From: Planctomycetota bacterium
Lineage (GTDB): Bacteria; Planctomycetota; Brocadiia; Brocadiales; Brocadiaceae
DNA length: 17,214 nt
Reading direction: 5' to 3'
NCBI GenBank assembly: GCA_030837315.1
Contig: JAUPKS010000083.1
Coordinates: forward strand, 1-17,214
This document shows, piece after piece, positions 1-17,214 of the stretch. The notes beneath the pieces were generated by a model, which was not told the DNA's origin, did no database searches, and saw only the letters and a list, made by a program, of their open reading frames with translations. Within the stretch, counting starts at the first letter, position 1, and the number at the start of each line of letters is the position of its first letter. The translations under genes and the position numbers were made by a program.

Positions 1-599
1 TCGAAGCTGAATCGCCATACGCTCATACCAAACAGATGGGAGAAGAAGTGGTGAAATCATTTACTAAATACACTCCGGATTTCAAATCTGTTTTGCTCCG
101 CTATTTTAATCCTGCTGGCGCTCATCCAAGTGCAAAAATCGGTGAACTACCGCTAGGACCTCCTACAAGCCTGGTGCCTGTGATTACCCGGACCGCCGCA
201 GGACTTATCCCTAAAATGTACGTCCACGGCAGTGATTATGAAACCAGAGACGGCTCCTGCATCAGAGATTACATACACGTCAGCGACATTGCAGATGCGC
301 ACATTAAAGCGCTTGATTTTGTGCTAAAGGGTAAAAATCTTGAGGCTTGCAGCTTATTCAACCTTGGTACTGGAAATGGCATTACTGTTTTTGAAGCAAT
401 CAAATCCTTTGAGAAAGTATCAGGGAAAAAGCTGAATCACGAGGTCGGACCAAAAAGAATCGGGGATGTGATAGCAATTTATGCCAATAATGATCTTGCG
501 AGGAAGGAACTAGGCTGGCAACCTAAGTACGGATTAGACGACATGATGATTTCTGCCTGGAAATGGCAGCAGACCATTTCAACAATTACAGCAAAATAG
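1..599 (+). CDS. galE: UDP-glucose 4-epimerase, C-terminal fragment (5' end lies outside the window; reading frame starts at nt 3)
   Basis: The frame is open from nt 3 (EAESPYAHTKQMGEEVV), so the ATG at 36 is internal. It shows the SDR YxxxK region (SPYahTK), then RYFNPAGAHPSAKIGE and the C-terminal GWQPKY, typical of GalE. Stop at 597-599. Confidence 0.85.
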   Translation, partial: EAESPYAHTKQMGEEVVKSFTKYTPDFKSVLLRYFNPAGAHPSAKIGELPLGPPTSLVPVITRTAAGLIPKMYVHGSDYETRDGSCIRDYIHVSDIADAHIKALDFVLKGKNLEACSLFNLGTGNGITVFEAIKSFEKVSGKKLNHEVGPKRIGDVIAIYANNDLARKELGWQPKYGLDDMMISAWKWQQTISTITAK

Positions 600-1014
600 T
601 TTACAGAATAAAAAATGGAGAAGAGATTTAAATTTAAAAGCCTTAATGCCTACTCATCGGATGCATGAATAGCTAATTCCACTAGACTTTGCAGGAAAGT
701 TTTTGACAAGGTAGTAACCGAGTACATCCGTTATGAGCTTGCTTTGTTCAACAAAACTAAGGTTGGTACATCAGGTTCTTCATTTCCCGCTTGGTTATGG
801 ACTATTTATCCTGCAAATATTTAAATAGCCACATCTATCCATGAAAAGAGCTACACCATCTGTGATAGAACCTATTTTTTGTCAGAAACAACCTCTAGAG
901 ATCTACCAGATAAGTTACGATAGCTCAAATAAAAAAAATCTAAACCAGCAGCTAACTTCGAAGAATGAATCAAGTTATCAACGCATTATTATAAGGAAAT
1001 TAATAAAACAAAAG

Positions 1015-1410
1015 TTATCGTTTTGTCCATTGGAAGCTCTTTCTTGCGCCTTTTTGACCATATTTTTTCCGCTCTTTCATTCTGCTATCTCGTGTTAAAA
1101 AACCGCCTTCACGCAAGCTTTCAACAAGGGATGGATTGGATTTGAAGAGTGCACGCGCAATCCCAAGGGATATCGCACCAGCCTGACCAGTTATGCCGCC
1201 TCCTTTAACATTCACTAATACATCAAATTCCCCTAAAGTTTTAGTAGCTTTCATGGGCAATCGTATGATACCTTTATCTCTATCGACAGGAAAATAACTA
1301 TCTAAATCCTTGTCGTTGACTACGATCTTCCCATTTCCCTTTTTTATCCTTACCCTTGCTATAGATGATTTGCGTCTTCCTGTACCCAATATATATAGTT
1401 CTGCAGTCAC
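1015..1410 (-). CDS. rpsI: 30S ribosomal protein S9
   Basis: 131 aa. GTGRRKSSIARVRI near the N-terminus and a C-terminal basic tail ending in KR. GTG start preceded by AAGGGAGAG. Lies 15 nt downstream of the rplM stop, the conserved rplM-rpsI order. Confidence 0.95.
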   Translation of the reverse strand: MTAELYILGTGRRKSSIARVRIKKGNGKIVVNDKDLDSYFPVDRDKGIIRLPMKATKTLGEFDVLVNVKGGGITGQAGAISLGIARALFKSNPSLVESLREGGFLTRDSRMKERKKYGQKGARKSFQWTKR

Positions 1411-1425
1411 GTTTCTCTCCCTTAA

Positions 1426-1860
1426 TTAATTGCGAATAATCAGTTCTTTTGGTTGTTGCGCTTGATGCGGATGCTCAGCACCCTCATAAATCTTTAATTT
1501 TTTTATCATGGCCTTTCCCAGCCTTGATCTGGGTAACATTCGTTTGACCGACCGGTTGAATACCTTTTCTGGCGCAGTTTCTAAAGTTTTTCCAACCATT
1601 CGCTTTCTTAAACCACCTTGAAAGCCTGTTACATAATAGTGAATCTTTTCCTGCATCTTTTTTCCCGTAAGTTTTACTTTGCTAGCATTCGTAATGATAA
1701 CAAAATCACCCACGTCAACATGGGGCGTATATTCAGGTTTATGCTTACCTTGAAGGACCCTGGAAACGGTAGTTAACATTCTTCCCAAGACCATATTTTT
1801 GGCATCTACTATATACCAATTCCTTTTCACACCTTCTTTTTTAGCCATGAAAGTATTCAT
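1426..1860 (-). CDS. rplM: 50S ribosomal protein L13
   Basis: 144 aa. N-terminal KRNWYIVDAKNMVLGR signature of L13. AAGGA sits 8 nt upstream of the ATG. Confidence 0.95.
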   Translation of the reverse strand: MNTFMAKKEGVKRNWYIVDAKNMVLGRMLTTVSRVLQGKHKPEYTPHVDVGDFVIITNASKVKLTGKKMQEKIHYYVTGFQGGLRKRMVGKTLETAPEKVFNRSVKRMLPRSRLGKAMIKKLKIYEGAEHPHQAQQPKELIIRN

Positions 1861-1887
1861 TAAATGTATCCTTAAACAGTGAAAATC

Positions 1888-1922
1888 AAAAAGCGCCTTA
1901 CCATTAATATAAGGCGCTTTTT
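1888..1922 (-). terminator. Strong rho-independent-type hairpin (13-bp stem, 9-nt loop) followed on the minus strand by UUUUUGAUUUUC
   Basis: AAAAAGCGCCTTA (1888-1900) pairs perfectly with TAAGGCGCTTTTT (1910-1922). It lies 47 nt downstream of the small Cys-rich ORF stop and 27 nt upstream of the rplM start codon. Confidence 0.65.
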
Positions 1923-1958
1923 GGATTTACAAACCATTAAAATAAAAAGAAGCGATTT

Positions 1959-1988
1959 ATCATACTGAGTTATTTCTTACAGTTGCAA
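1959..1988 (-). promoter_or_regulatory. Candidate sigma70-type promoter TTGCAA-18 nt-TATGAT for rplM-rpsI
   Basis: Read on the minus strand, TTGCAA is at 1988-1983 and TATGAT at 1964-1959. It overlaps the last codons of the small Cys-rich ORF and lies upstream of the 1888-1922 hairpin. Motif match only. Confidence 0.3.
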
Positions 1989-2140
1989 ACCTTGGATTTT
2001 CCTGAGCAATGGCTACAGGGGCATCCTTCACACTCGCAGGCACCAGCGACTGCAGATGTGATAAGCGTTGATACATTTGCTACACCAATACCGAACATAA
2101 GCGTACCAAAAATCATTAATGAGATATATATTTTTCTCAT
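1970..2140 (-). CDS. Small (56 aa) hydrophobic-leader, cysteine-rich peptide: MRKIYISLMIFGTLMFGIGVANVSTLITSAVAGACECEGCPCSHCSGKSKVCNCKK
   Basis: Absent from the ORF track, probably because it is under the size cutoff. ATG at 2140 is preceded by GAGGAG 9 nt upstream. Basic N-terminus, about 30 hydrophobic residues, then 7 Cys in the last 22 residues (CxCxxCxCxxC-x6-CxC). Flanked by a candidate promoter (2249-2277) and a strong terminator (1888-1922). Confidence 0.55.
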   Translation of the reverse strand: MRKIYISLMIFGTLMFGIGVANVSTLITSAVAGACECEGCPCSHCSGKSKVCNCKK

Positions 2141-2248
2141 CTATATCAACTCCTCGTCATAAAACAATGCACTAAAATTAAACTTTAACTATTATCAGCA
2201 AGCTCACTACTAACATTTCTCTATAAAATAATAAACAAGGGTGGCGTA

Positions 2249-2277
2249 AATATATCAAAACATATCATCATTGTCAA
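2249..2277 (-). promoter_or_regulatory. Candidate sigma70-type promoter TTGACA-17 nt-TATATT driving the small Cys-rich ORF
   Basis: Minus strand: TTGACA at 2277-2272 and TATATT at 2254-2249, exact 17-nt spacer, about 100 nt upstream of the ATG at 2140. Confidence 0.35.
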
Positions 2278-2303
2278 TCAGATTTTTATTGTGTAGATTT
2301 TGA

Positions 2304-2332
2304 TTGACATAGTAACACATTATTATTAATAT
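2304..2332 (+). promoter_or_regulatory. Candidate sigma70-type promoter TTGACA-17 nt-TAATAT driving the FabZ-like gene
   Basis: Plus strand: TTGACA at 2304-2309 and TAATAT at 2327-2332, exact 17-nt spacer, about 80 nt upstream of the ATG at 2411. Its -35 is the inverted-repeat partner of the minus-strand -35 at 2272-2277. Confidence 0.4.
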
Positions 2333-2410
2333 GAAACGAAGAACTTCAATGTCATTTAAACAGTAATGTAGATTACTCACTTCTACAAGAAACTCTCTTG
2401 ATATGTTGTT

Positions 2411-2884
2411 ATGCCACAAGACATCCTGATCGATTTAAGTAGCTTGGATTTAAATAAGCCAACTATAGATATTGAGGCTGTTCGTGCCGTAATACCTCAC
2501 CGATATGAGATGGAACAATTGAACGGTATCATAAAATTCGACCCAGAACATAAGGTTATCGTGGGTTATAAAGATGTCTCAAATAGTGAATTTTGGGTGC
2601 GGGGGCACATCCCGGGTCGCCCTTTGATGCCGGGGGTAGTTATGCTCGAAGCCGCTGCACAGCTGTGTACCTATTATTACAAAAAAACCACTTTGGATGA
2701 TCGATTCCTTGGGTTCGGAGGTATTGATAAAGTTAAATTCCGCGGAAAGGTCATACCAGGCGACAAACTCATTCTTATCGCTAAAAACAAAGAGTTGCGT
2801 TCAAGAAGAGCTATCTTTGATACCCAAGGTGTGGTAAATGGTAACCTCGTATTTGAAGGGGTCATTATTGGGATGGTGGTGTGA
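2411..2884 (+). CDS. FabZ/FabA-family hot-dog fold 3-hydroxyacyl-ACP dehydratase paralog (157 aa)
   Basis: IPHRYEMEQL followed by the catalytic His/Glu motif GHIPGRPLMPGVVMLEAAAQL. An in-frame TGA at 2399-2401 fixes the ATG at 2411 as the only start. This is the second FabZ-like gene in the window. Confidence 0.8.
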   Translation: MPQDILIDLSSLDLNKPTIDIEAVRAVIPHRYEMEQLNGIIKFDPEHKVIVGYKDVSNSEFWVRGHIPGRPLMPGVVMLEAAAQLCTYYYKKTTLDDRFLGFGGIDKVKFRGKVIPGDKLILIAKNKELRSRRAIFDTQGVVNGNLVFEGVIIGMVV

Positions 2885-2935
2885 TCGGCGTGTGTGTAAG
2901 AATTAGGTAATTTGTGAGCAGTTCGCGATCCTTAA

Positions 2936-3640
2936 TTAAAGCATATCTTTAATATGCTTGATAGAATAATCAGGTTTGATGTATTTGTGTGGCTCTCTCA
3001 GGTACGCCTCGTAATGCCTTCCATGTTCAAACATTACCGTAGTTATTCCCAAAGACTTACCGGCAGTTAATTCATCATCAATCTTGTCTCCTATGCACAT
3101 AATTTCTTCTGGTTTTAAATTATATCGGCGCATAACTTCTTGAAAACAGCCCTTTTTTATCTGGCTACCATTTCTATCTGCAACGAAAATGTCGTCGAAG
3201 TAACCACCATTTAAACCGAGCACATTGATCTTTTTGCCTTGTATTTCTTTCTCCCCGGAGGTAACAAGGATTAGCTTGTAACCTTGTACCTTAAGTTGTA
3301 TCAGAGTGTCCGTTACGTCTGGAAAGAGGGAAATGTTGGAGATGTCTATATGAATAAATTCTTCCAACAATTCCTTGATATATGAATTTGGAAGATTGTA
3401 AAGCGCTACAATTTTTTCATAAATATCAACAATGGTTCCATACTTTTTCTCAATTTCCATCTGCAGGGTATATGCTTCCTCTTCTGAGCAGTTTATTATC
3501 TTGGCAATATTTTTGGCTACCTGCCTTCGACCCTGTAAAACGAGCGTACCACTACAATCATAAAGTGTATCATCCAAGTCAAAGATGATGGCCTTAATAT
3601 TTTTAGAATCTTTTATCATACCTTTATGCCTTAGAAGCAC
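2936..3640 (-). CDS. HAD-superfamily hydrolase (phosphatase or phosphomutase type, subfamily IA-like)
   Basis: Motif I IFDLDDTLYD (DxDxT), motif II LVTSG, motif IV GDKIDDE. The GTG at 3640 is the longest start; the ATG at 3619 (MIKDSK...) is an alternative. Confidence 0.8.
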   Translation of the reverse strand: MLLRHKGMIKDSKNIKAIIFDLDDTLYDCSGTLVLQGRRQVAKNIAKIINCSEEEAYTLQMEIEKKYGTIVDIYEKIVALYNLPNSYIKELLEEFIHIDISNISLFPDVTDTLIQLKVQGYKLILVTSGEKEIQGKKINVLGLNGGYFDDIFVADRNGSQIKKGCFQEVMRRYNLKPEEIMCIGDKIDDELTAGKSLGITTVMFEHGRHYEAYLREPHKYIKPDYSIKHIKDML

Positions 3641-3718
3641 TGAATAATCAGTTTTTCAGTAATAGGGGGGATGGCGGTAACAAACTAAATGAAATCACGT
3701 GCAATTAAACGTCCACCT

Positions 3719-5416
3719 CTATCGTATATAGGCTTCAGTGACATATCGGCGCATCATGCGATGGGTATTAAAATAATAGGCAACTTTGCCAATAGAATTT
3801 TTCATGATCTTTATCCATTGGCCTCTGTCCTTGTAATACATCGGGATAATAATGTTTTCCAGTTTGTTATATAAATCCTCGGCATCTGTAGTATCATTAA
3901 CGCTTATTAGTGAGGATTCTAGTGGTTTAGGGCCAATAGACCATCCGGTTATTCCCTCCATGTGCCCCTCGATCCACCACCCATCCAAGATACTAAAATT
4001 AACAATACCATTGTGTGCTGCTTTCATGCCACTGGTACCCGATGCCTCCCGCGGTCGCAATGGCGTGTTGAGCCAAATATCTACTCCTGAAACTAATCGT
4101 AAGGCCATTTCCATATTATAATTTTTTAAAAATACGACTTTGATTTTATCGTTAAATATTTTTGTAAAATCAACGATTCTTTTTATGATTTCTTTCCCCG
4201 GGATATCTTTTGGATGTGCCTTTCCTGCATAAATAATCTGAAACGTCCCTTCTTCACTCATTTTTAAAAACCGTTCAAGGTTTGAAAATAGTAAATCTGC
4301 CCTCTTGTAAGAAGTAAATCTCCTGGCAAACCCAATGGTTAACACATCTGGATTTAGCTCTACACCAGCAATCTTTTTTACGTAATCGACTAAGTCGTAT
4401 TTAGCGCGGAGATGTGCCTCCCACAACTCTCCATCTGGAATAATTTCAGAGCGAACAAATAACTCAGGTTCGTTAGCCCAGCCAGGGATATATTTATCGT
4501 ATAATTGTTTAAAACTGTCACATGTCCAAGTAAAAGAATGGACACCATTGGTAATGGCATTAATTTCATAGCCGGGAAACAAATTTTTGGATACTTCACC
4601 GTGCTTTTTGGCAACACCGTTAACATATTTACTCAGATTTAACGCAAGAAGTGTCATATTGAGATAATGTTCCCCGCCAAGCCTTTTCAATAGCTCTAAT
4701 GGAACAATCTCCCCAAGAACTCCCTTTACGAGATCATAGGAAAACCGGTCATGACCAGCCTCGATGGGGGTATGGGTTGTGAATACACACAAGCCTTTCA
4801 CCTTATCAGTATCCCATATCCATCGTTCGTCCCAAACACTTTCAACGTCTCTCTTGTACATCAAGAGCAGTTCGAGTGTCAATAGGCTGGCGTGCCCTTC
4901 GTTCATATGGTACTTTTTGATATGCAATCCAAGAGTATGAAGTATACGCACTCCGCCAATACCAAGTACGATCTCCTGCTTCAGTCGATAATGCACATCA
5001 CCGCCGTACAAAATGGCAGTGATTTCCCGATCTTCTGTTGCATTTTCCGCAACATCAGTGTCGAGATAGAACACATCCACTTCTCCGCCAGTAACGCTTT
5101 TCACCTTATAGCACCACGCCTGAATGTAAACATTGCGTCCTTCTATTTGAACCACAACCTTTTCAGGAAGGCACACCATAAACCTGGATGGATCCCAATC
5201 CACAGAATATTCAATTTGCCTTCCATCACCATCAATATCCTGGCGAAAGTAGCCCTTTTTTGATAATAGGGTAACGGCAACAAGTGGTACTTTAAGATCC
5301 GCACCTGATTTTATAGTGTCTCCTGCCAGGACACCAAGTCCACCACTATAGGTTGGAATATCGTTAGACAAACCAATTTCCATGGAAAAATAGGCAATCT
5401 TTGCTTCGTTATTCAT
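3719..5416 (-). CDS. glgP: Alpha-glucan (glycogen/maltodextrin) phosphorylase, short GT35 form (565 aa)
   Basis: N-terminal AYFSMEIGL...YSGGLGVLAGD and the PLP-lysine region REASGTSGMKAAHNG, both characteristic of the alpha-glucan phosphorylase family. Confidence 0.9.
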   Translation of the reverse strand: MNNEAKIAYFSMEIGLSNDIPTYSGGLGVLAGDTIKSGADLKVPLVAVTLLSKKGYFRQDIDGDGRQIEYSVDWDPSRFMVCLPEKVVVQIEGRNVYIQAWCYKVKSVTGGEVDVFYLDTDVAENATEDREITAILYGGDVHYRLKQEIVLGIGGVRILHTLGLHIKKYHMNEGHASLLTLELLLMYKRDVESVWDERWIWDTDKVKGLCVFTTHTPIEAGHDRFSYDLVKGVLGEIVPLELLKRLGGEHYLNMTLLALNLSKYVNGVAKKHGEVSKNLFPGYEINAITNGVHSFTWTCDSFKQLYDKYIPGWANEPELFVRSEIIPDGELWEAHLRAKYDLVDYVKKIAGVELNPDVLTIGFARRFTSYKRADLLFSNLERFLKMSEEGTFQIIYAGKAHPKDIPGKEIIKRIVDFTKIFNDKIKVVFLKNYNMEMALRLVSGVDIWLNTPLRPREASGTSGMKAAHNGIVNFSILDGWWIEGHMEGITGWSIGPKPLESSLISVNDTTDAEDLYNKLENIIIPMYYKDRGQWIKIMKNSIGKVAYYFNTHRMMRRYVTEAYIR

Positions 5417-5490
5417 TGGTAATTTATAGATTATTCGTGGTGTATTGATTAAATTCGGTTTTCCTAAAACTCCAAAACGTACACTTATAT

Positions 5491-6924
5491 TTACATATGT
5501 ATGGGTCTATCAACCACCGCATGGGCAGCCTCCAGAATAGCCTCAGAAAGAGTAGGGTGAGGAAAAATAGTATTAAGCAATTCGTGAGCCGTTCCTTCCA
5601 AAATAGTAGCAAGCGACATACCCCACATTAATTCACCTACGTTAGGCCCAATAGCGTGCACTCCCAGTATCTCCCCATATTTATCATCCGTAACAATCTT
5701 TATAAATCCATCTTCATATTCACCATCAATAATTGCCTTACTATTTGCAATAAGGGGAAATTTTCCTACCCGTGTTTTGTAATTTCTTTTTTCCGCCTCC
5801 TCCTGAGTAAGTCCCATACTACCTACCTGCGGAAGGCAATACGTTACTCCAGGTATGTTCTGGTAATTTATTGGGGTGGTCTCTTTGCCGGCAATATGAG
5901 AAACGGCAAGCAGACCTTCATTCGATGCCTTATGAGCAAGGAGGGGAGGGCCTGTAATATCACCAATGGCAAAAAGCCCTGCTTTGTCAGTTTCCATAAC
6001 CTCATTGGTTTGAAGATATTTTCCTTTGAAACTTAGTGATAATTTTTCAATTCCAATGTCAGATAACGCAGGCTTTCTGCTTAAGGCGAGAAGTAAATGA
6101 TCGGCTTCTATAAATTCTTTATTTCCGTTTGCGATAGGGGATTGAGGTGCATTATTTTTTCTTTTTATCTCCACACGAACGCCATTATCTATTATGACCT
6201 TTTCTAAAGAGGTGTTTGTCTGGATATCGATACCTCTTTTGTTAAATATTTTACGCAAAGTGGCACTAATTTCTTTATCCTCTGCGGGAAGGACATCCTC
6301 CAAGAGTTCAATAATGGTTACCTTCGTTCCCAAGACATTAAAGAGGTGCGCGAATTCCGTTCCAACAGCACCGCCGCCCGCTATAATAATGGATTTTGGG
6401 ATTTCTTCCCACACTAATATATCGTCACTGGTAAGCACATATTTCCCATCATGAGGAATACTATCGGGAATGAGGGGAACGGAACCCGTAGCCAATATAA
6501 CATTTTTTGCAGTTATTTTGCCAACGTCCGTTCCATTTTTTTTTATTACGACACCCCCCGATGATGTGAGTTCTCCTTCACCTAAAAAAAGTTCTACACC
6601 ATTTTTCTTCAGAAGAAATTGTGTTCCTTGAAATAATCGATCAACTACAGCCTCTTTCCGTCTATGAAACTGGGGATAATTAATACTTACTTTATCAACA
6701 ACAATTCCAAATTCTCTTGCCCTTAGGAACCTCATGTAAAGATCTGATGAATGGAGGAGTACCTTCGTTGGGATACAACCCCAATGCAAACATGTACCGC
6801 CAACCTTGCCCTTTTCAATAAGAGCAGTCCTCATTCCTGACTGGGCGGCTTTTATTGCTGCAACATAACCGCCTGGCCCACCACCAATGATTATAAGATC
6901 AAAGGCAGAGATTCTCTCAGGCAA
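5491..6924 (-). CDS. lpdA: Dihydrolipoyl dehydrogenase (E3 component)
   Basis: FAD fold DLIIIGGGPGGYVAA, redox disulfide GGTCLHWGCIPTK, NAD fold IIAGGGAVGTEF, C-terminal HPHPTLSEA. The only possible start is the TTG at 6924 because the preceding codon is a stop. GGAGG sits 5 nt upstream. Confidence 0.92.
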   Translation of the reverse strand: MPERISAFDLIIIGGGPGGYVAAIKAAQSGMRTALIEKGKVGGTCLHWGCIPTKVLLHSSDLYMRFLRAREFGIVVDKVSINYPQFHRRKEAVVDRLFQGTQFLLKKNGVELFLGEGELTSSGGVVIKKNGTDVGKITAKNVILATGSVPLIPDSIPHDGKYVLTSDDILVWEEIPKSIIIAGGGAVGTEFAHLFNVLGTKVTIIELLEDVLPAEDKEISATLRKIFNKRGIDIQTNTSLEKVIIDNGVRVEIKRKNNAPQSPIANGNKEFIEADHLLLALSRKPALSDIGIEKLSLSFKGKYLQTNEVMETDKAGLFAIGDITGPPLLAHKASNEGLLAVSHIAGKETTPINYQNIPGVTYCLPQVGSMGLTQEEAEKRNYKTRVGKFPLIANSKAIIDGEYEDGFIKIVTDDKYGEILGVHAIGPNVGELMWGMSLATILEGTAHELLNTIFPHPTLSEAILEAAHAVVDRPIHM

Positions 6925-7053
6925 TTATCCCTCCTTTTTCCATGTAAACAGGATAACAAATATAAGTGCAATGGCAATGACCATAATTGCCTTTGGGCTA
7001 ATATCAGGGATAATTGATTTTTCCATAGAAAGGGATAACAATTTGCCTATCAT
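6925..7053 (-). CDS. Small (42 aa) single-pass membrane peptide, MIGKLLSLSMEKSIIPDISPKAIMVIAIALIFVILFTWKKEG, translationally coupled to lpdA
   Basis: Absent from the ORF track. The ATG at 7053 is preceded by AAGGAGGTG (10-nt spacer). It has one hydrophobic segment (AIMVIAIALIFVILF). Its TAA stop (6925-6927) abuts the lpdA TTG start, and its last codons (AAG GAG GGA) form the lpdA SD. Confidence 0.5.
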   Translation of the reverse strand: MIGKLLSLSMEKSIIPDISPKAIMVIAIALIFVILFTWKKEG

Positions 7054-7158
7054 ACTATTTTCACCTCCTTTAGAAATAAAAAATTTACTTACAAAGATCA
7101 ACTACCTAAACGATATCTATCACAACAAGATTTCCACCACACATGAAATTTACAATAT

Positions 7159-7196
7159 AAAGGCACATCAGAATCTATATATTTTGATGTGCCTTT
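7159..7196 (-). terminator. Hairpin terminator candidate closing the six-gene lipid operon
   Basis: A 12-bp perfect stem, AAAGGCACATCA (7159-7170) with TGATGTGCCTTT (7185-7196), and a 14-nt loop. It begins 36 nt downstream of the radical SAM stop. The minus-strand tail is UUUAUAUUGUAAAUUU, U-rich but not a clean U-run. Confidence 0.5.
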
Positions 7197-7232
7197 AAGG
7201 TATCTGTTATCAGGATATATAATTTATTTGCG

Positions 7233-8693
7233 CTATGTAGTGACCGTTTCCATAAGGGGTTTTGAAACAGTTACTGCACTTGATTTATACCAGTCGTTGT
7301 AATAATCACCTGAATCATACAACTCTTTTAAATTCTGTAAGACTTGTTCGAACACTTGTTTCCAATCAGAACCTACCCTGAATGCAAACATTGAATTTCT
7401 CGGATTTTTCGTTGTCTTAATAGAATTTCTGAAACGAGTCCTTAGGTTATCACTTGCGTAAATATGATCATAGATATATTGCATACCTTCAATAAAGTCT
7501 TCCAATGTCATATCTACAAAACGATGAACCACATGTGCCGTATCATAGTATTGCCAATCTTCCGGGTAATTTTTCCTGAATATCCTCTTTTCTGAATCTA
7601 ATCTCGCATAAAGTTGTGTCTTGGGGAATGGGCAGTTAATGCCAAAGGTCAGAATATCAATATTATTCTCCAATATAAAATCGGTCATTCTCTTAAAGGA
7701 ATCTTTGTCATCCCCATCTGCCCCAAACACCACTGACCCCCAAACAACTAAGCCAGCATTATGAATCTTTTGAATACAATCAAAATAACTATCGGTGCCC
7801 AACTTCAGGTTTACCTGCTTATTCATCTTCTTTAAAACAGTTTCGTTGGTAGATTCGATGCCGACAAGCATACCAAAATTGCCACTTTTGGCCATATAAT
7901 CCAGAGTTTCCGGATCCTGAGAAATATTCAACGCTGTGAATCCCAGCCAGTCTTTATGAATCCCACGCTCCACCATTCCCTTGAAAAGATCCCGCGCCCG
8001 CTCGTTTGACTTCTTACCATGGCCATAGAAGTTATCCTCTGCTAACATTAAACCCGTATAATCAGTTGCCGCCATCTCATCGAGCACATCTTCATAAGGT
8101 CTTTCCCTGAATTTCCTCCCTTGGAATGTGGGTACGCTACAGAAATCACAATAATTCGGACATCCCTTGGTTGTAACGATGGAAGAAAATTTATAATTAT
8201 ATTTTTTCTTCATAAGTTCCCGATTGGGATATACCTTTTTCATCAGGCTGAGGGGGGGTAATCCACCCTGGTAGACCTTTTTTAGTTTTCCTTCTTCAAA
8301 ATCTTTTATGACCTGTGGCCATACTTCTTCTGCTTCACCTACAAAAACAGAGTCAACGAAATTTGCAGCTTCTTCAGGCACTACGGATGCATGTATTCCA
8401 CCCATGATTACGGTCATACCCTTTTCCCTGCATGCAGTAGCAATCTTATATGCCCTGGGAGATTGGTAGGTAACAGCGGTAATACATACAAGGTCAACGG
8501 GCTTAAAGGTAATTTCTCCACTATCATCCATTGCTAATTCGAGATTCTCATCGATCACGTCAAATTCCCAATCGCCCGGCGTAAGGGCAGCAACATAAGC
8601 AAGATTCAATGGCATTTGGACGATTACCGTTATACTCTCTTCACCATGCCTGCCAGGCTTATGTGGATTAATCAACATCATTTTCCTTTTCAT
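7233..8693 (-). CDS. B12-binding-domain (class B) radical SAM enzyme, 486 aa
   Basis: The N-terminal roughly 130 aa show a Rossmann-like cobalamin-binding-domain pattern (VDLVCITAVTYQSPRAYKIA...VIMGGIHAS). Radical SAM cluster motif C178-x3-C182-x2-C185 (GCPNYCDFCS). GGAGG lies 10 nt upstream of the ATG, embedded in the last codons of the upstream gene. Confidence 0.85.
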   Translation of the reverse strand: MKRKMMLINPHKPGRHGEESITVIVQMPLNLAYVAALTPGDWEFDVIDENLELAMDDSGEITFKPVDLVCITAVTYQSPRAYKIATACREKGMTVIMGGIHASVVPEEAANFVDSVFVGEAEEVWPQVIKDFEEGKLKKVYQGGLPPLSLMKKVYPNRELMKKKYNYKFSSIVTTKGCPNYCDFCSVPTFQGRKFRERPYEDVLDEMAATDYTGLMLAEDNFYGHGKKSNERARDLFKGMVERGIHKDWLGFTALNISQDPETLDYMAKSGNFGMLVGIESTNETVLKKMNKQVNLKLGTDSYFDCIQKIHNAGLVVWGSVVFGADGDDKDSFKRMTDFILENNIDILTFGINCPFPKTQLYARLDSEKRIFRKNYPEDWQYYDTAHVVHRFVDMTLEDFIEGMQYIYDHIYASDNLRTRFRNSIKTTKNPRNSMFAFRVGSDWKQVFEQVLQNLKELYDSGDYYNDWYKSSAVTVSKPLMETVTT

Positions 8694-8700
8694 AAGTTGT

Positions 8701-10155
8701 TTACCTCCAATTCTCCATAATTAAATTAGCAACACCCCAACCAGAAGAGACTACAGCACAAACTCCAGGGCCTGGTCTTGTCCAATGACCGGTCAAATAC
8801 AGATTGTCAATTGGTGTCTTGGGTGAAAGCCTATTCTCCCATATTTGATCCGCAGTGACCGCCCAACCGTAGGCTGCCCCATTTGTGTTAGACGTATAAC
8901 GCTCCAATGTTTTTGAAGTAGCCGCATCTTTTACTTCAATATGCTTTTTTATGTCAGGAACGTATTCTTCTAATCGATTTATTGTCCTCTGCGTCATACA
9001 TTCTTTAAAAGATTTCCAACACTCATCATCGCTATATTTCCCTTCCTTTGTATAAGCAACAACAGAAATTATTTGTTTATTTGCTGGCGCAAGGGTAGGG
9101 AATATCGTTGTTGGAACCGATACGTACATCCACTCATCTTCGATGGAACTCATATCTGTAGCCGTATGATAAAATCCTCTTTTTAATTTGCTTAAATCTA
9201 TACCTTCACTTACACCCAAGTACAAAAGGAAAAAGGAACAACTTTCCTTCATCTCTTCAAGTTTTTGAAGGAATGGCAAAGGTAGTTTTCCCTGTAGCAA
9301 TTCAAAAAAAGTCCTATACGCATCAATATTTGAGACAATCAATTTTGATGGTATTTCATTGCCGTCTTCTACTTTTACGCCAATAGCGATTTTACCATCA
9401 TATAAGATTTGCTTTACCGCCGATTTTAGCATAATATGCCCGCCAAAATCAATAAATTTCTTAAAAATGGCGTTAGTAAACTCTTGAGTACCACCGGCAG
9501 GGAAAAAGGCGCCGTCTTTGAGATAATTGATCATCATTTGGCACATGCCAATAGCAGAAGCTTGAGCAGGGGGGAGCCCTATGTAACCCCACTGACCGGA
9601 AAGTATCATCTTGAGCTCCTCATTTTTAAAAAAGGCATTCAGCATCTCGCCATACGTCTGATCCTTATATCTATCTATAATTTGGCTTTTCTCATTGTTA
9701 AATGTAGCACGATAAAGCTTTATAAAATTCCGGAAGAAATCCTTTATTTTATCTCTTTCCAGAGGATAACGCTCCTGCAACCGGACGATGTATTCGTCCA
9801 AATCTGCTGGAATTTCAATGCTAAAATGAGGGAAGATCAGATGATCCATTGGGTCAAGAGGATAAAAATCCATTTCTATTCCTAATGTCTTAAAGCAGCG
9901 ACCGACAATACCCCATTTCCCGCAGCCCCCAATATGATGAACTGCCGCATCAAAGTTAAAGCCTTTTCTCTTAAAAGAAGTGCAATAACCACCGGGAATA
10001 GAGTGTTGTTCAAGAATGAGTACCTTTTTTCCCCCTTTGGCAAGAAAAGCAGCACAGACCAAACCTGCTATGCCTGCGCCAATTACAATGACATCATAAT
10101 AAGGATACAAACTATCCTTATTTGTGGATTGAATACATCGGTTGGAAGGCATCAT
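8701..10155 (-). CDS. FAD-dependent oxidoreductase of the phytoene desaturase (CrtI)-like family, 484 aa
   Basis: N-terminal dinucleotide fold YDVIVIGAGIAGLVCAAFLAKGGKKVLILEQ...PGG and a C-terminal LYLTGHWTRPGPGV...SG motif, typical of CrtI-like amine-oxidase-fold enzymes. The start lies 3 nt after the upstream stop. Confidence 0.8.
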   Translation of the reverse strand: MMPSNRCIQSTNKDSLYPYYDVIVIGAGIAGLVCAAFLAKGGKKVLILEQHSIPGGYCTSFKRKGFNFDAAVHHIGGCGKWGIVGRCFKTLGIEMDFYPLDPMDHLIFPHFSIEIPADLDEYIVRLQERYPLERDKIKDFFRNFIKLYRATFNNEKSQIIDRYKDQTYGEMLNAFFKNEELKMILSGQWGYIGLPPAQASAIGMCQMMINYLKDGAFFPAGGTQEFTNAIFKKFIDFGGHIMLKSAVKQILYDGKIAIGVKVEDGNEIPSKLIVSNIDAYRTFFELLQGKLPLPFLQKLEEMKESCSFFLLYLGVSEGIDLSKLKRGFYHTATDMSSIEDEWMYVSVPTTIFPTLAPANKQIISVVAYTKEGKYSDDECWKSFKECMTQRTINRLEEYVPDIKKHIEVKDAATSKTLERYTSNTNGAAYGWAVTADQIWENRLSPKTPIDNLYLTGHWTRPGPGVCAVVSSGWGVANLIMENWR

Positions 10156-10158
10156 GAA

Positions 10159-11403
10159 TTACTGTTTGTATTTTGAAATGATGAGGGATGAATTGTTTCC
10201 CAACCGTGAGAAGGTATTGATAAGGACGTTTTTGACAGGTAAGACCCTTGCGACATTGGCAACATAATCTAAATCACACTCAGGATCGCGCTCCTTATAA
10301 TTGATTGTGGGGGGAATTGTGTTGGTGTTTATGGACATCGAAGCAGCAATTGTTTGCATTGCACCTGAAGCATCATAGCATTCACCGGTCATGGATTTCA
10401 TGGCGGTTATGGGAATAAGATTCGCTCTCATACCAAAAACCTCTTTGATAACTCTGGTTTCCATCGCGTCACCGTAGACACCAGAATAAGCATTGGCAGA
10501 TATATAAGAAATATCATTTAGTGTAAGATTGGCATCCTTGATTGCACTCATGATAGCTCTTTTGCTACCGTCTATCTGATAACCCTTGCTCGTGGCCATT
10601 ATTGGATCAAATGCGGTCCCGTAACCCTTGATCTCTGCATAAATATGGGCATTTCTCTTAAGCGCATCTTCCAAGGTTTCGAGGATGACTAACGCCGATG
10701 CTTCACCAATAACCATCCCATTGCGCCTTTTATCAAACGGTGCGCAAATTTCGAAAGTTCCATCTTTACTTCCTGATAATATTTTGGAATTATGTGCGCC
10801 CCAAAATATGTCATGAGTTAATCCATGCACCCCCCCAGCAACAACAGCCTTTACACGACTCATTCTAAGAAAATCAGAGGCATAGATAATGGCATCAACA
10901 CTACTGGTAACACCATTTGATATAGTAGTACATAGTCCTGTAGCCTTGCAAAAAATAGAGGCGCGACTCGCGGGTGCATTCAGCACGGTATTAGGAAAAT
11001 CCATAGGATTTACATAATTAGGCCCTTCACGTAATGACTGAAAATCAAAGGAACTGATACTATCGATGCTTCCATACGTAGAACCTATAACTATACCTAA
11101 TTCATCTCCACTGTAAGTGTTATTTTCCAAGTTAGCATCTTTGATGGCCAAGACCGTTGCAGAAGATGCGAGGAGGGAGGTTCTATCGATATGGCGGATT
11201 CCTTTTTGTCCAAGATATATCTTGGCGTCGAAATCAGGAATCTCACCGGCATGTTTACTGGTATATTTACTTACATCGAATAAGGTAATAGGTTTAATAC
11301 CCGATACGCCATTGGTTAAATTATTCCAAAAAGTCTCTTTGTTGCCTCCAACGGGCGAGATAACCGAAACACCTGTAATAACAATCCGCGTTTTTTCCAT
11401 CAT
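10159..11403 (-). CDS. Ketosynthase paralog lacking the catalytic triad (KS-beta / chain-length-factor-like), 414 aa
   Basis: Thiolase-fold KS throughout (RIVITGVSVISPVG..., PFDKRRNGMVIGE, C-terminal NTFSRLGNNSSL). Aligned with the neighbouring intact KS, Cys163 becomes Val165 (codon 10909-10911), His296 becomes Asn304 and His333 becomes Glu341. The GAGGT SD favours the second ATG (11400) as the start. Confidence 0.8.
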   Translation of the reverse strand: MMEKTRIVITGVSVISPVGGNKETFWNNLTNGVSGIKPITLFDVSKYTSKHAGEIPDFDAKIYLGQKGIRHIDRTSLLASSATVLAIKDANLENNTYSGDELGIVIGSTYGSIDSISSFDFQSLREGPNYVNPMDFPNTVLNAPASRASIFCKATGLCTTISNGVTSSVDAIIYASDFLRMSRVKAVVAGGVHGLTHDIFWGAHNSKILSGSKDGTFEICAPFDKRRNGMVIGEASALVILETLEDALKRNAHIYAEIKGYGTAFDPIMATSKGYQIDGSKRAIMSAIKDANLTLNDISYISANAYSGVYGDAMETRVIKEVFGMRANLIPITAMKSMTGECYDASGAMQTIAASMSINTNTIPPTINYKERDPECDLDYVANVARVLPVKNVLINTFSRLGNNSSLIISKYKQ

Positions 11404-11455
11404 AAACCTCGTCTCTAAGATACTCGTTCACCGACAATTGCCGAACCATGAAGCT

Positions 11456-12676
11456 TTAATGTGTGAACTTTTTTACAACCAGACAGCTGTTGTTACCACC
11501 AAAGGCATGGGCATTATTCAATGCAATAGTTACCTGCTGTTTTCTCATAACATTTGGCACATAATCCAGATCACATTCCGGATCCGGGGTTTCATAATTA
11601 ATCGTGGGAGGGATAATATCGTTTTGAACTACTAAGGCGCAGGTGATAGCTTCTATGGCACTAGCAGCACCCATAGTATGGCCAATCATTGATTTTATTG
11701 AACTAATTGCAAGATGTTCTGGTTTATTCCCAAACACCTTTTTAATAGAGATCGTTTCTGCTTTGTCATTAGCAGGGGTGCCTGTTCCATGAGCGCTGAT
11801 GTACTGGACGTCTTCTGGTTTTAAATTTGCGCTTTTCAAGGCTTTTTTCATCGCGGATACAACACCTTCTCCGTCGGGATGGGGGATGGTAATATGGTAA
11901 GCATCACAACTAAGACCATAGCCAATAATTTCAGCATAGATATTTGCATTTCTCTTCACTGCGTGATCAAGTGATTCTAAAAGAAGCATGCCTGCACCCT
12001 CACCCACCATCATGCCTTTCCTGTTTTTGTCAAAAGGTTGACATATCTCAGGGGCAATGGCACCGAGCCTGGCAAAACCCGTATAAGCAACTTTTGAAAA
12101 AGGATCAGAACCTCCAGCCATCATCATGTCCACCCGTCCGAACTTAATTAAATCATACGCATATCCGATTGCATAATTACCTGCTGCACAGGCGGTAGGA
12201 ATAATAGTGTTGGGGCCTTTAAAACCAAACTCAATGGCAACATTAGCCGGAATATTATTGCACGGATGCATTAAAAACAAATCAGGGTCTACCTTATCTT
12301 CACCCTCTTTATACCGAATATAATTAACTTTTTCCAGAATTTGTATTTCACCTGCAGTCGTCCCTACAGAAACTCCAATCCTCTCTAAATCAATGTTATT
12401 CAGAATAAGTCCGGCATCATTTAAGGCAAGCTTTGTGGCTGCAATGGCAAATTGTGAAGCTTTGCCAATCTTTTTAAGAACGGCGTTTTTTATATAATCC
12501 GAATAATTAAAGTTTTTTACCTCACATCCCTTATGAACCTTATATCCGGAAGTATCAATGCATGATACTTCATCTACGCCAGATATCCCAGCAATAAGGG
12601 CATTCCAGAATACATCCTTCCCCGACCCAATAGGAGTGATCATTCCCACTCCTGTTATAACTACACGTTTATTCAT
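11456..12676 (-). CDS. fabF: Beta-ketoacyl-ACP synthase II-type ketosynthase with intact Cys-His-His triad, 406 aa
   Basis: Active-site PTACAAG (Cys163), [15 protein letters not shown] (His296), [15 protein letters not shown] (His333) and C-terminal [14 protein letters not shown], the canonical FabF/KAS II motifs. Confidence 0.88.
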
Positions 12677-12689
12677 AGGTATTATTGTA

Positions 12690-13145
12690 TCAACTAGACA
12701 CTAATGTGCTTTTATCTGCAATTCCAAAAGTCAAAGTTGCCTTAGCAACTGCTTTTTCATCAACCTTTACCGATGCCTGAACAATTGCTCCCTTCGATAC
12801 GATCTTTTCAACGCTTATCTCCACAAAGAGTTGATCGCCGGGGAAAACTGGTTTTGTAAACCGCGCATTATTAACTGATGCCAGCAGAAAAACTTCATCT
12901 CTATCTTTTTTAGTGGGGAGACTTTTTTTGAACAGGATGATCGAAGCTTGTGCCATCGCCTCAATAATGAGTACCCCAGGCATAATGGCAAAATCGGGGA
13001 AATGTCCAACAAAGACTGGCTCGTTGCCAGAGACATTTTTTACGCAGACAATTCTTTTTCCCTCTTCAAACTCAATAACTTTATCTATAAATAAAAAAGG
13101 ATATTTTTGAGGAAGAAGAGATCTGATTTCCTCGAAAAACATCAT
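12690..13145 (-). CDS. fabZ: 3-hydroxyacyl-ACP dehydratase
   Basis: 151 aa. [13 protein letters not shown] followed by [21 protein letters not shown], the canonical FabZ His/Glu motif. Confidence 0.9.
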
Positions 13146-13217
13146 CTTATATAGTCCGTCATCTCATTAATCACAAACGTATTACCTTTGAAATTGTCAC
13201 ACTTTCTATTTAACACA

Positions 13218-13487
13218 TTACGATGAAAATTTTCCGCTTTCCGATAGAACAGCCTTTGTTAAACCGATTGTAGCGCTCAATGATGTAATATCAACGAGCT
13301 TTTCTTCGGGAATTTGCACTTTAAATTTCTTTTCAATAAGTGCAAGAATTTCAAGGGCTAAAAGAGAATCTATTTCAAGATCTTTAAAGAAATTCGCATC
13401 TCTTTTATCCCAAATTTCCTTTTCATCTAATTCTGTAACCTCAGCAACTATGGCTGTTACACCTTTTTCAATTTCTTCAGTGTTCAA
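13218..13487 (-). CDS. Dedicated acyl carrier protein (89 aa from the TTG at 13487; the longest ORF extends to the TTG at 13502)
   Basis: Phosphopantetheine attachment motif LEIDSLLALEIL and an acidic helical protein of ACP size. GAGGAGGGG lies inside the longest ORF, 6 nt upstream of the TTG at 13487, so the shorter start is preferred. Confidence 0.85.
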   Translation of the reverse strand: MNTEEIEKGVTAIVAEVTELDEKEIWDKRDANFFKDLEIDSLLALEILALIEKKFKVQIPEEKLVDITSLSATIGLTKAVLSESGKFSS

Positions 13488-13554
13488 AATTCCCCTCCTC
13501 AAAAACAGACAGCGCTAACCATTAATCTGCTATGTCAACTATACTTAGCGGGAC

Positions 13555-13583
13555 ATGGTAGCAGACATAGGTTATATTGTCAA
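13555..13583 (-). promoter_or_regulatory. Candidate sigma70-type promoter TTGACA-17 nt-TACCAT for the ACP-led operon
   Basis: Minus strand: TTGACA at 13583-13578 and TACCAT at 13560-13555, about 55-70 nt upstream of the ACP start. Motif match only. Confidence 0.3.
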
Positions 13584-13770
13584 TAATTTTCTTTAACCAT
13601 TATAGCCAATGTAAATCCTCATTTTCATAAATCCAAGAAAATTTGTTCCCGAAAACAATTTTCGACAACTATTTACTACGTCCGATAATATATATTATGT
13701 TGCAATGAAAAAAAAGAAGTTCCTGAAAATCCTTTCTCGTGTTTAAATTTTATCATAGCATAACGATCCT

Positions 13771-14382
13771 CTATTTCGTCCTTCTCGATGCCTTTTTTTC
13801 TTCTCGTAATTCTTGTCGTCTATATCGAGACAATTCTTTTAATGCCTTATATAGCTGCATTTCTAACATCGTTTCGTATTTAGATAATTCCACAATTCTG
13901 TTTTTGTTTTCAATTATTTTTAAAGCCTTTAATTGTGATAGTTCTTTATCAGTCCTTTTTCGCGTCCGGAAAAATCCCTGATCGTATTCCTGAATGCAAG
14001 ACCTATCATATTCCATAACCAGGTTTTCAATTTTCAAACATCGCTTCAATCGCCAGACACTTGAAACAATGTGATCCACGATAAGCAATTCAATCTCATC
14101 CGATGGTTTTAGCTCACCAGCAAGCCTATTTCTGATTCCATCAAGATCAGACTGTCTTTCCCCATCTAGTAATATTTCATCGCTAAAGATATATTGTTTT
14201 CCAGCATTTTCCAGAGATTTCATAGACTCTGATGGTACCTTAGTTTCTGTATTCTCTGTCTTTGCGAAGCTTACAATCCCGGCTGATTCAATGATGGTGT
14301 CCATTATCTTGTCTACTTTATCTTTGGCAGAAGACTCTCTGTTCTTTCCTCGTAAAACATCTTCCTTTAAGATCGTTGACAT
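13771..14382 (-). CDS. Hypothetical protein, 203 aa, highly charged and predicted helical
   Basis: Strong SD (AAGGAGG, 4-nt spacer) before the ATG at 14382. It contains ELLIVDHIVSSVWRLKRCLKIEN and a C-terminal LSKYETMLEMQLYKALKELSRYRRQ followed by a lysine/arginine-rich tail. No catalytic motif recognised. Confidence 0.7.
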   Translation of the reverse strand: MSTILKEDVLRGKNRESSAKDKVDKIMDTIIESAGIVSFAKTENTETKVPSESMKSLENAGKQYIFSDEILLDGERQSDLDGIRNRLAGELKPSDEIELLIVDHIVSSVWRLKRCLKIENLVMEYDRSCIQEYDQGFFRTRKRTDKELSQLKALKIIENKNRIVELSKYETMLEMQLYKALKELSRYRRQELREEKKASRRTK

Positions 14383-14643
14383 TGATCCTCCTTTCTAATC
14401 CCTAAAATACTTGGTTATATGTGCAGAATAATATCTCATAATCGTTTAGACTATTCAATAAATATTTTAGATGTTTATTAAGTTATTGCTGCATAACCGC
14501 TCTTGGTCATTCCTGAAGCAGCTCAATATATATTAATATTTTGTGTGTAAATATAAATAACGCTTGAGATATGAGTAATATCGAATAAAATTAATTTACA
14601 GGTATTTAGCTCCAGTTTTTTAAAATTTTCGTAAACACGTGAA

Positions 14644-15279
14644 ATGAAAATTAACGAAATATTTAAGAGCATTCAAGGGGAGACGTCTTACGCAGGTTTG
14701 CCTTGCATATTTATACGCATAGCAGGTTGTAATTTACGCTGCAGTTATTGCGATACGATGTATGCCTATGACGATGGGGCGGAAATGACGGTCAATTTAA
14801 TTCTTGAAATTACCGATAACTTCAAATGCAAGTTTGTTTGTGTAACGGGCGGTGAACCTCTGTTGAATAAAGACACGCCTTTATTAATCAGCAAGTTGCT
14901 AGAAAGAAATTATATTGTATTAGTCGAAACAAATGGTAGCTACGATATACGTAAGATACCACAAAAAGCGATTAAAATTATGGATATCAAGTGTCCGGAC
15001 AGTAACATGAGTCATTTGATGGCTTGGGAGAATATTAACTATTTGACAAAATCAGACGAAATAAAATTTGTTTTAAATTCACGAAAAGATTATGACTGGG
15101 CAAAAATGTTAATACATAAATATCAGTTGCCCGATGTTGCCACGGTATTGCTAGGGGCAGTTTTTGGTGCAATCTCCCCAAGGTCGGTTGTCCAATGGAT
15201 TTTGGAGGATAATCTCGATGTGCGCTTTCAACTACAACTCCACAAATATATCTGGGAACCACAAACAAGGGGTGTTTAA
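14644..15279 (+). CDS. queE: 7-carboxy-7-deazaguanine synthase (radical SAM)
   Basis: N-terminal EIFKSIQGETSYAGLPCIFIRIAGCNLRCSYCDT (QGEG-like motif plus CxxxCxxC), followed by GGEPL. The length of 211 aa is typical of QueE. Confidence 0.9.
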   Translation: MKINEIFKSIQGETSYAGLPCIFIRIAGCNLRCSYCDTMYAYDDGAEMTVNLILEITDNFKCKFVCVTGGEPLLNKDTPLLISKLLERNYIVLVETNGSYDIRKIPQKAIKIMDIKCPDSNMSHLMAWENINYLTKSDEIKFVLNSRKDYDWAKMLIHKYQLPDVATVLLGAVFGAISPRSVVQWILEDNLDVRFQLQLHKYIWEPQTRGV

Positions 15280-15283
15280 TAAC

Positions 15284-15955
15284 GTGAAGGATGTTGCTAT
15301 TGTACTCGTTAGTGGTGGTATGGACAGTTGCGTAACCGTTGGTATTGCTAACGCACAATACCAGCTTGCGATGTTACACGTTAATTACGGACAGCGTACA
15401 GAAACACGAGAACTTAAAGCATTCCATGATATTGCAGCATACTACAAGGTTCCTAACGATAGGACACTCATATCTCATGTCGATTATTTAAGTAAAATTG
15501 GTGGATCAAGTTTAACGGACCAGCGCATGGATGTTCAAGATGCGCAGTTCCATAGCAAAGAAATTCCCACCTCGTATGTACCTTTCAGAAACACACTCTT
15601 CTTAACAATTGCCGTTGCGTGGGGAGAAGTTATCGGGGCAAAAAAAATATTTATCGGCGCAGTAGAACAAGACAGCCCTGGTTATCCCGATTGCAAGCCG
15701 ATCTATTATGAAATTTTCAATAAATTAATCAATGTGGGAACAAGGCCTACAACCCACATCAAGGTAGAAACACCGCTTATACGAAAGACTAAATCAGAAA
15801 TCGTAAAAATAGGTATTTCTATGAAAGTTCCATTCCATCTAAGTTGGTCTTGTTACAAGAATACTGACAAAGCATGCGGAATATGTCATAGCTGTTTTCT
15901 GCGGTTAAAAGCCTTTAAGGAATCCGATATTAATGACCCGATTGCTTATGTTTGA
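15284..15955 (+). CDS. queC: 7-cyano-7-deazaguanine (preQ0) synthase
   Basis: PP-loop VLVSGGMDSCV directly after the GTG at 15284, and the C-terminal zinc-cysteine cluster SCYKNTDKACGICHSCFLR. The track ORF start at 15164 overlaps queE by 116 nt. The GTG at 15284 is in frame, lies 4 nt after the queE stop, and gives a typical 223-aa QueC. Confidence 0.9.
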   Translation: MKDVAIVLVSGGMDSCVTVGIANAQYQLAMLHVNYGQRTETRELKAFHDIAAYYKVPNDRTLISHVDYLSKIGGSSLTDQRMDVQDAQFHSKEIPTSYVPFRNTLFLTIAVAWGEVIGAKKIFIGAVEQDSPGYPDCKPIYYEIFNKLINVGTRPTTHIKVETPLIRKTKSEIVKIGISMKVPFHLSWSCYKNTDKACGICHSCFLRLKAFKESDINDPIAYV

Positions 15956-16002
15956 TGGAAACTTACGATCTTGAGATATTTCATAAATTTTAAATTTTAT
16001 AA

Positions 16003-16030
16003 TTGCAAATGTGATTTCACTTTGTATAAT
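16003..16030 (+). promoter_or_regulatory. Candidate sigma70-type promoter TTGCAA-16 nt-TATAAT
   Basis: TTGCAA at 16003-16008 and a consensus TATAAT at 16025-16030 with TG immediately upstream, about 175 nt upstream of the beta-barrel candidate ORF. Motif match only. Confidence 0.3.
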
Positions 16031-16206
16031 TCAGCCTACTATAGGCATATTAAAATATTCGTTTGCTTATACAATACATGCGACTTAGATGGTTTTTTAG
16101 GTTTAGAATTTGCTAATTTGCTCTCTATAATAAAAATGCACTAAAGCTATTGCAGTTAAACGTTCTGGAGTATGACAAGAAATTACAAACCTATTATAGG
16201 ATTACA

Positions 16207-17214
16207 GTGAACAATCTGGTAAGATATTTAAAGACAATATCAACCATATGCCTTTTGGTAGTTGTTTTTACTGCCACCCTTTCAAATGCTTATGCCTTCG
16301 ACGATGACCGCTTAGACCTCACTATTACGAAATTTTTTGATTCCCTTTCTTATAAATACAAGGGATTCGATTTAGGGGTCAAAGAGGTTTCGGTTGGAGA
16401 AACATTTGATGACAACATTAACTTTGATAAAAAGGACAAACAGGAAGACTTCATAACATATGCGGGAATTGTACTAGGTGCACAATATGTAGGCAAAACC
16501 AGGACATTTGAACTAACTGGTAAAATAACTGATCAGATTTTTGCCAAACAGGCTGATCAAAACAATGTCACACAATTTATAAACTTAAATTTTAAAAATG
16601 AGTTTTCAAAACGTGACCGCATCAGCCTAACGAATGTCTTTACACACTTCGAAGCACCAGAATCTTCAGATTCAGATCCTGAGGGAGGTTATTTCTCACA
16701 ACAGTTTGGAAGAACAGGAGGACGATTCGAATTTTTCCGAAACCAGTTTAACACCACCTATTCAAATGATATTTCCAAACAACTTTCTTTCATTGTAAAC
16801 TACGCTAATGAAATAAACGTTTTTTCAGGGACAGACAGGGATAATTCGATTCTACATAAACCGGGTTTGGGCCTGAGTTACATATTTAGTCCCACCGCCA
16901 CTATTTTTTCCTTTTCATACACCTTCACCAGTATACAATTTGAAGATGATACCGATGCCAGAATAAACACAATTGGTCCTGGCATAAAACAATACATTAC
17001 AAAAAAACTTTATTTTAACGGAAGTACGGGAATAGATTTTATCGATTCTTTTGACGATAAAAACCTCACCAAGCCATTCGTTCAGGCATCGTTGACATAT
17101 ATACTAGAAGAAAAAACACGTGCAAGCATTTCGTTTAACAAAAAATATGAAACAAACCCTTACTTTGATGATATCTTTAATAGCTGGCGTACTTCCGTCT
17201 CTCTGACAAGACAA
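16207..17214 (+). CDS. Secreted protein with signal peptide, probable outer-membrane beta-barrel (N-terminal 336 codons; continues beyond the window)
   Basis: Absent from the ORF track because there is no stop inside the window. I translated 16207-17214 codon by codon and found no stop. GTG start with AGGA 5 nt upstream. The signal peptide VNNLVRYLKTISTICLLVVVFTATLSNAYA is followed by FDDD. There are many amphipathic alternating strands rich in aromatic residues (LSFIVNYANEINVF, GLGLSYIFSPTATIFSFSYTFTSIQF, ASLTYILEEKTRASISF). Confidence 0.65.
   Translation, partial: MNNLVRYLKTISTICLLVVVFTATLSNAYAFDDDRLDLTITKFFDSLSYKYKGFDLGVKEVSVGETFDDNINFDKKDKQEDFITYAGIVLGAQYVGKTRTFELTGKITDQIFAKQADQNNVTQFINLNFKNEFSKRDRISLTNVFTHFEAPESSDSDPEGGYFSQQFGRTGGRFEFFRNQFNTTYSNDISKQLSFIVNYANEINVFSGTDRDNSILHKPGLGLSYIFSPTATIFSFSYTFTSIQFEDDTDARINTIGPGIKQYITKKLYFNGSTGIDFIDSFDDKNLTKPFVQASLTYILEEKTRASISFNKKYETNPYFDDIFNSWRTSVSLTRQ

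What the first reader, a model, noticed from the sequence alone, without database searches (positions are those of the whole stretch)
7233..13502. Six-gene ACP / FabZ / KS / KS-beta / CrtI-like / B12-radical-SAM operon: a dedicated lipid assembly-and-tailoring system resembling the proposed, still unproven, anammox ladderane locus
**Seen in the sequence.**
- Six co-oriented genes have intergenic gaps of 72, 13, 52, 3 and 7 nt.
- A TTGACA-17-TACCAT promoter candidate lies upstream (13555-13583) and a 12-bp hairpin lies downstream (7159-7196), so this is one transcription unit.
- The operon has its own carrier protein, a dehydratase and a KS/KS-beta pair, but no ketoreductase, enoylreductase, malonyl transferase or PPTase.
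- It ends with a polyene-type flavin desaturase and a cobalamin radical SAM enzyme.

**Inference.** This is not housekeeping FAS. It looks like an iterative KS/CLF system that makes an ACP-bound, probably polyunsaturated, chain. That chain would then be oxidised and rearranged by radical chemistry.

**From memory.** The same gene composition (ACP, FabZ, two FabF, phytoene-desaturase-like, radical SAM) was singled out by comparative genomics in Candidatus Kuenenia stuttgartiensis as a candidate for ladderane lipid biosynthesis. To my knowledge no enzyme has been shown to build the cyclobutane ladder. The AT-rich composition is compatible with such an organism but does not prove it.
Basis: partly seen in the sequence, partly recalled or inferred. 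Interest (0 to 1): 0.88.

Follow-up and report, generated by a model that had tools for sequence, protein, structure and literature searches.

The report
Known anammox candidate ladderane gene cluster
This six-gene operon is the Brocadia-type copy of the already published "Cluster I" (KustE3603-3608), which anammox bacteria are thought, without proof, to use to make ladderane lipids; the finding is real and correctly recognised but not new.

Summary
Six co-oriented minus-strand genes (7233-13487) encode ACP, FabZ, an active KS, a catalytically dead KS partner, a CrtI-like flavoprotein and a B12-domain radical SAM enzyme. The gaps are 72/13/52/3/7 nt, and the operon has no KR, ER, MAT or PPTase.

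It does not merely resemble the anammox locus: it is its orthologue.
- The products are about 84-91% identical to crystallised amxACP, amxFabZ, amxFabF2 and amxFabFmut.
- They carry the published signature residues.
- The region from the gene upstream of the ACP to ribosomal proteins L13/S9 is collinear with Ca. Brocadia sinica JPN1.
- The same six genes recur in Kuenenia and in a Ca. Bathyanammoxibiaceae MAG. The five of them that a truncated Brocadiaceae contig retains are in the same order.

The proposed promoter is invariant across three anammox organisms from two genera (this window, B. sinica, Kuenenia).

Function in ladderane synthesis remains unproven in the literature.

One new point emerged. 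Collinear sister clusters with an added ketoreductase occur in high-GC MAGs labelled Acidobacteria and Planctomycetota. This qualifies the published claim that the cluster is exclusive to ladderane producers.

Verdict: already known; modest interest.

The parts
13555..13583 (-). Candidate sigma-70 promoter: TTGACA, 17 nt, TACCAT, with TG immediately upstream of the -10 (extended -10)
   Evidence: Sequence match. The hexamers and most of the spacer are invariant in the window, Ca. Brocadia sinica JPN1 and Kuenenia stuttgartiensis, within otherwise poorly conserved intergenic DNA (alignment A2). Function is inferred, not shown.
13218..13487 (-). amxACP orthologue (89 aa from the TTG at 13487; the ORF listing start at 13502 is probably 5 codons too long); DSL phosphopantetheine site present
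   Evidence: Pfam PP-binding 7e-14. About 90% identical over 86 aa to PDB 7auf, the anammox-specific ACP. 92-93% identical to the Kuenenia and B. sinica copies. Start codon and Shine-Dalgarno are conserved.
12690..13145 (-). amxFabZ orthologue (3-hydroxyacyl-ACP dehydratase, anammox-specific type)
   Evidence: Pfam FabA 1e-28. PDB 8ayd at 1.4e-76, about 84% identity. His48/Glu62 retained. Ile69 replaces the canonical Gly, Thr replaces the canonical Lys/Arg in ARF-T-KPV, and Ile/Val replaces Arg at about position 115 (against the criteria in PMC10139942).
11456..12676 (-). amxFabF2 orthologue: active ketosynthase with Cys163/His296/His333
   Evidence: Pfam ketoacyl-synt N and C domains. About 91% identical to PDB 9s5h_B. 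Catalytic triad intact.
10159..11403 (-). amxFabFmut orthologue: catalytically dead KS partner (chain-length-factor-like); triad Cys>Val, His>Asn, His>Glu
   Evidence: About 89% identical to PDB 9s5h_C. Triad substitutions shown in the alignment and match the published description.
8701..10155 (-). Phytoene-dehydrogenase-like FAD flavoprotein (KustE3607 orthologue)
   Evidence: Pfam Amino_oxidase and NAD_binding_8. NCBIfam crtI_fam 168 bits, below the cut-off of 238. Best solved relative is CrtI 4dgk, 1e-23. All 120 best database hits are Brocadiales, at 59-98% identity.
7233..8693 (-). Radical SAM enzyme with an N-terminal B12-binding domain (KustE3608 orthologue); CxxxCxxC at C178/C182/C185
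   Evidence: Pfam B12-binding, Radical_SAM and DUF4070. 94% identical to B. sinica and 86% to Kuenenia. AF2 model with pLDDT 81. Nearest folds are AprD4, MgmA, TokK, CysS, TsrM and OxsB at 13-18% identity.
7159..7196 (-). Stable hairpin 37 nt after the rSAM stop codon; possible terminator or transcript-stabilising element
   Evidence: 12-13 bp stem, -21 kcal/mol, z = -3.7. Same stem with a different loop in B. sinica. Absent in Kuenenia. Not called by the terminator scan.

Best explanation
The locus is the orthologue of anammox 'Cluster I' (Kuenenia KustE3603-3608). It comes from an uncultured Brocadiaceae bacterium closest to Ca. Brocadia.

**How it most likely works.**
1. A conserved sigma-70-type promoter drives one mRNA for six proteins. 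(Inferred.)
2. A dedicated carrier protein (amxACP) holds the growing acyl chain. Its phosphopantetheinyl transferase is encoded elsewhere; in anammox genomes a PPTase sits in the paralogous kuste2802-2805-type cluster.
3. The active KS (amxFabF2) and its dead partner (amxFabFmut) form a KS/CLF-like heterodimer. The heterodimer decarboxylates malonyl-amxACP to prime synthesis and elongates short chains. (Shown in vitro for the about 90% identical B. fulgida proteins.)
4. amxFabZ dehydrates short (C6-C8) 3-hydroxyacyl-amxACP and ignores the housekeeping ACP. (Shown for the Scalindua enzyme.)
5. Keto- and enoyl-reduction must be borrowed from enzymes encoded elsewhere. (Inferred.)
6. The CrtI-like flavoprotein and the B12-domain radical SAM enzyme then tailor the ACP-bound chain by desaturation or isomerisation and by radical C-H activation and C-C bond formation. 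(Entirely inferred.)

The pathway is the leading, but unproven, candidate for making ladderane lipids or a precursor of them. The published biochemical data fit best a role in making or joining the short linear C6-C8 part (a 'type b' scheme). They fit less well the folding of a long polyene.
For: **Identity.**
- The four FAS-like products are about 84-91% identical to crystallised amxACP, amxFabZ, amxFabF2 and amxFabFmut.
- The published signature residues are all present: FabZ Ile69, Thr and Val; FabFmut Val/Asn/Glu.

**Synteny.**
- Gene order is identical in Kuenenia CP049055, B. sinica JPN1 and a Bathyanammoxibiaceae MAG (L003). A Brocadiaceae contig (L001) is cut within FabZ and shows the other genes in the same order.
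- The region is collinear with B. sinica from the gene upstream of the ACP to ribosomal proteins L13/S9.

**Distribution.**
- Every named hit among the top 120 PDH hits is Brocadia, Jettenia, Kuenenia, Scalindua or otherwise labelled Brocadiaceae or Planctomycetes.
- Core rSAM orthologues at 64% identity or more that carry names are all labelled Brocadiales or Planctomycetes (tree).

**Regulation.** The promoter is a conserved footprint.

**Mechanism, from papers.**
- KS/CLF heterodimer, malonyl-ACP decarboxylation and C6/C8 preference.
- amxFabZ prefers C6-C8 and is specific for amxACP.
- The cluster is the second most highly expressed FAS-type cluster in Kuenenia.
Against: - No experiment links any gene of the cluster to ladderanes.
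- Anaerobic expression of kuste3603-3608 in E. coli gave no ladderanes and no new fatty acids. kuste3607 did not replace CrtI.
- Collinear sister clusters exist in high-GC MAGs labelled Acidobacteria, Vicinamibacteria and Planctomycetota, which are not known ladderane producers. The architecture alone therefore does not imply ladderanes.
- The window itself carries no anammox marker such as hydrazine synthase. The host's identity rests on protein identity and synteny.
- Co-transcription was not tested.
- Cobalamin binding by the rSAM is inferred from a Pfam domain. The best structural match, AprD4, has the same fold but, from my own knowledge (not checked here), does not use cobalamin.
Confidence: 0.9

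Rival explanations
1. It is Cluster I, but Cluster I does not build the cyclobutane ladder. Instead it makes a different specialised short- or medium-chain lipid or polyketide, or only a generic precursor. That product is also made by non-anammox bacteria. Ladder formation would depend on other anammox loci, such as the kuste3335-3352 or kuste2802-2805 clusters.
For: - Collinear clusters ACP-FabZ-KS-dead KS-PDH-B12 rSAM plus KR occur in four independent high-GC contigs: L086, L091, L092 and a JGI 3300056388 contig. Identity to the window ranges from 36% to 58% across all six proteins.
- Their FabZs share the bulky residue at the 'amx-specific' Ile69 position, and their KS partners also lack the catalytic Cys (L086 tested).
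- Source labels on their relatives are Acidobacteria, Vicinamibacteria and Planctomycetota.
- Heterologous expression of kuste3603-3608 gave no ladderanes.
Against: - Published work reports the anammox version as conserved in all ladderane producers examined and highly expressed. Here I checked its presence and gene order in Brocadia, Kuenenia and Bathyanammoxibiaceae loci, and in a truncated Brocadiaceae contig.
- Sister clusters always add a KR and are only 36-58% identical, so they may make something else.
- No lipid data exist for the sister-cluster organisms, so they cannot be said to lack ladderane-like lipids.
- The negative result in E. coli may reflect insoluble or unreconstituted rSAM.
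Confidence: 0.25
2. The KS/CLF pair iteratively builds a long (C16-C20) ACP-bound chain. The CrtI-like enzyme desaturates it to a polyene. The radical SAM enzyme then folds the polyene into the ladder by a radical cascade.
For: - The gene content allows it: a desaturase-like flavoprotein plus a radical enzyme.
- It is one of the three schemes still listed in reviews.
Against: - amxFabZ hardly turns over C10-C12 substrates, and the KS heterodimer reacts poorly with C16.
- No polyunsaturated intermediates have been found in anammox cells or in the E. coli expression strain.
- Isotope labelling does not match this scheme.
- kuste3607 shows no CrtI activity.
- A single polycyclisation is considered energetically unfavourable.
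Confidence: 0.1
3. An ordinary lipid or pigment locus: either housekeeping type II fatty acid synthesis, or an aryl-polyene or aromatic type II PKS cluster.
For: - The KS scores 473 bits on the NCBIfam fabF model, close to its cut-off of 494. The FabZ just passes the fabZ model at 157 against 155.
- Precomputed Pfam hits list ApeI/ApeP-like models on the FabZ.
Against: - The second KS has no catalytic triad.
- The published amxFabZ rejects the housekeeping ACP.
- Anammox genomes have a separate canonical FAS cluster, kustd1386-1391.
- The window has no KR, ER, MAT, thioesterase, cyclase/aromatase or export genes.
- PDH and a B12-domain rSAM are not, to my knowledge, part of FAS II or aryl-polyene clusters.
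Confidence: 0.02

Closest known systems
Anammox 'Cluster I', Ca. Kuenenia stuttgartiensis KustE3603-3608 (Rattray 2009 PMC2649909; Javidpour 2016 PMC4790861; Dietl 2023 PMC10139942; Granatino 2026 bioRxiv 10.64898/2026.05.19.726425)
   Same: Same six genes in the same order and orientation. Identity to Kuenenia is 69-92% and to B. sinica 80-94%. The signature residues are the same and the promoter footprint is conserved.
   Different: It comes from a different, uncultured Brocadia-like species. The exact proteins were found only in metagenomes. Upstream neighbours differ from Kuenenia. Nothing differs at the level of the system.
Paralogous anammox cluster kuste2802-2805 (PPTase, B12 rSAM, FabF, non-canonical KS)
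   Same: It has a B12-domain rSAM of the same family (51-55% identical), followed by an active KS and a dead KS partner (L087, L002, L004).
   Different: The rSAM comes first. There is no ACP, FabZ or PDH. It is accompanied by a PPTase and, in L087, by an OYE-type reductase and an enoyl-CoA hydratase.
Sister clusters in non-Brocadiales MAGs (L086 'Acidobacteria bacterium 13_1_40CM_2_60_7', L091 Planctomycetota MAG, L092, JGI 3300056388 contig)
   Same: Same order: ACP-FabZ-KS-dead KS-PDH-B12 rSAM. In the one tested (L086), the FabZ has a bulky residue at the Ile69 position and the KS partner lacks Cys.
   Different: Only 36-58% identical. GC is 60-70%. A ketoreductase always follows the rSAM and a FabH is often nearby. 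The product and the lipids of the hosts are unknown. I found no description of these clusters in the searched literature.
Type II polyketide KS/CLF heterodimers (actinorhodin ActI-ORF1/2; ishigamide Iga11/Iga12)
   Same: Adjacent genes for an active KS and an inactive homologue that shapes the acyl tunnel. The heterodimer decarboxylates malonyl-ACP. PDB 1tqy and 6kxd appear among the hits.
   Different: The dead subunit has Val where, from my own knowledge, aromatic-PKS CLFs carry the priming Gln. The closest sequence relatives are FabF enzymes. There are no cyclase or aromatase genes.
Class B (B12-domain) radical SAM enzymes: TokK, CysS, TsrM, MgmA, OxsB; and AprD4
   Same: Same two-domain architecture of an N-terminal Rossmann-like domain plus a radical SAM barrel (TMq 0.58-0.65). 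The CysS crystal structures in the hit list were solved with pantetheinylated substrates.
   Different: Only 13-18% identity. It falls below every NCBIfam cut-off, including TIGR04072 'rSAM_ladder_B12' at 88 bits against 360. The reaction it catalyses is unknown.
CrtI-family phytoene desaturases
   Same: FAD Rossmann fold plus an amine-oxidase fold. The best solved relative is CrtI 4dgk.
   Different: It falls below the crtI_fam cut-off, at 168 bits against 238. The Kuenenia orthologue does not complement CrtI.
Carbocycle-forming carrier-protein systems: cispentacin AmcB-H (type II PKS-like) and jawsamycin Jaw5 (radical SAM cyclopropanase)
   Same: A KS-like pair and a FabZ-like hot-dog enzyme. 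NCBIfam AmcF scores 242 bits on the KS and AmcE 107 bits on the FabZ. Jaw5 is cited as a precedent for radical SAM ring formation on a growing acyl chain.
   Different: Both NCBIfam hits are below their cut-offs of 325 and 140. The ring sizes and chemistry differ. This is an analogy only.

Membership tests
Anammox Cluster I (KustE3603-3608 type) | Six co-oriented genes in the order ACP, FabZ, active FabF, mutated FabF, phytoene-dehydrogenase-like, B12-domain radical SAM | tested here: met
   The order is identical in Kuenenia, B. sinica and L003; L001 is cut within FabZ and shows the remaining genes in the same order.
Anammox Cluster I (KustE3603-3608 type) | amxFabZ signature: catalytic His/Glu retained; Ile in place of the tunnel Gly (Ile69); Ser/Thr at position 96 and Val/Ile at position 115 in place of the basic ACP-docking residues (PMC10139942) | tested here: met
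Independently, about 84% identity to PDB 8ayd.
Anammox Cluster I (KustE3603-3608 type) | amxFabFmut: catalytic Cys replaced by Val (Thr in Scalindua), and both His replaced by Asn, Glu or Cys | tested here: met
   Val, Asn and Glu at the three positions. About 89% identity to PDB 9s5h_C. Criteria taken.
Anammox Cluster I (KustE3603-3608 type) | amxFabF2 with an intact Cys-His-His triad, encoded next to amxFabFmut | tested here: met
   C163/H296/H333. About 91% identity to 9s5h_B.
Anammox Cluster I (KustE3603-3608 type) | Dedicated amxACP distinct from the housekeeping ACP | tested here: met
   About 90% identical to PDB 7auf, against 35 bits or less for canonical ACPs. Below the NCBIfam acyl_carrier cut-off, at 48.8 bits against 70.45.
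Anammox Cluster I (KustE3603-3608 type) | The host is an anammox (Brocadiales) bacterium | tested here: met
   Supported by affinity only. The region from the gene upstream of the ACP to L13/S9 is collinear with Ca. B. sinica JPN1 at 69-94% aa identity. All named best hits are Brocadia, Jettenia, Kuenenia or Scalindua. There are no hzs or hdh genes in the window, so anammox metabolism itself was not seen.
Anammox Cluster I (KustE3603-3608 type) | The host produces ladderane lipids, and the cluster is required for them | not testable with these tools
   Lipid analysis and genetics are needed. The literature states that there is no direct evidence.
Type II PKS KS/CLF pair | An active KS and an inactive partner encoded side by side, forming a heterodimer | tested here: met
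   Adjacency and triad state were checked here. Heterodimer formation is shown only for the B. fulgida orthologues.
Type II PKS KS/CLF pair | The CLF carries Gln at the position of the KS active-site Cys (aromatic PKS hallmark; from my own knowledge) | tested here: not met
   Val at that position.
NCBIfam TIGR04072 rSAM_ladder_B12 (lipid biosynthesis B12-binding/radical SAM protein) | Score at or above the curated cut-off of 360 bits | tested here: not met
   88.1 bits. The window enzyme belongs to a different, unmodelled family.
CrtI phytoene desaturase family (TIGR02734) | Score at or above the cut-off of 238 bits, and phytoene desaturase activity | tested here: not met
   168.3 bits. The Kuenenia orthologue is inactive in a lycopene assay (PMC4790861).
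Housekeeping FAS II | FabF and ACP reach the equivalog cut-offs, and KR, ER and MAT are in the cluster | tested here: not met
   KS scores 472.8 against 493.75, KS-beta 333.2 against 493.75, and ACP 48.8 against 70.45. No FabG, FabI or FabD in the window.
Aryl-polyene cluster | KS/CLF, ACPs and ApeI/ApeP dehydratases together with KR, thioesterase, acyltransferases and LolA/MMPL-type export genes (from my own knowledge) | tested here: not met
   Only the KS pair, one ACP and one hot-dog dehydratase are present. None of the other genes is in the window.

The most novel reading that the evidence does not exclude
The Cluster I design is older and wider than anammox. Collinear ACP-FabZ-KS-dead KS-PDH-B12 rSAM clusters, with an added ketoreductase, occur in high-GC soil and sediment MAGs labelled Acidobacteria and Planctomycetota.

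In the strongest form of this reading, those bacteria make ladderane-like (cyclobutane or otherwise strained-ring) lipids. They could then serve as non-anammox model systems for the PDH and radical SAM chemistry.

The weaker form is that the architecture is not exclusive to ladderane producers, contrary to the published statement. I consider that form likely (about 0.8).
Probability: 0.1. Interest if true: 0.85.

Novelty: already known. Interest (0 to 1): 0.3.

Why it matters
Ladderane lipids are the only natural products with linearly fused cyclobutane rings. How cells build them has been an open question since 2002. This cluster is the field's prime suspect, so recognising it from raw sequence is a correct call.

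The window, however, adds only one more orthologue of a cluster that has been compared, expressed and partly crystallised already. It does not make the open question more testable.

Three small additions came out of this check:
1. A promoter footprint conserved across this window, B. sinica and Kuenenia.
2. A corrected ACP start.
3. The observation that the same gene order exists, at 36-58% identity and with an added ketoreductase, in MAGs outside Brocadiales.

If confirmed, the third point weakens the argument that the cluster is 'exclusive to ladderane producers'. It also offers comparative material: residues conserved only in the anammox versions, and possibly more tractable hosts.

Tried and rejected
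- **Genome-collection scan with an rSAM alignment.** Only four Brocadiales loci were recovered, so the scan is not a complete phyletic profile. I replaced it with protein searches and twelve contig look-ups.
- **Promoter and terminator consensus scans.** Counts equal the shuffle expectation, so they carry no weight alone. The hairpin was not called.
- **Rfam and tRNA scans of the whole window.** Nothing was found at E <= 0.1. In particular, no cobalamin riboswitch precedes the operon.
- **NCBIfam 'rSAM_ladder_B12'.** I considered it as the family of the rSAM and rejected it, at 88 bits against a cut-off of 360.
- **In-frame 42-aa ORF ahead of the Lpd gene.** I checked whether it hides a recoded stop, such as selenocysteine. 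Rejected: the stop is TAA in the window and in Kuenenia, and the ORF has its own Shine-Dalgarno. Its last codons form the Shine-Dalgarno for the Lpd TTG start.
- **rSAM structure prediction and fold search.** These place the enzyme among class-B-type radical SAM enzymes but do not reveal its chemistry.
- **Literature searches for a prior description of the sister clusters.** I found only generic antiSMASH 'ladderane-type' calls in non-anammox genomes.
- **Taxonomy of the sister-cluster contigs.** I could not check this independently. It rests on submitters' labels and GC content.

Full report
**1. Observation**

The six minus-strand ORFs and the gaps of 72, 13, 52, 3 and 7 nt are exactly as described. 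Pfam assigns:
- PP-binding to 13218-13502;
- FabA-like to 12690-13145;
- ketoacyl-synthase N and C domains to both 11456-12676 and 10159-11403;
- Amino_oxidase/NAD_binding_8 to 8701-10155;
- B12-binding plus Radical_SAM (plus a weak DUF4070) to 7233-8693.

None of the six carries a KR, ER, malonyl-transferase or PPTase domain. The first KS keeps Cys163/His296/His333. The second has Val, Asn and Glu at those positions. The rSAM has CxxxCxxC at C178/C182/C185.

One correction: the ACP very probably starts at the TTG at 13487, giving 89 aa. That codon and the GGAGG before it are invariant in three anammox organisms, and the B. sinica gene is called at 89 aa.

**2. What it is**

The products match solved structures of the anammox-specific enzymes far better than anything else:

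| Product | Best solved match | Score | Approx. identity | Next best |
|---|---|---|---|---|
| FabZ | 8ayd | 1.4e-76 | 84% | canonical FabZs, 3e-34 |
| ACP | 7auf | 1.5e-44 | 90% | canonical ACPs, about 1e-7 |
| Dead KS | 9s5h_C | 817 bits | 89% | – |
| Active KS | 9s5h_B | 851 bits | 91% | – |

Chains 9s5h_B and 9s5h_C are the two chains of the amxFabF2/amxFabFmut heterodimer described for Ca. Brocadia fulgida in bioRxiv 10.64898/2026.05.19.726425.

That paper, PMC10139942 and PMC4790861 define 'Cluster I' as KustE3603-3608. Its genes are amxACP, amxFabZ, FabF, non-canonical FabF, a phytoene-dehydrogenase homologue and a cobalamin radical SAM enzyme. The published amxFabZ signatures are all present: Ile instead of the tunnel Gly, Ser/Thr and Val/Ile instead of two basic ACP-docking residues. 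So is the amxFabFmut triad pattern.

**3. Source and synteny**

The exact rSAM protein is found only on metagenome contigs (JGI 3300048564 and 3300048074, and two Logan runs). These contigs reproduce the whole window.

The nearest named genome is Ca. Brocadia sinica JPN1 (BAFN01000001). Gene order there is: hypothetical, ACP, FabZ, KS, KS-beta, PDH, rSAM, 42-aa ORF, Lpd, glucan phosphorylase, HAD hydrolase, second FabZ-like gene, L13, S9. This matches the window, with one extra PNPOx gene in B. sinica. Amino-acid identities are 69-94%.

- Kuenenia CP049055 has the same six genes at 69-92% identity, with different upstream neighbours.
- A Ca. Bathyanammoxibiaceae MAG (RIFCSPHIGHO2_12_FULL_52_36; family assignment from PMC9723696) has the same six genes.
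- A Brocadiaceae contig from Hainich groundwater (L001) begins within FabZ, so the ACP cannot be assessed there; its remaining genes are in the same order.
- Downstream flanks in these last two are unrelated.

Within the Brocadiales loci examined, the conserved unit is therefore exactly these six genes. The 120 best database hits of the PDH are all Brocadiales: Brocadia 74-82%, Jettenia 75%, Kuenenia 70-71%, Scalindua 59-61%.

**4. Regulatory elements**

Sigma-70-like matches are no more frequent than in shuffled sequence (25 against 26), so the motif alone proves nothing. I aligned the ACP upstream regions of the window, B. sinica and Kuenenia. The alignment shows one invariant island: ATTATTGACAA, a 17-nt spacer that is mostly conserved, then TGCTAC(C/T)ATG. 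The rest of the spacer DNA is poorly conserved. This is good comparative support for the proposed -35 and extended -10 elements.

The hairpin after the rSAM gene is stable (-21 kcal/mol, z = -3.7). B. sinica shares its stem, with a different loop. Kuenenia has only a 58-nt gap without it, and the hairpin lacks a proper U-tract. Whether transcription stops there or continues into the next two genes is open.

**5. Distribution beyond the orthologues**

The rSAM family splits into three groups (NJ tree).

*(a) Core Brocadiales clade, at 64% identity or more.*

*(b) Paralogues at 51-55% in anammox genomes.* These have the order PPTase, rSAM, KS, dead KS, followed by OYE reductase and enoyl-CoA hydratase (L087, L002, L004). 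This is the published kuste2802-2805 cluster. L090 holds a lone copy.

*(c) Sequences at 54-65% from non-Brocadiales contigs.* Among these, four independent contigs carry ACP, FabZ, KS, dead KS, PDH and B12 rSAM in the window's order, always followed by a short-chain dehydrogenase (KR) and often with FabH nearby:

| Locus | GC | Label or source |
|---|---|---|
| L086 | 60% | NCBI 'Acidobacteria bacterium 13_1_40CM_2_60_7' |
| L091 | 70% | Planctomycetota MAG |
| JGI 3300056388 contig | – | no DNA held |
| L092 | 68% | ENA ERZ25072999 |

- The contig that carries L091 also holds a second KS / dead-KS / B12-rSAM module (L089). This parallels the pairing of Cluster I with kuste2802-2805 in anammox genomes.
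- Identities of the sister clusters to the window are: ACP 50-57%, FabZ 48-49%, KS 55-58%, dead KS 36-39%, PDH 40-44%, rSAM 56-58%.
- In L086, the one sister locus aligned, the FabZ also has a bulky residue at the 'Ile69' position and the KS partner lacks the Cys.
- A search with the L086 PDH found about 36 clusters at 57-100% identity. All come from MAGs or metagenomes, none from isolates. The only names are Acidobacteria, Vicinamibacteria and Planctomycetota.
- L088 (GC 66%) embeds the same core in a larger type II-PKS-like cluster with a second B12 rSAM, extra KS/CLF pairs, a cyclase, ECH and KR.
- L094 has the rSAM-first architecture.
- More distant Geobacter and Thermodesulfobacteriota loci pair a roughly 34%-identical rSAM with KS genes or with a PDH. 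This recalls the Desulfotalea synteny noted by Rattray et al..

PMC10139942 states that the cluster is 'encountered exclusively' in ladderane producers. At the level of gene architecture, that statement needs qualification. I found no paper describing these sister clusters. I found only loose antiSMASH 'ladderane' calls in other phyla.

**6. How it most likely works**

*Shown, for close orthologues, in the cited papers:*
- amxFabF2 and amxFabFmut are inactive alone. Together they form a KS/CLF-like heterodimer that decarboxylates malonyl-amxACP and reacts preferentially with C6-C8 acyl probes. Tunnel residues of the dead subunit tune that preference.
- amxFabZ dehydrates C6 much faster than C8, and C8 much faster than C10-C12, on 3-hydroxyacyl-amxACP. 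It does not accept the housekeeping ACP.
- kuste3607 is not a phytoene desaturase in vivo. The six Kuenenia genes expressed anaerobically in E. coli give no new fatty acids.

*Inferred:*
- KR and ER steps are supplied in trans.
- The flavoprotein desaturates or isomerises an ACP-bound chain.
- The rSAM does radical C-H activation and C-C bond formation.

The rSAM model (pLDDT 81) resembles AprD4, MgmA, TokK, CysS, TsrM and OxsB at 13-18% identity. It fails every curated family cut-off, including TIGR04072 'rSAM_ladder_B12'. Its reaction cannot be read from homology.

Of the three published schemes, the authors of the enzyme studies consider 'type b' the easiest fit. In that scheme, the short linear part is made on amxACP and joined to a separately made ladder.

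**7. Novelty and score**

This is a correct recognition of a published, actively studied candidate cluster in one more, uncultured, Brocadia-like organism: already known.

The cluster matters because ladderane biosynthesis is unsolved, but this copy does not change what can be tested. The conserved promoter, the ACP start and the sister clusters outside Brocadiales are modest additions. I score interest at 0.3.

The most novel reading not excluded is that the sister clusters make ladderane-like lipids outside anammox bacteria. This is unlikely (about 0.1) but would be important.

Noticed in passing
L086:5476-12338; L091:5859-12655; L092:5845-12739; JGI 3300056388 contig: Collinear sister clusters with the order ACP-FabZ-KS-dead KS-PDH-B12 rSAM-KR occur in high-GC (60-70%) contigs labelled Acidobacteria or Planctomycetota. 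They are 36-58% identical to the window proteins. This contradicts the published statement that the cluster occurs only in ladderane producers. The taxonomy and lipids of these hosts were not verified.
   Followed up: partly
L088:4101-21437: A GC 66% metagenome contig embeds the same core (ACP, FabZ, KS, dead KS, PDH, B12 rSAM) in a large type II-PKS-like cluster. The cluster also has a second B12 rSAM, an FGE-sulfatase-like gene, a polyketide cyclase, a muconolactone-isomerase-like gene, two more KS pairs, a ferredoxin, ECH, KR and a FabH/CHS.
   Followed up: no
window 6925-7053 (-) and 5491-6924 (-): A conserved 42-aa single-pass membrane peptide (MIGKLLSLSMEKSIIPDISPKAIMVIAIALIFVILFTWKKEG) is encoded here. 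Its TAA stop abuts the TTG start of a bona fide dihydrolipoyl dehydrogenase (TIGR01350, 509 bits), and its last codons form that gene's Shine-Dalgarno. The pair lies directly downstream of the rSAM gene in the window and Kuenenia, and after one extra PNPOx gene in B. sinica. Codon differences between the window and B. sinica are 15 synonymous against 1 non-synonymous. The pair is not present after the cluster in L001 or L003. Possible co-transcription with the cluster was not tested.
   Followed up: partly
L087:9618-16966; L002:10001-14271; L004:10001-14185; L089:6579-11431; L094:10001-16113: There is a paralogous module with the B12 rSAM first, then KS and dead KS. It is accompanied variously by a PPTase, an OYE reductase, ECH, KR or a muconolactone-isomerase-like gene. 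In anammox genomes it is the kuste2802-2805 cluster. One non-anammox Planctomycetota contig (ERZ926026 k127_317803) carries both this module (L089) and the six-gene-plus-KR cluster (L091).
   Followed up: partly
window 2411-2884 (+): A second FabZ-like hot-dog dehydratase (Pfam FabA and ApeI-like) lies here. It is 33% identical to the amxFabZ and falls below the NCBIfam fabZ cut-off, at 106 bits against 155. It sits about 4.3 kb beyond the cluster on the opposite strand. B. sinica has it at the same place (90% identity), but it is not near the cluster in Kuenenia, L001 or L003.
   Followed up: partly
window 13771-14382 (-): A 203-aa Lys/Glu/Arg-rich protein with no Pfam or NCBIfam match is encoded directly upstream of the cluster on the same strand. 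It is conserved at that position in B. sinica (69% identity) but not in Kuenenia.
   Followed up: no
window 13488-13502: The ORF listing start for the ACP (TTG at 13502) overlaps the Shine-Dalgarno. The conserved TTG at 13487 is the likely start. Some metagenome gene calls use 94 aa and others 89 aa.
   Followed up: yes
L093:11557-11982: Ca. B. sinica has an extra PNPOx-like (pyridoxamine-phosphate-oxidase fold) gene inserted between the post-rSAM hairpin and the 42-aa ORF. The window has only a 179-nt spacer at that position.
   Followed up: no
window 11456-13145 (-): There is sub-threshold NCBIfam similarity to the cispentacin ring-forming system. The KS scores 242 bits on AmcF (cut-off 325) and the FabZ 107 bits on the cyclizing decarboxylase AmcE (cut-off 140). 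This is an analogy for carbocycle formation on a carrier protein, not membership.
   Followed up: no
window 14644-15955 (+): queE and queC (7-deazaguanine synthesis) lie next to each other here and are transcribed divergently from the cluster region. The listed QueC ORF start (TTG at 15164) overlaps queE; the metagenome gene call starts at 15272.
   Followed up: no

Follow-up and report, generated by a model that had tools for sequence, protein, structure and literature searches.

How anammox bacteria assemble linearly fused cyclobutanes is a well-known question that lipid biochemistry has yet to solve. The leading but unproven candidate for the synthesis of these ladderane lipids is Cluster I, an operon that has been in the literature since 2009 (PMC2649909), that is highly expressed in anammox bacteria and that, according to the Granatino 2026 preprint, is by general consensus central to ladderane synthesis. 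Two of its products, a flavoenzyme (PDH) and a radical SAM enzyme with an N-terminal B12-binding-type domain (rSAM), are the enzymes most often proposed for the unusual chemistry, and the published hypothesis has desaturation come first and radical C-C bond formation second (Rattray 2009, PMC2649909; Javidpour 2016, PMC4790861; Dietl 2023, PMC10139942). Anammox bacteria have so far yielded no detectable polyunsaturated intermediates. When kuste3603-3608 of Kuenenia stuttgartiensis were expressed anaerobically in E. coli, fatty acids were unchanged (PMC4790861), and according to Dietl 2023 (PMC10139942) heterologous expression failed to yield the rSAM enzyme. We treat the unchanged fatty acids as weak counter-evidence, because the 2016 paper makes no mention of cobalamin, vitamins or B12 and because of this statement on the rSAM enzyme; the unmentioned cobalamin supply is a possible reason for the negative heterologous test.

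We analyzed a stretch of DNA of 17,214 nucleotides (the window) that holds six minus-strand genes in the order ACP, FabZ, KS, dead KS, PDH and rSAM (Table 1). This is the gene order of Cluster I on one strand, and the same arrangement is present at the corresponding locus of the K. stuttgartiensis genome (L086). Sequence comparison identifies the operon, amxACP, amxFabZ, amxFabF2, amxFabFmut, PDH and rSAM, as the ortholog of kuste3603-3608, with PDH and rSAM matching kuste3607 and kuste3608 at its 3' end. The rSAM protein is 94-97% identical to Brocadia MAG proteins and 86% identical to the K. stuttgartiensis protein, it falls within a monophyletic anammox clade, and the source of the window is an anammox bacterium of Brocadia-like type. 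In Kuenenia loci, identity to the window is 88% for the active KS (KS1), 80% for the dead KS (KS2) and 71% for PDH; as in the window, the gap between the PDH and rSAM genes is tight there (4 nt), and at the K. stuttgartiensis locus an LPD-like gene likewise lies downstream. The window belongs to another genus-level lineage and has slightly different intergenic distances, and no functional difference from kuste3603-3608 is visible in the sequence.

The gene identities and ACP/KS context that an earlier note had assigned to this DNA proved correct. The reaction order it suggested, acyl desaturation and then radical C-C bond formation or C-methylation, turned out to be the long-published proposal for ladderane biosynthesis, which the note had not recognized, and still stands as a proposal; the desaturase/rSAM pair is already known and is no new object. 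Its remark that this sequence of reactions is undemonstrated for fatty acyl substrates is still accurate (PMC13459092).

Table 1. Genes, junctions and candidate transcription signals of the operon, with positions in nucleotides of the window
Feature	Position	Strand	Description
Promoter-like site, upstream of the ACP gene	13555..13583	-	TTGACA, 17-nt spacer, TACCAT with TG
Acyl carrier protein (amxACP ortholog)	13218..13502	-	PP-binding domain, 52 bits
3-Hydroxyacyl-ACP dehydratase (amxFabZ ortholog)	12690..13145	-	FabA domain, 100 bits; NCBIfam FabZ, 157.9 bits (cutoff 113)
Ketosynthase KS1 (amxFabF2 ortholog)	11456..12676	-	Intact Cys163/His296/His333 triad; predicted to be active
Ketosynthase homolog KS2 (amxFabFmut, chain-length-factor-like)	10159..11403	-	Triad replaced by Val/Asn/Glu; predicted to be catalytically dead
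KS2/PDH junction	10150..10161	-	TAA (10161-10159, after AAA CAG), TTC (10158-10156), ATG ATG (10155-10150); 3-nt gap
CrtI-family FAD flavoenzyme, PDH (kuste3607 ortholog)	8701..10155	-	484 aa; Pfam Amino_oxidase, full length, and NAD_binding_8
PDH/rSAM junction	8691..8708	-	GGAGG (8708-8704), TAA (8703-8701), 7-nt spacer ACAACTT (8700-8694), ATG (8693-8691)
Radical SAM enzyme with N-terminal B12-binding-type domain, rSAM (kuste3608 ortholog)	7233..8693	-	486 aa; Pfam B12-binding, Radical_SAM, DUF4070
Stem-loop with a U-rich tract behind it, 3' of the rSAM stop	7158..7197	-	Detected by fold energy

The tightest and best-conserved junctions of the operon are those between dead KS and PDH and between PDH and rSAM, and these three genes are its most tightly linked core. 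Across genomes, the median gap is 7 nt between PDH and rSAM (20 nt or less in 60/63 junctions) and 3 nt between KS2 and PDH (20 nt or less in 54 of 61 loci); junctions elsewhere in the same operon are looser, with medians of 73.5 nt (ACP to FabZ) and 48 nt (KS1 to KS2). These counts add quantitative support for the three genes as the core. In the window itself we found exactly what the earlier note had described, a PDH gene beginning 3 nt after the KS stop and an rSAM gene beginning 7 nt after the PDH stop, with its GGAGG Shine-Dalgarno (SD) sequence inside the last PDH codons (GAG AAT TGG AGG TAA). A lone gap of 3 or 7 nt tells little, because short gaps are frequent within operons; a GGAGG-like SD within the 3' end of PDH was seen repeatedly across Brocadiaceae and Scalindua. 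Having both a very short gap and an SD inside the upstream reading frame, the pair has the layout of translationally coupled genes, which suggests that PDH and rSAM may be coupled in translation and produced in a fixed ratio.

The four upstream genes are FAS-like. For the ACP gene either of two TTG codons may be the start, the one at 13502 or the one at 13487, which GAGGAGG precedes; mean identity of the protein is 91% in loci of Brocadiaceae and 79% in those of Scalindua. KS2 carries the substitutions of Kuste3606 at 6/6 positions checked (Val/Asn/Tyr/Gly/Lys/Glu, including Tyr300, Gly302 and Lys328; Table 2 of PMC2649909). For orthologs of the KS pair a KS/CLF heterodimer has been demonstrated (bioRxiv 10.64898/2026.05.19.726425), and in published enzyme data amxFabZ and the KS/CLF pair favor C6-C8 substrates. 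These data favor short C6-C8 intermediates over the desaturation of a finished long chain.

PDH resembles CrtI-type desaturases in its FAD-binding Rossmann N-terminus (GxGxxG), its full-length amine-oxidase fold (Amino_oxidase over residues 29-479; NAD_binding_8, 57 bits) and its alignment to the CrtI structure 4dgk over residues 23-482 (E = 1.3e-23), and it is also similar over its full length to the gamma-carotene desaturase 4rep. It is unlike CrtI in that it scores 168.3 bits against NCBIfam TIGR02734 crtI_fam, under the cutoff of 238, and in that its ortholog kuste3607 did not replace CrtI in lycopene synthesis, yielding no lycopene from phytoene in the E. coli pLyc system (PMC4790861). 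Its top NCBIfam match is carotenoid isomerase, at 175.1 bits (cutoff 586.9) marginally above crtI_fam, and such family scores do not tell desaturase, isomerase and saturase chemistry apart. The score under the crtI_fam cutoff and the equally good match to carotenoid isomerase are caveats to the reading of PDH in the earlier note. PDH is the fastest-evolving protein of the cluster, and its AF2 model was too poor for active-site inspection. In JGI annotation several PDH orthologs are named 'prolycopene isomerase'. No isoprenoid genes lie near the flavoenzyme gene, which belongs to a fatty-acid-type operon.

In rSAM, the PF02310 B12-binding domain scores 39.9 bits (cutoff 32.1) and the Radical_SAM domain 52.1 bits; the CxxxCxxC motif reads CPNYCDFC (residues 178-185, nt 8162-8139), and 47 homologs all retain Cys178, Cys182 and Cys185. 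The domain match suggests that the enzyme uses cobalamin. Like the class I B12-rSAMs OxsB, TsrM, TokK, QCMT/MgmA and CysS, and like BchE, rSAM has an N-terminal Rossmann-type B12-binding domain followed by a CxxxCxxC core. Its AF2 model (pLDDT 91.5) matches the folds of AprD4, QCMT/MgmA, TsrM, TokK, OxsB and CysS, with Foldseek E values of 1e-13 to 1e-17 and query-normalized TM-scores of 0.59-0.65 against class I enzymes at a sequence identity of only 12-19%. The best structural match, AprD4, is a diol dehydratase, which a 2026 review enters in its B12-rSAM network as an 'unrelated' enzyme. B12-rSAMs offer precedents for ring chemistry (OxsB, BchE), for a carrier-bound substrate (CysS) and for non-methylating catalysis (OxsB), and we count the modeled likeness to class I enzymes, including OxsB and CysS, as pointing toward radical C-C chemistry. 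The protein passes the cutoff of no curated family. Against the NCBIfam model TIGR04072 rSAM_ladder_B12 it scores 88.1 bits, under the curated cutoff of 360, as do its paralogs and the non-anammox orthologs under the same cutoff; against the BchE family model it reaches 68 bits (cutoff 481).

Linkage of the pair to the upstream genes is strong. PDH lies directly upstream of rSAM in 64/73 loci with enough upstream flank, and KS2, KS1, FabZ and ACP were all present in each of the 54 PDH/rSAM pairs with at least 6 kb upstream. The earlier note had held that a pair commonly found without ACP/KS neighbors would speak against its reading; no such pair occurred among these 54. All anammox lineages sampled have Cluster I, among them the deep-branching Hypogeohydatales/JP1, Tripitaka, Subterrananammoxibius and Anammoxibacter. 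The full cluster of six genes, again with one intact and one dead KS, was also found in MAGs labeled Acidobacteriota, delta-proteobacterium, Spirochaetales and non-Brocadiia Planctomycetota, all of them uncultured. There the GC content is 58-70% and that of the cluster equals that of its flanks, so that on composition these operons are native to their hosts; the anammox clade has its nearest sisters among the rSAMs of these operons. A related rSAM has been named from a Myxococcota MAG.

These syntenic clusters in high-GC MAGs that are not labeled anammox contradict the published view that only ladderane producers have it, a challenge that our analysis adds to the literature; the assignment of the window to Cluster I is not affected. 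Their presence in MAGs not known as ladderane makers weakens the argument from exclusivity. Related clusters had been called 'rare but not unique' earlier, and D. psychrophila had polyunsaturated hydrocarbons, not ladderanes (Rattray 2009, PMC2649909).

On balance we lean toward the reading that the Cluster I module, PDH and rSAM included, makes the ladderane part of anammox membrane lipids. The KS/CLF-like heterodimer, a ketoreductase acting in trans and amxFabZ would build short (~C4-C8) enoyl or polyenoyl chains on amxACP; the flavoenzyme would add or reposition C=C bonds while the chain is still ACP-bound; and rSAM would abstract a hydrogen atom, leading to new C-C bonds and cyclobutane closure. 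The product would be the ladderane part of the lipids. We infer the substrates, the order of the steps and the cyclobutane formation. rSAM would probably work while the chain is being elongated and not on the completed C20 product of elongation. Members of the rSAM family and their paralogs alike adjoin KS/dead-KS pairs, which is consistent with action during elongation, as is the preference of amxFabZ and the KS/CLF pair for C6-C8 substrates. Several points count against the ladderane reading: the undetected polyunsaturated intermediates, the unchanged fatty acids in E. coli, the low crtI_fam score of PDH and the inactivity of its ortholog on phytoene, the prevalence of methyltransferases among class B rSAMs, AprD4 as the top structural match, and the six-gene clusters outside anammox.

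Both tailoring steps could be read differently. Double bonds can arise without a desaturase, because the cluster has a dehydratase and no enoyl reductase, and PDH might then be a cis/trans isomerase (CRTISO-like), or a saturase replacing the absent enoyl reductase, working on a conjugated enoyl- or polyenoyl-ACP from KS/CLF, ketoreductase and FabZ. The slight lead of carotenoid isomerase over crtI_fam, both under their cutoffs, fits this idea, as do the JGI name and the inactivity of kuste3607 as a phytoene desaturase; we hold it to be doubtful in view of the full-length similarity to bona fide desaturases (4dgk, 4rep) and of family scores that do not separate the three chemistries. It concerns the PDH step only and is compatible with the rSAM chemistry that we favor. 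That rSAM is instead an ordinary class B C-methyltransferase, placing methyl branches on the acyl chain while the flavoenzyme prepares or finishes the site, by analogy with the methylation and flavin-reductase pairs of branched fatty acid synthesis, seems to us quite improbable. Class B rSAMs, as far as characterized, are mostly methyltransferases, the best of the weak NCBIfam matches of rSAM include HpnR, PhpK and the MCR glutamine methylase, its structural neighbors include QCMT/MgmA, TokK, TsrM and CysS, and anammox bacteria reportedly contain methyl-branched fatty acids. However, no curated methylase family claims rSAM, with every methylase model under its cutoff, the 2026 B12-rSAM network files the family under 'other or unknown transformations', and bulk fatty acid methylation needs no dedicated ACP, dehydratase and KS/CLF pair. 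rSAM is also the most conserved and slowest-evolving protein of the cluster (79% identity to Scalindua), which might, speculatively, mark a demanding core step.

A broader alternative is that the module makes a specialized lipid or polyketide-like acyl chain that is not ladderane-specific, such as a short polyene or a radical-tailored chain from a highly reducing type II PKS-like system, with the cyclobutanes made elsewhere or by additional anammox genes. Polyene-forming type II PKS-like systems are laid out in this way, with ACP, dehydratase and KS/CLF but no enoyl reductase. The ishigamide (Iga11/Iga12) and cispentacin (AmcB/E/F) systems resemble the operon in having a discrete ACP, a FabZ-like dehydratase and a KS/dead-KS heterodimer, and neither is known to have a CrtI-like or B12-rSAM partner. 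NCBIfam matches to the cispentacin proteins stay under cutoff (KS1 to AmcF, 241.6 against 325 bits; FabZ to AmcE, 106.6 against 140), whereas FabZ passes the genuine FabZ cutoff, and the likeness probably reflects general FAS/PKS homology. The 2026 preprint aligns the anammox KS pair with Iga11/Iga12, which counts for the broader alternative together with the non-anammox clusters, their sister rSAMs and the D. psychrophila precedent. Against it, no anammox lineage sampled lacks the cluster, its expression in anammox bacteria is high, no rival candidate for ladderane synthesis has so far proved convincing, and the non-anammox carriers could make related cyclized lipids; we consider it unlikely. 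Tentatively, the module may make a more widespread short acyl unit, tailored by radical chemistry, from which anammox bacteria build ladderanes, or cyclobutane lipids may exist outside anammox. If either were true, the exclusivity argument for Cluster I would fail, and a comparison of carriers would pinpoint the truly ladderane-specific genes.

The six genes are apparently transcribed together, from the promoter-like site 5' of the ACP gene to the hairpin 3' of the rSAM gene. No cobalamin riboswitch was found in the window. The promoter-like site agrees with the consensus at 10/12 positions and is a plausible, weakly supported operon promoter, the number of such sites in the region being no higher than expected from shuffles. 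A pattern scan for terminators with a loop limit of 3-8 nt did not pick up the hairpin, probably because its loop region exceeds that limit. With a minimum free energy of -20.8 kcal/mol (z = -4.4) and an equally good fold in 0/200 shuffles, it is probably the operon terminator.

By its sequence, the six-gene operon in the window is anammox Cluster I, the order ACP, FabZ, intact ketosynthase (KS1), second ketosynthase homolog (KS2, the dead KS), CrtI-like flavoenzyme (PDH) and B12-domain radical SAM enzyme (rSAM). The nearest relatives of the rSAM are in Candidatus Brocadia (94-97% identity), Kuenenia stuttgartiensis (86%), Scalindua (about 79%) and further anammox lineages, and the K. stuttgartiensis genome locus carries the identical six genes in identical order. 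That locus, kuste3603-3608, was among the ladderane candidate clusters put forward by Rattray et al. 2009 (PMC2649909) and now bears the name Cluster I; the literature describes its genes as amxACP, amxFabZ, amxFabF2, amxFabFmut, a phytoene-dehydrogenase homolog and a cobalamin-dependent radical SAM enzyme. The dead KS of the window has the Kuste3606 substitutions tabulated there (Val163, Asn298, Tyr300, Gly302, Lys328 and Glu333). The earlier note was correct in its observation, and both the cluster and its hypothesis are already known: the sequence that the note had proposed, desaturation of the acyl chain and then radical C-C bond formation, is the hypothesis under discussion in the Cluster I papers.

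Features of the window and of homologous loci (L handles), with positions in each stretch
Stretch	Feature	Position	Strand	Remark
Window	ACP	13502-13218	minus	PP-binding domain (Pfam)
Window	FabZ	13145-12690	minus	Above FabZ cutoff (NCBIfam)
Window	KS1	12676-11456	minus	FabF-like (Pfam/NCBIfam)
Window	KS2, 414 aa	11403-10159	minus	Val/Asn/Glu replacing Cys/His/His triad
Window	PDH, 484 aa	10155-8701	minus	NAD_binding_8; Amino_oxidase full length
Window	rSAM, 486 aa	8693-7233	minus	B12-binding; Radical_SAM; weak DUF4070
Window	Second FabZ-like gene, 157 aa	2411-2884	plus	fabZ model 106 bits, cutoff 155
Window	Dihydrolipoyl-dehydrogenase-like flavoprotein	5491-6924	minus	
Window	203-aa ORF	13771-14382	minus	No Pfam match
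Window	QueE and QueC	14644-15955	plus	
L067	Six-gene cluster	5282-11443		Label delta-proteobacterium, 1.8 Mb contig
L068	Six-gene cluster	5290-11383		Label delta-proteobacterium, 382 kb contig
L077	Six-gene cluster	5483-11389		Label Acidobacteriota
L079	Six-gene cluster	5399-11389		Planctomycetota (non-Brocadiia) MAG, 884-kb contig
L080	Six-gene cluster	5402-11389		Label Spirochaetales
L084	Six-gene cluster	5476-11476		Metagenome locus, Acidobacteria MAG; contiguous
L083	Six-gene cluster	4101-11437		Metagenome locus; two extra genes between dehydratase and first KS
L070	'Solo' rSAM paralog	10001-11392		
L064	PDH-free rSAM/KS/dead-KS module	7311-11225	minus	
L081	PDH-free rSAM/KS/dead-KS module	10001-14005		
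L066	PDH-free rSAM/KS/dead-KS module	5130-9062		
L067	PDH-free rSAM/KS/dead-KS modules	11458-17063		
L080	PDH-free rSAM/KS/dead-KS module	11425-14716		

Reading the sequence confirmed exactly the coordinates and details that the earlier note gave for the two junctions around the PDH gene. KS2 ends in AAA CAG TAA, followed by TTC and then ATG ATG, the PDH start; PDH ends in GAG AAT TGG AGG TAA, which places a GGAGG (8708-8704) within its final codons, and the 7-base spacer ACAACTT separates it from the rSAM ATG. Beyond the rSAM stop codon, RNA folding revealed a stable hairpin with a U-rich tail (ΔG -20.8 kcal/mol, z = -4.4), so the layout is consistent with one transcription unit. The pattern scan for promoters and terminators, which performs at chance level and missed this hairpin, gave weak evidence of a promoter-like site 5' of the ACP gene. 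No Rfam element, cobalamin riboswitch included, was detected when the window was scanned.

Scanning an alignment of the rSAM against one genome per GTDB species yielded 80 loci. Of the 73 loci whose upstream flank reaches 1.6 kb or more, 64 have PDH directly before rSAM; the other nine comprise a clade of 'solo' paralogs, a second Anammoxibacter copy and one Blastocatellia locus. The earlier note had held that frequent occurrence of the pair apart from ACP/KS neighbours would speak against its reading; KS2, KS1, FabZ and ACP were also present with every one of the 54 pairs that have 6 kb or more of upstream sequence. Within the operon, the trio of dead KS, PDH and rSAM genes is packed most tightly and is the best conserved. 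Their junctions are compatible with co-translation, and perhaps with a physical complex of the three products; the layout suggests, rather than proves, translational coupling. Among the anammox lineages compared (loci L001-L065), rSAM and ACP evolve slowest and PDH fastest.

Intergenic gaps across loci
Junction	n	Median gap (nt)	Gap of at most 20 nt
ACP>FabZ	56	73.5	9
FabZ>KS1	58	12	38
KS1>KS2	57	48	23
KS2>PDH	61	3	54
PDH>rSAM	63	7	60

Mean % identity to the window proteins
Group	ACP	FabZ	KS1	KS2	PDH	rSAM
Brocadiaceae	91	85	92	85	76	93
Scalindua-like	79	67	74	66	60	79
Non-anammox	49	49	57	40	44	59

The rSAM likely uses cobalamin, as judged from its domains and predicted fold. Its B12-binding domain scores 39.9 bits against a Pfam cutoff of 32.1, and the motif C178-x3-C182-x2-C185 shows no variation among 47 homologs. 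Based on the best PDB matches of a confident AlphaFold model (pLDDT 91.5), namely AprD4, QCMT/MgmA (9ccb), TsrM, TokK, OxsB and CysS (E 1e-13 to 4e-18; TM-score normalised to query 0.59-0.67), the predicted architecture is that of the class I B12-rSAMs of PMC12931638. That review places the 'Ladderane' enzyme with B12-rSAMs whose transformation is other or unknown, and AprD4 among 'unrelated' enzymes of the same network. Neither the rSAM nor its paralogs reached any curated NCBIfam family cutoff; we rejected assignment to 'rSAM_ladder_B12', an apt name, as the score fell far below cutoff.

Along its whole length the PDH can be aligned with CrtI (4dgk, E = 1.3e-23) and with a gamma-carotene desaturase (4rep); it scores 168 bits against a cutoff of 238 for crtI_fam and 175 bits against 587 for carotenoid isomerase (NCBIfam). 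Desaturase, isomerase and saturase chemistries are inseparable at the level of its sequence. Its AlphaFold model was poor (pLDDT 59.7) because the alignment held anammox sequences only, at 60-85% identity, and we left it out of the fold search and of active-site reasoning.

We identified the complete six-gene order in five genome loci of 58-70% GC (L067, L068, L077, L079 and L080), compared to 36-55% for anammox loci. Two metagenome loci, L084 and L083, hold the six genes as well. These clusters look orthologous to Cluster I. Their first KS has PTACAAG, SAHGTGT and SMIGHTMG motifs identical to anammox, the second KS is a dead one in which an acidic residue takes the place of the second His (GEC or DC; anammox GEC), and the rSAMs branch as the closest sisters to the monophyletic anammox clade, nearer to it than the 'solo' paralog of anammox bacteria. 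GC content is equal in cluster and flanks, which marks the clusters as native to their hosts and argues against mis-binned anammox DNA or recent transfer; the non-anammox status of the carriers is judged from MAG labels, the 58-70% GC and this equality. The profile search returned MAGs only and no cultured non-anammox carrier. Gene content also varies: L084 adds a ketoreductase and FabH, both absent from anammox Cluster I, and L067 and L083 add further rSAM and KS/dead-KS modules, enoyl-CoA hydratases and SDRs. Six-gene clusters in MAGs labelled non-anammox are at odds with published statements that restrict it to makers of ladderanes ('encountered exclusively', Dietl 2023, PMC10139942; 'unique to ladderane-producing bacteria', bioRxiv 10.64898/2026.05.19.726425); Rattray 2009 called similar clusters 'rare but not unique'. 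This occurrence of the whole cluster outside anammox bacteria is the one point that may deserve follow-up.

Several deep-branching anammox genomes (loci L069-L076) carry the second, 'solo' rSAM at 56-58% identity. It lacks FAS-like neighbours and forms its own clade, farther from Cluster I rSAMs than the non-anammox orthologs are; the paired loci are L065/L070, L060/L071, L064/L072, L059/L074 and L063/L076. We also found PDH-free modules of a B12-rSAM with an intact and a dead KS, often accompanied by enoyl-CoA hydratase, SDR and MIase genes and similar to kuste2803-2805. The rSAM family is tied more constantly to KS/dead-KS pairs than to the flavoenzyme.

This recurrent pairing suggests that the rSAM would act in step with chain elongation. 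In work on the orthologs, the pair of KS homologs assembled as a KS/CLF-like heterodimer, which decarboxylates malonyl-ACP and has a preference for C6-C8 probes (bioRxiv 10.64898/2026.05.19.726425); the literature also reports that amxFabZ prefers chains up to 6-8 carbon atoms and, from isotope labelling, that canonical synthesis fits only the linear part of the lipid. In the mechanism that we favour by a modest degree, ladderane link included, the assembly line would deliver a short enoyl- or polyenoyl-amxACP, the flavoenzyme would set unsaturation on the chain and the rSAM would form C-C bonds by radical chemistry. That the flavoenzyme is instead an isomerase or saturase is possible but doubtful; it would alter the PDH step only and is compatible with this mechanism. 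A module product not specific to ladderanes seems unlikely to us, and this reading gains strength from the non-anammox clusters. We consider it improbable that the rSAM is a plain C-methyltransferase, a reading that draws in part on methyl-branched fatty acids in anammox bacteria, for which we found no usable support in the literature.

E. coli has no de novo B12 synthesis, and in the sole test of the radical mechanism the B12-type rSAM may have been without its cofactor. There, anaerobic expression of kuste3603-3608 left E. coli fatty acids unchanged, and kuste3607 did not substitute for CrtI in lycopene synthesis (Javidpour 2016, PMC4790861). The text of that paper makes no mention of cobalamin, vitamins or B12, and according to Dietl 2023 heterologous expression did not yield the rSAM enzyme; together with the host's B12 status, these points mean that the negative result says little about the rSAM. 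According to reviews and the preprint, as of 2026 no experiment ties any Cluster I protein to ladderanes.

KS1, FabZ and ACP match the cispentacin proteins AmcF, AmcE and AmcB below NCBIfam cutoff, and we set kinship of this type aside as probably generic FAS/PKS homology. The cispentacin proteins, ring-forming and type II PKS-like, are a reminder that KS/CLF and FabZ-like enzymes can form small rings themselves.

The downstream LPD-like, GlgP, HAD and FabZ2 genes were rejected as module members since their synteny is confined to Brocadiaceae/Kuenenia and absent in Scalindua and deeper lineages. About 4.3 kb beyond the 3' end of the operon, and encoded on the other strand, is the second FabZ-like gene; Brocadiaceae and Kuenenia loci retain it in synteny at 78-95% conservation, and Scalindua loci lack it. 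The dihydrolipoyl-dehydrogenase-like gene lies directly 3' of rSAM in the same orientation with the hairpin between; the arrangement recurs in K. stuttgartiensis (L086) and Brocadiaceae, not Scalindua, and probably reflects shared ancestry rather than membership of the module. The 203-aa ORF lies upstream of the ACP gene in the same orientation and keeps its position at 45-81% identity in Brocadiaceae loci only. QueE and QueC are encoded upstream of the operon, on the plus strand. As listed, the QueC ORF (TTG at 15164) shares 116 nt with the end of QueE; its family match starts only at residue 45, so that the true start is probably later.

Follow-up and report, generated by a model that had tools for sequence, protein, structure and literature searches.

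What does a ketosynthase-like protein do once it has lost every residue needed for catalysis, and why is it kept beside an intact ketosynthase (KS)? This question is raised by an ORF in a stretch of 17,214 nucleotides from a Planctomycetota bacterium (hereafter the window), which belongs to a cluster suspected of making ladderane lipids. The biosynthesis of these lipids, whose chains carry fused cyclobutane rings, is a long-standing problem for which Cluster I of anammox bacteria is the main suspect, and the dead KS of that cluster had been puzzling from 2009 until a 2026 preprint showed it to be a heterodimer partner. The window protein, referred to here as amxFabFmut, is very probably the non-catalytic beta subunit of a heterodimeric ketosynthase in Cluster I.

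Loss of the catalytic triad

The protein is a KS from end to end according to Pfam, with PF00109 covering residues 5-247 and PF02801 covering residues 255-369, and BLASTP aligned it with the neighbouring KS over 409 aa at 36% identity (252 bits). In this alignment NGVTSS is paired with TACAAG, SANAYSG with SAHGTGT and TGECYD with IGHTMG. Alignment of both KS proteins of the window and 120 orthologues by MAFFT, using E. coli K-12 FabF from an annotated genome as the reference, placed Val165, Asn304 and Glu341 on the columns of Cys163, His303 and His340 (mature numbering), while Lys336, Asp312 and Glu315 are kept. The triad loss had been proposed in a preliminary description of the window with exactly these residues and numbers, on which three independent alignment and codon checks agree. 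The motif swaps listed there (NGVTSS, YISANAYSG and KSMTGECYD against the intact KS) were reproduced by BLASTP, and a Cys and two His at the catalytic columns were looked for by MAFFT and not seen. That description read the triad correctly; the minus strand, the Arg400 at the gate, the anammox identity of the cluster and the precedent of 2009 were absent from it.

The NCBIfam model of canonical FabF, TIGR03150, gave 333 bits against a cut-off of 493.75, and with the triad absent as well, the protein does not appear to be a canonical FabF (KAS II). The loss is shared by the whole orthologue group. Cys is absent in 118 of 118 full-length orthologues, and both His are absent in all but one, a metagenomic protein (P0055) that was considered as a Val-His-His intermediate and rejected, since it is a chimeric fusion of both paralogues from a contig of 2.5 kb. 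The residues found at the Cys position are Val (86), Thr (21), Glu (7) and Ile (6); those at the first His position are Asn (61), Cys (58) and His (1, the chimera), and Glu occupies the second His position in 116 of the 118 orthologues with a residue there. Since the loss is orthologue-wide and is accompanied by dN/dS values of 0.04-0.08, chance or sequencing error is excluded as its cause. The features concerned are collected in Table 1.

Table 1. Coordinates of the cluster genes and of the diagnostic codons in the window
Feature	Position	Strand	Remarks
B12-binding radical SAM enzyme (Kuste3608 type)	7233..8693	-	Pfam Radical_SAM and B12-binding
CrtI / phytoene-desaturase-like FAD oxidoreductase (Kuste3607 type)	8701..10155	-	Pfam Amino_oxidase and NAD_binding_8; start at the amxFabFmut stop by position
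amxFabFmut orthologue (Kuste3606 / Broful02170 type)	10159..11403	-	FabF-like, 414 aa, ATG to TAA, triad-less; putative non-catalytic subunit
Arg400, codon CGG	10204..10206	-	position of FabF gating Phe400
Glu341, codon GAA	10381..10383	-	position of FabF His340
Asn304, codon AAT	10492..10494	-	position of FabF His303
Val165, codon GTT	10909..10911	-	position of FabF nucleophile Cys163
Putative tunnel-lining stretch with Phe136/Thr139/Val140	10984..10998	-	same residues as named in the preprint
Gap between the two KS genes, 52 nt	11404..11455	-	GAGG motif resembling a Shine-Dalgarno site, a few bases ahead of the ATG
amxFabF2 orthologue (Kuste3605 type)	11456..12676	-	KS, 406 aa; Cys163/His296/His333 and gate Phe392 intact; putative catalytic subunit
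amxFabZ orthologue (Kuste3604 type), predicted 3-hydroxyacyl-ACP dehydratase	12690..13145	-	Pfam FabA-like; NCBIfam fabZ above both cut-offs
amxACP orthologue (Kuste3603 type), predicted dedicated acyl carrier protein	13218..13502	-	Pfam PP-binding

Gene cluster and orthologues in anammox bacteria

The surrounding genes match those of anammox bacteria. The best PDB matches of the acyl carrier protein (ACP) are 7auf_A, 9s5i_E (the ACP chain of a ternary complex) and 7qv0_D, and those of FabZ are the anammox FabZ entries 8ayd and 7qv0_A. The two remaining cluster genes are less well covered by family models: the CrtI-like ORF scored 168 bits with NCBIfam crtI_fam, under the cut-off of 238, and the top NCBIfam match of the radical SAM (rSAM) ORF is TIGR04072 (rSAM_ladder_B12) with 88 bits, far under the cut-off of 360. 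The rSAM gene is followed by genes for a dihydrolipoyl dehydrogenase, an alpha-glucan phosphorylase and a HAD hydrolase. A terminator scan found no terminator-like hairpin in the 52-nt gap between the KS genes, which are probably co-transcribed. Across the window, promoter and terminator scans returned about as many sites as shuffled sequence (25 versus 24.4 and 7 versus 6.4, respectively), so that no operon boundaries were discernible from them, and no RNA elements were found with Rfam.

Among 5.8 billion sequences, the best 120 protein matches to amxFabFmut are all from Brocadiales, the top one at 92% identity, and a scan of species-representative genomes yielded 53 loci. All Brocadiales loci large enough for the six genes (about 33) show the order ACP-FabZ-KS-amxFabFmut-CrtI-like-rSAM, and wherever a locus reaches upstream of amxFabFmut, an intact KS is its immediate neighbour there. 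The CrtI-like gene is syntenic in all the long Brocadiales loci, as is the B12-rSAM gene in Brocadiales loci, at 71-96% identity. The nearest long locus, from the Brocadia-like metagenome-assembled genome (MAG) H5_AMX3 (L008), has 89% DNA identity and the same gene order over nearly 14 kb, and basal Brocadiales with a 62% identical protein bearing Glu/Asn/Asp at the triad positions keep the full six-gene cluster. Because of the anammox-specific PDB matches, the Brocadiales-only best matches and the shared gene order, the window is assigned to anammox Cluster I, the counterpart of kuste3603-3608 in Kuenenia and the putative ladderane-lipid cluster.

The protein itself is 88% identical to chain C of PDB 9s5h over residues 3-413 (E = 2.4e-245) and 80% identical to a Kuenenia orthologue, and the window amxFabF2 is 93% identical to chain B of 9s5h (E = 8.5e-256). 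The characterised members of the group are KustE3606 of Kuenenia stuttgartiensis, Broful02170 of Brocadia fulgida and Scabro02228 of Scalindua brodae (PDB 9s5h and 9s5i). The window protein shares with them the Val/Asn/Glu pattern and the Arg gate of Kuste3606, the tunnel residues, the gene order and all five neighbouring genes; the one difference is that it comes from a different Brocadia-like species, with no functional difference apparent. Its identity to the group, its triad, gate and Lys pattern, its position in Cluster I and its tunnel Phe/Thr/Val all mark it, by sequence, as an amxFabFmut orthologue.

Function in a putative heterodimeric ketosynthase

The unusual active site was first reported by Rattray et al. 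2009 (PMC2649909), whose Table 2 lists Val163/Asn298/Lys328/Glu333/Arg392 for Kuste3606 and who considered the protein incapable of normal chain elongation. Kuste3606 was later called a non-canonical FabF by Javidpour et al. 2016. The role of the protein was addressed in a preprint of May 2026 that is not peer reviewed (bioRxiv 10.64898/2026.05.19.726425). KustE3605 and KustE3606 co-purify, and neither subunit is active alone, while jointly they decarboxylate malonyl-amxACP and form acetoacetyl-ACP. Crystal structures at 2.6 Å (the B. fulgida heterodimer) and 2.1 Å were reported, in which the heterodimer has one working tunnel, lined in part by Phe135, Thr138 and Val139 of the dead subunit, and amxACP contacts both subunits. 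The best reactivity of the heterodimer was with C6-C8 acyl-ACP probes, and the tunnel mutants Val139Gly and Phe135Gly/Val139Gly shifted the relative reactivity of C6, C8 and C16 probes in a crosslinking assay. No elongation past acetoacetyl-ACP was obtained in vitro, and the evidence on chain length comes from non-physiological crosslinking. The complex was labelled KS/CLF-like by the preprint authors, after the chain length factor (CLF) subunits of type II polyketide synthases (PKSs); its closest structural neighbours are Iga11 for amxFabF2 and B. subtilis FabF for the dead subunit.

As pairing, fold, tunnel and activity were shown for orthologues 88-93% identical to the window proteins, they can be extended to the window pair by homology. 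In the mechanism so proposed, amxFabFmut would keep the thiolase fold without the nucleophile or the decarboxylating histidines, and would pair with the adjacent intact amxFabF2 rather than with a second copy of itself. The arm of the dead subunit with Phe136, Thr139 and Val140, a helix-loop-helix, would help to wall the only acyl tunnel that works, and the subunit would also contribute to the surface on which the dedicated ACP docks. Malonyl-amxACP decarboxylation and acetoacetyl-ACP formation would be carried out only by the heterodimer, and together with amxFabZ the pair may perform initiation and the early elongation cycles on amxACP. The dead subunit may tune the accepted chain lengths, and the conserved Glu341-Lys336 pair may stabilise the disused active-site loop. 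The preliminary description had likewise proposed a non-catalytic KS-beta or CLF-like partner of the adjacent KS that shapes the cavity, which is what the preprint found with the orthologues of Kuenenia and Brocadia. That proposal was correct and was reached independently, yet it is not new, the active site having been published in 2009 and the heterodimer in the 2026 preprint.

The pattern of conservation can be read against this mechanism. Phe136, Thr139 and Val140 lie in the motif DFPNTV of the window protein (Phe135, Thr138 and Val139 in the preprint numbering), and the tunnel residues are conserved in 46-47 of 48 orthologues from genome loci. Among 114 full-length orthologues, the most conserved 15-residue segment of the whole protein is 137-151, in the tunnel arm, which scores 0.987 where the average over the protein is 0.79; Lys336 and Glu341 lie in the loop that comes next, at 0.94-0.96, and the former Cys loop, the first-His loop and the gate loop are of average conservation only. 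The dN/dS values of amxFabFmut against two related genomes are 0.082 and 0.044, compared with 0.072 and 0.024 for the catalytic partner, and the protein is under strong purifying selection. Selection and conservation together fit a structural subunit that shapes the tunnel, and speak against a decaying duplicate or a second catalyst. One feature of the preprint, a negative FabF2 facing a positive dead subunit, was not reproduced by formal charge counts on the interface motifs, which are a crude measure taken on sequence segments: the window KS has -3/+2 and amxFabFmut -3/0, and the dead subunit is not more positive than the KS in 39 of 42 pairs.

It is conceivable, though unlikely, that the dead subunit is an obligate structural partner only, which folds, stabilises or activates amxFabF2 and docks amxACP with no say in chain length, so that the analogy with CLFs would go too far. 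The inactivity of each subunit alone would be expected of such a partner; no products longer than C4 were formed in the real reaction, and the modelled tunnel takes C12 or C16 and is not obviously restrictive. The altered C6/C8/C16 probe reactivity of the Val139Gly and Phe135Gly/Val139Gly mutants, however, points to an influence of the dead subunit on the chain, and conservation within the protein is highest in the arm lining the tunnel.

A far less probable role is that of a separate enzyme with other chemistry, for instance one bringing a pre-made ladderane moiety into fatty-acid synthesis, as suggested by Rattray et al. 2009 (PMC2649909). The dead subunit does retain an active-site pocket and a second tunnel, in which a PEG molecule was found in the crystal, and Glu341, Lys336, Asp312 and Glu315 are nearly invariant. 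Against this, the nucleophile position (V/T/E/I) and the first His position (N/C) vary freely, which is not the behaviour of catalytic residues; the dead subunit alone showed no activity, the ACP is not predicted to dock at the mouth of the dead tunnel, and the idea was explicitly rejected in the preprint (bioRxiv 10.64898/2026.05.19.726425). A functionless, decaying duplicate of the neighbouring KS, which the absence of the whole triad and of the gate Phe and a fabF score of 333 bits, well under 493.75, might suggest, is already refuted by selection and conservation and deserves practically no credence. The ORF is intact, its dN/dS values of 0.04-0.08 are similar to those of the catalytic partner, all sampled anammox lineages have kept the gene next to the KS, at identities as low as 62%, and an orthologue crystallises as a folded subunit.

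Chain length factors and triad-less relatives beyond anammox bacteria

The heterodimeric subunit favoured here resembles the classical CLFs of type II PKSs (ActI-ORF2 and the CLFs on Streptomyces plasmids) in several respects. Both have a full-length KS fold without the catalytic Cys and are encoded directly after an active KS, both form obligate heterodimers in which the dead subunit walls the acyl cavity, and both kinds of heterodimer prime synthesis by malonyl-ACP decarboxylation. For comparison, two annotated Streptomyces KS-alpha/CLF pairs and the aryl-polyene cluster of E. coli CFT073 served as references; the tblastn search of plasmids that supplied the two Streptomyces pairs had only canonical fabF genes as its top matches for the window protein.

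The sequences diverge clearly. Classical CLFs have Gln, rarely Glu, at the Cys position, and the Streptomyces references read Q/D/R and E/D/R at the triad positions, whereas the window protein has Val at the first of these. The Streptomyces loci have overlapping KS and CLF genes together with TcmI cyclase and aromatase genes; the window has a 52-nt gap and no cyclase or aromatase genes, and its two KS genes lie in a reducing, FAS-like cluster that includes a FabZ of its own, a CrtI-like oxidoreductase and an rSAM enzyme, different from a minimal PKS. Identity to the Streptomyces CLFs is 28-30% (157-172 bits), compared with 33% (197 bits) to E. coli FabF. The PDB bit scores follow the same order, with FabFs at 188-266 (B. 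subtilis FabF at 266), Iga11 at 170, the actinorhodin KS at 153 and the actinorhodin CLF (1tqy_B) at 139; Iga12 is absent among the best 60 PDB matches, that is, below 117 bits. With Val in place of Gln, a closer relation to FabF than to CLFs and no minimal-PKS context, amxFabFmut does not read as a classical CLF. The family models are of no help here, as a bona fide Streptomyces CLF, like amxFabFmut, matches only fabF-type NCBIfam models below their cut-offs and NCBIfam has no model that separates CLFs.

The pairs of highly reducing type II PKSs, Iga11-Iga12 (ishigamide) and ApeO-ApeC (aryl polyene), are alike in being heterodimeric KSs that work with an ACP, a KR and a DH on reduced or unsaturated chains. 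The aryl-polyene CLF of E. coli CFT073 (ApeC type) is only 240 aa long, compared with 414 aa for the window protein, and shows no BLASTP similarity to it. By sequence, amxFabFmut thus lies outside every characterised CLF family, though it would be CLF-like in its working.

Whether it arose separately from the classical CLFs is a different matter. The preliminary description had suggested a distinct lineage that is not of the Gln type, and the identity of only 28-30% to the Streptomyces CLFs agrees with that part. A neighbour-joining tree of 203 sequences (200 bootstraps), the kind of phylogeny that the same description had proposed, united all 120 triad-less proteins in a single clade that takes in the Streptomyces CLFs and contains no intact KS, at only 63% support, with internal nodes unresolved and long-branch attraction a real risk. 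In view of this support and this risk, the tree neither backs nor rules out a separate origin as against a single ancient loss.

An exhaustive search of 1.8 billion representative proteins showed that triad-less proteins extend well beyond the anammox bacteria. Nearly all of the closest relatives, with identities of 40-49%, lack the triad. They either stand alone or make up the rear half of proteins of about 820 aa in which an intact KS forms the front half; canonical FabFs of a single domain come only further down among the matches. In the standalone relatives, Glu at the second His position is found in 66 of 81, Lys335 in 78 of 81 and Asp311 in all 81. MAGs labelled Nitrospirota, Thermodesulfovibrionales and Syntrophales encode a 46-47% identical protein with Phe/Cys/Glu at the triad positions, in the gene order methyltransferase, FabG, dead KS, FabZ and intact KS where the contig permits; one such locus (L042) continues after the intact KS with an ACP and a CrtI-like oxidoreductase. 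In a MAG from Acidobacteria, an intact KS and a dead one with Gly/Ala/Glu are accompanied by genes for an HMG-CoA-reductase-like protein, an SDR and a CrtI-like protein. Across these MAGs the dead KS thus has a partner KS beside it, and usually also a FabZ, a FabG and a CrtI-like oxidoreductase. No homologue of the B12-radical-SAM enzyme was found in the fetched flanks of the non-anammox loci, of which a handful were examined and whose MAG taxonomy labels may be wrong.

A second pair of this kind is present in anammox bacteria themselves. The Kuste2804/Kuste2805-type pair (locus L055, corresponding to Kuste2803-2805) likewise joins an intact KS to a triad-less FabF-like protein that is encoded directly behind it and has Glu at the second His position; a B12-rSAM gene lies upstream. 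It differs in lying at a separate locus and in belonging to a paralogous lineage with Phe/Asn/Glu ('FabB', non-canonical) that is 40% identical to the window protein, and it is not mentioned in the preprint (bioRxiv 10.64898/2026.05.19.726425).

These relatives tentatively suggest, at somewhat short of even chances, that the dead subunit is not an invention of anammox bacteria and is part of an old family of beta subunits derived from FabF, which is large and has hardly been annotated. Its members would be encoded beside an intact KS or fused behind it, with the signature of any residue other than Cys, then a small or polar one, with Lys kept and Glu at the second His position. The wider distribution was partly known already, since Rattray et al. 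2009 (PMC2649909) had pointed to unusual paralogues in both Rhodopirellula and Geobacter and to synteny with Desulfotalea.

On the mechanism the window adds nothing new, contributing one more orthologue, and a modest lead lies in how the dead-subunit family is distributed beyond the anammox bacteria. The modules of KS, dead KS, FabZ and CrtI-like oxidoreductase without an rSAM gene in non-anammox phyla suggest a way to separate the ordinary from the ladderane-specific part of the pathway. If the family is indeed that old, the dead subunit would not be an isolated CLF in a fatty-acid-type pathway, and the core of the cluster would not be "unique to ladderane producers". The module of KS/beta, FabZ and CrtI-like oxidoreductase would then be an older, inherited pathway, possibly for unsaturated acyl chains, and the chemistry specific to anammox bacteria would be narrowed to the radical SAM enzyme.

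Gene order and interface charge of the KS pair

The intact ketosynthase (KS, amxFabF2) precedes the triad-less paralogue (dead KS, amxFabFmut) in the window (10159-12676) as well as in every Brocadiales locus among L004-L048 that covers the upstream flank. This order is the reverse of that stated in the preprint on the KS/dead-KS heterodimer (bioRxiv 10.64898/2026.05.19.726425), whose text places the dead gene "just upstream" of the active gene. The numbering of the second catalytic His in the same preprint also varies by passage, being given as 333, 335 or 355. For the interface motifs, where a negative FabF2 and a positive dead subunit had been proposed, formal-charge counts, which are a crude measure, were made for the two window proteins (11456-12676 and 10159-11403) and for 42 KS/dead-KS pairs from the loci; by these counts the motifs of the dead subunit were not more positive in 39 of the 42 pairs.

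Two-domain KS proteins and an apparent intermediate

Of the 136 representatives under 1000 aa that came closest in the representative search (P0121-P0270), 44 contain two KS-like domains and are mostly about 750-870 aa in length. The Cys-His-His triad is kept in the first half and gone from the second half, so that by sequence these proteins are natural KS/dead-KS fusions.

A single orthologue, P0055 from a 2.5 kb metagenome contig, apparently retained both histidines (Val/His/His at the FabF Cys163/His303/His340 positions). The protein follows the dead paralogue for two thirds of its length and the intact KS for the final third. It was rejected as a Val/His/His orthologue because it is a chimera of the two, in all likelihood produced by misassembly of the adjoining paralogues.

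Genes flanking the cluster

Features flanking the KS pair in the window
Feature	Position	Strand	Remark
Second FabZ/FabA-like dehydratase ORF, 157 aa	2411-2884	+	NCBIfam fabZ, below cut-offs
Dihydrolipoyl dehydrogenase, bona fide	5491-6924	-	509 bits, cut-off 409
203-aa ORF directly upstream of the ACP gene, same strand	13771-14382	-	
QueE- and QueC-like genes, divergent, upstream of the cluster	14644-15955	+	
Open frame without stop codon, 366 codons, running off the window end	16117-17214	+	

The second dehydratase ORF lies ~4.3 kb past the radical SAM gene and is read from the other strand, scoring 106 and 102 bits against the two NCBIfam fabZ cut-offs of 155 and 113 bits, respectively, with a weak ApeI-like match; nucleotide alignments match its region to three related Brocadia loci. 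The dihydrolipoyl dehydrogenase gene follows the radical SAM gene and occupies the same place in most Brocadiaceae loci (62-89% identity), and no further 2-oxoacid dehydrogenase or glycine-cleavage subunits were found within the window. The 203-aa ORF, which had no match in Pfam or NCBIfam, is syntenic in Brocadia- and Jettenia-type loci with 45-81% identity, and no counterpart was found upstream of the ACP gene in Kuenenia, Scalindua and basal Brocadiales loci. The true start of QueC is probably later than the listed TTG, because the ORF as listed overlaps QueE by 116 nt.

Further KS pairs within and outside anammox bacteria

A further pair of intact and triad-less KS (Phe/Asn/Glu), preceded by a B12-radical-SAM gene, is located in a second locus of the anammox bacterium Candidatus Loosdrechtia aerotolerans (L055, 3979-8204). 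This pair, which may form a heterodimer too, corresponds to the Kuste2803-2805 cluster of Rattray 2009 (PMC2649909) and goes unmentioned in the 2026 preprint (bioRxiv 10.64898/2026.05.19.726425).

Outside anammox bacteria, a triad-less FabF-like protein with its partner KS was uncovered in Nitrospirota, Thermodesulfovibrionales and Syntrophales MAGs (L042, 5710-12571; L043-L046) and in an Acidobacteria MAG (L049, 6633-12898), sharing 46-47% identity with the dead KS of the window in the Nitrospirota group and 37% in L049. FabZ, FabG and a methyltransferase accompany these pairs, a CrtI-like oxidoreductase lies beside those of L042, L044 and L049, and no B12-radical-SAM homologue was found in the flanks of the six loci. 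Since the KS pair and companion genes are also present in non-anammox genomes, ladderane producers appear not to be the only carriers of the anammox cluster core.
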